NCBI GenBank assembly: GCA_048060815.1
Contig: JBGMQW010000001.1
Coordinates: 1-44,037, forward strand
DNA: 44,037 bases
Source: Thiohalomonadales bacterium
Lineage (GTDB): Bacteria > Pseudomonadota > Gammaproteobacteria > UBA6429 > Thiohalophilaceae
Reading direction: 5' to 3'
Part shown: positions 1 through 44,037 of the stretch, piece by piece
Position numbering within the stretch: position 1 is the first letter of the stretch
Layout: each line of letters begins with the position of its first letter
Position numbers and translations under genes: made by a program
Notes under the pieces: model-generated
What the model was told of the DNA's origin: nothing
What the model saw: only the letters and a program-made list of their open reading frames with translations
The model's database searches: none

Positions 1-30
1 GTTAACGGGACAGCAGTGATTTAATATTAA

Positions 31-1296
<1,266 letters not shown>

Positions 1297-1416
1297 CTAC
1301 TGTTAATATTATTTATTAAGATGAGAAATAAAATTATGAACTATTCTGGAATTTTATCACACCGAGGAATTTAAATTCATGCGTTACATAACTTTACATT
1401 GACTTGCAAGCATACA

Positions 1417-1677
1417 CTATTGTACTTGTAGTTTTTTTGCCTTCTGCCATTCGGGATGAGTATATGTTTTGATTGTTAATGCATGAATTGCGCCCGAAGT
1501 TATGTGTTCATTAACAATTGCATAGATTAACTGTTGTTTCGCTACCATCGACTTATCTTCAAAAATTTCACCAATAGCAACAACTTCAAAATGTCCATTT
1601 TCTCCAGTGACAGTAATATCACAATTTGATAATTTTGATTCGATTAGTTGTTTAATTAAATCTGGTTCCATTGACAT
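1417..1677 (-). CDS. ibaG: BolA-family protein IbaG (YrbA)
   Basis: 86-aa ORF of BolA-like size and sequence, in the conserved slot between mlaB and murA. Confidence 0.8.
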   Translation of the reverse strand: MSMEPDLIKQLIESKLSNCDITVTGENGHFEVVAIGEIFEDKSMVAKQQLIYAIVNEHITSGAIHALTIKTYTHPEWQKAKKLQVQ

Positions 1678-1759
1678 ACTCTTTCATGATTTATAGTAAA
1701 AGATGGCATTCTACCTGTTTTATCACTTAAATTACACTTAATCCAGAACCATAAATTAT

Positions 1760-1776
1760 GGCTTGTTAACCAAGCC
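1760..1776 (-). terminator. Possible weak hairpin terminator after mlaB
   Basis: GGCTTG-(5 nt)-CAAGCC hairpin 22 nt downstream of the mlaB stop. It is followed on the minus strand by ATAATTTAT, a poor U-tract, and overlaps a 13-bp palindrome CCATAAATTATGG (1749..1761). Confidence 0.3.
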
Positions 1777-1797
1777 TAAATATAAAACAGATAAAAG

Positions 1798-2100
1798 CTA
1801 TTTAATTGGTAGAATATCCGATAAACCACAAATTTCAGTGATTGCCTGCATTTTTACCGGCATATTTATAAATTGAAGTTCAAATTGCATATTGTTTGCT
1901 TGTCGTAGCCATTCCAATAACAGTGCGATGCCAACACTACTACTATGGGTAACTGCTTTCAGATCGATAATAACTGTATCAATTTTTTCTTTATGAAACA
2001 TATTATTTTGAGCCAAAAGCTCAAGAACTGAACTAGCATTTAACGCGCCAATTATTTCATATTTGTTTTTAGTGATTTTTTGAATTTTTGTTTTTGACAC
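1798..2100 (-). CDS. mlaB: STAS-domain protein MlaB
   Basis: 100-aa STAS / anti-sigma-antagonist-like ORF at the distal end of the mlaFED operon. Confidence 0.8.
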   Translation of the reverse strand: MSKTKIQKITKNKYEIIGALNASSVLELLAQNNMFHKEKIDTVIIDLKAVTHSSSVGIALLLEWLRQANNMQFELQFINMPVKMQAITEICGLSDILPIK

Positions 2101-2121
2101 AATGATCTCAAATTTTTTGAA

Positions 2122-2667
2122 TTATTTTTTATCATCACCTGACATAAATTTTTCAGCAAATTGCCCAATTATCTTTTCCAGGACTAAAGATCCTTGAGTT
2201 TGTTTTAATACTGAACCTTGAGTTAAAGTAGTTATAACACATTTTTTGGTATCAGATGTTATAATATTTCCAGCATCATCAATACTGATATCATCACAAT
2301 CAGCAGTCCCGCTACCAGGAACTAAACCAACGTATTTTTCTCCAAGTAAACCTGCAGTATAGATATTTGCTGAAGTACCTGATGAAGGTATAGTATTATA
2401 TTGTTTTTCAATTTTCATACTTACGATAGCTTCAAATGTACTATTATCAAAGGAAATATCACTCACTCTACCAACCCGTACACCAGCAATTGTAACCGGA
2501 GATCGTATTTTTAAGCCACTAATGTCTTCAAAATTTGCTTTAATAATATATCCGCCTTCACTGCTGAATGAACTTATACTACTCACTTTCATTGCTAACA
2601 TTAATAATGAGGCGAAACCTAAAACAATAAAAGTACCTACCCAAATTTCTATAACTCGTGATGTCAT
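2122..2667 (-). CDS. mlaD: MCE-domain phospholipid-binding protein MlaD
   Basis: 181 aa with an N-terminal TM helix (IEIWVGTFIVLGFASLL), then an MCE core (F.DISGLKIRSPVTIAGVRVGRV...YTAGLLGEKYVGL) collinear with E. coli MlaD. Confidence 0.9.
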   Translation of the reverse strand: MTSRVIEIWVGTFIVLGFASLLMLAMKVSSISSFSSEGGYIIKANFEDISGLKIRSPVTIAGVRVGRVSDISFDNSTFEAIVSMKIEKQYNTIPSSGTSANIYTAGLLGEKYVGLVPGSGTADCDDISIDDAGNIITSDTKKCVITTLTQGSVLKQTQGSLVLEKIIGQFAEKFMSGDDKK

Positions 2668-2674
2668 TATTTCT

Positions 2675-3466
2675 TTATCCTCCGAACATGAGTGCGGTTA
2701 AAATAAAATCCAGGCCTAATATTACTAAAGAAGAATTCACCACGGTACGTGTTGTTGCGCGACTAATACCTTCAGAAGTTGGAATTGTATCGTAACCTTC
2801 AAATATGGCAATCCAGGTCACCACAAATCCAAAAACAACACTTTTAATTATGCCATTTAAAATATCGTCATAAATGTCTACTTTAGCCTGCATTTGCGAC
2901 CAGTAGGCACCATCATCAACTCCCAGCACTCCTACACCAACAAAATAACCACCTAATATACCCATGGCACTAAACATTGCAGCTAATAATGGCATGGAAA
3001 TAAACCCGGCTAAAAATCGTGGAGATAAAATCCGTTTTATTGGATCAACCGCCATCATTTCCATAGCAGATAATTGCTCGGTAGCTTTCATTAAACCAAT
3101 TTCAGCAGTTAAAGCTGAACCGGCTCTACCTGCAAATAATAATGCAGCAACTACAGGACCTAATTCACGCACTAAAGATAATGCAACCATAACGCCAAGA
3201 GCTTCTTCTGCACCAAAATCCGATAAGGTGTAATAACCCTGGTAGCTCAACACCATTCCGACAAAAAATCCCGCAACAATAATGATTATTAGCGATAATA
3301 CACCAACTGAAAAAAGTTGTTTTACAACCAGGAAATAATCCCTGAATAAACTCGGAATACCCAGGATAATATAAAATAATAAAATATTGGCTCGTCCTAA
3401 ACGTGCAAAAATATTTAATCCCCGATGACCTGTTTGTTGTAACCCCTTAATTAATTTCGGAATCAT
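2675..3466 (-). CDS. mlaE: ABC permease MlaE
   Basis: 263-aa polytopic membrane ORF of the MlaE/Ttg2B type ([28 protein letters not shown]). It overlaps the mlaF stop by 4 nt. Confidence 0.9.
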
Positions 3467-4302
3467 TTATCATACCTTTGCAATAATTCCTGCTTATAAT
3501 CTTGAGCTGGATAATGAAATGGCACAGGACCATCAGATTTTCCTTTTAAAAATTGTTGTGCCCATTCAGATGCAGAATTATCCAGAGTATCTGGAGTACC
3601 ATGAGCAACTACCTTTCCTTCCGATAACAAATAGATATAATCTGCAATTCGTTTTGTATCTTCAATATCATGAGAAACAATAACACTTGTTAAATTCAAG
3701 GCATCATTTAAATTACGAATCAATCGCACTACTACACCCATTGAAATTGGATCTTGTCCGGTAAATGGCTCATCATACATTATAATGTCCGGGTCTAATG
3801 CTATTGCTCTTGCTAAAGCTACCCTCCGAGCCATGCCGCCCGAAAGTTCACTTGGCATTAAATCTTTTGCACCGCGTAAACCTACTGCATGTAATTTCAT
3901 TAAAACCAAATCCTGGATCATTCGTTCTGGTAGTTCAGTGTGTTCACGCAGAGGGAAAGCAACATTATCATATACAGAAATATCCGTTAACAATGCACCA
4001 TTTTGAAACAACATCCCTAATTTTTTTCTTAAATTATACAATTTAGACCGACTTATCTGATGAACAATTTCACCTTCGACTGTAACTGAACCAGAATCCG
4101 GTTGAAGCTGCCCGCCAATCAATCGCAATAATGTAGTTTTCCCAGTTCCACTAGGCCCCATAATCGCAGTTACTTTACCTCTTTCGATATCCAAATCAAT
4201 ACCATTAAATATAATTCGATTACCGCGATGAAATTTCAAATCGCGAACTGAAATAATTTTATTATTATTTGACTGATCTGTTGTGTCTACCGAATCTGAC
4301 AT
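3463..4302 (-). CDS. mlaF: ABC ATPase MlaF
   Basis: Walker [13 protein letters not shown] signature [14 protein letters not shown], Walker B IIMYDEP. Confidence 0.92.
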
Positions 4303-4321
4303 TTATCACCATATGAATAAT

Positions 4322-5074
4322 TTATAATAAATCACTTATCACCGATGCGGTTTTCATTAACGCGTGATTTGGATTTTCTGATCGAAAAATTAACACATTA
4401 GTGGAACCTTCGCATTCACCAACCAGGCTATTTTCTACAATTTTACGCATTTGTTTGGGATCATTGTTAGAAATTTCACAAAAAGTAATATGCAGTTTAG
4501 AAGAATCATCTTTCAATGAGTTTAAAGTAGCATCATTGAGACCACAAAGTCCGACTTTCTCCTGTTTCAAAATAGCAATAAACTGTTTCGGTAGTAATTC
4601 TTCAAGTAACCCAGAGGTTTTTATTTCTTGTATATCAATACAGATATTTATTTGTGCCTGGCTGATTTTTAATAAAATATTAATAAAATCCAGTTTTTCA
4701 CTTGATAAATTACAAATATCTGAATACTTAAATACCAAGACTAAAGCTAAACTTCGAAAACCAACAAATGAAATTTTTTTTAAAAATTGCTGAACTTCTG
4801 TCAGTATTTCATCGTTTGACCTTGAATTAATATTATTTAGTGGTAGTTCGAATATTAGTCGACATGTTTCTTCACTATCTGCTATACCTTGCCCAAATAA
4901 CTCAAAATTTTCCTGTAGTAAGATCCACGGAATCATCAAAACTGAATACTCATTTGCATAATATGCAAATTGCCATTCTCTCGGTAAATCCTCAGGATAG
5001 AATGAATTATCCCAGGATTCATGTAACCAGCCATAAGAGCCGATATGTAGTTTATATTCGCTAGCCATAAACAC
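4322..5074 (-). CDS. Hypothetical protein, weakly DUF72 (YecE)-like at the N-terminus
   Basis: 250-aa ORF. Only the N-terminal HIGSYGWLHESWDNSFYPEDLP..YYANEYSVL resembles the DUF72 G.sGW....W...FYP...YA motif as I recall it. The rest is unrecognised. It lies 19 nt upstream of mlaF on the same strand. Confidence 0.4.
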   Translation of the reverse strand: MFMASEYKLHIGSYGWLHESWDNSFYPEDLPREWQFAYYANEYSVLMIPWILLQENFELFGQGIADSEETCRLIFELPLNNINSRSNDEILTEVQQFLKKISFVGFRSLALVLVFKYSDICNLSSEKLDFINILLKISQAQINICIDIQEIKTSGLLEELLPKQFIAILKQEKVGLCGLNDATLNSLKDDSSKLHITFCEISNNDPKQMRKIVENSLVGECEGSTNVLIFRSENPNHALMKTASVISDLL

Positions 5075-5222
5075 AGTAAATTTCTAATTAAATTGCTATT
5101 TAGTATAATATAATTGTTAGCTGAATCCATGCTGAATATGACTTTTACTGCAAAAGTTATTTTGTTTTTATTTGTCGGATATGAAGGATATAATATATTA
5201 AAATCAAGTAATGGTGGATTAA

Positions 5223-5408
5223 ATGGGCGATATAGTTCAATTTAAGAAAATCTCAGTAAAACAAAAACACAAAGGAAAGACATTGTGTAAGAGTGGTTTT
5301 CACAAATGGCAAGTTATCAAAAGTAGTCCTTTTGAGGTAAAACAGGGAAAACTACTAACAAAATATCAGTGTAAACGTTGTGGTGCAACGAAAACTGAAC
5401 GATCATAA
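5223..5408 (+). CDS. Small basic Cys/His protein (possible zinc ribbon)
   Basis: 61-aa ORF with a good SD (GGTGGA 6 nt upstream of the ATG) and the pattern C-x5-H ... C-x2-C (LCKSGFHKW ... QCKRCG). It ends 3 nt before the mlaA TTG. Confidence 0.5.
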   Translation: MGDIVQFKKISVKQKHKGKTLCKSGFHKWQVIKSSPFEVKQGKLLTKYQCKRCGATKTERS

Positions 5409-5431
5409 ATTTGAACAGGCATTATTTTCAT

Positions 5432-6217
5432 ATGGTGAAATTTAAATTTTTTTGTCTAGGCTTAGCAATTTACCTGCTAACTGCTTGTGCTTCCATTGAA
5501 GGTCCATTAGATGAAAACGATCCATATGAATCCTATAACCGTAGCATGAATAGCTTTAATGTCAGCTTTGATGATTATATTCTTAAACCAGTTGCTGAAT
5601 CATATCGAGATTATGTTCCTAATCCGATACAAACTGGTATTAATAATTTTTTTAGTAATTTAAATGACATTACAGTAATAGCGAATGATCTATTACAATT
5701 TAATTTTGTTCAATTAGTTCAAGACGCATCACGCTTTGCATTTAACACTACAGCAGGATTTCTAGGTATATTTGATGTCGCAACATCAATGGACCTCCCT
5801 AAACATAACGAAGACTTTGGACAAACATTTGCGGTCTGGGGTTATAAAGATAGTGCCTATTTAATATTACCTGTAATTGGACTTGCTGGTGGTACCATCC
5901 GGGATTCAATAGGTTTTGGTATTGATACGCTTTACTTAAATGTACTTGTTCCAAGCGATCTTAATAATATATATTGGGGTGCAATCATAATAAAAAATAT
6001 AGATGTTCGTGCAAATTTATTAAATGCATCAAAGGTGCTTGAACAAGCAGCACTTGATCCGTATATTTTTAAGCGCGAGAGTTATCTATCAAAAAGGAAA
6101 TCACTCATCTATAATGGCAATCCACCAATAGCTAAGATTGAGTTTCCAAAAGATGATATCGATTTAGAACTCGAATTGGAATTAGAATTAGAAATGCAAA
6201 AACAACTTACAAACTAG
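5432..6217 (+). CDS. mlaA: Outer-membrane lipoprotein MlaA (VacJ)
   Basis: VacJ-family sequence (YNR.M..FN...D......PVA..Y....P) with a signal peptide and lipobox LLTAC. I prefer the ATG at 5432; the ORF-track start at 5411 is a TTG. Confidence 0.88.
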   Translation: MVKFKFFCLGLAIYLLTACASIEGPLDENDPYESYNRSMNSFNVSFDDYILKPVAESYRDYVPNPIQTGINNFFSNLNDITVIANDLLQFNFVQLVQDASRFAFNTTAGFLGIFDVATSMDLPKHNEDFGQTFAVWGYKDSAYLILPVIGLAGGTIRDSIGFGIDTLYLNVLVPSDLNNIYWGAIIIKNIDVRANLLNASKVLEQAALDPYIFKRESYLSKRKSLIYNGNPPIAKIEFPKDDIDLELELELELEMQKQLTN

Positions 6218-6297
6218 CGATGTTAATTATCTTACAAAACCAATGTAAATGTTACACTTTTGCATTACAAAAATATTTTTACATTAAATAAAATTAT

Positions 6298-7323
6298 ATG
6301 GATTACTCATTTTTTTATGCTATAGCTGCAATTATTTTTGGAATCATTTTTCTGGTTTGGGGTGCTGATCGATTTGTTGATGGTGCTTCAGGAATTGCTG
6401 CTAACATGGGGATTTCACCACTACTTATTGGTTTAACTATTGTTGGTTTCGGTACATCTGCTCCTGAAATCCTGGTCTCAATCGTTTCTGCATGGCAAGA
6501 TAATCCGGGTATTGCCGTTGGTAATGCGATTGGTTCAAATATCACCAACATTGCCCTGGTGTTAGGTATTACTGCAATTATTACCCCAATTAGCATCCAT
6601 TCAAACATTTTGCGTCGTGAATACCCGGTTATGATTCTGATCATGGTAATTGGTTTATTATTAATTCTTGATGGTTATCTGGGAATTGTTGATGGTTTGA
6701 TACTAATTACTGGTTTAGTTGCTTTGCTTTTCTGGATTGTCAAAGTAGGCACCAAAAAATATAAGCATGAACCATTACAAGATGAATTTGAGCACCATAA
6801 ATATAAACTATCAAAATTTAAAGCTATTCTGTGGCTAATTATCGGTCTTTTCCTGTTAATAGTTAGTTCAAAATTTCTTGTTTGGGGCTCGGTATTTATT
6901 GCCCAAAAATTGGGGATGAGTGACCTATTAATTGGGCTGACTATAATTGCAATCGGAACAAGTTTACCCGAATTAGCGACCTCGGTTACCAGTGCATTAA
7001 AGAATGAACACGAGATTGCGGTTGGTAATGTAATCGGTTCAAATATGTTTAATATCCTTGCAGTATTAGGAATTCCCGGTTTAATATCACCCCATAAGCT
7101 CGATTCGATGGTATTACAACGTGATTATCCGGTAATGTTAATTTTAAGTTTGATATTAGGACTGTTGATTGGGTTTGGATTCAAATCCAGATCTAAATCC
7201 AGTACTCAAACTGATTCAAAATTTAAGCTGTCGAAAAATCAGTGCATAACCAAAATTGAGGGCGCATTTTTATTATTTGGGTATATTTGTTACATCTTTA
7301 TACTCTATATATACTCAAGCTAG
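6298..7323 (+). CDS. yrbG: CaCA-family cation/Ca2+ exchanger YrbG
   Basis: 341-aa membrane ORF with two alpha-repeats (GTSAPEI...GNAIGSNITNI and GTSLPEL...GNVIGSNMFNI). It sits between mla and kdsD as in E. coli. Confidence 0.88.
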   Translation: MDYSFFYAIAAIIFGIIFLVWGADRFVDGASGIAANMGISPLLIGLTIVGFGTSAPEILVSIVSAWQDNPGIAVGNAIGSNITNIALVLGITAIITPISIHSNILRREYPVMILIMVIGLLLILDGYLGIVDGLILITGLVALLFWIVKVGTKKYKHEPLQDEFEHHKYKLSKFKAILWLIIGLFLLIVSSKFLVWGSVFIAQKLGMSDLLIGLTIIAIGTSLPELATSVTSALKNEHEIAVGNVIGSNMFNILAVLGIPGLISPHKLDSMVLQRDYPVMLILSLILGLLIGFGFKSRSKSSTQTDSKFKLSKNQCITKIEGAFLLFGYICYIFILYIYSS

Positions 7324-7362
7324 ATTATTCACTAAAATCAAGATTAAGCGAATAAATTTATT

Positions 7363-8337
7363 GTGACAACTCAAAATTTTAAACAATTAGCAAAAGCAGT
7401 TATTCAAACTGAATTAAATGAAATTGAACATCTATTAAATCGATTAGATGATAATTTTACTAATGCATGTCAATTAATGTTTGATTGCAGCGGTAGAATA
7501 GTTGTTATCGGGATGGGTAAATCTGGTCATATTGGTTCAAAAATTGCCGCGACACTTGCCAGTACAGGCAGTCCAGCTTTTTTTGTACATCCTGGTGAAG
7601 CCAGCCATGGTGATTTGGGAATGATTACAAAAAATGATGTAGTATTAGCGATATCAAACTCAGGTGAAACTGATGAGATTCTTACAATTGTGCCGTTAAT
7701 CAAAAGGCTGGGTGTGCCTTTAATTTCACTAACCGGTAATACTAAATCACATATTGCCACTCAGGCAAATGTGAATCTTGATGTTAGTGTCTCCAAAGAA
7801 GCTTGCCCTCTTGGCTTGGCTCCAACATCGAGTACCACGGTTGCGTTAGTGATGGGCGATGCTTTAGCTATCGCATTATTAGACACCCGTGGTTTTACAG
7901 CTGATGATTTTGCATTGTCACACCCTGGTGGTCGATTAGGAAAACGTTTACTGTTACACGTAAAAGATATTATGCATATTGGCGAAGATATTCCGATTGT
8001 TCAAAGTAATGTGTTATTAAGCCAGGCACTGATGGAGATGACCGAAAAAAAATTAGGCATGACAACCGTTGTTGATGATAAAAAAATTCTTATCGGCATT
8101 TTTACCGATGGCGATTTAAGACGTTATTTTGAGATTAATGAAGTCAATTTAAACAAAACAATAATTGATGATGTCATGATTAAGGATTTCAAAGTTATTT
8201 ACCAGGAGCAACTTGCAGCAGAAGCACTACAGATAATGGAATCAAAAAGCATTAATGCGTTACCTGTAGTTAATAAGGAAAAAGAAGTTATTGGTGCACT
8301 TAATATGCATGATTTATTACGAGCAGGTGTTGTTTAA
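7363..8337 (+). CDS. kdsD: Arabinose-5-phosphate isomerase KdsD
   Basis: SIS domain (GMGKSGHIG..ATLASTG.P..F.HP.EA.HGDLG) plus a C-terminal CBS pair. GTG start. Confidence 0.93.
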   Translation: MTTQNFKQLAKAVIQTELNEIEHLLNRLDDNFTNACQLMFDCSGRIVVIGMGKSGHIGSKIAATLASTGSPAFFVHPGEASHGDLGMITKNDVVLAISNSGETDEILTIVPLIKRLGVPLISLTGNTKSHIATQANVNLDVSVSKEACPLGLAPTSSTTVALVMGDALAIALLDTRGFTADDFALSHPGGRLGKRLLLHVKDIMHIGEDIPIVQSNVLLSQALMEMTEKKLGMTTVVDDKKILIGIFTDGDLRRYFEINEVNLNKTIIDDVMIKDFKVIYQEQLAAEALQIMESKSINALPVVNKEKEVIGALNMHDLLRAGVV

Positions 8338-8355
8338 AATAAATTGGAAAACAAG

Positions 8356-8886
8356 ATGAACCAAAATGATGAAATAAATCATCGAGCAGATAAAATTAAA
8401 TTAGTTATTTTTGATGTCGATGGTGTGCTCACTAACGGCGCCCTGTTTATTGGCGATGACGGCCAGGAATATAAAGCATTTCATTCAAGAGATGGTTTAG
8501 GTATGACAATGTTGCAAAATACTGGCGTTGAAATTGGAATAATTACAGCAAGATCATCAAACCTTGTTAAGCTGCGAATGGAGAGCTTATCTATAAAATA
8601 TGTATATCAAGGTAGAAAACAGAAATTACCTGCTTATAAAGAATTGTTAGCTAAATCAGGTTATACACCAGAACAAGTAGCGTATGTTGGTGATGACCTG
8701 GTTGATCTACCGGTACTTCTTGATGTCGGTTTAGCGATAGCTGTAGCTGATGCCCACCCATTCGTATTAAAACACGTTCATTGGCAAACAAAAAATATGG
8801 GGGGACTTGGTGCTGCACGAGATGTTTGTGAAATGATAATGCAAGCTCAAGGTACGTTAGAACAACAATATGCACGTTATTTATAA
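8356..8886 (+). CDS. kdsC: KDO-8-phosphate phosphatase KdsC
   Basis: HAD motif I FDVDGVLTNG and YVGDDLVDLP. I prefer the ATG at 8356; the ORF-track start at 8344 is a TTG. Confidence 0.9.
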   Translation: MNQNDEINHRADKIKLVIFDVDGVLTNGALFIGDDGQEYKAFHSRDGLGMTMLQNTGVEIGIITARSSNLVKLRMESLSIKYVYQGRKQKLPAYKELLAKSGYTPEQVAYVGDDLVDLPVLLDVGLAIAVADAHPFVLKHVHWQTKNMGGLGAARDVCEMIMQAQGTLEQQYARYL

Positions 8887-8894
8887 ACTCGGCG

Positions 8895-9464
8895 ATGAAT
8901 AAATCTCAATTATTTATTTTTCTACTTTTTGTGATTTCGACGGCATTATTTAGTAGTTGGTTACTAAGATCAATTGAACAAAAAGATGTCATCAAAGCTC
9001 AAGATACATTATTAAGCCGTGATTATTATCTGGATGACTTTTCAACAATAATTATGGATAAAAGTGGATCACCATATTATAAACTTAGTTCTCCACATCT
9101 CGACCATTATCCGGTTAATCAAATTACAAAAATTAGCAAACCTGAATTATTCATATTCGATTCAAAAGATTATCCCTGGAAGTTAATTGCTGATAATGCT
9201 CAAGTGTCGAATAAAGGTAATCATATCTACTTTACCGGTAATGTGAAAATTAATAAATCTTCAGCGAATATCAATGAAAATATTGTTATTATCGCTGATG
9301 AATTATCTGTATTTATAGCAGAACAATTAGTTAAATCTAAAACCATGGTGACAATTATTCAAGGTAAGCACAGGGTTAATGCAAAGGGTCTGGAATTTAA
9401 TTTAAAAAATCACACCTTGGAGTTACTTTCTCAAGTTAATGGAAAATATGAAATACAACGTTAA
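8895..9464 (+). CDS. lptC: LPS export protein LptC
   Basis: 189 aa with an N-terminal TM anchor, in the conserved position between kdsC and lptA. Confidence 0.82.
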   Translation: MNKSQLFIFLLFVISTALFSSWLLRSIEQKDVIKAQDTLLSRDYYLDDFSTIIMDKSGSPYYKLSSPHLDHYPVNQITKISKPELFIFDSKDYPWKLIADNAQVSNKGNHIYFTGNVKINKSSANINENIVIIADELSVFIAEQLVKSKTMVTIIQGKHRVNAKGLEFNLKNHTLELLSQVNGKYEIQR

Positions 9465-9469
9465 TTACG

Positions 9470-9994
9470 ATGAAATATAGAATGAATTTTCAACATCATT
9501 TAAGTTATCTGCTAATGATAGTATTGTTTACTATTTCTACAAATACTTACGCTCTTGAGAATGATCGAGAGAAACCGGTACATATTAGTGCTGATACAGT
9601 CACTATTAATGAAAAAACCGGTATCAGTACTTATATTGGTAATGTAAAAATAAGCCAAGGTAGTATGATACTAACCGGTGAAAAAGTAACAGTTTATCAA
9701 CCAGATGGAAAATTAGACAATATTATCGTTACTGGTTCCCCTGCTCAATTTAAGCAATTATCGGATATAAATAATCAGGAAATCACAGCTACAGCAAAAG
9801 AGCTTAAATATCAAACAATAGATGAAAAGTTGATACTTACCGGGGAAGCCAGTTTAAAACAAGGGCAAAATAGTTTTACAGGCCATAAAATCGAGTATGA
9901 TACCCGAAATAGTACGGTAACTGCGAATACGGATAGTGACAAAAAACAGCGTGTGAATGCAATCATCACACCAAAACAAAAAGATAAGAATTAA
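9470..9994 (+). CDS. lptA: Periplasmic LPS transport protein LptA
   Basis: 174 aa with a signal peptide ending TYA-LE and an OstA-like N-terminal region (PV.I.AD......KTG...Y.GNV.I.QGS). Confidence 0.88.
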
Positions 9995-9995
9995 T

Positions 9996-10721
9996 ATGAG
10001 CGTTTTATTGGCCGAAAATTTAGCCAAGTCCTATAAAGGTCGCAAAGTTGTCAAGAATGTCTCTCTAAGCATCGAAAGTGGTGAAGTTGTAGGTCTACTG
10101 GGTCCAAACGGTGCGGGTAAAACCACGACATTTTACATGGTTGTAGGATTAGTAAAGCCCAATAGCGGTAGTCTTACATTAGATGGGCGCGATATAGCAC
10201 AATTACCCATGCACATGCGTGCACAACTTGGAATCGGCTATTTACCTCAAGAAGCTTCTGTATTTAGAAAATTATCGGTAGCCGACAATATTTTGGCTAT
10301 TCTGCAAACACGAAAAGACCTAAATAATTCTCAACGACAACAAAAAATGGAAGATCTACTGGATGAGTTGCATATTAGCCATATTCGAAATAATCTGGGT
10401 ATGAGCCTCTCTGGTGGTGAACGAAGACGAGCCGAAATTGCCCGTGCATTGGCTTCTGAACCTCAATTTATCTTATTAGATGAACCATTTGCCGGTGTGG
10501 ACCCTATTTCAGTATTGGACATTCAAGGAATTATCAAACACTTGAAAGAACGTGGCATTGGTGTATTAATCACCGATCATAATGTCAGAGAAACCTTAAA
10601 AATCTGCGAACGAGGCTATATAATGAATGCAGGTGAAGTAATTTCACAAGGAAATCCTGATTTTCTACTAAAAGATGAACAAGTACGAAAAGTCTATTTA
10701 GGAGAACATTTTAGGTTATGA
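9996..10721 (+). CDS. lptB: LPS export ABC ATPase LptB
   Basis: Walker [10 protein letters not shown], signature LSGGERRR, Walker [10 protein letters not shown]. The start is trimmed to ATG 9996 (MSVLLAENL), 1 nt after the lptA stop. The track ORF begins 39 nt earlier, inside lptA. Confidence 0.93.
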
Positions 10722-10800
10722 GCCATGAAGTTGATCAATATATCAGCTAAAATAGTAATAACCGAAATAAAAATGTAGCTCGGTAATTTGTAACAAAAAT

Positions 10801-12267
10801 ATGAAACAAACATTACAACTACGGCTTGGACAACACTTAACAATGACACCACAATTGCAACAGGCGATTCGCCTATTGCAATTATCGTCCACTGAACTTC
10901 AAACAGAAATTCAGGAAATTCTTGATTCTAATATGATGTTAGAATCATCAGAGGAAAATGAACCCCAAAATAGTCAGAATACGGAAAAAGATCAAACTTT
11001 AAATGATAAATCAGAAACCAGTTTAGACCTGCAAGACACAAAAATACCTGATGATTTACCAACAGATAGCAACTGGGAAGACACATTTGATCATTTACCA
11101 GTATCCGTATCTCAACCAAATTCCGATTACAGTAACCAATCTCATGAGATACTCAATGACCGAACTGAAAGTTTACAGGAAACGCTAAATTGGCAATTAA
11201 ATCTAACCACTTTTACCGATACTGATTTAGTGATAGCAACACACATTATAGATTCCATTAATGATGATGGTTATTTATCATTAACTACTCAGGATCTTCA
11301 CACAAATATAAATAAAGATCGAGATGCAATACTTGATGAAATTGAACTCGATGAAATTGAAGCCGTATTGCATAGAATCCAAACTTTTGATCCTCCAGGT
11401 ATAGCTGCACGAGATTTGCAAGAAAATTTGTCAATTCAGCTAACATTACTTAATAATAATGATGCAGATTTTAAGCTTGCTGTTTTATTAGTTTCTGATT
11501 TTTTCGATTTATTAGCAAATAGAGACTACCAACAAATCATGCGACGCATGAAACTGGATGAAGAACAATTAGCTACAGTACTTGATATTATTACATCACT
11601 TAATCCAAGGCCAGGTAGTCAAATTACCGATCAAAAACCTGAATACGTGATACCGGATGTTTCAGTAAAAAAAATAAATGGCAGCTGGAAAGTTAAATTA
11701 AATAAAGATAATACCCCAAACTTAAGAATTAATTCATATTATGCTGCTCTAATTAAACAAGTTAAAAATAATGCAGATAGTTCAACATTAAAAGATCACT
11801 TACAGGAAGCTAAATGGTTCATAAAAAGCTTATCCAGCCGTAATGACACTTTGCTGAAAGTTGCTAATTCTATTGTTAAACATCAAAGAGCATTTCTTGA
11901 ATACGGTGAAGAAGCAATGAAAGCTCTGGTGTTACACGATATCGCTGAAGAAGTAGAAATGCATGAATCCACTATATCCAGAGTCACCACGAAAAAATAC
12001 ATGCATACTCCAAGAGGAATATTTGAACTTAAGTATTTTTTTTCCAGCCATGTTTCTACTACTAATGGAGGTGAATGCTCAGCAACGGCTATCAGAGCCC
12101 TAATCAAAAAACTCGTTACTAGTGAAAACAGGAAAAAACCCTTTAGTGACAACAAACTTGCTGAAATATTATCAGAACAAGGAATTAAAATCGCTAGGCG
12201 AACTATAGCAAAATATCGTGAATCACTTGCGATACCACCATCAAATGAAAGGAAAAGACTCCAATGA
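10801..12267 (+). CDS. rpoN: RNA polymerase sigma-54 factor RpoN
   Basis: N-terminus LQLRLGQHLTMTPQLQQAIRLLQLS, an acidic region II, and the C-terminal RpoN box ARRTIAKYRE. Confidence 0.96.
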   Translation: MKQTLQLRLGQHLTMTPQLQQAIRLLQLSSTELQTEIQEILDSNMMLESSEENEPQNSQNTEKDQTLNDKSETSLDLQDTKIPDDLPTDSNWEDTFDHLPVSVSQPNSDYSNQSHEILNDRTESLQETLNWQLNLTTFTDTDLVIATHIIDSINDDGYLSLTTQDLHTNINKDRDAILDEIELDEIEAVLHRIQTFDPPGIAARDLQENLSIQLTLLNNNDADFKLAVLLVSDFFDLLANRDYQQIMRRMKLDEEQLATVLDIITSLNPRPGSQITDQKPEYVIPDVSVKKINGSWKVKLNKDNTPNLRINSYYAALIKQVKNNADSSTLKDHLQEAKWFIKSLSSRNDTLLKVANSIVKHQRAFLEYGEEAMKALVLHDIAEEVEMHESTISRVTTKKYMHTPRGIFELKYFFSSHVSTTNGGECSATAIRALIKKLVTSENRKKPFSDNKLAEILSEQGIKIARRTIAKYRESLAIPPSNERKRLQ

Positions 12268-12304
12268 GAATATCATTAACATCAGATAAAAAAGAGGTGA
12301 TAAT

Positions 12305-12643
12305 ATGCAAATAAATGTAACCGGGCACCACATCGAAGTAACTGATTCGTTACATGATTATATTAAAAATAAATTTGAACGACTGGAACGACATTTTGAT
12401 AAGGTAACCAATATAAATGTGATTTTAAATGTTGAAAAATTAGACCAAAAAGCGGAAGCTACCTTAAATTTAAAAGGTAACAAAATATTTGCTGAGGCGA
12501 TTAATGCAGATATGTATGCATCAATTGATGCACTACTAGATAAACTGGACAGGCAAATTTGCAAACACAAAGAAAAAATAACAGATCATCATCGTAGTGA
12601 AGGAAGCATACGTAAACAAGAACAATTCGAGGATCAAATATAA
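12305..12643 (+). CDS. hpf: Ribosome hibernation promoting factor (short HPF/YhbH type)
   Basis: 112 aa, MQINVTGHHIEVTDSL..YI..K..RLERHF; lies immediately after rpoN. Confidence 0.9.
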   Translation: MQINVTGHHIEVTDSLHDYIKNKFERLERHFDKVTNINVILNVEKLDQKAEATLNLKGNKIFAEAINADMYASIDALLDKLDRQICKHKEKITDHHRSEGSIRKQEQFEDQI

Positions 12644-12647
12644 AACA

Positions 12648-13103
12648 ATGGAATTAACTGATTTAATTTCTCCTGATCGTATTGCATGTAATGTTGAAGC
12701 AACTAGTAAAAAAAAAGCGCTAGAAACATTAAGCGATTTAATAAGTAGTGCAGACACCAAGTTTTCATCTATCGATGTATTCAGCAGTCTTCTTGCGCGC
12801 GAACGATTAGGAGGAACAGGAGTAGGACATGGCGTAGCTATTCCACATGGACGTTTAAAAAATAGTGCAAATAAAACAATAGGCGCATTGATTAAACTAA
12901 AATATGGTGTTGATTTTGATACTCTGGATAATAAGCCAGTTGATTTATTATTTGCGCTATTGGTTCCAGAAAATTCAACAGATGAGCATCTTCAAGTTTT
13001 AGCAGTTCTTGCATCTCTATTTGAACAAGCCGATTTTAGAGAAAAACTTCGTGAAGCAGATTCACCTGAAAAGGTATTTCAACTTATTAAAGAATGGCAA
13101 TAA
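12648..13103 (+). CDS. ptsN: Nitrogen-PTS EIIA-Ntr (PtsN)
   Basis: 151 aa from ATG 12648 (MELTDLISPDRI) with the phospho-His region GVGHGVAIPHGR. The track start at 12597 is a GTG overlapping hpf. Contains an in-frame A9 run (12708..12716, KKK). Confidence 0.9.
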   Translation: MELTDLISPDRIACNVEATSKKKALETLSDLISSADTKFSSIDVFSSLLARERLGGTGVGHGVAIPHGRLKNSANKTIGALIKLKYGVDFDTLDNKPVDLLFALLVPENSTDEHLQVLAVLASLFEQADFREKLREADSPEKVFQLIKEWQ

Positions 13104-13118
13104 AAGTATTATTCCGTT

Positions 13119-14063
13119 ATGAGTAAAATATTTACTGCACAACGGCTTTATAAAGACTTCAAAACCCGTTTATCTCTTTCTTGGGCAACAACTAAAAATG
13201 AAGATAAACGTTATGAGTCAATTGTTGCACCTGAAAATCAGCAACGCAGCTTAATCGGGCACCTTAATTTAATAAGACCGAATTACATTCAAGTAATAGG
13301 ACAGTCAGAGCTTGATTATTTAATGTCACTCGGTAAAAACTCCCGGCAAGATGCTATAGCAACACTATTAATTCATACTCCAGTCATTGTCATTTTAGCG
13401 GATTCTATATCTGAAATTCCCGGGCTGACTAACAACGCTAATATATCCGGTACTCCCATTTTAAAAAGTATTGAAAACAGCATTAATATTATTGATAGCA
13501 TACAATATGACTATTCCGGTATATTCTCCGGCCATATAAACATGCATGGTGTTTTCATGGAAGTAATGGGTATCGGTGTGCTGTTAACAGGAGAGAGCAA
13601 TATTGGTAAAAGTGAATTAGCATTAGCATTAATTTCTCGTGGCCATCGGCTCATTGCAGACGACTCGCCTGAGTTTTTGCGTGACGCTCCAGACGTTATT
13701 ACCGGTACATGTCCTGCTGTTTTAAAAGACTTTCTTGAAGTAAGGGGCCTTGGTATTTTAAACATTAGAGCAATGTATGGTGACAATTCAATCGTGGCTT
13801 ATAAACGATTACGATTAATAATACACCTGGCTGAGTTGACTATTTCAGAAAGTCAGGAGATTGATCGACTTGGTAGTAAGCCTCATAGTATAACGATATT
13901 AAATGTAGAGATTCCTAAAACAGTTATTCCTGTTGCGCCAGGCAGACATCTAGCTGTTATTGTTGAAGCAGCTGTACGAAATCAAGTTTTAATTATGAAT
14001 GGTTATGATGCTTCAAGCGATTTTATACAAAGGCAACAAAATATAATTTTAAATAAAAATTAA
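13119..14063 (+). CDS. hprK: HPr kinase/phosphorylase HprK
   Basis: Full-length 314 aa. P-loop GESNIGKSELALALISRGHRLIADD, and EVRGLGILNI matches the HprK signature. Confidence 0.9.
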   Translation: MSKIFTAQRLYKDFKTRLSLSWATTKNEDKRYESIVAPENQQRSLIGHLNLIRPNYIQVIGQSELDYLMSLGKNSRQDAIATLLIHTPVIVILADSISEIPGLTNNANISGTPILKSIENSINIIDSIQYDYSGIFSGHINMHGVFMEVMGIGVLLTGESNIGKSELALALISRGHRLIADDSPEFLRDAPDVITGTCPAVLKDFLEVRGLGILNIRAMYGDNSIVAYKRLRLIIHLAELTISESQEIDRLGSKPHSITILNVEIPKTVIPVAPGRHLAVIVEAAVRNQVLIMNGYDASSDFIQRQQNIILNKN

Positions 14064-14084
14064 AATGAATAACAGGATTTATAT

Positions 14085-14939
14085 ATGCGTTTAGTTATTC
14101 TCAGTGGATTGTCAGGATCTGGAAAAAGTAATGCCCTTCATGTATTAGAGGATCATGATTTTTATTGCATTGATAATTTACCCATTAATTTGTTACAAGC
14201 ATTTGCAGAAGATATAATAAATTCAAAAAATCAAGGCCCTGATAACTTTGCTGTTGGGATTGATGCACGAAATTTAACTACTATTTTAGATGACTTTGAA
14301 GATATGCTCGAAAATTTAAATACCAAAGAGTTACAATGTGAGGTTATCTACCTTAAAGCAACTGACGATGTCATTATTAAACGCTTCAGTGAGACTAGAA
14401 GAAAACATCCTCTTACTAATAACAAAACTTCATTAAATGAAGCCATAAAAAAAGAAAAATATTTACTCGAACCAATTTCACGATGCGCTCAAATAACATT
14501 TGATACATCCTATACTAATATACATGAACTTAGAGACATAATAACCCAAAGGATTTGTAGTGATAATTTAAACCTTACAATACAATTTCTGTCATTTGGA
14601 TTTAAACACGGTATTCCACTAAATGCAGACTATGTATTTGATGTTCGATGCCTTCCAAATCCACATTGGGAACCAGAACTTAGATCAAAAACTGGTAAAG
14701 ATGTTATTGTTCAAAATTTTTTAGAGCGCCATTCTTCTGTACGTAAAATGAGGGATGATATTATTAATTTTATCTCAGACTGGATACCTTGCTTTGAGTC
14801 AGACAATAAAAGTTACATGACCATAGCAATTGGTTGTACTGGGGGACAACATCGTTCAGTTTATTTTACTGAAAAATTATCTGAACATTTTTCTAATATT
14901 CGTGACAGCGTTCAAACACGGCATCGAGAATTATCATGA
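14085..14939 (+). CDS. rapZ: RNase adapter / P-loop protein RapZ (YhbJ)
   Basis: MRLVILSGLSGSGKS Walker A and the C-terminal GCTGGQHRSV motif. Confidence 0.92.
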   Translation: MRLVILSGLSGSGKSNALHVLEDHDFYCIDNLPINLLQAFAEDIINSKNQGPDNFAVGIDARNLTTILDDFEDMLENLNTKELQCEVIYLKATDDVIIKRFSETRRKHPLTNNKTSLNEAIKKEKYLLEPISRCAQITFDTSYTNIHELRDIITQRICSDNLNLTIQFLSFGFKHGIPLNADYVFDVRCLPNPHWEPELRSKTGKDVIVQNFLERHSSVRKMRDDIINFISDWIPCFESDNKSYMTIAIGCTGGQHRSVYFTEKLSEHFSNIRDSVQTRHRELS

Positions 14940-15328
14940 GTGTCGGTCTATTAATCATAACTCATAAAAATATTGGGAAATCTTTATTAGATGCTGCTTC
15001 AGCTGTACTAGGACGCTGCCCCTTAAAAGCAATTACAGTGTCAATTGAAAATAATTCCGATCCTGATCGTAAAAGCGATATAGTAAAAAAACATATAAAC
15101 AAACTTGGTAGTGATGAAGGAATATTAATACTTACTGATATGTATGGTTCGACTCCCAGCAATATAGCATGTAGACATGTATCAAAAAACATTAAAGCTG
15201 TTTCCGGATTAAATCTTCCTATGTTAGTCCGTGTCCTAAATTATCCTGATTTGGATTTAAATCAACTTATCGCTAAAGCCACATCAGGTGGAATCGAAGG
15301 CGTTATGAGTTGTAAAAACGAAGATTAA
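14936..15328 (+). CDS. PTS EIIA component, mannose/fructose family, stand-alone
   Basis: 130 aa. The N-terminal GLLIITHKNIG carries the family phospho-His. ATGA overlap with the rapZ stop. Confidence 0.82.
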   Translation: MSVGLLIITHKNIGKSLLDAASAVLGRCPLKAITVSIENNSDPDRKSDIVKKHINKLGSDEGILILTDMYGSTPSNIACRHVSKNIKAVSGLNLPMLVRVLNYPDLDLNQLIAKATSGGIEGVMSCKNED

Positions 15329-15329
15329 A

Positions 15330-15599
15330 ATGATAAATTATAATATAACAATTATTAATAAATTAGGTCTGCATGCTCGTGCCGCAGCAAAATTTGTTAC
15401 TATTGCATCAAAATTTGAATCGACAATTGACATTGAATGTAAAAAAAATAAAGTCAATGGTAAAAGTATTATGGGAGTAATGATGTTAGCCGCATCAAAA
15501 GGTACTGACATTGAATTAATAATATCAGGAATTGATGAAGAACAAGCATTCAAGGCGCTTTCAACATTAATTAATAATCGATTTGATGAAAAAGAATAA
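15330..15599 (+). CDS. ptsH: Phosphocarrier protein HPr/NPr
   Basis: 89 aa with His15 context GLHARAA and Ser46 context GKSIMG, the site HprK targets. Confidence 0.9.
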   Translation: MINYNITIINKLGLHARAAAKFVTIASKFESTIDIECKKNKVNGKSIMGVMMLAASKGTDIELIISGIDEEQAFKALSTLINNRFDEKE

Positions 15600-15687
15600 T
15601 TCTATATTGATTTTTTGAAAACATAAATATATAAATTAACAGTACCTGAATAAATTATTTTTTTTATAAATATAGGTTATTTGTAAT

Positions 15688-17436
15688 ATGACTTTAATTT
15701 TAAATGGCACAGGAGTATCTAGTGGCATCGCGATAGGTGAAGTCATTATATTAGAAAAAAATAAATTTGATATATCCGAATATACAATACCTGCTGATGA
15801 AATAGAAAATGAAATAAAACGTTACCGCGAAGCAATATCTATAGCTAAAAATAATTTACAAGACATTCGTGAACATATTTCTAATTCTGCACCTGAAGAT
15901 ATAGCTGCATTTATTGATGCACATTTATTAATGCTCTATGATGCAACTCTGGCAATTGCTCCGATTGAAATAATTAAATCACAAAAATGTAATGCTGAAT
16001 GGGCTTTGAAAATTCAACGTGATAAATTAATTTCAGTTTTCATGGCAATGGAAGATCCGTATCTGCGAACTCGAAGTGAAGATATTGAACATGTGTCTAA
16101 CTCCGTTTTATCAATTTTACTAAAAAATACCGTATCATTATCATCAATTTCCGGAACAGAAAATAATATAAAAAATAAAATACTGGTAACAATGGATCTC
16201 ACTCCTGCTGATACAGTTCTTATTCAACAACAAGGTTTCAATGGTTTTGTTATTGAAGCTGGTGGTTTAACATCACATACTGCAATATTAGCTCGAAGTT
16301 TAAAAATCCCTGCCATTGTTGGAATGTCAAATGTACTTAAGCTTATTAAGAATAATGAAACAATTATAATTGATGGTACAACTGGAATATTAATATCTGG
16401 TGATAATAAAAATACAATTCAATATTATAAAAACAAAAATACTAAACACCAGGAACACATAAGGAAATTAATTTCAACACAAAATCTACCATGCGTAACA
16501 CTTGATGGAACCAATATAACTTTAAGAGCAAATATTGAACTTCCAAATGATATTCAAGAGGTAAATGAAATAGGTGCTGAAGGTGTTGGCTTATATCGCA
16601 CTGAGTTTTTATTTATGAACCGGAAAAACAGTCCAAGCGAACAAGAACAGTATGAAACCTATGTTAAAATAGCACAACAGATTCAAAACCACCCTTTAAC
16701 AATACGAACTTTTGATTTAGGAGCTGATAAACAGGTTGATGGAGCACAAAAAGATTTACCGACCACAACCAATCCAGCATTGGGATTACGAGCTATTCGA
16801 TTGTGCTTTAAAGAACCACAACTTTTTATTCCACAAATACGTGCAATTTTACGTGTTTCTGCCAAATATAAGCTACGAATTTTGATTCCAATGTTATCAA
16901 ATTCACATGAACTGGATCAGATACTAAACATTATTAATGATGTAAAACACAGTTTAAATTCACAAAATATTAAATTCGACAAAAATATTATGATTGGAGC
17001 AATGATTGAGGTTCCAGCAGCAGCTTTATCAGCAGAAATTTTCGCTCAAAAGATGGATTTTTTATCAATAGGAACTAATGACTTAATACAATATACTCTT
17101 GCTGTGGATAGAATAGATGAAAGCGTTAACTACCTCTATGATCCAATTAATCCTGCAGTATTAAGACTGATTAAAATGACAATAGATGCAGGAGAGAAAT
17201 ATAATATTCCAGTATCAATGTGTGGTGAAATGGCAGGTGACATTCGATATACCTGTTTATTGTTAGGAATGGGGCTAAATGAGTTCAGTATGCATCCTGG
17301 TACGATACCTGAAATCAAATATAAAATTCAAAAATGTAATTTGAAAAATATCAAAAATCAGGTTTCTAAACTTTCAAGTTGTTCAACAATGCATAAATAT
17401 CATGATATTCTTGATAAATTAGATAATATCAACTAA
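15688..17436 (+). CDS. ptsI: PTS Enzyme I (PtsI type, no GAF domain)
   Basis: 582 aa. Phospho-His region GGLTSHTAILARSL, PEP-utiliser signature GLYRTEFLF, and C-terminal MCGEMAG. Confidence 0.93.
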   Translation: MTLILNGTGVSSGIAIGEVIILEKNKFDISEYTIPADEIENEIKRYREAISIAKNNLQDIREHISNSAPEDIAAFIDAHLLMLYDATLAIAPIEIIKSQKCNAEWALKIQRDKLISVFMAMEDPYLRTRSEDIEHVSNSVLSILLKNTVSLSSISGTENNIKNKILVTMDLTPADTVLIQQQGFNGFVIEAGGLTSHTAILARSLKIPAIVGMSNVLKLIKNNETIIIDGTTGILISGDNKNTIQYYKNKNTKHQEHIRKLISTQNLPCVTLDGTNITLRANIELPNDIQEVNEIGAEGVGLYRTEFLFMNRKNSPSEQEQYETYVKIAQQIQNHPLTIRTFDLGADKQVDGAQKDLPTTTNPALGLRAIRLCFKEPQLFIPQIRAILRVSAKYKLRILIPMLSNSHELDQILNIINDVKHSLNSQNIKFDKNIMIGAMIEVPAAALSAEIFAQKMDFLSIGTNDLIQYTLAVDRIDESVNYLYDPINPAVLRLIKMTIDAGEKYNIPVSMCGEMAGDIRYTCLLLGMGLNEFSMHPGTIPEIKYKIQKCNLKNIKNQVSKLSSCSTMHKYHDILDKLDNIN

Positions 17437-17685
17437 TTTTGCGGTCTTTCACAATTAATATGAAACCCAAAAAACTTCATTAATAAAAAGTAATCCTGCC
17501 GTAGTTTATAACACACTAAATTTGAACTATAATCCCAGCTGGATCTCATATAATATAAAGATAAAGATGATAACTGATTATTAATATTTCCAGACAAAAC
17601 CATATACACTTGAATTATTTGGCTGGTAAATATAGTAGTCTTACTCCTTTACTGAATTATCTCAATCAGATTAAGAGCTTTCCGT

Positions 17686-19029
17686 ATGGCTGAACAACCA
17701 ATAAACTCATTAAATCAACTGACATATGCATTGTTAGCAAATGATTATGAGCATGTCACTCGAATATTACAAAAACTTCACCCGGCAGAAATTGCACATA
17801 TTTTTGAAGCACTAACAACTTCTCAACGAGAACTAGCCTGGCCTTATGTCGCTCATGAACATGAAGGTGAAATTTTACTACATCTAAATGATGAAGTTCG
17901 AAGCAATCTAATCGATACGATGGATAGCAAACAATTAATAGCGGCAACAGAAACTCTTGAAGCTGATGAATTAGCCGATATACTTCCTGAAATGCCACAG
18001 GAAGTAATTAATGAATTACTCATGAGCATGGAGGATCAAGAAAGAAGTCGTTTAGAATCGGTTCTTTCATACGATGAAGATTCAGCTGGTGGATTAATGG
18101 ATTTAAATACCGTTGTTGTTCGTGCGGATATTAACCTTGATGTAGTATCGCGATATTTACGACTTAGAAGTGAGTTACCAAATGGCACAGATAATTTATT
18201 CGTAGTGGATAGAGTGGGAATATATCTTGGTACTTTACCATTAATTGATCTTCTTACAAACCAACCAGATTTAAAAGTTTCAGATTTAATTAAAACAGAT
18301 GTTGATGCAATTTTGGCATCAATGCCAGCAAATGAGGTTGCTCTAATATTTGAGCAACGTGACTTAATTTCAGCTCCTGTTGTTGATAGTGAGAATAAAT
18401 TATTAGGTCGTATAACTATAGATGACATAGTTGATGTTATCCGTGATGAATCCGATCATTCGTTTATGAGTATGGCAGGATTACATGAAGATAATGACAT
18501 GTTTGCACCTGTATTAACCAGTACTCGGAAACGAACACTTTGGTTAGGAATTAATTTATTAACTGCATTTTTAGCATCATGGGTAATTGCACATTTTACA
18601 GTCGCATTAGAAAAAATTGTAGCATTGGCTATTTTAATGCCAATAGTCGCAAGCATGGGTGGTATAGCAGGAAGTCAGACACTAACATTAGTCATACGTG
18701 GATTAGCCTTGGGGCAAGTTAGCGAGATCAACTCAAAACGATTGTTACAAAAAGAACTTTTAATCGGCATTTCTAATGGCATAATCTGGTCACTAGTTGT
18801 TGCAGTTATTGTTGGAATTTGGTTTGATTTTCCTCAACTAAGTTTAATCATAGCTTTTGCAATGATGATAACTCTGGTTCTGGCAGCAGCAGCAGGGGCA
18901 ATTATCCCTATAGCATTAAACAAGATAGGAGCAGATCCAGCACTTGCTGGTGGAGTTGTATTAACAACTATTACAGACATTGTCGGCTTTTTTACATTTT
19001 TAGGAATAGCGACCATATATCTAATTTAA
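17686..19029 (+). CDS. mgtE: Magnesium transporter MgtE
   Basis: 447 aa with an MgtE N-domain, a CBS pair, and a C-terminal 5-TM domain (PIVASMGGIAGSQT ... GGVVLTTITDIVGF). Confidence 0.92.
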   Translation: MAEQPINSLNQLTYALLANDYEHVTRILQKLHPAEIAHIFEALTTSQRELAWPYVAHEHEGEILLHLNDEVRSNLIDTMDSKQLIAATETLEADELADILPEMPQEVINELLMSMEDQERSRLESVLSYDEDSAGGLMDLNTVVVRADINLDVVSRYLRLRSELPNGTDNLFVVDRVGIYLGTLPLIDLLTNQPDLKVSDLIKTDVDAILASMPANEVALIFEQRDLISAPVVDSENKLLGRITIDDIVDVIRDESDHSFMSMAGLHEDNDMFAPVLTSTRKRTLWLGINLLTAFLASWVIAHFTVALEKIVALAILMPIVASMGGIAGSQTLTLVIRGLALGQVSEINSKRLLQKELLIGISNGIIWSLVVAVIVGIWFDFPQLSLIIAFAMMITLVLAAAAGAIIPIALNKIGADPALAGGVVLTTITDIVGFFTFLGIATIYLI

Positions 19030-19157
19030 TATTATATTTTTCGTTGTGCACTTCTGAAATATCTGCGGTTAAAGTTTTTATACTAATAGCTTGATTTCCT
19101 GGCGAAGTTACGTTATAAATCTATTAAGGAATTTTGCATTAACTCGTAAGGAAATGA

Positions 19158-19385
19158 ATGATGGCTAAATCGAAAAGAATTCGTTGGGAAGATGTTTATC
19201 AATGTGAGATTCCAGCTCAAGCAAAGTTAATAACAAGTGTGCTTCATGCAAATGGACTTCATGCAAAAGTACAACGAAAAAAAGCAAAAGAAAATAACAT
19301 CACTGTTCCATTTGTTCGGGTGAAAAAAAATCAGGCCAAACATGCAAAAGTATTATTGTTAAATTATAATCTGTCTTTATTATAA
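19158..19385 (+). CDS. Small basic hypothetical protein (faintly DUF2007-like)
   Basis: 75-aa ORF with an SD (AAGGAAA) about 7 nt upstream. The family assignment is only a weak impression. Confidence 0.4.
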   Translation: MMAKSKRIRWEDVYQCEIPAQAKLITSVLHANGLHAKVQRKKAKENNITVPFVRVKKNQAKHAKVLLLNYNLSLL

Positions 19386-19399
19386 TCGGTATTTAAAAT

Positions 19400-20770
19400 T
19401 TAGTTTCCTGCTATTTGCATCTGTTCAATTAGAATTGAACCACAATGGATATTACCTCTGATATCAACATCATTTGCAATATTAACGATTGAAGAAAACA
19501 TATCCCTTAAATTTCCTGCCACCGTAATTTCTTCAACAGGATATTGTATCTCTCCATTTTCAACCCAAAAACCAGTTGCTCCACGCGAATAGTCACCATT
19601 AACCATATTAATGCCCTGTCCCATTAATTCAGTAATATATAAGCCAGTACCCATCGTTTTTAATAATTTAGCCAAATCAATTTCTTCTAATTTATTCTTA
19701 ATTCTAATATTTCGAACACCACCGGCATTTCCTGTACTCGACATTCCTAGTTTACGTGCAGAATAACTGCTGAGAACATAATTTTGTACAATACCATTTG
19801 ATACCCACTCTCGTGCCTGTGTAGCAACACCTTCACTATCAAATGCCGCACTACCTAAACCTTTAGAAATATGGGGTGATTCAGTTATTGACAAAAATTC
19901 AGGGAATATTTTTGTATTAATACTATTTAACAGGAATGTCGCATCCCGGTACATCAAAGAACCACTTATTCCATGAATAAAATGACTAATTAATCCACTT
20001 GCTACTTCAGAACTATAAATAACGGGAGATTGCATTGTCTCAATTTTTCGACTATCTAAACGAGCTAAAGTTCGTTTGGCTACTTTAGTTGCAATACTAT
20101 TAATACTTTCAAGATCCTGTCCATCACGGGCTATTGAATACCAATAATCTCGTTGCATAGAATTGTTTGATTCGGCTATTAATGCACAATTTATGCTATG
20201 ACGTGTGCTTGGATAATGTCCCAAAAATCCATGGCTGTTACCATAAATACGCAGACCACTATGGCTATTAACTGAAGCTCCCTCTGAATTGGTGATACGC
20301 GAATCAAAATTTCGAGCCAAATTTTCACAATCTCGAGCAATTTCAATTGCAGTTTCAGTTGTAAGATCCCAGGGATGATATAGATCCAGGTTGGGAAATT
20401 CCGAAGCCATTAATGATTTATCAGCTAATCCTGCATACTTATCTTCAGAGGTATAACGAGCTATATCACATGCAGCAGTTACTGTATTTATAATCGCTTT
20501 TTCAGAATAATCTGTAGTACTGGCAGATCCTTTACGATGATCAAAATATACAGTTATTCCTAGACCCTTATCGCGATTATGCTCAATTGTTTCAACTTCA
20601 CCTAATCGAACTGTTACAGACAATCCAGACTCAATACTTGCAGCAGCTTCAGCTTGCGACGCACCATTTTTAGTTGCTTGATTCAAAATTAGATCAATTA
20701 ATTGTTTTAATCGAGAAACATCGGGTAATTTATTTTCTGTAAATATAGTTTTTGCAAGTGAACTTGGCAT
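19400..20770 (-). CDS. pmbA: Metalloprotease subunit PmbA (TldE)
   Basis: 456 aa, PmbA/TldD fold family, C-terminal GFWVENGEI..PV.E.T.AGN. Lies divergent to yjgA as in E. coli. Confidence 0.9.
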   Translation of the reverse strand: MPSSLAKTIFTENKLPDVSRLKQLIDLILNQATKNGASQAEAAASIESGLSVTVRLGEVETIEHNRDKGLGITVYFDHRKGSASTTDYSEKAIINTVTAACDIARYTSEDKYAGLADKSLMASEFPNLDLYHPWDLTTETAIEIARDCENLARNFDSRITNSEGASVNSHSGLRIYGNSHGFLGHYPSTRHSINCALIAESNNSMQRDYWYSIARDGQDLESINSIATKVAKRTLARLDSRKIETMQSPVIYSSEVASGLISHFIHGISGSLMYRDATFLLNSINTKIFPEFLSITESPHISKGLGSAAFDSEGVATQAREWVSNGIVQNYVLSSYSARKLGMSSTGNAGGVRNIRIKNKLEEIDLAKLLKTMGTGLYITELMGQGINMVNGDYSRGATGFWVENGEIQYPVEEITVAGNLRDMFSSIVNIANDVDIRGNIHCGSILIEQMQIAGN

Positions 20771-20863
20771 AAAATTCTCGTATAATTAATTATAAATATC
20801 TTATTTTACGTCTGTATGTAATAAGATTCAAACATTCTATTACATTATGATACTTTCTGCATT

Positions 20864-21373
20864 ATGAATGAAATTCGACAAGACAAACCAAGCAAATCAC
20901 AGCTAAAAAGAGCAGCTGAAAAATGTCAAGACCTCGGAAGTTTGCTGGTAAAATTACCTATTAGTGTATTACAAAATTTTCCTCTACCCGATGACTTATT
21001 CAATGCTATAAAATTAGCACAATCTATAAAACAAAATGGTGCATTAAAACGCCAATTGCAATTCATTGGGAAATTAATGCGTCATTTAGATACAAATAAC
21101 ATACAGGATATGTATGACAACTATTATTTAAAACAAAATCAAAGCAAAAAAGCATTCCATATCTATGAAGATTGGCGAGATAAATTTCTAAATAATGACA
21201 ATGCAGTTTTTAATGACTTTACAACTCTATATCCTGATGTTGATCGCCAACATTTACACCAATTACAACGACATGCCATTAATGAAAGAAAACAACAAAA
21301 ACCGCCAAAATATGCCCGTTTATTATTTAGCTATATAAAAGAAAATATTGATAAAAAGAGTAATAATGAGTAG
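20864..21373 (+). CDS. yjgA: Ribosome-associated protein YjgA/DarP (DUF615)
   Basis: 169 aa. SKSQLKRAAEK...LG..LV.L and LKRQLQFIGKLMR match E. coli YjgA. Confidence 0.85.
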   Translation: MNEIRQDKPSKSQLKRAAEKCQDLGSLLVKLPISVLQNFPLPDDLFNAIKLAQSIKQNGALKRQLQFIGKLMRHLDTNNIQDMYDNYYLKQNQSKKAFHIYEDWRDKFLNNDNAVFNDFTTLYPDVDRQHLHQLQRHAINERKQQKPPKYARLLFSYIKENIDKKSNNE

Positions 21374-21395
21374 TAAAATTAATTAGGTTTCCCTA

Positions 21396-22835
21396 CTATT
21401 GCATACCACCAACAGTTAATTTATCAATTTTTAATGTAGGTTGACCAACACCTACAGGAACACTTTGACCTTCTTTACCACACACACCAACACCACTATC
21501 AAGTTCAAGATCGTTACCAACCATAGAGACAAAATTTAATATTTCCGGACCATTACCAATCAGGGTTGCCCCTTTCACTGGCGAAGTTAATTTACCATTT
21601 TCAATTAAATAAGCCTCATTTGCAGAAAAAACAAATTTACCCGAAGTAATATCAACCTGTCCACCACCAAAGTTAACAGCGTATAAGCCCTTTTTAACCG
21701 ATGAAATAATTTCAGCTGGATCATGTTGACCTGCCAGCATAAACGTATTTGTCATACGAGGCATCGGTAAATGAGCATAGGATTCTCTTCGACCATTACC
21801 TGTTGAAACCGTTTTCATTAATTTTGCATTTAATTTATCAGTCATATATCCTTTTAGAATACCGTTTTCTATTAACACTGTATTTTGTGTTGAGGTTCCT
21901 TCATCATCAATGTTTAAAGAGCCACGTTTATTTTCAAGTGAGCCATTATCAACAATGGTACACAAATCAGATGCAACCTTTTGACCAATTTTACCTGAGA
22001 ATGCCGAACTACCTTTTCGGTTAAAATCAGCTTCTAAACCATGCCCAATTGCTTCATGCAACAAAACACCAGGCCAGCCAGATCCTAAAACAACAATCAT
22101 TTCCCCTGCCGGTGCATCAATAGCTTCAAGGTTTACAATTGCTTGCCTAACAGCTTCGGTAGCATATCCTAATGCTCTATCATCAGTAAAATAACTATAA
22201 TCTACTCTACCACCACCGCCAGAGCTACCTTGTTCACGACGACCTTTTGATTCAACAATGACACTCACACTCAATCGCACAAGTGGTCGTATATCAGTAT
22301 TAAATGTTCCATCAGATGCTGCTATTAAAATAACTTCGTGTACACCGGACAAACTAACTGAAACTTGTGTAATTCTAGGATCCATTTTCCTGATCTCAGT
22401 ATCGAGTTTCTTTAACAATTCAATTTTATCATTTGAATGTAACGACTGTAACGGATTATCCTGAATATACAAATTATTATGATTTTGAGCTTTCCATGAT
22501 TGGACTATTCCTTGCTGCCCTTTTACAGATATTGCTCTTGCAGCATTCGCTGCATGAGTTAAAGCAGGTAAAACAATTTCATCTGAATAAGCAAATCCAG
22601 TCTTATCACCACTAACTGCCCTGATTCCAACACCTTGATCAATATTAAAACTACCTTCTTTTATAATACCATCATCTAAGACCCATGATTCATGTTGTGA
22701 TGCTTGACAATAAATATCTGCATCATCAATTGAATTGTGCATGATTAAATCTAATGTTGACTGTAAATCATTTTCAGTCAAACCTGTTGGTTCAAGTAAT
22801 AATTGACTTACGTTTTTAATTGAATTTGTTATCAT
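21396..22835 (-). CDS. tldD: Metalloprotease TldD
   Basis: 479 aa with the [11 protein letters not shown] zinc motif and a GGGQVD C-terminal region. Confidence 0.93.
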
Positions 22836-23017
22836 CTTAAACCTGACTTAATCAGTTTTATGTTTTGCCGAGTAGTACTAAATGATTTACTAGCCGCACA
22901 CTTAAAGCCACTATGCATTGCGTAGCAACTCACCCAGTAATAGAGTATAGTATACACTAATTTGTTGTTATTCATATTCTCAATATATCGTATTGGTGGT
23001 TAACCAATTAATTTAGA

Positions 23018-23833
23018 TTAAACCTTAAATTTCCTATGTTGTAATACTGGAAATATTTTACGTATGCTTTTAATTTTATTTAAATCAATATCCGATATAA
23101 CAAAACCTGCACCACTAGAGAGTTCATCTAAAATGACACCCCACGGATCAACAATCATACTATGTCCATGAGTTTCTCGTCCATTAACATGATAACCTCC
23201 CTGCGCAGATGCAACGACATAACAAAGGTTTTCGATAGCACGAGATTTTAATAATGGTTCCCAGTGAGCCTTTCCTGTAATTGCAGTAAAAGCTGATGGT
23301 ATTACAACTATATCTGCATTTTGATCACTCATTTTACGAAATAATTCAGGAAACCGAAGATCATAACAAATTGCAATACCTATATTCCCAAAAGGCGATT
23401 CAAAAACACATATCTTCGATCCTGCTTCAATTGTCTCGGATTCCCGATAAGTATCATTACTTTCTGGAACATGAACATCAAATAAATGAATTTTATCGTA
23501 TCTAGCAACAACAACACCATTTGCATTATATACCAGGCAAGTAGCTCGAATTAAATTATCGACATCAGTTATAATTGGAATAGTGCCAGCAACGATCCAG
23601 ATATTAAAATCAGTTGCTAGTTTTTTTAAAAAATCCTGAATTTCTCCTGCTCCATAAGATTCACGTATCAAAACTTTGTCTTGTTCAGTCATTCCCATTA
23701 AAGCAAAATTCTCTGGCAAGATTACTATTTTAGCTCCAGCTTGTGAACTAGCCTGAATTAATCGTCTTACTTCAATCAAATTAGAAGAAACATTTGAACC
23801 TGAAGCCATTTGAATTGCTGCGAATTTTGTCAT
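23018..23833 (-). CDS. Carbon-nitrogen hydrolase family protein (Nit / omega-amidase-like)
   Basis: 271 aa. Catalytic triad contexts LPENF (Glu), YDKIHLF (Lys) and IAICYDLRFPE (Cys). Occupies the same slot between yhdP and tldD as in Pseudomonas. Confidence 0.85.
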   Translation of the reverse strand: MTKFAAIQMASGSNVSSNLIEVRRLIQASSQAGAKIVILPENFALMGMTEQDKVLIRESYGAGEIQDFLKKLATDFNIWIVAGTIPIITDVDNLIRATCLVYNANGVVVARYDKIHLFDVHVPESNDTYRESETIEAGSKICVFESPFGNIGIAICYDLRFPELFRKMSDQNADIVVIPSAFTAITGKAHWEPLLKSRAIENLCYVVASAQGGYHVNGRETHGHSMIVDPWGVILDELSSGAGFVISDIDLNKIKSIRKIFPVLQHRKFKV

Positions 23834-23880
23834 ATATTCTATGATTAATATTTAAGAGAACCTGATTATCTATTACACCA

Positions 23881-24270
23881 TTATTTATCAGTTATAATTG
23901 ACGACTCTCGATCAATAATAATTTCTAAATCAAGTTGTTTGGTATCAGTACTCCCAGGACTCAAACTAATTTTTGTTGCTGGAAGTCCTAAGGAGATCAA
24001 CCATCCACGTAATTCCAAAGCCCACAGACTACCTTCATCACCTCCTGGATGATGAATCACAAGTGAGGAATTCTCATTTACACGGATTACTCGCATAGCA
24101 GATGTTACTGCTTCCATTGATAAAATAGAACTAGCACTTCGCGGTACAGCCCATTGTGCTGAAGATAAATGATATACAAATTCTGAAGCGTAAATCGTTT
24201 GGTAAAAAAATAACAACACACAACAAAAGCATACTCTAAACTTTAAGTAATCTTTGTTTAAAATATTCAT
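23881..24270 (-). CDS. Orphan secreted/periplasmic protein
   Basis: 129 aa with a signal-peptide-like N-terminus (KFRVCFCCVLLFFYQTIYA-SE). I recognise no family. Starts 21 nt after the yhdP stop on the same strand. Confidence 0.5.
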   Translation of the reverse strand: MNILNKDYLKFRVCFCCVLLFFYQTIYASEFVYHLSSAQWAVPRSASSILSMEAVTSAMRVIRVNENSSLVIHHPGGDEGSLWALELRGWLISLGLPATKISLSPGSTDTKQLDLEIIIDRESSIITDK

Positions 24271-24291
24271 ATTATATATGCTGTGTTTAAT

Positions 24292-27200
24292 TTAATCACC
24301 ACTATCTTCGTCATCAAAAGTTGACTCAATTATATCACCTACTTTAGATTTTGGTTTAGTTACTGATTCTATAATTGGTTTTTCCCATGTGCCGGAAATT
24401 TGATAAATTCGTGTATCTGCCTTGTCAAGACCAATTATATCACCCAGAATTTTTGCAATAATTACACCCGGTAAACTACCGAATATTCCTCCCAAAATAG
24501 CTGCAGTTGTATCCGTAATATTTGGAATGACTTTAATTTTTTGATCAAATTTATGATTTACTAAATCAGTATTTCCATATATATAAATTTTTGCTGCACT
24601 ACTGGACATAAGAAGCTCTTTAGTAGACAGAATTCCATTAGCAATTCTTACCTTACCTATAATAGAGTCAAAAACAAGGCCTTTACCGAAAACATCACTA
24701 AAATCGCCTATAAGTCTTCGGGGTAAATTACTTATACTCAAAAGTCCCAATAACCGCCCTGCTTTTGGGTCAATATCAAGTAATTCTCCGTCAGATACAT
24801 TAACAAAGATTTCAGCTGACAATTTATTAATTGAGAATTGCAGTGGACTATCATACCACCAAATTGTCATATCTGAATTACTTTTCCCTTTATTCAATAC
24901 AGATTTAAATCCTAATGATGATAATGTAGCACCAAGATCAGATGATATAAATTTAACATTAGTAAATTTAGTTAAATAACGATCCTTGTTTTTATCTGGA
25001 AAAATATGCCAAATTCCTGAACAATCCAATTCAAATTTATCAGAATGTAAATTTAATTTTTTAATATCAAAACCATTTATAGAATGTTTAAAATCAAAGC
25101 TTAAGGTACCAATTTTTGCATCATCATAAAATATATCTCTTATTTCACCACTAAATTCGGGGACTTTTCTAGGATCAAAACCTTTATACTTAGTTTTATC
25201 ATTTTTTTCTTTTTCAATATCGGGATCAGTTGATTTTACTTTTGAATCAGGAATATGAAATGAATTCACATCAAAAACAACTTTTAATTCTGGAGTAATA
25301 AAAGTATCATTTTCAAGTTCCTTATCAATTTGAAAATCATTTACAAAACTAGACCACGAATCAATATTAATATCATGAATATTACCCTGAACTAAAATAG
25401 TACCATCTTGTAATTTAGAATTATTTTCAATATCAAATTTAATAATCGCACTATTTAACTTATATTTATCATTAAATTGTTTAATAGTACTACTTATAGA
25501 TAAAGTATCGTTTATAGAAATATTTATTTGATTCTTATTTTTCGAAATAAATTTACTTTCAATACTTATAGGTATTTTATCAGTTTTATTTTTCTTTAAA
25601 GGTGTCGGTATAGTTAGATTTATACCTTGCAGATCAGTTGTAAAAACAATTGAAGCAGGAATTTCAGTATCCTCAGACGAATATCCAAAATTAAATATTC
25701 CTTGCCAATTTGCCACACCTGAACTTTTCTCCATCCAGGGTATATTAAATGTATTCTGAATAGTATCTGAACTAAGTTTACCCTGGGCTAAAATATGATG
25801 ACTAAATATCGTATCTTTTTTTATAGAATATATGTTAATTTTTGATGGCTCATTAAAACTGATTGCATTCAAATTATTAGATTTAAATCCATTTTCATCG
25901 AACTTTATTTCTCCATTAATGTGATTAAATTCAAATATATTTTTGTAAAGTGAAATAGCACTATTCTCTGTTACTACCGAACCTTTATAATAAAGTGAAT
26001 GATCTTTTTTCATTTCATCAGATAAGGGTACATTAATCTGAATATTAATCTTACTGTAACCTGTTATTTTAAATTCTTCAATTACTGGTCCAATATCACT
26101 CGCGATTGGACTATGCACTAAATATTTAAAAAGGTTGTTAGTTGTACTGTCTACTTTCCCTTTTATAACTAATTCTGATTTAGTATAATCTTTTATAAAT
26201 ATCTTTGTGCTCTTGACATCACTATGTAACGTTTTTGCTTTCAAAATATCAATATTAAATCCTGCACCAGTAAATTTTATATTTGCCGACGCATTATATA
26301 TTCTAGGCCAATTATCAAGATAATTTAATACAAAATTTTCACTTTCAAAGCTGACTTCAAATTTGCCATTGTGATTAAGGTAGGGAAAATCATTTAATCG
26401 CCCTTGTAAAATAACACCTCCCTTAGTAACAAAACCAGATACTAAACTGGAATCGAGCCAATTCACCAGTTCTTTATCCATTATTGAGACTGGAAAATAT
26501 TTTCCTGAACCTGCAATATCACCATTTTTAAAATTAGTCTGTAAATCGATAAATGGAGATTTTTTATTATCTGGAAAAATAATATTTAAATTTGAATTAG
26601 TTTCAATATCTTTATTACTTGCAATCAAATTATTTCCTGTTACATGCCATTCATTATATACATTACGCCAATTCAAACGCCCATCGAATTTAGAAATATT
26701 CAATTTATCTCTAAATATTTCAGGAAAATTAACAATCGTATTATTACTTGCTATGACCAAACTACCATAAGTATTTGTTGTCGCTATTCTACCAGATAAA
26801 TTTTCTACACCGGGGATATACTTATCAGGATTAAATTTAATATTTGAAAAATCAGACTGAAAAATAAAATCATCTGATAGAATTTCGCCAACTTTAAATC
26901 GAATATGAGTATCCAATAATTGTCCATAAGGATTCATTTTTTGTAATTTTTTAATATTATTTTTTTTAATTAGATTGAGTTTTTGTATAAGATGACTCGC
27001 ATCCTCGATATCAATTTTATCAAAATATATGTCCATAATTGAATCTGGTTGAAAGCGATCATGGCTTTCAATTAATGCTCTTGATAATGGCCATATTTTG
27101 TTATTTACCTCATATTTAAAGTTATCTACATTTAATGCCCAACCATCAGCTAAATTATCCCAACGCCAAACAGCACCCATTTTATCAATATTAATAATTT

Positions 27201-28104
27201 TATTATGTTTAGACGGGTTAAATTTTAAATTTCGTACACTCGTTACACCGGTAACTTCTTTTAATTGTCCTAACCTGAAATTTGACCATATTTCAAAATT
27301 GTAAATACCACTTGTCGGTTTTAGTGGTATTAAATTCGAAGGTATTCCAATTTCTGAAATGTTAACTTCTTCCCCTTTAACATACGCTCTTCCTTCCCAA
27401 CTAGCGGGGTTTAAAATATCACCAAGCATATCAAATTCAATCTTAAACCTCTTGGCTATTTTATTTTTTAATGCCCAATCACCCGACAATGTATGTCTAT
27501 TACCACTATTTTTTAATTGTAGATTAATATTAGAAAATGTAAGTACCTTATTAGTCTTCGAATTGATCCAATGAATTGTACTATTTTCTAATTTAAGTTT
27601 GTCTTGTTTAAATAACCAGTTTGATAATTCACTTGATTCTTCTGAATCAAGATCTTTCGCAGGATCAAATTTAGCGACATCAATACCTTTAATTTTAAAT
27701 GTATTATTCTTATTCTGTGTCACAACCAAATTAATACCGCTAATTACGATACTTTTAGGGATAAGCTTTTGAAGTTTAATTGATTCAAAAATTGATAATC
27801 CAACACGAGCCTCTTTAAAACGTGCCATAACCTTATCGGATTCAGGCTCAAATAAACTTACACCCTTAAAAATAAATGTCGGCGTAATACCAATTATTTT
27901 TGCATCAAAGGTCTCAATATGCAGTGGTTGTTCTATATATTTTTTAACGAATACTTCAAGTTGATCACGAAAATCAGTTACGTTAGAAATTAATGAACGA
28001 GCAAGCGTCATTGAAATAGCAGTAACGACCAATGTAGTTACAATGGAATACCACAGTAATATTCGACTTCGTTGTAAAAAAGTTAACTTGTTTGTAGTTT
28101 TCAT
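24292..28104 (-). CDS. yhdP: AsmA-like / YhdP-family inner-membrane-anchored bridge protein
   Basis: 1270 aa (E. coli YhdP is about 1266 aa), with an N-terminal TM anchor and a beta-rich body. Conserved position downstream of rng. Confidence 0.85.
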   Translation of the reverse strand: MKTTNKLTFLQRSRILLWYSIVTTLVVTAISMTLARSLISNVTDFRDQLEVFVKKYIEQPLHIETFDAKIIGITPTFIFKGVSLFEPESDKVMARFKEARVGLSIFESIKLQKLIPKSIVISGINLVVTQNKNNTFKIKGIDVAKFDPAKDLDSEESSELSNWLFKQDKLKLENSTIHWINSKTNKVLTFSNINLQLKNSGNRHTLSGDWALKNKIAKRFKIEFDMLGDILNPASWEGRAYVKGEEVNISEIGIPSNLIPLKPTSGIYNFEIWSNFRLGQLKEVTGVTSVRNLKFNPSKHNKIINIDKMGAVWRWDNLADGWALNVDNFKYEVNNKIWPLSRALIESHDRFQPDSIMDIYFDKIDIEDASHLIQKLNLIKKNNIKKLQKMNPYGQLLDTHIRFKVGEILSDDFIFQSDFSNIKFNPDKYIPGVENLSGRIATTNTYGSLVIASNNTIVNFPEIFRDKLNISKFDGRLNWRNVYNEWHVTGNNLIASNKDIETNSNLNIIFPDNKKSPFIDLQTNFKNGDIAGSGKYFPVSIMDKELVNWLDSSLVSGFVTKGGVILQGRLNDFPYLNHNGKFEVSFESENFVLNYLDNWPRIYNASANIKFTGAGFNIDILKAKTLHSDVKSTKIFIKDYTKSELVIKGKVDSTTNNLFKYLVHSPIASDIGPVIEEFKITGYSKINIQINVPLSDEMKKDHSLYYKGSVVTENSAISLYKNIFEFNHINGEIKFDENGFKSNNLNAISFNEPSKINIYSIKKDTIFSHHILAQGKLSSDTIQNTFNIPWMEKSSGVANWQGIFNFGYSSEDTEIPASIVFTTDLQGINLTIPTPLKKNKTDKIPISIESKFISKNKNQINISINDTLSISSTIKQFNDKYKLNSAIIKFDIENNSKLQDGTILVQGNIHDINIDSWSSFVNDFQIDKELENDTFITPELKVVFDVNSFHIPDSKVKSTDPDIEKEKNDKTKYKGFDPRKVPEFSGEIRDIFYDDAKIGTLSFDFKHSINGFDIKKLNLHSDKFELDCSGIWHIFPDKNKDRYLTKFTNVKFISSDLGATLSSLGFKSVLNKGKSNSDMTIWWYDSPLQFSINKLSAEIFVNVSDGELLDIDPKAGRLLGLLSISNLPRRLIGDFSDVFGKGLVFDSIIGKVRIANGILSTKELLMSSSAAKIYIYGNTDLVNHKFDQKIKVIPNITDTTAAILGGIFGSLPGVIIAKILGDIIGLDKADTRIYQISGTWEKPIIESVTKPKSKVGDIIESTFDDEDSGD

Positions 28105-28133
28105 CTACTATTGTAATATTTATATTCAGATTA

Positions 28134-29606
28134 TTACATTAAAACAACATCAAATTGTTCTTGGCTGTATTGAGTCTCAACCTGAAAACGAATATTCTTA
28201 TCAATAAATACTTCAAGTTCTGCAACACTATTAGATTCCTCATCTAATAAAACATCAACAACCTCAGGAGAAGCAAGAATAAGCAAATCATTGGTATTAA
28301 ACTGTCTCGACTCTCGCAATATTTCTCTAAATAATTCAAAACAAACTGTTTCAGCTGTTTTAATTGAACCTCGGCCATTACAAGTTGGGCATACTTCACA
28401 CAGTATATGCTCGAGACTTTCTCTAGTACGTTTTCGAGTCATTTGAACCAGACCCAGGCTTGATACCTCACTAATATTAGTCTTGGCGTGATCTCGTTCG
28501 AGATTTTTTTCTAATAACCGTAAAACTTGTTTTCTATGGTCCGGATCCAACATATCAATAAAATCAATAATTATAATTCCACCAAGATTACGTAACCGAA
28601 TTTGTCTCGCTATTGACTGTGTCGCTTCTAAATTAGTTTTAAATATTGTTTCTTCTAAATTACGATGACCAACAAAAGCACCGGTATTAACATCAACAGT
28701 TGTCATTGCCTCAGTTTGATCTATTATTAAATAACCGCCTGATTTTAATAATACTTTTGGTTCCATAGCTTTTTGAATTTCATCTTCAATCCCGTAAATA
28801 TCAAATATCGGTCGTTCACCAGGATAATAATCGATCTTCTTATCCAGATTAGGAATAAATTTAGTAGCAAATTTAGACACTTTTAAATGTGTTTCTTTAG
28901 AATCTATTCTAACCTTCTCAAAATCTGTTCCTACCAAATCTCTCATTGTTCTCATAACAAGAGAAAAATCCTCATGTATTAAGCATATTTCTGATTCTTG
29001 CTTTTCCTTGTCTGTAACTACACTCCACATTTTTTGTAAAAAAAGCATATCGGCAATAATCAAATCACTACTAATTCCCTGTGCTACAGTTCTAACTATG
29101 TAACCACCTGAATGATCATTTTCAATTTGATTGCTTATAATAATTTTTAAACGTTCTCTTTCTTCTTCACTTTCAATTTTCTGTGATATACCTATATGAC
29201 TATTTTGGGGCATGTATACTAGATATCGGGATGGAATTGATATTTGAGTTGTTAACCTGGCACCTTTTGTACCAATTGGATCTTTTAGAACTTGTACCTT
29301 AATTCTTTGACCTTCATGTAATAATTCTGATATTGGGATCTCGGGTTGCAGCTCACTATTTTCATTGTAAGAAACATTTTCTGTGTAAATATCTGATGCG
29401 TGTAAAAAAGCAGTACGGTCTAATCCAATATCGATAAAAGCAGCTTGCATTCCAGGCAATACCCGGTTGACTTTTCCAGTGTATATATTGCCAACTAATC
29501 CTCGTTTTTTTTCCCGTTCTATGTGTACTTCTTGTAATACACCATTCTCAACATAAGCAACTCTTGTTTCTTGAGGTGTAATATTTATTAATAATTCATC
29601 ACTCAT
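28134..29606 (-). CDS. rng: Ribonuclease G
   Basis: Start trimmed to ATG 29606 (MSDELLINITPQETRVAYVENG, matching the E. coli Rng N-terminus). S1 domain plus RNase E/G catalytic core. Confidence 0.92.
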   Translation of the reverse strand: MSDELLINITPQETRVAYVENGVLQEVHIEREKKRGLVGNIYTGKVNRVLPGMQAAFIDIGLDRTAFLHASDIYTENVSYNENSELQPEIPISELLHEGQRIKVQVLKDPIGTKGARLTTQISIPSRYLVYMPQNSHIGISQKIESEEERERLKIIISNQIENDHSGGYIVRTVAQGISSDLIIADMLFLQKMWSVVTDKEKQESEICLIHEDFSLVMRTMRDLVGTDFEKVRIDSKETHLKVSKFATKFIPNLDKKIDYYPGERPIFDIYGIEDEIQKAMEPKVLLKSGGYLIIDQTEAMTTVDVNTGAFVGHRNLEETIFKTNLEATQSIARQIRLRNLGGIIIIDFIDMLDPDHRKQVLRLLEKNLERDHAKTNISEVSSLGLVQMTRKRTRESLEHILCEVCPTCNGRGSIKTAETVCFELFREILRESRQFNTNDLLILASPEVVDVLLDEESNSVAELEVFIDKNIRFQVETQYSQEQFDVVLM

Positions 29607-30204
29607 ATAAATCCATTTTAATTTCGTCACTGTTTAAAAATTTTACTCCAGCTTTTTGTAAACATTGAGCCGTTTCAAAAATTGGTAAACCCATAACACC
29701 AGAATAACTGCCCTTAATTTCTTTTATAAAAATCGCTGCTTGTCCCTGAATAGCATATGCACCCGCTTTATCCCATGGTTCTGCAGAACAACAATACGCT
29801 TTTATTTCTTTTTCACTTAAGTCACGAAATGTTACTATTGTTTCATTAATACAACTCCATACTTTATCATGAATAACTGAAATTGCAGTCAGTACTTTAT
29901 GGGATCGTCCGGAAAATCGGGAAAGCATATCACAAGCATCATTAAAATCTTTTGGTTTTCCAAATATAATATTATCAAGTACCACAATGGTATCTGAGCC
30001 CAGTAATGGGATATCGTGAATTAAATCAGGTATTCTACTGGCAGCGCGTGCTTTTTCTAAAGCTATACGGCTAACATAATCCTTGGCATTTTCCTGTGAT
30101 AATCGCTCTTCTGATACATCAACATTTATTTGCGTGAATTGAATCCCTATTTGTGTAAGTATCTGTTGTCGCCGGGGTGATTTTGAAGCTAAATAGAGCT
30201 GCAT
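29599..30204 (-). CDS. maf: Maf/YhdE nucleoside-triphosphate pyrophosphatase
   Basis: Start trimmed to ATG 30204 (MQLYLASKSPRRQQIL, the canonical Maf N-terminus). The track ORF adds 44 unsupported residues that overlap rlmH. Confidence 0.9.
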   Translation of the reverse strand: MQLYLASKSPRRQQILTQIGIQFTQINVDVSEERLSQENAKDYVSRIALEKARAASRIPDLIHDIPLLGSDTIVVLDNIIFGKPKDFNDACDMLSRFSGRSHKVLTAISVIHDKVWSCINETIVTFRDLSEKEIKAYCCSAEPWDKAGAYAIQGQAAIFIKEIKGSYSGVMGLPIFETAQCLQKAGVKFLNSDEIKMDLYE

Positions 30205-30277
30205 GTTTTTATTTTGGTTTATCACGAAAATATTCCTAATATTAACTGCAAAATTTTTATACTCCAAATTCAATTTA

Positions 30278-30745
30278 TCACTTATGGTATGGATGATTTT
30301 TGAGTATGCAACTTGCTCGATAAAGTTGTTCTGCAATTAAAATCCGCACAAATGAATGTGGAAAAGTTAACCGGGATAATGACCAACTTAGTGATGCAAG
30401 CTGCTTACATTTATCATCATGTCCATCAGGGCCACCTACTAATAATGCAATATTTTGTCCGGAGTTAGACCATTTATCCAAATTCTGCGCCAATTCAGCT
30501 GTACTCCACTGTTGACCTTTGCCATCCAACAACACCACCAGGCAATTCTTCGGTATTGCAGCAAGTAATACTACGGCCTCTTTTTTAATTATACTTTTAG
30601 TATCTACATTCTTTGTTCTTCGAATTGCATTTACCTCAATTAATTCAAGCTTATACTCTTTTGGCATTCGTTTCGAATATTCTTCATATGCTTCAACGAC
30701 CCAACTCGGCATACGATTTCCTATGGTAATTAAAAATATACGCAT
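30278..30745 (-). CDS. rlmH: 23S rRNA (pseudouridine1915-N3)-methyltransferase RlmH
   Basis: 155 aa, SPOUT family, with GGPDGH and the C-terminal LL.EQLYRA..I..NHPYH motif. Confidence 0.92.
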   Translation of the reverse strand: MRIFLITIGNRMPSWVVEAYEEYSKRMPKEYKLELIEVNAIRRTKNVDTKSIIKKEAVVLLAAIPKNCLVVLLDGKGQQWSTAELAQNLDKWSNSGQNIALLVGGPDGHDDKCKQLASLSWSLSRLTFPHSFVRILIAEQLYRASCILKNHPYHK

Positions 30746-30749
30746 TCAT

Positions 30750-31106
30750 TTATAAACTTACATCATTAGAAATTGTGTTAGGGCTATCTTCACCCCAAAG
30801 TTTTTCTAGATTATAAAAATTTCTAATATCAGGTTGCATAATATGTACAACAATATCGCCAAGATCAATTAACATCCATTCCCCCTGTTGTTCGCCTTCA
30901 GAACCTAGAACTTTTATATTCTTTTCCTGAGCTACGGTTAATAGATTACTACCTAGCGCTTTAACCTGACGAGCAGAATTACCACTTACAATCACCATAA
31001 TATCTGTGAAATTCGATTTTCCGCGTACATTTATAGTTTTAATTTGAAAACCTTTTATATCTTCTAACGCATTAATAACAATATCGTGTATCTTCTCTAT
31101 ATTCAT
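30750..31106 (-). CDS. rsfS: Ribosome silencing factor RsfS
   Basis: 118 aa. GEWMLIDLGDIVVHIM.P..R.FY.LE.LW is the RsfS/iojap signature. Confidence 0.92.
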   Translation of the reverse strand: MNIEKIHDIVINALEDIKGFQIKTINVRGKSNFTDIMVIVSGNSARQVKALGSNLLTVAQEKNIKVLGSEGEQQGEWMLIDLGDIVVHIMQPDIRNFYNLEKLWGEDSPNTISNDVSL

Positions 31107-31762
31107 CTTTTATTTTCATATATATTTTGATTTTTAATAATTTTAATAACACCATCGGGTAATAAATACTGTACTGATTTATTTTCTGCCAATAACGCTC
31201 TAATTTTGGTTGCAGATATATCTAATTGGGTAACCGATTGAAACATTATTTTTCCACATGAACTATCATTTAATTCATCTTTATTCAAGATACGTTGATT
31301 TGAAATTACCGTACCAAGCTCAACAGAAATTTGACTGGAATCTCTCAGCGCTTCAACATCCCAACCAGGACGATGAGTTACAACGATATGACATAGATCT
31401 AGAATATTTTTCCACCGATACCACTGATCAAATTTATAAAATGCATCTATACCAATAATTAAACACAATGTCTGATTTTTCGTTACTTCGGTACGTATAA
31501 ACTCCAAAGTATCGATTGTGTAACTAATGCCCTCTCGATTAATTTCACGAGGATCTAGATAAAACCGAGGTTCAAGCTTTATTGCAGTTGCTATCATCTC
31601 AAGTCGTTGTTTTGAACTTGCCAATGGTAGTGCTCGATGATACGGAATACTACAAGGAATAAAATGACATTTTTCAATACTAAGGGCTTCAACAACATCG
31701 AGTACTGGACGCAAATGACCATAATGAATCGGATCAAATGTACCACCGTATACACCAATCAT
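31103..31762 (-). CDS. nadD: Nicotinate-nucleotide adenylyltransferase NadD
   Basis: GGTFDPIHYGH motif. I prefer ATG 31762 (MIGVYGG); the track start at 31771 is a GTG. Confidence 0.92.
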   Translation of the reverse strand: MIGVYGGTFDPIHYGHLRPVLDVVEALSIEKCHFIPCSIPYHRALPLASSKQRLEMIATAIKLEPRFYLDPREINREGISYTIDTLEFIRTEVTKNQTLCLIIGIDAFYKFDQWYRWKNILDLCHIVVTHRPGWDVEALRDSSQISVELGTVISNQRILNKDELNDSSCGKIMFQSVTQLDISATKIRALLAENKSVQYLLPDGVIKIIKNQNIYENKR

Positions 31763-31802
31763 TACACACACAAATAATTAAACAATAAATATTTCATTAA
31801 TA

Positions 31803-33071
31803 TTAACTACGGATATGACCATCACCAATAACAATATATTTCTGTGAAGTTAATCCCTCTAATCCCACCGGGCCACGAACATGAATTTTATCAGTACTAA
31901 TTCCTATCTCTGCACCTAAACCATATTCAAATCCATCAGCAAAACGAGTCGATGCATTCAACATAACCGAGCTTGAATCAATTTCATTTAAAAATCGTCG
32001 TGCTAAAGTTACATCTTCAGTAACAATTGATTCTGTATGACCAGATCCATGGTGATCGATATGTTCCATTGCAGCATTAATATCGTCGACTATACGAATT
32101 GATAAAATTGGAGCAAGGTATTCTGTATCCCAATCTTCTTCTGTTGCTAAGGTAATATCGCTTAATATTTTCATTGTCTCCGCGCAACCACGTAATTCGA
32201 CCTGTTTATTTTTATATAATGAAGCAAGTTCAGGTAAAATATCTTTTGCAATAGACTTATCAACCAACAATGTTTCCATTGTATTACAGGTTCCATAACG
32301 TTGCGTTTTAGAGTTTAATGCAACATCTATAGCCTTTTGTTTATCTGCTTTAGAATTTATATATACATGACATATACCATGAAGATGTTTAATAACCGGA
32401 ACTGTTGCTTCCAGGCTAATTCTTTCAATAAGCCCTTTACCACCACGTGGAACAATAATATCAACATAATTTTTCATAGTAATCAGTGCACCAACAGCTT
32501 CCCTATCTGTTAGCTCAATCACCTGAACCACATCTTTGGATAAACCCGATTTTTTCAGACCAGTATGAATACAAGCTGCAATCGCCTGATTCGAATACAG
32601 TGCCTCAGAGCCACCCCGTAAAATAGCAGCATTTCCTGACTTCAAACACAAGGCAGCTGCATCAGCAGTTACATTTGGACGAGATTCATAAATTATCCCA
32701 ATCACTCCGAGAGGCACGCGCATCTTTCCAACTTGAATGCCCGATGGTCGATATTTTAAATCTGTAATTTCACCAACAGGATTTTCCAGAGCTGCAATTT
32801 GACATAAACCATCGGCCATAGAATGAATACGTTCAGAATTGAGTTCCAAACGATCTAACAATGCTGCATCCAGACCTGATTCTTGTCCAGCAATTAAGTC
32901 TTTCTGATTTTGAGTTATTAATAATTTTTCATTGCTTATAATTTCATCAGCAATAGCGATTAAAGCTGAGTCTTTACTTGCGCTATCTGCTCGTGCTATT
33001 TCACGTGAAGCTTTTTGAGCCCGAATTCCTATATCAAGCATGTATTTTTTTATGTCCACTTTAATATCCAT
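31803..33071 (-). CDS. proA: Gamma-glutamyl phosphate reductase ProA
   Basis: 422 aa, aldehyde-dehydrogenase fold. [12 protein letters not shown] (catalytic Cys) and NASTRFADG motifs. Confidence 0.93.
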
Positions 33072-33190
33072 TTGAGCATCTCTAATATATTTTACCTGAT
33101 ACTAAAAAAGTCTTTAATATCATAACTTTAGTATATGTGTTTGTCACGACGCGCTATTAATTCGAACACATTTAGCGCAAATTGTTCAAA

Positions 33191-34219
33191 TTAAATAGAT
33201 ACCGTCGGCAAATATCGAAGTCCTGCAATCCCTAAGCTTAATTGTAACAATTCATCCCATAAATTGCCTATTTCATTACCTTTAATTATACGATCAGTCT
33301 TATTTGATTTGCGAAGTAATGCCTGCAGTGAGGCTATTGAATGGCGATTTAAAGCATTTCGTACCATAATTTTTCGTTTATCCCACACTCGTTGTTGTCG
33401 AAATACTAATTCCATTGCATCGCCATTTTCTAAACAACTTTTCATTTTAAGCAAGCTACGAATTTCTTTTGAAAGAGACCAGTTTATTAAAAGTGGAGTA
33501 ATACCTTCTGATTTCAAACCATATAAAATACGGGGAATATGTTTAAGTTCGCCTTTTAAAGCTTCATCAGCTAATTTAAATATATCATAGCGGGCACTGT
33601 CAGCTACAGATTGCTCGACAATATCAAGAGTTAATTCATTCGATGGACAAATGAGTGATAATTTCTCGATTTCCTGGTCGGCAGCTAATAGATTACCCTC
33701 TATTCTATCAACCAGTATTTGTAAGGCATTCTCACTTGTTTTTAAGTTTCGTAAATTTAACCTTGATATGACCCAGGAACGAAGCTCAGTTCCTTCAATA
33801 GGCCATATTGTGACTGAAACCCCTACATTTAATATCGATTTAAACCATTTTGTGGTGGTAGTCGCTTTTTCCAGTTTATTAGTAACAATCAATAACAAGG
33901 TGTCACTGGAAATATTCTCACAGTATTCCACAAGCATTTGTCCACCTTCTTTACCGGGTTTACCATTTGGCATACGCAATTCAAGTATTTTCTTTTCTGC
34001 GAATAATGATAAACTATTTTTCGACATTGAAAAATCTGACCAACTAAATCCTTTTTCTATAAATAACAATTCTCTATTGCTATAACCTTGTTCCACTGCC
34101 TTTTCTCTAATTAATTTGATAGCTTGTTGTACTTGAAATGGCTCATCCCCACTGACTATATAAACAGGTTGTAAGGATGTAGTTAGCTGTTGTTCAAGAT
34201 TATTAAAATAAATTTTCAT
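33191..34219 (-). CDS. holA: DNA polymerase III delta subunit HolA
   Basis: 342 aa. N-terminus L..QL...L.PVYIVSGDEPF. Downstream of lptE as in other gammaproteobacteria. Its ATG lies 5 nt from the end of a palindromic element. Confidence 0.88.
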   Translation of the reverse strand: MKIYFNNLEQQLTTSLQPVYIVSGDEPFQVQQAIKLIREKAVEQGYSNRELLFIEKGFSWSDFSMSKNSLSLFAEKKILELRMPNGKPGKEGGQMLVEYCENISSDTLLLIVTNKLEKATTTTKWFKSILNVGVSVTIWPIEGTELRSWVISRLNLRNLKTSENALQILVDRIEGNLLAADQEIEKLSLICPSNELTLDIVEQSVADSARYDIFKLADEALKGELKHIPRILYGLKSEGITPLLINWSLSKEIRSLLKMKSCLENGDAMELVFRQQRVWDKRKIMVRNALNRHSIASLQALLRKSNKTDRIIKGNEIGNLWDELLQLSLGIAGLRYLPTVSI

Positions 34220-34224
34220 GAATA

Positions 34225-34470
34225 CTAGGGTCTGTTGATCTTTCAGATTTTAGAACTGAATAAAGAATTATAATACCAATGATTATCAATAAATAGTAAA
34301 AGTTAGGACACGGAATTGGGATACCCCTATCAAGACCGTGTGCCGCAGGACGCGGCACCCGAGCATGCCATGGATGGCAATGTTTTGCGTGTCTTGATAG
34401 GGGTATCCCGGTTTCGTGGCCGGATTTAAACTACAAATCAGATAAAATTTGAAAGATCAACAGACCCTAG
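34225..34470. mobile_element. MITE-like palindromic element, type A (246 bp maximal extent)
   Basis: Terminal inverted repeats CTAGGGTCTGTTGATCTTTCAGATTTT (34225..34251) and AAAATTTGAAAGATCAACAGACCCTAG (34444..34470) match at 26 of 27 positions. Read as TA-flanked, the element is GGGTCTG...CAGACCC (34228..34467). Non-coding, with a GC-rich internal hairpin. Only one copy in this window. Confidence 0.65.
34318..34409. repeat. Type A internal hairpin: perfect 19-bp arms around a GC-rich core
   Basis: GGGATACCCCTATCAAGAC (34318..34336) is the exact reverse complement of GTCTTGATAGGGGTATCCC (34391..34409). The core at 34330..34397 is homologous to the type B core in inverse orientation. Confidence 0.85.
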
Positions 34471-34471
34471 T

Positions 34472-34731
34472 TAACCTGAACTCGGTATAAGCAAATATAA
34501 TTTAAATAACAAAATTAGGTAGTTACGTATGAGTAATACTAAATCCATCGGCTACGGAAGGGCTGTAGCCCATTCAAGACTCGCAAAACATGCCATCCAT
34601 GGCCGCTCGACTGCCGCGTCCCTGCGGCAGACGGTCTTGAATGGGCTACAGCCCTTCCATATCCTTGCATTTGTACTCGCAATTTATTAATGGATGCTGT
34701 TACATGTTTTTCTTATCCTGAGTTCAGGTTA
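34472..34731. mobile_element. MITE-like palindromic element, type B, copy 1 (260 bp)
   Basis: TIRs TAACCTGAACTCGG... and ...CCTGAGTTCAGGTTA. Non-coding and bounded by TA at both ends. A second 260-bp copy at 39660..39919 differs at 16 positions with no indels. Confidence 0.85.
34556..34658. repeat. Type B internal hairpin: perfect 25-bp arms around a 53-nt GC-rich centre
   Basis: GGAAGGGCTGTAGCCCATTCAAGAC (34556..34580) is the exact reverse complement of GTCTTGAATGGGCTACAGCCCTTCC (34634..34658). An inner 7-bp stem pairs CTGCCGC (34611..34617) with GCGGCAG (34624..34630). Confidence 0.9.
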
Positions 34732-35262
34732 GTTAGATTCTTTAAAAGCAAAACTCAGTCTGGTTAACATTTGATTTACGATAAATTCACTCATTTCCAA
34801 TTTTAACCGAATTTCTTGATCACCTGATGCAAGTCTATTTAATGGATCAATATTGTATTCACGAGTCTGACGTAGTTCCTGATTTTTTAATAAAACTTTT
34901 CCTTTATTGTCATATACTTGAAATCCAATAACCAGGTCTAGTTTATAGGCTGAGGCTTTATTACCTGAATCTACAGTTAACACACGTCTAACAAAGTTAT
35001 TTTTGGTGATCGAAAGTATCGCAGTTGAATCTTCTTGTATATCGATACGTTCAATACCGAGTTGTTTCATTCTTCTAAATAAAACAGTTCCAATTTCATT
35101 TGAACCTACATCACCAGCGACATAAATATTTTTCAATACATCGGGAACTTCTATCGCGCCACGAAGATGAAAACCGCATGACACTAATAAAACACAACTA
35201 TTCAATAGTAAGAATATAATTACTATTTTAAAATTTTTATTAACATTATTAATATTTTTCAT
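34729..35262 (-). CDS. lptE: LPS-assembly lipoprotein LptE (RlpB)
   Basis: 177 aa with lipobox LLVSCGFHLRG, typical of LptE, following leuS. The stop codon TAA (34729..34731) is made from the last base of element B plus its flanking TA. Confidence 0.88.
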   Translation of the reverse strand: MKNINNVNKNFKIVIIFLLLNSCVLLVSCGFHLRGAIEVPDVLKNIYVAGDVGSNEIGTVLFRRMKQLGIERIDIQEDSTAILSITKNNFVRRVLTVDSGNKASAYKLDLVIGFQVYDNKGKVLLKNQELRQTREYNIDPLNRLASGDQEIRLKLEMSEFIVNQMLTRLSFAFKESN

Positions 35263-35272
35263 AATTTAAACA

Positions 35273-37756
35273 TTATCGAACAACAATATTAACTAATCGA
35301 CCAGGAACAATGATAACTTTTGAAATACCCTTGCCATTCGTGAATTTTTTAATATTCTCATTTTCCAATGCCAACTTTTCAGTCTCATCACGACTTGCAT
35401 CGGCAGGTATCTCAATACGTGCACGTAATTTTCCATTAACCTGTACAACTAATTCCAGACTATTACGAACTAGTGCCTGTTTATCAACTTTCGGCCATGT
35501 TGCATCAATAATAATTTCATCATGACCTAATGCTAACCATAGTGTATGACATACGTGAGGAACAATTGGAGCCAGCATAAGCACAATATTATCCAGTGCT
35601 TCTTGCATAATTCCATAATCTTCAACAGAGTTATATTCTACTTTATACAAGACATTGACTAATTCCATTATCGCGGCAATTGCAGTATTAAAAGTAAACC
35701 GTCGTTCGATATCATCAGTACATTTTCCAATAGTTTCATGCAACAATCGTCTAAGTTTTTTCTGCTGTTCATTTAAATTTGAACTGGATTCTGTAATATA
35801 ATTATTAAACTCGGTGTTTTGATGTTGGTACACTAAATTCCATAACCGTCTTAAGAAACGAAATGCTCCTTCAACCCCTGAATCTGACCATTCGAGTGAT
35901 TGTGTCGGTGGAGCGGCAAACATCATGAATAAACGTGCTGTATCGGCACCATATTTTTCAATTAAAACCTGTGGATCAACCGTGTTGCCTTTGGATTTTG
36001 ACATTTTTGAACCATCTTTTAACACCATACCCTGTGTTAATAATTTTTTAAAAGGTTCATCAATGTTTATCAGTCCTTCATCTCTCATTAATTTAAGAAA
36101 AAATCGAGCATACAACGAATGTAAGATCGCATGTTCTATACCACCAATATAATGATCAACGGGTAACCAATAAGAAGCTCGAGAATCCAACATAAATTCT
36201 GAATTATCCGGGTTACAATAACGAGCAAAATACCAGGATGACTCCATAAATGTGTCAAATGTGTCGGTCTCTCGTTTTGCTTTACCCCCACAAGCTGGAC
36301 AACTAACATTGTAGAATTCAGGCATTGATTTAATTGGGGAATTTACACCATCGAGTGTTACTTCTTCTGGAAGTACCACCGGTAAATTTTTCGTTGGTAC
36401 CGTTACTTCACCGCATTTATCACAATTAATAATTGGAATAGGACTTCCCCAATAACGTTGACGGGAGATTCCCCAGTCACGAAGACGATAATGAGTTTTA
36501 ACTTGACCTTTTTTCTTTTTTTCAAGAAACGAAGCTATTTTATTAAATGCCTGGTCTGATGTTAATCCGGTATAATCACCGGAATCAAGTAAAACACCTT
36601 TTGCTGTTATTGCAGCTTTAGTTAATTCATTATCATGTTCTACTTTTGTGTCAGGTTTTATAACCTGCTTTATTTGCAAACCATATTTCTTTGCAAATTC
36701 CCAATCACGTTGATCATGGGCAGGTACTGACATTACAGCGCCTTCGCCGTATCCCATCAAAACAAAATTTGCGATAAAAACCGGAACAAGATCACCTGTA
36801 ATTGGATGTATGGCTTTTAAACCTGTGTCGATCCCTCTCTTTTCAACTGTTTCTATGGTTTTTTCAGCTGTTCCCAACGATTTACATTCATTAATAAAAG
36901 TTAAAATATTTGCATGGAATTTTGATGTTTCCAGAGCAAGTGGATGTTCAGCTGCAATAGCAAGATAGGTAACACCAAACAAAGTATCCGGTCTTGTTGT
37001 AAAAACGTTGACTGTTTGTTCAGTATTTGCAATTTCAAAACCTATTTCAACACCTAAAGATTTACCAATCCAATTATGTTGCATGGTTCGAACTTTATCA
37101 GGCCATCCACCAAGACTATCCAGATCTTCAAGTAACTCTTCAGCATAATCGGTGATTTTCATAAACCATTGAGGTATCTCTTTACGCTCAACTGTTTCAC
37201 CACATCGCCAGCAGCATTCATCTATTACCTGTTCATTGGCTAAAACTGTCTGATCGTTTGGACACCAATTAACAGAAGCGGTTTTTTTATAGACTAAACC
37301 TTTTTTATAGAGCTGTATAAATAACCATTGCTCCCATTTATAATAATCAGGATCGCATGTCGCAATTTCTCTATCCCAGTCATATGCAAACCCCAACTCT
37401 TTCAGTTGCTTACGCATATAATTTATATTTTCTCTAGTCCATTTACCAGGAGCAACATTATTTTTAAGAGCTGCATTTTCAGCCGGAAGACCAAATGCAT
37501 CCCAACCCATCGGTTGCATTACATTCTTGCCCAACATACGTTGATATCGGCTAATCACATCACCAATGGTATAATTACGCACATGACCCATGTGTAATCG
37601 CCCACTGGGATACGGAAACATTGAAAGACAATAAAACTTCTCTTTGTCTGATTTTTCATTAACAGCAAAAGACTTGTTTTGCTCCCAATAATCCTGAACA
37701 TCTTGTTCAAGTTTTTCTGGATGGTATTGTTCAGCTATTTTATTTTCTAAAGGCAT
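35273..37756 (-). CDS. leuS: Leucyl-tRNA synthetase
   Basis: 827 aa. HIGH-type motif [15 protein letters not shown] and KMSKS motif [10 protein letters not shown]. Confidence 0.97.
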
Positions 37757-37928
37757 ATTAAATTTCTTTCGTAAATCACAATTTTTTTATTTTATACAGA
37801 AATTGAATATTACCATATCTAGCAGGATTTCCGCAGTAGAGTAAGCTCTCTATTTCAGGATAGTCTGTCTGATTACAAGTTTAGAGAAATAATTTACATG
37901 TATATGTGAAGACTTAATCCAACGGTTA

Positions 37929-38321
37929 TCAACTAAGTCGACTGGTTTTAGTTTGACGAATTTGTTCTCGATACAAAGCAATTTGCTCTTTAGTGAATGT
38001 CCCGGGGAAATACTTATTTCCCCATACTAACATGGCTTTCATAACGTCACCTAAATCATGTCCTTTTTCCGTCAAACTATAACTATAACGAACTGGTCGA
38101 CGCTGATATTCCTGTTTCTGAATGATTCCTTCAGTTATTAAATTTTTTAAGCGCTGAGCGAGAATATTACTGGGGATTTTTTCAAGCGAGTTTTGCAACT
38201 CAGTATAGGTGGTTTTTCCAAAATAGAGATCACGTATCACTAACAAGGTCCACTTATCACCAAGAATGTCTAACATGTTTGCAATTGCACATGGTGAGCG
38301 CTTAAATTCTGAGGGTTGCAT
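37929..38321 (-). CDS. HxlR-family winged-helix transcriptional regulator
   Basis: 130 aa. CAIANMLDILGDKWTLLVIRDL..G...Y.EL......I....L..RLK.L...GII.K matches the HxlR/YodB pattern, including an N-terminal Cys. Confidence 0.85.
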   Translation of the reverse strand: MQPSEFKRSPCAIANMLDILGDKWTLLVIRDLYFGKTTYTELQNSLEKIPSNILAQRLKNLITEGIIQKQEYQRRPVRYSYSLTEKGHDLGDVMKAMLVWGNKYFPGTFTKEQIALYREQIRQTKTSRLS

Positions 38322-38396
38322 TATCTATCCGCTATAGTAATTGCTAACTTGTAATACTAATTAAAATTTACGTGGTGAAATTTTAACACAATCCCT

Positions 38397-38472
38397 AGTC
38401 ACTTGCATATTTAAAGTAACTAATTTAGACTGCACTTCAACAGTCACTTTCAATTATTAAGTAACTAACTTA
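38397..38472. promoter_or_regulatory. Two 31-bp direct repeats (candidate operators) in the hxlR-gst divergent region
   Basis: 38397..38427 AGTCACTTGCATATTTAAAGTAACTAATTTA and 38442..38472 AGTCACTTTCAATTATTAAGTAACTAACTTA match at 25 of 31 positions. Each holds a 5-N5-5 inverted repeat: TAAGT-aacta-ACTTA is perfect in the second, TAAAG-taact-AATTTA is degenerate in the first. Confidence 0.4.
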
Positions 38473-38485
38473 TAGGAATTAGATT

Positions 38486-39106
38486 ATGGATATAACTCTT
38501 TATTATTGTGCAAAAACCCGAGCAGTTAGAATACGGTGGTTATTAGAAGAATTATCAATACCTTATCAACTTGAACATATTGATATTTTTTCTGGCGCTG
38601 GCCAGACCAAAAAATATCGAGATATACATCCTTATGGCCAGGTGCCTGCTATTAAAATTGATGATGAGCTTATCTTTGAATCCGGTGCAATATGTAATGT
38701 CCTGGCTGATAAATTTCCTGAAAAAGCGTTTGCTCCGAAGCTCAATACTATCGATCGAGCACAATATGAACAATGGATGTTCTTTGCTCCCGCGACGCTA
38801 GAACCTCCAATTTTCCAATATTTACTACACACATCAATATTTTCGGAACAGCGGCGCGTTCCTCAAATAGCCGAATTGAATATTAAGAGTTTCCGCCAGA
38901 TTTTAAATATCCTGGAAAAGATTTTTCAAGAAAAAATGCTGAAGAAAAACTATTTAGTAAATGATACATTTAGTTGTGCTGATATTATGATTGGCTCAGT
39001 ATTATTCTGGGCTCCAGAATTTGTTTCAAAATATACTGAGCTATCGCGTTACACAGAAAACCTGAGATCTCGAAAACCATATCAAAAAGCGTTACTGAAT
39101 GATTAA
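38486..39106 (+). CDS. Glutathione S-transferase family protein
   Basis: 206 aa. N-terminal thioredoxin-like GST domain (P.GQVPAIKIDD..IFESGAI..L) and an alpha-helical C-domain. SD AGGAA upstream. Confidence 0.85.
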   Translation: MDITLYYCAKTRAVRIRWLLEELSIPYQLEHIDIFSGAGQTKKYRDIHPYGQVPAIKIDDELIFESGAICNVLADKFPEKAFAPKLNTIDRAQYEQWMFFAPATLEPPIFQYLLHTSIFSEQRRVPQIAELNIKSFRQILNILEKIFQEKMLKKNYLVNDTFSCADIMIGSVLFWAPEFVSKYTELSRYTENLRSRKPYQKALLND

Positions 39107-39258
39107 AATATCCAAAAATTGACAGTAAACAGGTAAATTTAACTGATATTGTTAGCGAATAAGAGAAATTCATCATTTACTAATATAGAATTATCTGCTA
39201 TTATCTTGACAAATTTACTCAAGTATTTTGAATTAAAATTTTTTCAGGAGCGATTAAT

Positions 39259-39594
39259 ATGCAAGCAGAAGTAAATGGTCAAGTCGTTGAGCTCAGTGAG
39301 GCTGGGTGGTTATTAAATTTAGATGAATGGAGTGAAGAGCTCGCATTAGAAATTTCAAAAACTGAAAAAATTCAGGAAATGACAGACGAACATTGGGATA
39401 TAGTTAAATTAGCTCGAGAATATTTTACAACTAATGGAAGTGTTGCTGAGCCACGTGTATTTTCTAAACTACTGAAAGAAAAGTTTGGTAAAGATCGCAG
39501 TAGCCAAAAATATATTTATACTCTGTTTCCAACTGGGTTAATTAAATGCGCTAATAAAGTCGCAGGACTACCCCGTCCTAAAGGCTGTAGTTAA
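39259..39594 (+). CDS. TusE/DsrC-family sulfur-relay protein
   Basis: 111 aa. HW.IV...R.Y......P and the C-terminal arm LFP.G......K.AGLPRPKGCS with the penultimate Cys. Strong SD AGGAG. Confidence 0.85.
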   Translation: MQAEVNGQVVELSEAGWLLNLDEWSEELALEISKTEKIQEMTDEHWDIVKLAREYFTTNGSVAEPRVFSKLLKEKFGKDRSSQKYIYTLFPTGLIKCANKVAGLPRPKGCS

Positions 39595-39624
39595 AATTAA
39601 ATATTTTTCAAAGTAAAACACAAA

Positions 39625-39656
39625 GTCGAATATTTATTCGGCTCTTTTTATTCTTT
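39625..39656 (+). terminator. Rho-independent terminator candidate after the tusE-like gene
   Basis: 7-bp stem GTCGAAT / ATTCGGC (one G-U pair) with loop ATTT at 39625..39642, followed by TCTTTTTATTCTTT. Confidence 0.55.
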
Positions 39657-39659
39657 AAA

Positions 39660-39919
39660 TAACCTGAACTTGGGATAAGCAAATATAATTTAAATAACAA
39701 AATTCAGTAGTTACGTATGAGTCATACTAAATCCATCGGCTACGGAAGGGCTGTAGCCCATTCAAGACTCGCAAAACATGCCATCCATGGCCGCTCGACT
39801 GCCGCTTCCCTGCGGCAGACGGTCTTGAATGGGCTACAGCCTTTCCATATCCTTACATTGGTTCTCGCAATTTATTAGTGGATGTTATTACATGTTTTTC
39901 TTATACCGATTTCAGGTTA
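39660..39919. mobile_element. MITE-like palindromic element, type B, copy 2 (260 bp)
   Basis: Identical to copy 1 (34472..34731) at 244 of 260 positions by hand alignment, in the same orientation and TA-bounded. Lies in the intergenic region between the tusE-like terminator and the DUF1451-like gene. Confidence 0.85.
39744..39846. repeat. Type B internal hairpin, copy 2
   Basis: Same 25-bp arms as copy 1, except one position that becomes a G:T (G-U in RNA) pair. The inner 7-bp stem is intact, with one change in its loop. Confidence 0.9.
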
Positions 39920-39988
39920 GTTACTAAAAACCTATACCACATTGTCTATACTTACAGAAAGGATAACAATTTATAGCAGCTGTACATT

Positions 39989-40492
39989 ATGAAAAATTCT
40001 AATAAATCAACTTTTGTTGAAACTTACAATCGTATACTGGAAAATTTATATAATATAAAAAATTCTGTTGAAGATACGTCGCGTGAAGATTTGTCGATAA
40101 AAATGGAGTATGCAAAAAAGAAATTACAAGAATTTGAAGATATCACAAAAGAAGAAATTGATATCGTAACAAAGTATTTACACAGAGATATTACAGCAGC
40201 AACAAATCATTTGAACAAAACCAAAAATAATATTAAAGAGTGGATAGACAAAGACATAAAGTTAACAGAAGATAAATTACTTCATTTGTTTGTTAATGTT
40301 GTTGACCAAAGTCGAGTTGAGTTGCTCGAACTAGAAACTTTATTACATGAATGGCATAGCGGTGAAGTAACCGGCATTGGAGTTTTGGAATGTAAAAATT
40401 GTGGTGAAAAGATTACTTTTACCGAAACACAAATTATTAAAAATTGTTCAAAGTGTAATGGTGAAATATTTCACAAATACTTTGATTTTTAG
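39989..40492 (+). CDS. Zinc-ribbon-containing protein (DUF1451-like)
   Basis: 167 aa: a helical N-terminal part (Y..IL..L, EEID.V.KYL.RD), then GEVTGIGVLECKNCGE...CSKCNG..F, a C-x2-C ... C-x2-C ribbon. The family name is from memory. Confidence 0.65.
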   Translation: MKNSNKSTFVETYNRILENLYNIKNSVEDTSREDLSIKMEYAKKKLQEFEDITKEEIDIVTKYLHRDITAATNHLNKTKNNIKEWIDKDIKLTEDKLLHLFVNVVDQSRVELLELETLLHEWHSGEVTGIGVLECKNCGEKITFTETQIIKNCSKCNGEIFHKYFDF

Positions 40493-42036
40493 TTTATCAA
40501 CTTAAATTTTCGTTGTAAAAATACAAACACTAAAAAAAGCGCAAATACTACTAACATTGGCTTATTTCCGAGATAGACATACGGTGTTGCTCCCGTACGA
40601 GGTTGGACTTTTCCTGTTAATACAAAAGGTTCAAATTGAGGGCTAGTCTGAAGTAATTCACCGTCTTTATTAACAAACGCGCTAATCCCATTTGTAGTTA
40701 CACGCATCAATTCTCTTCCAGTTTCAACTGCACGCATTCGAGATATTTGTAAATGTTGATGTGGTGCAAATGAATCACCATACCAGGCATTATTACTACC
40801 ATTCACCAACAAAGTTGCTTCTGGAAGTTGCCGTATCACTTCTTCACCAAAGGCGTCTTCATAACAAATTGTCACAGCCAGAGTTTGCCCACCCGCTTTT
40901 AACAAAGCTTGATCCAAATCACCACGGCTAAAGCCAGACATGGGTAAATCAAGAAAAGTTATCAATCCCCTAAAAATATCTTCGAAAGGAATAAACTCAC
41001 CAAATGGTACTAAGTGTGTTTTTTTATAAACACCTGGAGTCCGACCAAAACTCATAAAAGTACTATAATATTGTCCTGTGTTTCTATTTTGTACAGGTAT
41101 TCCAATCACTAAATCCGTATTATAACTCAAAGCAGTTTTTTCTAATGGATCCAGATAACTCTCTTTTAAATCATGATAAAACATGGTTAAACTATTTTCT
41201 GGCCAAATGACGATATCACTATTCCAATGCTGTTCGGTTAAACTTTTATAGATATTTAATCTCTCATTAATTTTATCTTTATCCCATTTAGTAATTTGCG
41301 GAGCATTTCCCTGAATCAGGCTCACTAATAATGGCTTATCAACCTTTTCAGTCCATTCTATTTTTTTTAATAAATGTCCTGCAAGAAAAACAGTAACTAC
41401 CAATATTGAAAATATACCAAAGCGGTTCCAGTAATGTGAACAACTGTATTTCCAGATTAATATAAGAAAACCGGAACTCAACACAACGAACCAACTTACG
41501 CCATAAACACCAATAATTGGAGCATAACCCATTAAGCTAGTATCAATTTGTGAATATCCTAAATTAAGCCACGGAAAACCAGTAAATATTGTGCCTCGAA
41601 TCCATTCAAACATCACCCAGATTAAAGGTAAAATTAACAACACAGCTAATTGCAGATAGTATCTACAATTACTAAATTGATTTAAAACCCAGGCCGAAAA
41701 CATTCCTTGAAAACCGATCACTAAAGCAACAAATGCTACAAATAAAAATGTTAGTAAAACCGCCAATAAGAACGGCGTATTACCAAACTCATGAATAGCT
41801 ACAAAAACCCAGGATATACCAACACCAAATAAGCCAAGTCCAAATACATAAGCACGCCAGAATGCAGTCCGTGCAGAAATATTCAAAACGGATAAAAAAA
41901 GAATTGCCGGAGAAAAATAAGCTAACGGTAATAAATTTGTAGGTGCAAATGCTAGTGATAACAAAGCACCAATGAAGAACATAAAAATTAATATTTGATT
42001 GTTTGAAAATCTCTCTTTATTACGAAACACTAGCAC
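40489..42036 (-). CDS. lnt: Apolipoprotein N-acyltransferase Lnt
   Basis: 515 aa with a multi-TM N-terminal region plus a C-N hydrolase domain (WPE, K...LVPFGE, ICYE). Precedes corC-ybeY-phoH as in E. coli. Confidence 0.92.
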   Translation of the reverse strand: MLVFRNKERFSNNQILIFMFFIGALLSLAFAPTNLLPLAYFSPAILFLSVLNISARTAFWRAYVFGLGLFGVGISWVFVAIHEFGNTPFLLAVLLTFLFVAFVALVIGFQGMFSAWVLNQFSNCRYYLQLAVLLILPLIWVMFEWIRGTIFTGFPWLNLGYSQIDTSLMGYAPIIGVYGVSWFVVLSSGFLILIWKYSCSHYWNRFGIFSILVVTVFLAGHLLKKIEWTEKVDKPLLVSLIQGNAPQITKWDKDKINERLNIYKSLTEQHWNSDIVIWPENSLTMFYHDLKESYLDPLEKTALSYNTDLVIGIPVQNRNTGQYYSTFMSFGRTPGVYKKTHLVPFGEFIPFEDIFRGLITFLDLPMSGFSRGDLDQALLKAGGQTLAVTICYEDAFGEEVIRQLPEATLLVNGSNNAWYGDSFAPHQHLQISRMRAVETGRELMRVTTNGISAFVNKDGELLQTSPQFEPFVLTGKVQPRTGATPYVYLGNKPMLVVFALFLVFVFLQRKFKLIN

Positions 42037-42892
42037 CTGCCTGTGGTTCAGATATCACGGTCATATAAAGTAGATGTATTCTTCTATTATCTGCACGTAA
42101 TATTTTAAAATGGAAACCGTCAATTTCGATTAACTCACCGCGTGTCGGTAGATGTCCAATTCGATTGAGAAGCAAACCTCCAAGTGTATCATATTCATCA
42201 CTGGTAAAATCACATAAGAAGTGTTCATTAAAATCTTCAATAGGAGTTAGTGCTTTAATGGTATAGTTTTGATCACCATGATCTTTAATATAAGCATCTT
42301 CATCTATATCATGTTCATCTTCAATTTCACCGACAATTTGCTCCAATACATCCTCTATTGTAACAAGTCCGGAGACACCACCATACTCATCAACAACAAT
42401 TGCCATGTGATTACGACTCGACCGAAATTCATTTAATAAAATATTCAGGCGTTTACTTTCAGGAATTACAATTGCCTGACGAATAATATCGCGTAAATAA
42501 AACTTACTTTTATTATCACTAACAAAATACTGTAATAAATCTTTTGCTAATAGAATACCAATAACTTCATCCAGATTTTCACCAATAACAGGAAATCGTG
42601 AATGATTAGATTCAACAACAGTTGGTAATATGTCCTTAATATCTGAATCACGCTCTAAAACTACCATTTGTGAACGTGGAACCATAATATCTCTAGCTTG
42701 CATTTCAGATACTTGTAGTACCCCTTCAATCATACCAAGAGCATCAGAATCAAATAAATTTCGCTGTTCTGAATCTCGTAGCAATGTAATAAGCTGTTCC
42801 CTGTCTTGTGGTTCACCTAGCAATGCTTGTGCTAAACGTTCCAGCCAGGTCTTAGCCTGGTTTTCTGAATTAATTTGTAATTCTTCATTCAT
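42020..42892 (-). CDS. corC: CorC/YbeX (CBS pair + CorC_HlyC domain) protein
   Basis: 290 aa. MVPRSQM, a CBS pair, HMAIVVDEYGG.SGLVT.EDVLE.IVG.I.DE.D. Confidence 0.92.
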   Translation of the reverse strand: MNEELQINSENQAKTWLERLAQALLGEPQDREQLITLLRDSEQRNLFDSDALGMIEGVLQVSEMQARDIMVPRSQMVVLERDSDIKDILPTVVESNHSRFPVIGENLDEVIGILLAKDLLQYFVSDNKSKFYLRDIIRQAIVIPESKRLNILLNEFRSSRNHMAIVVDEYGGVSGLVTIEDVLEQIVGEIEDEHDIDEDAYIKDHGDQNYTIKALTPIEDFNEHFLCDFTSDEYDTLGGLLLNRIGHLPTRGELIEIDGFHFKILRADNRRIHLLYMTVISEPQAGASVS

Positions 42893-43349
42893 ATTTCATT
42901 TACCTGATAAGGGTTCTGAAACCCTAATTTATTAAGAATTTGGACTTCCATATCTTCCATTTCGTGTGCCTGCCCTATAGTTATATGATCAAAACCTTGT
43001 AAATGTAAAACACCATGTATTACTAAATGAGCCCAATGCTCCAGTTCTGTTTTAGATTGCTTCCGTGCTTCTGTTGCTACAATTTGTGCACATATTACTA
43101 AATCACCCAATAAAATCAGATCAACATTATTTTCAACTTCAAAAGGAAATGCAAGAACGTTCGTTGCTGAATTTTTATTTCGATATTTTTCGTTAAGCCC
43201 AGCACTTTCAGTTTCGTTTACAATTCGAATTGTAAGCTCAACTTGCTTAGTCAAATCTATGTTTGCTGCATTTGCCCACTTGGAAAATAGTTCTTCATTA
43301 GGTATATTTAGTTTTTTTTTACTATATATTGTACAGTAACATTAATCAT
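42889..43349 (-). CDS. ybeY: Endoribonuclease YbeY, reading frame broken at an A9 run; needs A10 or a -1 slip for the full 153-aa product
   Basis: The body (42889..43341 frame) carries TNVLAFPFE and the zinc site [15 protein letters not shown] but has no ATG/GTG start; the track ORF begins at an internal TTG (43254). An ATG at 43349 overlaps the phoH stop (ATGA) and encodes [13 protein letters not shown]-stop in the other frame. The two frames meet in the A9 run. Confidence 0.85.
43312..43320 (-). other. Poly(A)9 tract (T9 on + strand) at the ybeY frame junction
   Basis: Counted directly: g43311, then nine t (43312..43320), then a43321. The upstream frame reads GTA AAA AAA AAC TAA. The body frame reads AGT AAA AAA AAA CTA AAT. 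Confidence 0.95.
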
Positions 43350-44037
43350 GATGGATCAAATTCTTGTTCGTATTTATCATATGCTGTTACTATTTTTTGT
43401 ACCAAAGGGTGACGGACAACATCTTTTGCTTGAAAAAAAGTAAAACTAATATCGTTTACGCCTTTTAATACATCAATAACATGTCGTAAACCTGATTTTT
43501 GACCACGGGGTAAATCAATTTGTGTGATATCACCGGTAATAACTGCTGTTGAATTAAAACCAATACGCGTTAAAAACATTTTCATTTGTTCAGTTGTTGT
43601 ATTTTGCGCTTCATCCAGAATAATAAAAGAATCGTTTAGTGTTCGTCCACGCATATAAGCTAACGGGGCTACTTCTATCACATTCCTCTCAATTAATTTT
43701 GCAACTTGCTCAAAACCCAGCATTTCGTACAAAGCATCATATAGTGGTCTTAAATAAGGATCGATTTTTTGAGCGAGGTCTCCCGGTAAAAATCCCAGAC
43801 GTTCACCAGCTTCTACAGCAGGACGGGTTAATACTATTCTTCGGACTTCATCTTGATCAAATGCTTGAATTGCACATGCGACAGCTAAATACGTCTTACC
43901 TGTCCCTGCAGGACCAATCCCAAAATTTAGATCATTGCGAATTATATCTTGCAAGTAATTTTTCTGATTTGGTCCTCGTCCGGTAATAGAGCGTCGAGGA
44001 GTTTGAATTATAGGTGAAATGTGTTTATCTGAATCTT
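43346..44037 (-). CDS. phoH: PhoH-like ATPase YbeZ, 5' end outside the window
   Basis: Walker [14 protein letters not shown] and Walker B IILDEAQN. The frame stays open upstream of the track start, which is an internal TTG, to the window edge (..[26 protein letters not shown]..). Confidence 0.9.

Follow-up and report, generated by a model that had tools for sequence, protein, structure and literature searches.

The window analysed here (the whole 44,037-nt stretch of a Thiohalomonadales contig) carries leuS (35273..37756), lptE (34729..35262) and holA (33191..34219) on its minus strand. These coordinates were obtained from the list of open reading frames. The lptE assignment rests on the LptE Pfam family on syntenic orthologues of relatives, and that of holA (DNA polymerase III delta) on PF06144 and PF14840 on its homologues. 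The ATG of holA lies at 34219..34217 (minus strand), and a gap of 509 nt separates lptE from holA. We observed that this gap is occupied by two palindromic non-coding elements, A and B, as the first-pass annotation had described with the same gene coordinates. No tRNA or tmRNA was seen in the window and no similarity to annotated plasmids or phages was found. An exact-sequence look-up with the window HolA matched no contig.

The GC content was 54-61% within the elements, as against ~30% in their surroundings. The whole spacer folded with -229 kcal/mol (z = -14.5 versus shuffles), and the perfect inner arms of 19 and 25 bp noted earlier were indeed present. Open reading frames in the spacer were at chance level only (53 aa at most), and neither a sigma-70-like promoter nor an intrinsic terminator was predicted on its transcribed strand. 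A TATAAT at 34269..34274 (+) was not taken as a promoter, there being no usable -35.

We examined the same junction in seven relatives from six lineages, with identical synteny. The lptE-holA spacers were 4, 5, 9, 10 or 15 nt, even in genomes that carry A- and B-type elements at other sites. Since all seven relatives have gaps of only 4-15 nt, the 509-nt filling is a derived insertion; a long homologous spacer, which the first-pass annotation had named as evidence against insertion, was present in none of them. In the closest relative (L001, with a HolA 83% identical), the junction reads AAT TAG ttttc ATG. The ancestral junction that we reconstructed for the window reads ...GAA TCT AAC TAG tattc ATG, and its 5-nt spacer matches the geometry of L001. 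The reconstructed empty site is GAATCTAAC TAG TATTC ATG; the empty-site sequence predicted for the junction is GAATCTAACTAGTATTCATG, and a junction with A only is predicted to contain CAGACCCTAGTTAGATTC. No Shine-Dalgarno sequence was found upstream of holA, either here or in the junctions of the seven relatives. This absence had been correctly noted before; since no relative has one, it is ancestral and not a consequence of the insertion.

Element A is a 240-bp MITE shell (34228..34467) with perfect 18-nt terminal inverted repeats (TIRs), GGGTCTGTTGATCTTTCA, at 34228-34245 and 34450-34467, for which 0.02 matches are expected by chance in the window. It is flanked by a duplicated TA (34226-27 and 34468-69). 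A-type termini (GGGTCTGTTGATC) were found in eight complete metagenome elements. The flanks of these were alike in nothing except TA, often in an N-TA-G context, in agreement with the TA duplication originally suggested for A. Two other metagenome matches to the A-terminus pattern (L088 and L109) lay inside ordinary coding genes and were rejected as chance matches. We also observed one A-type shell (L105) from which the inner hairpins were deleted.

Element B1 is a 256-bp MITE shell (34474..34729) that runs ACCTGAAC...GTTCAGGT with TA on either side, and its ~19-nt termini are imperfect (ACCTGAACTCGGTATAAG / CTTATCCTGAGTTCAGGT). It is bracketed by a direct repeat, TAGTTA. The left copy (34468..34473) has as its first two bases the right-hand TA of A, while the right copy (34730..34735) overlaps AAC, the final codon of lptE, together with positions 1 and 2 of the stop. 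B-type termini were found in 11 further elements in related genomes (12 paired elements in all). In the 11 B-type elements with both flanks, the TANNTA direct repeat was perfect over 6 nt in six and agreed at 5 of 6 positions in four, and the central NN was identical on both flanks in ten. The TA-only duplication first assumed for B was thus not borne out. Because the direct repeat is TANNTA and not TA alone, the ancestral junction would be AAC TAG tattc ATG, and the 9-nt spacer with a TAA stop proposed previously is replaced by a 5-nt spacer with the original TAG. The present lptE stop, TAA, is made up of flank bases 34731 and 34730 and the terminal base of B (34729), exactly as had been read. 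Both elements had also been correctly recognized at the outset, although their ends (A at 34225..34470, B at 34472..34731) were off by 1-3 nt.

A second B-type copy, B2, was found at 39662..39917 (core 39728..39857, minus strand), and is 94% identical to B1. Together with many more copies in related genomes, it bears out the expectation that the elements recur elsewhere. B2 lies directly after a terminator-like hairpin, in the spacer that separates a dsrC-like from a DUF1451 gene; this spacer measures 128 bp in a relative (L002) versus 394 bp here. Its flanks, TAAATA and TAGTTA, match at 4 of 6 positions, which is not a clean duplication.

The two elements of the lptE-holA spacer had been taken as unrelated. 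This holds for their termini, but the GC-rich cores are homologous (~125 nt aligned, ~88% identical, in opposite orientation) and represent the same TwoAYGGAY-like module. The core of A (34301..34431, plus strand) scored 34.2 bits against RF01731 (E = 0.002) and 128.9 bits against model R1, and that of B1 (34540..34669, minus strand) 36.6 bits (E = 6e-4) and 138.8 bits, respectively. The gathering score of RF01731 is 43 bits, so that nothing in the window passed an Rfam scan at this threshold, and the window cores were found only with an E-value threshold. A C-type homologue (L021:2968-3094), however, scored 43.8 bits, above the gathering score. A weak match of the B arm to the Legionella sRNA LPR69 (E = 0.33) was dismissed as chance. 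The A core has a basal stem of 19 perfect bp (~30 in all) and two hairpins with the loops CAGGAC and AUGGAU. It folds with -79.1 kcal/mol in the sense as against -66.3 kcal/mol in the antisense direction, and in its sense direction it runs antisense to the transcript of lptE-holA. The B1 core has a 25-bp perfect basal stem and the loops AGGGAC and AUGGAU (sense -81.4, antisense -72.7 kcal/mol), and its sense strand coincides with the strand from which lptE-holA is read.

In 628 kb of related DNA we further collected 117 copies of the core. Stretches with copies numbered 82 in genome collections and 26 in metagenomes. Folds, consensus structure and pair counts all showed a closing stem with two sequential hairpins. 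In the alignment, 97.5% of cells were paired (24-43% in slid controls), and compensatory changes were seen at 21 of 39 pairs; for the basal stem the figure was 19 of 27 pairs. On the Rfam-sense strand, G-U pairs outnumbered A-C pairs by 165 to 37, indicating that wobble pairs are favoured on one strand. The loop of hairpin 1 varied (AGGGAC in B, CAGGAC in A and ACGGAY in C-type homologues), while that of hairpin 2 was AUGGAU in all copies examined; most copies were retrieved with a search pattern containing hairpin 2, and its invariance is therefore partly by construction. In addition to the two GGA loops, AGGA was conserved at the foot of the basal stem. None of the 61 copies that could be placed against flanking ORFs lay inside a long ORF.

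Related gammaproteobacteria from vents carried the ~125-nt core in no fewer than three types of shell, with TA, TANNTA and 9-bp duplications, respectively (terminal sequences GGGTCTGTTGATC, ACCTGAACTCGGGATAAG and CACTGCTGTCCCGTTAAC). Shell C, of 232 bp, was seen in the MAG HyVt-415, where 15 or more copies have perfect 9-bp duplications. Within a backbone, the core could be in either direction. To see whether the core had been inserted on its own, shells devoid of it were sought; this search returned one C-type example (L073 7879..7979), with boundaries resembling a deletion.

Judged by their sequences, A and B are genuine MITEs, being small and non-coding, with TIRs, target duplications, dispersed copies and empty orthologous sites. 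The occurrence of one conserved core inside several unrelated transposon shells further indicates, as far as the comparison of copies goes, that the motif spreads by riding on transposable elements. We searched ~0.9 Mb of sampled loci for an autonomous transposon (a TIR pair around a transposase gene) and found none; as no such element with termini matching any of the shells was seen in this DNA, their mobilisation in trans is something that we infer rather than demonstrate.

How the two came to lie side by side can be read in more than one way. We consider it likely that two separate MITE insertions, each with a TwoAYGGAY cargo, took place in one AT-rich hexamer over the lptE stop. B alone has its own duplication, TAGTTA, and A its own TA, which argues for separate events, as the first-pass annotation had it. 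A and B could instead be one composite convergent doublet that is moved or maintained as a pair. A second convergent A/B-like doublet does exist at an unrelated locus of the MAG CAYQUC01 (L064, 5586..5682 on the plus and 5756..5882 on the minus strand, 9 nt apart), and this recurrence of A followed by B hints at more than two chance insertions. TwoAYGGAY doublets in Pseudomonadota are also reported as enriched over chance with a median spacing of 249 bp (bioRxiv 10.64898/2026.09.22.753630), and the cores here are 244 bp apart. However, the L064 doublet has a separate TAATTA repeat around its B-like partner, and the partners are 9 nt apart there versus 4 nt here. B stands alone at B2, a further 11 B-type elements have no A partner, and A-type termini occur alone in eight elements. 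The enriched doublet class of the preprint is moreover divergent, whereas the A/B pair is convergent. A composite doublet thus appears quite improbable. A putative A + B doublet in L043 was not counted; it consists of an A copy whose right end is truncated and, ~115 nt away, a lone B-like terminus. That the doublet is an artefact, with repeat copies misjoined at the lptE-holA junction, was weighed as well, since in a metagenome assembly, the source of the window, repeats can be joined wrongly. In related MAGs, many of the copies were found at the ends of contigs, which shows that these repeats break or confuse assemblies. Yet the junctions are exact: lptE is full-length with its stop, the holA ATG is intact and the flanks carry shell-appropriate duplications. 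The sequence left on excision equals the L001 junction in geometry, base for base. We regard an artefact as extremely improbable.

A further question is whether the cores are host-retained functional RNAs, for example Csr/Rsm decoys or sponges, with the B core regulating holA in the mRNA. Each core has two GGA hairpin loops (AUGGAU together with AGGGAC, CAGGAC or ACGGAY) besides the AGGA motif, and CsrA has been proposed to bind the loops of TwoAYGGAY (PMC4333381; bioRxiv 10.64898/2026.09.22.753630). The excess of G-U over A-C pairs, along with sense folds that are 9-13 kcal/mol more stable, points to one folded strand, and three unrelated shells share the conserved core. On the other hand, core orientation relative to the flanking genes was random (++ 15, -- 15, +- 16, -+ 10), no consistent promoter or terminator was found for the cores, and of the three cores in the window, two lie antisense to the transcription around them. 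When the sampled DNA, a small set, was searched by tblastn with E. coli CsrA, no csrA was seen. The copy number and contig-end positions of the cores are also typical of selfish repeats, and we consider retention by the host for such a function unlikely.

For the favoured reading of two separate insertions, we propose the following course of events. The target would have been the hexamer TAACTA (on the coding strand). A, by its target behaviour, would be of the IS630/Tc1-mariner type, a class that duplicates TA, with C-TA-G as its target here, while the insertions of the class to which B belongs leave TANNTA direct repeats. Each would have delivered a GC-rich cargo of ~125 nt, in which a long basal stem carries two short hairpins, both with GGA in the loop. 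As the cargo has opposite orientations in A and B, the two cores converge. The B terminus stops all three reading frames within 19 nt, and LptE is unchanged because B rebuilt its stop as TAA. The elements were probably selfish or near-neutral passengers. Co-transcription of lptE and holA may well continue through both of them, and RNase III would find plausible substrates in their perfect duplexes of 25 and 19 bp. The 4-15-nt spacers of the relatives would permit tight coupling, while holA here would start on an AU-rich start region that is not tightly coupled to lptE termination.

As a structured-RNA motif, TwoAYGGAY (RF01731; PMC2864571) has stood as an orphan since 2010. For Pseudomonadota, a preprint has described paired copies and copy numbers that vary to an extreme degree, as well as REP arrays adjoining copies in Pseudomonas fluorescens SBW25; it called the expansion mobile-element-like and left mobility open (bioRxiv 10.64898/2026.09.22.753630). 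Our elements resemble TwoAYGGAY in the long closing stem, the two GGA-loop hairpins, and multi-copy, intergenic occurrence in Gammaproteobacteria with pairs ~250 bp apart. They differ in that the copies of the window score less than the gathering threshold and have AGGGAC or CAGGAC and not AYGGAY in the first loop, and in that the window pair is convergent, unlike the enriched (divergent) class in Pseudomonas. The TIR shells, target duplications and precise empty sites seen here are reported neither in PMC2864571 nor in bioRxiv 10.64898/2026.09.22.753630.

Other small repeats share some of these features. Like the Correia elements (MITEs of Neisseria), A and B are small and non-coding, have TIRs, lie near or inside operons and would give long transcript hairpins, and A shares their TA duplication. 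Correia elements, however, are ~100-155 bp, have no GC-rich multi-hairpin cargo and show no sequence similarity to A or B. The Correia hairpins are RNase III substrates and can carry promoters. By analogy with Correia, ERIC and RPE elements, the first-pass annotation had suggested that the hairpins here could be RNase III sites, terminators or promoters; neither a promoter nor an intrinsic terminator is predicted on the transcribed strand of the spacer. TA-only flanks are the target behaviour of the IS630/Tc1-mariner superfamily; A and its TIR relatives, flanked by TA only and often in an N-TA-G context, are in this respect like the bacterial MITEs derived from it, while B (TANNTA) and C (9 bp) fall outside that class. 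The REP/REPIN sequences mobilised by RAYT are likewise abundant intergenic palindromes in Gammaproteobacteria, but REP units are 20-40 nt with no target duplication, whereas the elements here are 200-260 bp with TIRs and duplications. The several GGA motifs in hairpin loops recall the small RNAs that titrate Csr/Rsm (CsrB, RsmY/Z type).

The TIRs, class-specific duplications and empty orthologous sites together amount to base-exact evidence for mobility of the TwoAYGGAY module, and one conserved module is common to several unrelated shells. We suggest, tentatively and as a rather doubtful possibility, that the module is a selected cargo and not a relic: a strand-specific folded RNA on at least three unrelated backbones, which would bind a protein, possibly Csr/Rsm, and which MITEs as vehicles would scatter over a genome. 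If this were so, the mRNA of an essential replication gene would contain a sense copy at lptE-holA. Still more speculatively, the lptE stop and the holA start may lie near each other in the folded mRNA, since both elements fold back, and such a folded mRNA could preserve termination-reinitiation coupling over the 509 nt. The mobile-like RNA can now be turned into testable constructs, with defined ends for transposition and a defined sense strand for protein binding. The lptE-holA locus itself is a natural experiment on how 0.5 kb of very stable hairpins can be accommodated by an essential, translationally coupled gene pair that has no Shine-Dalgarno sequence.

The minus-strand genes leuS (35273..37756), lptE (34729..35262) and holA (33191..34219) were placed from the ORF list, with proA alongside them on the same strand. 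We observed two palindromic blocks in the 509-nt gap between lptE and holA. The termini of element A match perfectly over 18 nt (GGGTCTGTTGATCTTTCA; 34228-34245 and 34450-34467; chance expectation of the match 0.02), while element B (34474..34729) runs from ACCTGAAC to GTTCAGGT, and both have TA on either side. The perfect inner arms of the pair (19 and 25 bp) were present, and the lptE stop TAA consists of two flank bases plus the last base of element B. The cores have a GC content of 54-61% against about 30% in the surroundings, and the RNA fold of the spacer came to -229 kcal/mol (z = -14.5). The first-pass annotation therefore described the two elements correctly, with coordinates off by 1-3 nt.

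The HolA homologues (72-83% identity) belong to uncultured gammaproteobacteria; where a name is given at source, it is Thioalkalispiraceae or hydrothermal-vent metagenome. In seven contigs with the same gene order (six lineages), the lptE-holA spacer is 4, 5, 9, 10 or 15 nt; no Shine-Dalgarno was seen upstream of holA in these seven. Two genomes of this set, CAYQUC01 and CAZEPW01, have A- or B-type elements at other loci and none at lptE-holA. Judged from the sequences, the junction was tight prior to the A and B insertions.

The hexamer TAGTTA brackets this B copy (B1) on both sides (34468-73 and 34730-35). Excising B together with a single hexamer, and A together with a single TA, leaves GAA TCT AAC TAG tattc ATG on the coding strand; the closest relative (L001) reads ACT AAT TAG ttttc ATG, with the stop and 5-nt spacer as in the reconstruction. 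The 9-nt ancestral spacer proposed earlier presumes a TA-only duplication for B, which is contradicted by the flanks of the B family. Since both elements used the same hexamer, A or B may have inserted first. Insertion of B across the stop codon would have been harmless to LptE, because the B terminus (TAACCTGAACTCGGGATAAG) has a stop codon in all three frames within 19 nt.

The first-pass annotation had called the termini of A and B unrelated. When A was aligned to B in reverse complement, a common block of about 125 nt was found (inner 69 columns about 88% identical), and these homologous cores fall to one Rfam family. Against TwoAYGGAY (RF01731), the B core scored 36.6 bits (E = 6e-4, minus strand) and the A core 34.2 bits (E = 0.002, plus strand), both lower than the gathering score of 43; one C-type homologue exceeds this threshold. 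In both cores, two hairpins sit on a long closing stem; one loop reads AUGGAU in each, and the other reads AGGGAC in B and CAGGAC in A. We class the window copies as TwoAYGGAY-like cores carried by new MITE shells and do not count them among the curated members of the family.

A second B copy (B2, 39662..39917), 94% identical to the first, lies between a dsrC-like ORF (39259..39594) and a DUF1451 ORF (39989..40492), in a spacer of 394 bp as against 128 bp in the relative L002. Its flanks (TAAATA and TAGTTA) show no clean duplication, in contrast to most B-family members. A terminator-like hairpin (aaagtcgaatatttattcggctcttttt) immediately precedes it. A 22-nt core pattern run over species-representative genomes gave 82 stretches, many at contig ends and nearly all in the MAGs HyVt-415 and Dive96_bin4.222 and in several Thioalkalispiraceae bins; a profile search found 117 cores in 628 kb. 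The mobile-repeat reading, which implied further genomic copies, is thus borne out by B2 and by many copies in related genomes.

Reading the flanks, we found one core within differing shells. The B-type shell (termini ACCTGAACTCGGGATAAG) is flanked by a TANNTA direct repeat, perfect in 6 of 11 elements with both flanks (TAGTTA, TAGCTA, TAAGTA, TAATTA twice, TAATAA) and matching at 5 of 6 positions in 4 of 11; the central NN agrees in 10 of the 11. In the C-type shell (232 bp in HyVt-415; termini CACTGCTGTCCCGTTAAC) the flanks form a 9-bp duplication, which at least 15 copies show without a mismatch, and the A-type shell (8 complete elements) has TA-only flanks, often N-TA-G. Three flank classes around one core lead us to conclude, on sequence grounds, that the A, B and C shells are those of MITEs, fall into three target-duplication classes and have a single common cargo. 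No autonomous transposon with these termini was found in the sampled loci.

Included in the complete A-type elements is a 268-bp MITE family (L086, L098, L101, L104, L106, L107, L110; metagenome Ga0256845). It has A termini and TA flanks around an interior wholly different from that of element A, without the TwoAYGGAY core, and a minimal version (L092) consists of the two termini only. In HyVt-415 (DRJK01; L003-L084), the C-type family has dozens of copies, many at contig ends, and is therefore probably a main cause of assembly breaks in this MAG.

Across 105 cores aligned to the model, pairing is seen in 97.5% of cells (24-43% in slid controls). Compensatory changes occur at 21 of 39 pairs, and 19 of these lie in the basal stem; because the copies share ancestry, the counts exceed the number of independent events. 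Both small hairpins are nearly invariant, for hairpin 2 partly by construction, as most copies were retrieved by a pattern containing it. On the Rfam-sense strand, G-U outnumbers A-C by 165 to 37 (20 positions with G-U in excess, 8 with the reverse), and the sense core folds 9-13 kcal/mol more stably than the antisense. The strand-asymmetric mismatches and this modelled stability favour one particular strand as the folded species, whether of RNA or of single-stranded DNA.

Orientation of the core to neighbouring genes was random (15, 15, 16, 10), and none of 61 copies placeable relative to ORFs was within a long ORF. About 12% of C-type copies (some 6 of 50; L007:3140-3371, L039:~4740-4990, L045:2996-3227, L055:~1470-1700, L080:7013-7248, L082:6987-7218) have the entire core inverted within its asymmetric shell, G-U positions included, as does one B-type copy (L005:6820-7021). 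This could reflect a flip at the core's short palindromic ends, or separate capture in both orientations. A-type termini also enclose other GGA-loop hairpins (GCTACACGGATGTAGC, CAATGCAGGAGCACATTG; L096:~6930-7222, L100:3358-~3660), which may therefore be recurrent cargo beyond the TwoAYGGAY-like core.

Deletion derivatives include a C-type shell without core (L073:7879-7979) and an A-type shell with its basal stem kept and two inner hairpins gone (L105:265-~440). In variant cores (L012:3350-3530, L046:6310-6372, L071:226-395), an extra hairpin follows the second AYGGAY hairpin, or the first is much enlarged; variants with further AYGGAY-containing hairpins are noted in a September 2026 preprint (bioRxiv 10.64898/2026.09.22.753630) too. 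In L056:1-531 and L079:1-302, C-type elements are arranged head to tail in groups of two or three, at spacings of about 210 bp, as local clusters of same-strand cores. At 34366..34389 (+), the second hairpin followed by AUGUUUUGCG gives a weak terminator-like call, equivalently placed in all cores; this stretch was identical in all copies examined, partly by construction, as it is in the search pattern.

TwoAYGGAY was first described in 2010, when its very long closing stem was remarked on (PMC2864571), and its loops were put forward as CsrA sites in 2015 (PMC4333381); no csrA gene was seen in the small DNA sample covered. According to the 2026 preprint, copy number in Pseudomonas is high and varies, and flanking repeats and doublets occur; it describes the expansion as mobile-element-like but unresolved. 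These three accounts are silent on terminal inverted repeats and target duplications, as they are on empty sites and shell diversity. The window's A and B cores are convergent, 244 bp apart. A convergent A/B-like pair is present again at a different locus in L064 (CAYQUC01), so insertion could to some degree favour sites beside an existing element, or A and B could, with low probability, be a paired unit.

On its transcribed strand, the spacer has neither a predicted sigma-70-like promoter nor a predicted intrinsic terminator. The simplest reading would be read-through transcription of lptE-holA, with two very stable hairpins in the transcript that are plausible RNase III substrates. Translation of holA would start from an AU-rich site that had no Shine-Dalgarno at any time, and the tight coupling to lptE, usable in relatives, would be lost or altered here.

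Follow-up and report, generated by a model that had tools for sequence, protein, structure and literature searches.

MITEs with a probable TwoAYGGAY RNA module as cargo in a Thiohalomonadales genome

Small non-coding repeats of intergenic regions and operons, such as Correia/NEMIS of Neisseria, ERIC, RUP, BOX and REP/BIME, form stable hairpins when transcribed and show insertion polymorphism between relatives, as do the MITEs described here. In such repeats the hairpin is made of the element's own terminal repeats, whereas in the MITEs of the window (the whole stretch of DNA that was analysed, 44 kb in length) it appears to be a separately conserved and widespread RNA motif, carried as cargo in unrelated backbones. 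This motif, TwoAYGGAY (Rfam RF01731), has been an orphan RNA since 2010. Its known hosts include gamma-proteobacteria, and the family reaches Firmicutes. Its discoverers called the P1 stem 'often very large (e.g. 24 base pairs)' (Weinberg et al. 2010, PMC2864571), and the loops were matched to the CsrA-binding motif by Gardner & Eldai (RMfam match). In Pseudomonas, extended TwoAYGGAY elements with three extra hairpins, a pseudoknot, upstream arrays of 5-6-mers and REP arrays occur in high and variable copy number, with flanking repeats and paired copies. A 2026 preprint proposed that they act as a Csr/Rsm sponge, the same proposal as is considered below, and described their mobile-like expansion, leaving the mechanism of mobility open (bioRxiv 10.64898/2026.09.22.753630).

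In contrast to the Pseudomonas elements, the motif of the window is compact and has an elongated basal stem, which the preprint ties to Bacillota, and it is carried by defined MITEs, which have terminal repeats, target duplications and empty sites and, in the case of type B, a link to IS982. The two neighbouring copies in the window are convergent and stem from two insertions, unlike the paired copies of Pseudomonas; divergent TwoAYGGAY doublets were found in five of five Halieaceae loci. The mobile-like behaviour of the motif in Pseudomonas had thus been noted before, and what is added here is a defined MITE vehicle and one identifiable transposase family.

The sequence-only reading of the window had picked out a GC-rich core shared by two kinds of element, A and B, the latter in two copies (B1 and B2). 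The cores and the hairpins that enclose them are located as follows.

34330..34397, + strand: type A core of the earlier reading, with the inner stem TCAAGAC/GTCTTGA and two GGA-loop hairpins.
34574..34640, - strand: type B core of the earlier reading.
39762..39828: third copy of the core, in B2, inside a 264-bp direct repeat.
34298..34434, + strand: TwoAYGGAY-like hairpin of element A, with a long basal stem.
34347-34351 and 34370-34375: loops of hairpin 1 (AGGAC) and hairpin 2 (AUGGAU) of element A.
34537..34672, - strand: TwoAYGGAY-like hairpin of element B1.
34618-34623 and 34595-34600: loops of hairpin 1 (AGGGAC) and hairpin 2 (AUGGAU) of element B1.
39725..39860, - strand: TwoAYGGAY-like hairpin of element B2, with AGGGAA as loop 1 and one A.C mismatch in the basal stem.

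Realignment reproduced the reported match of the cores, the reverse complement of 34330..34397 being identical to 34574..34640 in 61 of 69 columns, whereas the A and B cores aligned poorly on the same strand (42/77). The internal 7-bp stems reported for both cores were also found, as CTGCCGC/GCGGCAG in B and GTGCCGC/GCGGCAC in A, and the swap of their closing pair is indeed a double compensatory substitution. Of 55 related copies, 48 have C-G and 6 have G-C as the closing pair, and since both forms recur among them, the substitution is real, inherited and compensatory. The claimed GC-richness of the core was borne out by a GC content of 0.54 in the 100-nt windows that hold it, against 33.8% for the 44-kb window; over the full covariance-model matches the GC content is 53-55%. 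The hairpin arms and the terminal inverted repeats of A and B had been considered unrelated. This is correct for the outer terminal inverted repeats, which truly differ, but the arms match up, column for column, as a covarying stem, and the local alignment of A and B spans the whole hairpin and continues for about 10-15 nt past both ends. The module is the whole ~135-nt hairpin with short flanks, extending beyond the 68-bp core, and the 'unlike' arms are the long covarying basal stem of the motif. Each element is laid out as outer terminal inverted repeats, short asymmetric arms and the ~135-nt hairpin, in which the long basal stem closes two small hairpins with the loops AUGGAU and AGGGAC/AGGAC. 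The predicted folds of the window hairpins are very stable, at about -75 to -82 kcal/mol with z about -10 (minimum free energy -80.9 kcal/mol for A, z = -10.8; -82.2 for B1; -74.5 for B2).

B1 and B2 lie in the two copies of the direct repeat D1 (264 bp, 34472-34735 and 39660-39923, 94% identical). The earlier count of differences between them, 2 within the 103-bp hairpin and 14 outside it, was recovered, but the flanks measure 161 bp, not 157 bp; the contrast between hairpin and flanks gives p = 0.03 by Fisher's test. The change at 34654 had been described as giving a G:T pair, which is the case on the + strand, but on the strand of the RNA motif it gives an A.C mismatch.

The sequence-only reading could assign the architecture to no named family. 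That view is superseded, as the module corresponds to TwoAYGGAY (RF01731) and shell B has IS982-family ends; it is very probable that the elements of the window are MITEs with a divergent TwoAYGGAY as cargo. A match to an Rfam family or to an IS end had been named beforehand as a refuting outcome, and such matches were found. A scan of the whole window at the Rfam gathering thresholds gave no match, the window copies (34-37 bits) falling below the 43 bits set for RF01731. Under a permissive E-value, a scan of a 651-bp region matched RF01731 over its full length at both A (34299-34428, 34.2 bits, E = 0.0014) and B1 (34543-34671, 36.6 bits, E = 0.0004). Homologues fished with the core pattern exceed 43 bits (L026, 43.8 bits; L028, 48.8 bits). 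Our own covariance model, R1, which was made from 55 copies, gave sense scores of 125.6 bits for A and 129.4 bits for B1, compared with antisense scores of 33.4 and 32.3 bits, and a score of 127.2 bits for B2. Since R1 also recognises L026 (152 bits) and L028 (100 bits), both of which lie above the Rfam threshold, the window copies are linked to the family via intermediates.

Like RF01731, the window elements have two adjacent GGA-loop hairpins closed by a long P1 and match the full-length model on the same strand. Hairpin 2 reads GCC-AUGGAU-GGC, as in the Rfam consensus, and its loop conforms to AYGGAY in all three window copies. Unlike the consensus, the window copies have a far shorter lower stem of the second hairpin, and their loop 1 is AGGGAC, AGGGAA or AGGAC rather than AYGGAY, as G takes the place of the Y or the Y is missing; related copies carry ACGGAU, AUGGAC, AAGGAC or AGGGAU at the equivalent position. 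Outside MITE shells, TwoAYGGAY is found between genes of Halieaceae, as pairs of diverged copies, and beside 5S rRNA in Dendrosporobacter. Several TwoAYGGAY copies are present in the isolate Parahaliea maris HSLHS9.

The earlier idea of one module in different shells proved right, as homologous cargo is carried by shells of three classes, distinguished by their terminal repeats and target duplications. The following parts of these shells are found in the window.

34225..34228: left CTAG flank of MITE A, read from the sequence.
34229..34466, + strand: body of the type A MITE, 238 bp, motif sense on the + strand, without an ORF; its terminal inverted repeats, GGTCTGTTGATCTTTCAGATTTTA... / ...TAAAATTTGAAAGATCAACAGACC, form inverted repeat I2 (38-nt arms, 87% complementary).
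34467..34470: right CTAG flank of MITE A, overlapping the left TSD of MITE B1.
34468..34473: left TSD of B1, TAGTTA.
34474..34729, - strand: type B MITE, copy 1 (B1), 256 bp, motif sense on the - strand; its ends, ACCTGAACTCGGTATAAGCAAA... / ...TTTTCTTATCCTGAGTTCAGGT, form inverted repeat I8 (34-nt arms, 79% complementary).
34730..34735: right TSD of B1, TAGTTA.
39662..39917, - strand: type B MITE, copy 2 (B2), 256 bp, the flanks of which repeat only TA.
1..19: right end of a type C MITE, GTTAACGGGACAGCAGTGA, cut by the window edge and matching the type C terminal repeat.

No ORF of at least 80 amino acids was found within MITE A or B. The type B ends (ACCTGAACTCGGGATAAGAAAA) are identical or nearly identical to those of IS982-family transposase elements of 0.99-1.13 kb, which come from metagenomes. 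The 24-nt end is identical in the full-length elements, the transposases of which score 275 and 245 bits with NF033520 (cutoff 130) and also match PF13612. Exact 6-bp TAnnTA duplications flank 16 of 32 elements sharing the type B end, and duplications of at least 5 bp flank 21. Type B is apparently derived from an IS982-family element: it has the matching ends and, like that family, short direct target repeats, but it is without a transposase and has nothing in common with these elements between the ends. No full-length IS982-family element with a type B end was found within the 44-kb window. An IS630/Tc1-like origin with TA duplication was dropped for type B, as same-end elements give 6-bp duplications and have IS982-family transposases. 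Legionella RNA 69 (LPR69) matched the type B end weakly (E = 0.22), probably through similarity in the IS982-type terminal repeat.

Types A and C differ from IS982-family elements in their ends and in the length of their duplications. The CTAG flanks of MITE A may represent either a 2-4-bp target duplication, with TA or CTAG as the duplicated letters, or an extension of the repeat by a palindrome. In about 1.5 Mb of fetched DNA, the type A end was found only in a degenerate copy in L061, and no autonomous partner for type A was found. Type C is the abundant TwoAYGGAY carrier in the MAG HyVt-415, with 9-bp duplications and 83 copies in the pieces fetched from that MAG; a search there for a full-length partner beside solitary type C ends found only truncated MITEs.

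The cores of A and B had been described as inverted relative to each other. The two elements do run in opposite directions, but the core is not flipped inside its shell, and the arrangement of cargo to flank is the same: relative to the core, A and B share AAWGTKA-GGAYAYGG on the 5' side and CCRTRKCC-GRWKGATT on the 3' side. They are antiparallel because two whole MITEs were inserted side by side in opposite directions. The suspicion of a flip-prone architecture was justified by HyVt-415, where the hairpin is inverted relative to the asymmetric arms of the shell in 10 of 76 classifiable copies, which go back to a minimum of 3-4 independent events. Flips were also sought among type B elements and none was confirmed. 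Loci L131 and L173, considered as opposite orientations, turned out to be one element seen from its two ends. An assembly artefact was rejected as the cause of the flips by inference: the contig names point to k = 95, which exceeds the length of the 30-bp arms, and the flipped copies lie within long contigs, each between unique flanks and with a target duplication of its own.

The genes in the vicinity of the elements are holA, lptE, leuS, an HxlR regulator, GST, a tusE/dsrC-like gene, DUF1451 and lnt. The spacer between lptE and holA is 509 bp long, compared with 4-15 bp in four syntenic relatives that were located through a HolA search, and the spacer between tusE and DUF1451 is 394 bp long, compared with 128-215 bp. 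In 21 kb of each of the four relatives no copy of the element was found, all three insertions being absent, and the elements are lineage-specific insertions. From these comparisons the ancestral site, lptE...AAC TAG TATTC ATG...holA, can be reconstructed. The last base of B1 and the TSD form the present lptE stop codon (34729-34731). B2 sits between the tusE/dsrC-like gene (39259-39594, + strand) and DUF1451 (39989-40492, + strand), just after the tusE terminator (a terminator-like site at 39624-39643).

The suggestion that the folded structure is under selection gained strength from the comparison of related copies, as the covariation far exceeds both controls. In alignments A1 and A2, which are dominated by one MAG and of which A2 is fitted to the model, 96.7-97.1% of the cells at paired positions are paired (37-55 copies), against 79.6-88.5% in shuffles and 32-43% with slid partners. 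Compensatory changes were seen in 28-31 of 45 pairs (37-55 copies), and for the enclosing helices, which hold 30 model pairs (14 + 16), in 24-27 of 30. None of 500 shuffles attained any of the observed measures of covariation. The sense strand has 165 G.U cells against 14 A.C, with three near-invariant G.U pairs, and the sense RNA is predicted to fold 10-15 kcal/mol better than the antisense. Of 37 copies, 32 have UGGA as loop 2 and 36 keep GGA there; loop 1 is ANGGAN, AGGAC or a close variant and likewise contains GGA in 36 of the 37. Both loops have GGA in all three window copies. A few degenerate copies are exceptions to the retention of GGA. Compensatory changes, the excess of G.U and the loop GGA together suggest that the hairpin is likely to be under purifying selection for structure on one strand. 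Against this reading, the arms of a DNA palindrome can stay matched by repair or gene conversion, which would mimic covariation, and deletion derivatives without the hairpin persist.

In the mechanism proposed, DDE transposases (of the IS982 family in the case of B) would move the elements in trans, and the selected product would be an RNA, produced when outside transcription crosses a copy. This RNA would present two CANGGANG-type hairpin loops to a dimeric RNA-binding protein of the Csr/Rsm family, or a similar one, and the copies would serve as dispersed binding sites or sponges. CANGGANG is the consensus type of Csr/Rsm sites, which the GGA loops of the window fit. [quoted passage not shown] Unlike these RNAs, the window elements have no sequence homology to them and no promoter of their own, and they offer two sites per unit, dispersed and transposon-borne. 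Specific binding of the hairpin RNA to a Csr/Rsm protein is possible but is put forward only tentatively. No promoter-like sites were found in or adjoining the elements. A and B2 are antisense to both of their flanking genes, and B1 alone has the sense orientation, in the lptE-holA transcript, so that at least two of the three window copies may never yield sense RNA. The orientation bias in HyVt-415 is weak, the upstream gene being co-directional in 24 cases and opposite in 10 by crude ORF calls. A tblastn search for csrA in the window and all fetched loci saw none; because the search covered only genome fragments, this result is uninformative.

A hairpin with these properties could also act as DNA. 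The palindrome would then be extruded as a cruciform or single-strand hairpin and aid transposition of the MITE, replication or recombination, for example as a binding site for transposase or a host factor, with the loops as protein-binding DNA, or as a site promoting inversion. The occurrence of copies in either orientation relative to genes, including the two antisense copies of the window, the elements' want of a promoter-like site and the physical inversion of the hairpin in the HyVt-415 shells all fit such a role, and a cargo common to three transposon backbones looks as if it were useful to the transposon itself. However, the excess of G.U over A.C and the invariant G.U pairs, which are C.A on the other strand, fit an RNA or at least a particular single strand; Halieaceae and Dendrosporobacter have the motif without a MITE shell; deletion derivatives of B and C without the hairpin keep their ends intact; and IS982-type DDE transposases are not known to depend on internal hairpins. 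A role at the DNA level is considered improbable. Still less probable is a selfish repeat with a functionless hairpin, which would combine recent amplification, arms matched by intra-palindrome gene conversion or mismatch repair, and a core shared through chance recombination of MITEs. Palindrome arms do tend to homogenise, copies inside one genome are very similar and truncated or deleted copies are numerous. Conversion from arm to arm cannot, however, maintain loops, and the loop GGA and the inner helices are kept across lineages with wholly rewritten basal stems (GC 34% in the window, 47% in HyVt-415 and 62-70% in Halieaceae). The scarcity of B1/B2 differences in the hairpin relative to the flanks (2 in 103 bp against 14 in 161 bp, p = 0.03) and the reach of the motif family into Firmicutes also argue against it.

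The inverted copies raise the question of a programmed switch, in which a recombinase would flip the core via the arms of the basal stem at a given locus, in the manner of phase variation. As in invertons, inverted repeats enclose a segment that occurs in both orientations, here in one shell family of HyVt-415, and the flips are polyphyletic. But the flips are at different loci and not two states of one locus, A and B have an identical arrangement of cargo to arm in the window, and no recombinase gene was found near the window copies. Unlike invertons, the elements have no associated recombinase, and the stem of the RNA motif itself supplies their inverted repeats; rare flips would need no more than homologous recombination, or template switching, between inverted arms of 30 bp. 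We regard such a switch as highly implausible. MITEs that carry a TwoAYGGAY RNA module as cargo are the best overall explanation of the window elements, and a probable one.

A wider reading, more doubtful than Csr/Rsm binding itself and rather unlikely at present, is that TwoAYGGAY is a portable RNA cassette of the Csr/Rsm type, captured by or exchanged among at least three MITE backbones that differ mechanistically (the IS982 type with 6-bp duplications, the CTAG-flanked type and the type with 9-bp duplications). The long basal stem, being an inverted repeat, would allow the cassette to flip inside the backbone, and transposition together with flipping would decide which transcripts gain regulator sites. 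If so, neighbouring transcripts would gain high-affinity sites for the regulator, and MITEs would rewire post-transcriptional regulons and scale a genome-wide sponge. For the organism of the window, the 509-bp spacer between lptE and holA, which contains two hairpins at about -80 kcal/mol each, means that expression of holA must tolerate or depend on the elements. For TwoAYGGAY, the MITEs give a concrete vehicle for the spread of the motif, and one RNA module common to unrelated transposon backbones and invertible within them would be unusual among bacterial MITEs.

The elements in the window, and the Rfam matches within two of them, are as follows.

34229-34466, hairpin sense on +: body of the type A MITE, with ends unlike those of type B and CTAG on either side
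34299-34428, +: TwoAYGGAY (RF01731), full-length, sub-threshold, 34.2 bits, E = 1.4e-3
34474-34729, hairpin sense on -: body of type B MITE B1, with a 6-bp direct repeat on each side
34543-34671, -: TwoAYGGAY (RF01731), full-length, sub-threshold, 36.6 bits, E = 4e-4
39662-39917, hairpin sense on -: second type B MITE, B2

The inverted match between the cores that had been reported from the sequence alone was recovered: the reverse complement of the type A core (34330-34397) and the B1 core (34574-34640) are identical at 61 of 69 columns, and the same cores aligned on one strand match poorly. A third core copy (39762-39828) lies within a 264-bp direct repeat (34472-34735 versus 39660-39923, 94%). 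The 7-bp internal stems with an exchanged closing pair were likewise present; this pair is C-G in 48/55 and G-C in 6/55 copies of A1, an alignment of 55 hairpins. Between B1 and B2 there are, as had been counted, 2 differences within the 103-bp hairpin and 14 within the flanks, which comprise 161 bp (Fisher p = 0.03). The cores are GC-rich (54% in 100-nt windows around them, 33.8% in the whole window), and the folding energy of each complete hairpin is -75 to -82 kcal/mol (z about -10). The sequence-only reading overstated the end of the similarity at TCAAGAC/GTCTTGA, as A and B align locally along the entire hairpin and for about 10-15 nt past it on either side. The arms it called unrelated are the P1 closing stem of the TwoAYGGAY motif, a stem that is 'often very large (e.g., 24 base pairs)' (Weinberg 2010, PMC2864571).

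No match was obtained when the whole window was scanned against Rfam at curated thresholds. The two TwoAYGGAY matches came from a permissive scan of 34150-34800 (family threshold 43 bits) and, taken alone, were suggestive only. Homologues were therefore sought more widely, in one genome per species, with the pattern CGAGC-N1-2-GCCATGGATGGCA-N0-1-TG. About 85 of 107 matches were genuine copies with the hairpin architecture of the window: about 65 in the hydrothermal-vent MAG HyVt-415, about 14 in one Thioalkalispiraceae MAG, and the remainder in more Thioalkalispiraceae MAGs, Halieaceae, Dendrosporobacter and one Lysobacteraceae genome. Two of these homologues exceed the RF01731 threshold (L026, 43.8 bits; L028, 48.8 bits). 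R1, a covariance model built from the 55 A1 copies, scored the window copies at 125-129 bits in sense and 32-33 bits in antisense and found no further copy in the window. The window hairpins are sub-threshold TwoAYGGAY variants with a non-canonical first loop, and the elements are MITEs with TwoAYGGAY cargo.

Several observations accompany this assignment. Two rRNA operons of Dendrosporobacter sp. have a TwoAYGGAY-like copy at their end (L060:2567-2703, L072:494-630), on the 5S rRNA strand and about 210-330 nt downstream of that gene. In the Weinberg 2010 alignment, the original gamma-proteobacterial seed sequences (Psychromonas ingrahamii NC_008709) have flanks that are themselves repeated, GUAACACGCCGUCAGGGCGGAAGACCAACAA being one recurring stretch. 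They begin GCGGCUACGGAA, which is similar to the stem base of type B but is situated on the other side of the core. A weak match to Legionella RNA 69 (LPR69) at 34638-34728 (+; 18.6 bits, E = 0.22) covers the B1 right arm and terminal repeat; its matching part, UUUCUUAUCC...UCA.G, is the IS982-type end, and a comparable transposon end may overlap LPR69.

The earlier claim of selection on a folded structure was borne out in A1 and in the more diverse A2 (37 copies), which was aligned to the model and is therefore biased toward structure; one MAG predominates in the alignments.

Pairing in the hairpin alignments, A1 (55 copies) and A2 (37 copies)
Standard-pair cells: A1 96.7%; A2 97.1%
Standard-pair cells after shuffling: A1 88.5%; A2 79.6%
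Standard-pair cells, partners slid: A1 32-42%; A2 35-43%
Pairs with compensatory changes: A1 28/45; A2 31/45
Covariation score (shuffled): A1 0.262 (0.105); A2 0.490 (0.149)
Shuffles matching any observed measure: A1 0/500; A2 0/500

Matching arms could also be kept in a palindrome by arm-to-arm DNA repair. However, such repair can account neither for the conserved loops nor for the asymmetry between strands. Loop 2 is A-UGGA-U in 32/37 copies, and loop 1, although variable (ACGGAU, AUGGAC, AAGGAC, AGGGAU, AGGAC and others), keeps a recognisable GGA in 36/37. Sense-strand transition mismatches comprise 165 G.U cells versus 14 A.C cells, three G.U pairs are near-invariant in all lineages, and folding of the RNA is 10-15 kcal/mol more favourable in sense than in antisense. 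We conclude that one specific strand of the hairpin is selected, most simply as RNA.

A HolA search identified the source organism as an uncultured gamma-proteobacterium. Its closest relatives by HolA (72-83% identity) include MAGs labelled Thioalkalispiraceae, and four syntenic loci of relatives were compared. The spacer from the lptE stop to the holA start is 4-15 bp in relatives and 509 bp in the window, that from tusE to DUF1451 is 128-215 bp and 394 bp, and R1 found no hairpin copy in any of the four. The long spacers and the empty relatives show that A, B1 and B2 are insertions; they are recent. The lptE-holA junction reads, on the - strand, ...AATC TAACTA [ACCTGAAC...B...GTTCAGGT] TAACTA GGGTCTG...A...CAGACC CTAG TATTC ATG, and excision of both elements in silico gives lptE...AAC TAG TATTC ATG...holA, a 5-nt spacer comparable to those of relatives. 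The present lptE stop codon consists of the B1 target duplication and the first base of B1, and holA starts 5 nt past the CTAG flanking A. These essential-type genes abut in relatives; here (34217-34735) a pair of highly stable hairpins stands between them, and a promoter-like site for holA was not found. In one Thioalkalispiraceae MAG the otherwise empty tusE-DUF1451 spacer (L104:4876-5092) has TTAACCTGAACTTGAG, a solitary 15-nt piece of type B terminal repeat adjoining sequence that resembles the window's right flank, which suggests an old B insertion, later mostly deleted.

A metagenome scan with the type B end TAACCTGAACTYRGKATAAGMAAA gave 83 loci. Among two-ended elements, exact 6-bp TAnnTA duplications flank 16/32 and duplications of at least 5 bp 21/32. 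Seven full-length elements of 0.99-1.13 kb have this end; the ORFs tested, in L158 and L165, encode IS982-family transposases (NF033520, 275 and 245 bits, cutoff 130; PF13612), and transposase remnants adjoin the end in about 17 loci. The shared ends, duplications and transposases mark type B as an IS982-derived MITE. Only about 10/83 loci have the RNA motif, and a deletion series of 200, 173 and 125 bp records hairpin loss from the window's version. Both type C and type B also have derivatives whose ends are intact but whose hairpin is lost or truncated (L092:7880-7980; L107, L151, L157, L118, L163); the L163 deletion is bounded by two ATGGA repeats, in the stem base and loop 2. No partner element was found for type A; its CTAG flanks could be a target duplication of 2-4 bp, or else the repeat itself continues into them as a palindrome. 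Type C, abundant in HyVt-415, has distinct ends, (T)CACTGnTGTCCCGTTAAC, and 9-bp duplications. Positions 1-19 of the window, GTTAACGGGACAGCAGTGA, are a right terminal repeat of type C, so the genome has a third carrier type; the contig or window boundary there probably falls within a repeat.

That one module sits in different shells was upheld, as homologous cargo occurs in three classes of transposon that differ in their target duplications. This cargo, 5' AAWGTKA-GGAYAYGG - hairpin - CCRTRKCC-GRWKGATT 3', exceeds the 68-bp core; the backbones may have acquired it by capture or by exchange with one another. The proposed inversion does not hold in the window, where A and B share the cargo-to-flank layout and the whole MITEs are opposed, but flips do occur in HyVt-415, where the shell arms are unequal (24 nt and about 60 nt). 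Among 83 R1 hits there, 66 are standard and 10 carry the hairpin in reverse with respect to the arms; the other 7 are unclassifiable. Three flipped copies are nearest to standard copies and three group together, a scattered kinship that implies at least three to four flip events. Recombination or template switching between 30-bp arms would suffice, and as far as we could see no recombinase involvement is apparent. In the Thioalkalispiraceae MAG CAYOHQ01, three copies (L052:4361-4545, L038:6627-6803, L009:3724-3914) have a 48-nt insertion in hairpin 1 (CGACUGCAGGGAUGCAGGAGGUAGAGCAACGCAGGAGCAGUUGCCGCA) with three extra GGA motifs. Part of this insert (GAGCAACGCAGGAGCAGUUGCCGAGGA) is also found in L134, a MITE that is unrelated but has type B ends, and small modules seem to be shuffled among MITEs. 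In several copies of CAYOHQ01 (L008, L009, L017, L038, L065) a common sequence, GACCTGAGCGCAGCGAGGAAGTACTTAATGAACG..., takes the place of the basal stem's 3' half, and the closing stem is missing.

TwoAYGGAY has been known since 2010 without an assigned function (Weinberg 2010, PMC2864571). In Pseudomonas it occurs in high, variable copy number with flanking repeats and 68.4% divergent doublets (bioRxiv 10.64898/2026.09.22.753630). Divergent doublets were likewise found in 5/5 Halieaceae loci (L010, L013, L028, L050, L068), each with two diverged copies about 30-110 nt apart; the one checked, L028, sits between convergent genes. Relative to the literature searched, and with 44 kb of the source genome covered, the following appear to be new: carriage of the motif by explicit MITEs, which have target duplications and ends of three kinds; the IS982-family partner of one type; the empty sites in relatives; and the cargo inversion inside a shell.

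The selected product would be an RNA whose two hairpin loops, spaced about 25-30 nt apart, present GGA motifs of the CANGGANG type. Paired GGA loops of this type are the layout that Csr/Rsm dimers bind. Against such a reading, promoter-like sites were not found for the elements, only B1 among the window copies lies in sense within a transcript, and in HyVt-415 the upstream gene is co-oriented with the copy in 24 cases versus 10, a modest bias from crude ORF calls. The family has been matched to the CsrA-binding motif (Gardner & Eldai), and CsrA-type binding has been proposed for it in the preprint as well (bioRxiv 10.64898/2026.09.22.753630). The 48-nt-insert variants with extra GGA motifs are consistent with a multivalent binder. 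Tentatively, and with the odds leaning somewhat the other way, the hairpin may be bound by Csr/Rsm.

Follow-up and report, generated by a model that had tools for sequence, protein, structure and literature searches.

A single-base frameshift at a nine-adenine tract divides ybeY in an AT-rich gammaproteobacterial genome sequence

Organization of the ybeY locus

The stretch of DNA analyzed here, 44,037 nucleotides in length and referred to below as the window, ends within a row of genes on the minus strand. The 3' part of a PhoH-like ATPase gene of the ybeZ/phoH type, cut by the window end, occupies 43346..44037 and covers positions 47-253 of the 253-position NCBIfam PhoH profile; relatives carry a 327-aa PhoH gene (PF02562) at the same position. 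This gene is followed by ybeY, by corC (ybeX; 42020..42892; positions 14-281 of the 292 of the NCBIfam CorC profile), and by lnt (40489..42036; TIGR00546, 323 bits, profile positions 1-394 of 395), the last gene of the miaB-phoH-ybeY-corC-lnt row, which has the same order in the related loci L011 and L012. The part of the row from phoH to lnt is tightly coupled, and the same arrangement is present in these two loci, with miaB upstream. The longest ORF of lnt, starting from GTG 42036, overlaps the end of corC by 17 nt (42020..42036), and the corC ATG overlaps the ybeY stop codon as ATGA (42892..42889), so that translation of corC is probably coupled to that of ybeY.

The upstream boundary of ybeY is organized in the same manner. 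The ybeY ATG (43349..43347) overlaps the TGA of the PhoH-like ORF (43348..43346), the 3' end of which reads CCA TCA TGA directly on the minus strand, and thus forms an ATGA overlap (43346..43349) of the kind that implies translational coupling; the surrounding TCATGAT is conserved in all five relatives compared at the DNA level (L001, L002, L003, L010, and L011). From this ATG, the frame reads ATG ATT AAT GTT ACT GTA CAA TAT ATA GTA AAA AAA AAC TAA, that is, the start codon and 12 further codons (the leader, 43308..43349), terminated by the TAA at 43310..43308. The A9 run at 43320..43312, which appears as T9 on the plus strand, is the point where the frames of the leader and of the catalytic body meet. 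The initial annotation of this DNA had described the coupling to phoH, the reading of the leader, and the position of the tract, and every coordinate holds when the sequence is read again.

The body of YbeY is encoded in a frame displaced by -1 relative to the ATG. With a TAA at 43344..43342 as its upstream limit, this frame stays open as far as the TGA at 42891..42889, and residues 11-153 of the restored protein are encoded in it (42889..43341). It contains the codons of the zinc-binding site H112-x3-H116-x5-H122 (42985..43017), which were read directly from the sequence; the three histidines are invariant in an alignment of 34 sequences. The first ATG, GTG, or TTG in the body frame is the TTG at 43252..43254, as had been reported, and initiation there would yield an ORF of 121 aa (42889..43254), removing 32 N-terminal residues including Q7, P17, and W25. 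Hence no single uninterrupted ORF extends from the conserved ATG through ybeY, and one added A is needed to obtain it. Insertion of this A produces a 462-nt ORF encoding a protein of 153 aa, in which the in-frame form of the tract is A10 (GTA AAA AAA AAA CTA, encoding VKKKL). The proposal that A10, or a -1 slip on A_AAA_AAA, would give a YbeY of normal length with the H-x3-H-x5-H site intact is borne out by this insertion. The slippery heptamer itself lies in the zero frame of the leader, GT[A AAA AAA] AAC.

The ancestral N-terminus of YbeY

Sequence, motif, fold, and synteny all place the corrected protein in the YbeY family. It matches the TIGR00043 profile with 132 bits, against a cut-off of 45, over positions 6-145 of 146, and PF02130 is recorded on all homologues found. 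The metal-binding histidines H112, H116, and H122, along with R57, D83, C87, K100, W106, and H108, are all present and invariant. An AlphaFold (AF2) model of the corrected protein has a pLDDT of 90.7, with residues 2-8 forming beta-strand 1 (pLDDT about 96) and the lysine tract located in the loop of residues 9-18; a Foldseek comparison of this model with E. coli YbeY (1XM5) gives a TM-score of 0.91-0.94 and an rmsd of 1.7 A over 148 columns. The gene also occupies the expected miaB-phoH(ybeZ)-ybeY-corC-lnt neighborhood.

In a collection of 5.8 billion proteins, the 19 closest homologues share 63-81% identity with the corrected protein and are 152-156 aa long. All 19 start with MINV or MINI, and most with MINVTVQY, and on these grounds the leader in the upstream frame is, as judged from the homologues, the ancestral YbeY N-terminus, comprising the start codon and beta-strand 1. 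Residues 1-10 of the leader match the start of the closest orthologue (P0002) at every position, 98% of 118 homologues have Q7, and the sequence is exactly 1 nt shorter at the tract than in the five relatives; jointly, these observations show that the junction of the two frames is not a chance arrangement. Alignments to the YbeY structures 1XAX and 1XM5 are likewise gap-free from Q7 across the junction.

A shorter YbeY produced from the body frame, for example, by re-initiation once the leader has terminated, is very unlikely. Two starts would be available for such a product, ATA 43331..43329, giving 146 aa, and TTG 43254, giving 121 aa. The TTG ORF does exist, and the stop codon of the leader is located 54 nt upstream of this TTG. 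The existing database call, P0001 (42889..43331, 146 aa, beginning with MYSKKK), corresponds to the ATA form; yet this ATA is just the first of the table-11 alternative starts to occur once the upstream stop has been passed, so that the call is mechanical and has no weight as evidence. Neither ATA nor TTG is preceded by a Shine-Dalgarno (SD)-like sequence. The ATA form lacks beta-strand 1 and the conserved Q7; the TTG form additionally lacks P17 and W25, which are conserved in 99-100% of the homologues, and helix 1, whereas the 19 close homologues are all full length. Because both starts remove conserved structural elements, they were rejected as functional solutions. In P0001, the ATA is translated as M, and the frameshift is hidden by this choice.

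Selection on the gene, origin of the tract, and genomic context

Signals of pseudogene decay were sought in ybeY among the conserved alignment columns, in dN/dS, and in relative rates, and none was detected. The corrected protein retains all invariant and nearly invariant YbeY columns. Between the corrected gene and L001, its nearest orthologue, dN/dS is 0.12, where intact orthologues give 0.11-0.17 among themselves, and a relative-rate test assigned 11-12 changes to the window sequence and 7-10 to L001, a non-significant difference. The first ten codons, upstream of the lesion, differ from those of L001 by five synonymous and no nonsynonymous substitutions. By our own rough estimate, based on the lack of nonsynonymous changes at approximately 22 sites given a dS of about 0.43 on the window branch, coding constraint appears to have acted on the leader during at least about 70% of the period following the divergence from L001. 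Constraint for most of the branch implies that the lesion is very recent, that it is harmless because it is corrected, or that it is not real. The best explanation of these sequence comparisons is that ybeY is a functional, selectively maintained gene.

Accordingly, it seems improbable that the A9 is genuine but inadequately rescued, which would make the gene a very recent pseudogene or an allele that is dead in the sampled strain, with the function lost or taken over by a second ybeY at another place in the genome. The frameshift does leave the catalytic body without its start codon and beta-strand 1, and gene erosion in AT-rich genomes usually begins with homopolymer indels (PMC3017870). However, the gene carries no second lesion and shows no rate acceleration, with a dN/dS of 0.12; the amino acids of the leader remain perfectly conserved; and the rest of the window is free of pseudogenes. 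Furthermore, YbeY is near-universal and important (PMC7327168, PMC6144821), and any A9 tract would give rise to some corrected mRNA (PMC5009743).

The initial annotation had proposed comparing the tract with that of orthologues from close relatives. In the DNA alignment, an A-run is absent from the tract site in all five relatives, and the window has a 1-nt gap there. Where L001 reads ATT GTT ACA GAA AAA TCC AAC, the window reads ATA GT(A) AAA AAA AAA CTA AAT. Because none of the five relatives has the A-run, the tract is lineage-specific: it arose in this lineage by AT-directed substitutions that replaced T, E, and S with K, K, and L, and the present A9 is, on the same comparison, a one-base contraction of a lineage-specific A10 (GTA AAA AAA AAA). 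In this genome, AAA accounts for 85% of the lysine codons.

The absence of the A-run from the relatives also means that this is not an evolutionarily conserved recoding site, and a conserved site was rejected on that basis. The initial annotation had pointed to dnaX-like -1 frameshifting. As in E. coli dnaX (A AAA AAG), there is an A-rich zero-frame heptamer of the X XXY YYZ type and slippage would be in the -1 direction, and a stop codon directly follows the tract, so that the dnaX precedent speaks for an evolved recoding or phase-variation switch that would set the dosage of YbeY. Unlike in dnaX, the ybeY heptamer ends in AAA AAA, no SD-like element was seen by inspection upstream of A_AAA_AAA, and no stimulatory RNA structure was found downstream, the 90 nt folding with -10.5 kcal/mol compared with a mean of -11.5 for shuffled sequences (z = +0.40). 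A promoter scan around ybeY gave no more matches than expected from shuffling. Although a repeat is present, ybeY is a housekeeping RNase gene rather than a contingency-type gene, and the alternative product would be merely a 13-aa peptide without a plausible function. Given also that the tract is missing in all five relatives, a programmed switch is exceedingly unlikely, and frameshifting as a programmed event is not upheld. Even together, the truncated-start and programmed-switch readings retain little probability.

The tract is an isolated defect in an otherwise sound stretch of genome. The window has a GC content of 33.8% and is about 91% coding. Besides ybeY, it contains 44 ORFs, 42 of which match NCBIfam profiles without any sign of truncation, whereas two are unmatched but continuous, so that ybeY is the only broken gene among 45. 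The other genes include leuS-lptE-holA, proA, nadD, rsfS, rlmH, maf, rng, yhdP, tldD, pmbA, mgtE, the PTS-Ntr cluster, rpoN, lptCAB, kdsDC, mla genes, and murA; neither an Rfam scan nor a tRNA scan of the window gave a hit. The window thus looks like part of a normal, dense genome and not like that of a decaying endosymbiont.

Several other features of the window were recorded. Downstream of rpoN, positions 12305..17436 encompass a complete cluster of the nitrogen-PTS type, consisting of hpf, ptsN, hprK, rapZ, a mannose-type EIIA gene, HPr/NPr, and ptsI; an HPr kinase is a slightly unusual member of such an rpoN cluster in a gammaproteobacterium. Two ORFs on the minus strand, one of 250 aa between mlaF and mlaA (4322..5074) and one of 129 aa between yhdP and a deaminated-glutathione amidase gene (23881..24270), have no NCBIfam match at E <= 1e-5, and a lysine-rich ORF of 75 aa is located on the plus strand in the 371-nt gap between mgtE and pmbA (19158..19385). 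An element of about 230 nt, GC-rich (54-61%, compared with 34% for the window) and strongly palindromic, is repeated at 34220..34728 and 39688..39918. Two copies, at 34500-34730 and 39688-39918, share about 95% identity, and their 31-nt arms, with 94% complementarity, enclose a 53-nt loop; a diverged inverted copy (34260-34490) is bracketed by a 38-nt inverted repeat (34215-34252 and 34443-34480). The lptE-holA and tusE/dsrC-zinc-ribbon intergenic gaps, which are unusually long, are taken up by these elements, which look like mobile elements of the MITE or REP type; no Rfam match to the element was found.

Homopolymers in the window follow its base composition. The ybeY A9 and an A9 in ptsN (12708..12716) are the only two 9-nt homopolymers in the 44 kb, about as many as expected at 34% GC, and counts fall roughly threefold with each added base. 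There are 219 A/T runs of 5 nt, 71 of 6 nt, and 26 of 7 nt, and the coding ones among them break no ORF. Eleven other A/T runs are at least 8 bases long; nine of these are coding, including that of ptsN, which had been noted as in frame and indeed is, and all nine are in frame. Three other KKK runs are encoded in the window, one by a pure A9 and two interrupted by AAG, which are too few for an inference on avoidance of AAA-AAA-AAA. In about 40 kb of coding sequence, no other indel was detected. A generally error-prone assembly was rejected, the other 44 ORFs being intact, and an unpolished assembly of R9-type nanopore reads was excluded, given that hundreds of 5-8-nt runs break no gene; as evidence on the sequencing platform, run-length and repeat statistics exclude this one case only.

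Possible miscounting of the tract or rescue by slippage

The most likely reading, to which we give an even chance, is that the A9 is either a homopolymer miscall or one allele of a length-polymorphic tract, and that the working gene has A10. AT-biased substitutions would have turned the variable beta1-alpha1 loop into V-K-K-K, encoded by GTA AAA AAA AAA and thus containing an A10. The A9 of the consensus would then represent a miscalled homopolymer length or one of the alleles in the sampled population, and ordinary translation, starting at the ATG that is coupled to the stop codon of the phoH-like gene, would supply the cells with YbeY. The lesion consists of one absent base, a contraction, and affects one of the two homopolymers that are the longest in the 44 kb; the gene has no other fault, with regard to its conserved residues, its dN/dS, or the substitution pattern of its leader. 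The corrected protein is modeled with high confidence and closely resembles 1XM5, and the remainder of the window shows no decay, nearly all of its other ORFs matching profiles without signs of truncation. A true frameshift would also uncouple the translation of corC and lnt, a probable further cost, and would probably lower the expression of both genes.

Two lines of published evidence bear on this reading. The errors that persist in current long-read consensus sequences are at homopolymers of at least 10 bases, with R10.4 nanopore consensus still unreliable at such lengths (PMC9262707), and YbeY is essential or strongly needed in many bacteria (PMC7327168, PMC6144821), which makes a majority loss-of-frame allele in a natural population unlikely a priori. 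On the other hand, Illumina consensus is not considered prone to homopolymer-length errors (PMC9980784), and the nine other coding A/T runs of at least 8 bases are all in frame, so that the assembly is not generally error-prone. The ybeY tract resembles known homopolymer consensus errors in that one of the two longest homopolymers lacks a base, in a gene of the essential type that is otherwise sound; it differs from the situation in error-ridden assemblies in that the window has no other coding indel and the ptsN A9 is in frame, so that any error would be an isolated one. An independent sequence of the same species, which could display the A10, was not found in the genome, metagenome, and protein collections searched by related loci in contigs, by the exact P0001 and CorC products, and by homologue search, the nearest relative being 81% identical. 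Weighing these points by our own rough priors, under which a near-universal RNase whose frame is broken in the majority of cells of a non-degraded genome is unlikely compared with isolated consensus errors or length polymorphism, we infer that the tract in the organism is A10.

The principal competing explanation, which we regard as possible but doubtful, is that the genome does carry the A9 and that RNA polymerase (RNAP), slipping on the T9 template, adds one A to a fraction of the transcripts, from which full-length YbeY is translated. Transcripts with A10 would be in frame, as would those with A13 and A7, and slippage of ribosomes by -1 on A_AAA_AAA may add a small amount. Full-length YbeY would then be produced at reduced dosage, and the remaining ribosomes would release a 13-aa peptide at the TAA after the tract. 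The A9 lies exactly at the frame junction of a gene that is otherwise intact and under normal constraint, and the loop that holds it (residues 9-18) is variable in sequence and length across orthologues of 153-156 aa, such that products with KK, KKK, or KKKK should fold, as far as the model indicates. Runs of 9 A or T cause efficient slippage of bacterial RNAP in vivo (PMC5009743), transcription errors at A/T runs are mostly single-base insertions, which is the correction needed here (PMC5574713), and, if the data are from Illumina sequencing, the A9 consensus is probably right (PMC9980784).

The magnitude of such rescue is a matter of conflicting precedent. In Blochmannia and Buchnera, about 30% of the transcripts from poly(A)-frameshifted genes are full length, and these genes do not evolve at an accelerated rate (PMC3017870). 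In a reporter study of E. coli RNAP, poly(A) tracts gave poor rescue, with none detectable below A8, and T7 and T8 gave just 5% and 10% (PMC6260861). Reversion from A9 to A10 is a high-rate event and should sweep in a large free-living population if the lesion is costly. The tract is conserved in none of the five relatives, nothing in the window points to relaxed selection of the kind typical of endosymbionts, and ribosomal slippage would have neither a downstream structure (z = +0.40, as above) nor an upstream SD-like element to assist it.

The closest known parallels are in Buchnera and Blochmannia (Tamas et al. 2008 and Wernegreen et al. 2010, as summarized in PMC3017870). As in ybeY, a single-base indel at a tract of at least 9 A affects an otherwise intact housekeeping gene of an AT-rich gammaproteobacterium without rate acceleration, and, if the A9 is real, the mechanism would be identical, with RNAP adding one A. 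With regard to the features by which those cases are recognized, ybeY has the homopolymer of at least 9 A/T at the frame change and the intact, non-accelerated gene, but the frameshift does not recur in independent strains or species, the five relatives being without the tract. In the endosymbionts, the genomic frameshift was verified, the mRNA pools are mixed, and some of the frameshifts are conserved across strains or species, whereas the ybeY tract is lineage-specific. Moreover, Buchnera and Blochmannia are obligate endosymbionts, whereas the genome carrying this ybeY looks dense and non-degraded. The comparison with endosymbionts made in the initial annotation therefore stands for the mechanism alone and fails for the genomic setting, in which 44 other genes are intact.

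Utilized slippage sites differ further. Thermus thermophilus dnaX (T9), the Shigella mxiE/spa genes, and Citrobacter rodentium tssM1 (A11; PMC4256274) share with ybeY a homopolymer of 9-11 A/T with an adjacent stop codon, and a full-length protein that needs an extra base in the mRNA. In those systems, both products are functional, their ratio matters, and the sites are conserved or experimentally shown; in ybeY, the short product is a 13-aa fragment containing beta-strand 1. The set of four options initially listed, namely assembly error, pseudogene, phase variation, and slippage, proved to be the correct one, and the comparative data lower the probability of the more interesting among them.

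Either a miscount or a recent slip that would be partly repaired by RNAP stuttering is a known, ordinary phenomenon, and neither outcome raises a new question, given that the mechanism is well described, as are the gene and the error class. If the tract was miscounted, the locus should be annotated as an intact ybeY of 153 aa, and not as the 146-aa ATA-start or 121-aa TTG-start products of gene callers. If the A9 is genuine, ybeY would be a further gene of the essential type dependent on polymerase infidelity, and its interest would come mainly from the non-degraded setting. It is rather unlikely that the A9 is both true and fixed, with a core RNase expressed only via RNAP slippage in a dense, non-endosymbiotic genome; the setting would be a low-GC gammaproteobacterium of marine or vent type, and the relatives are labeled as Thioalkalispiraceae MAGs. 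Should the tract nevertheless be fixed at A9, corC and lnt, through the ATGA coupling, would also be expressed only through RNAP slippage, the endosymbiont phenomenon would extend to a lineage where selection should be effective, and this would hint that slippage can be a tolerated or even utilized setting of gene dosage.
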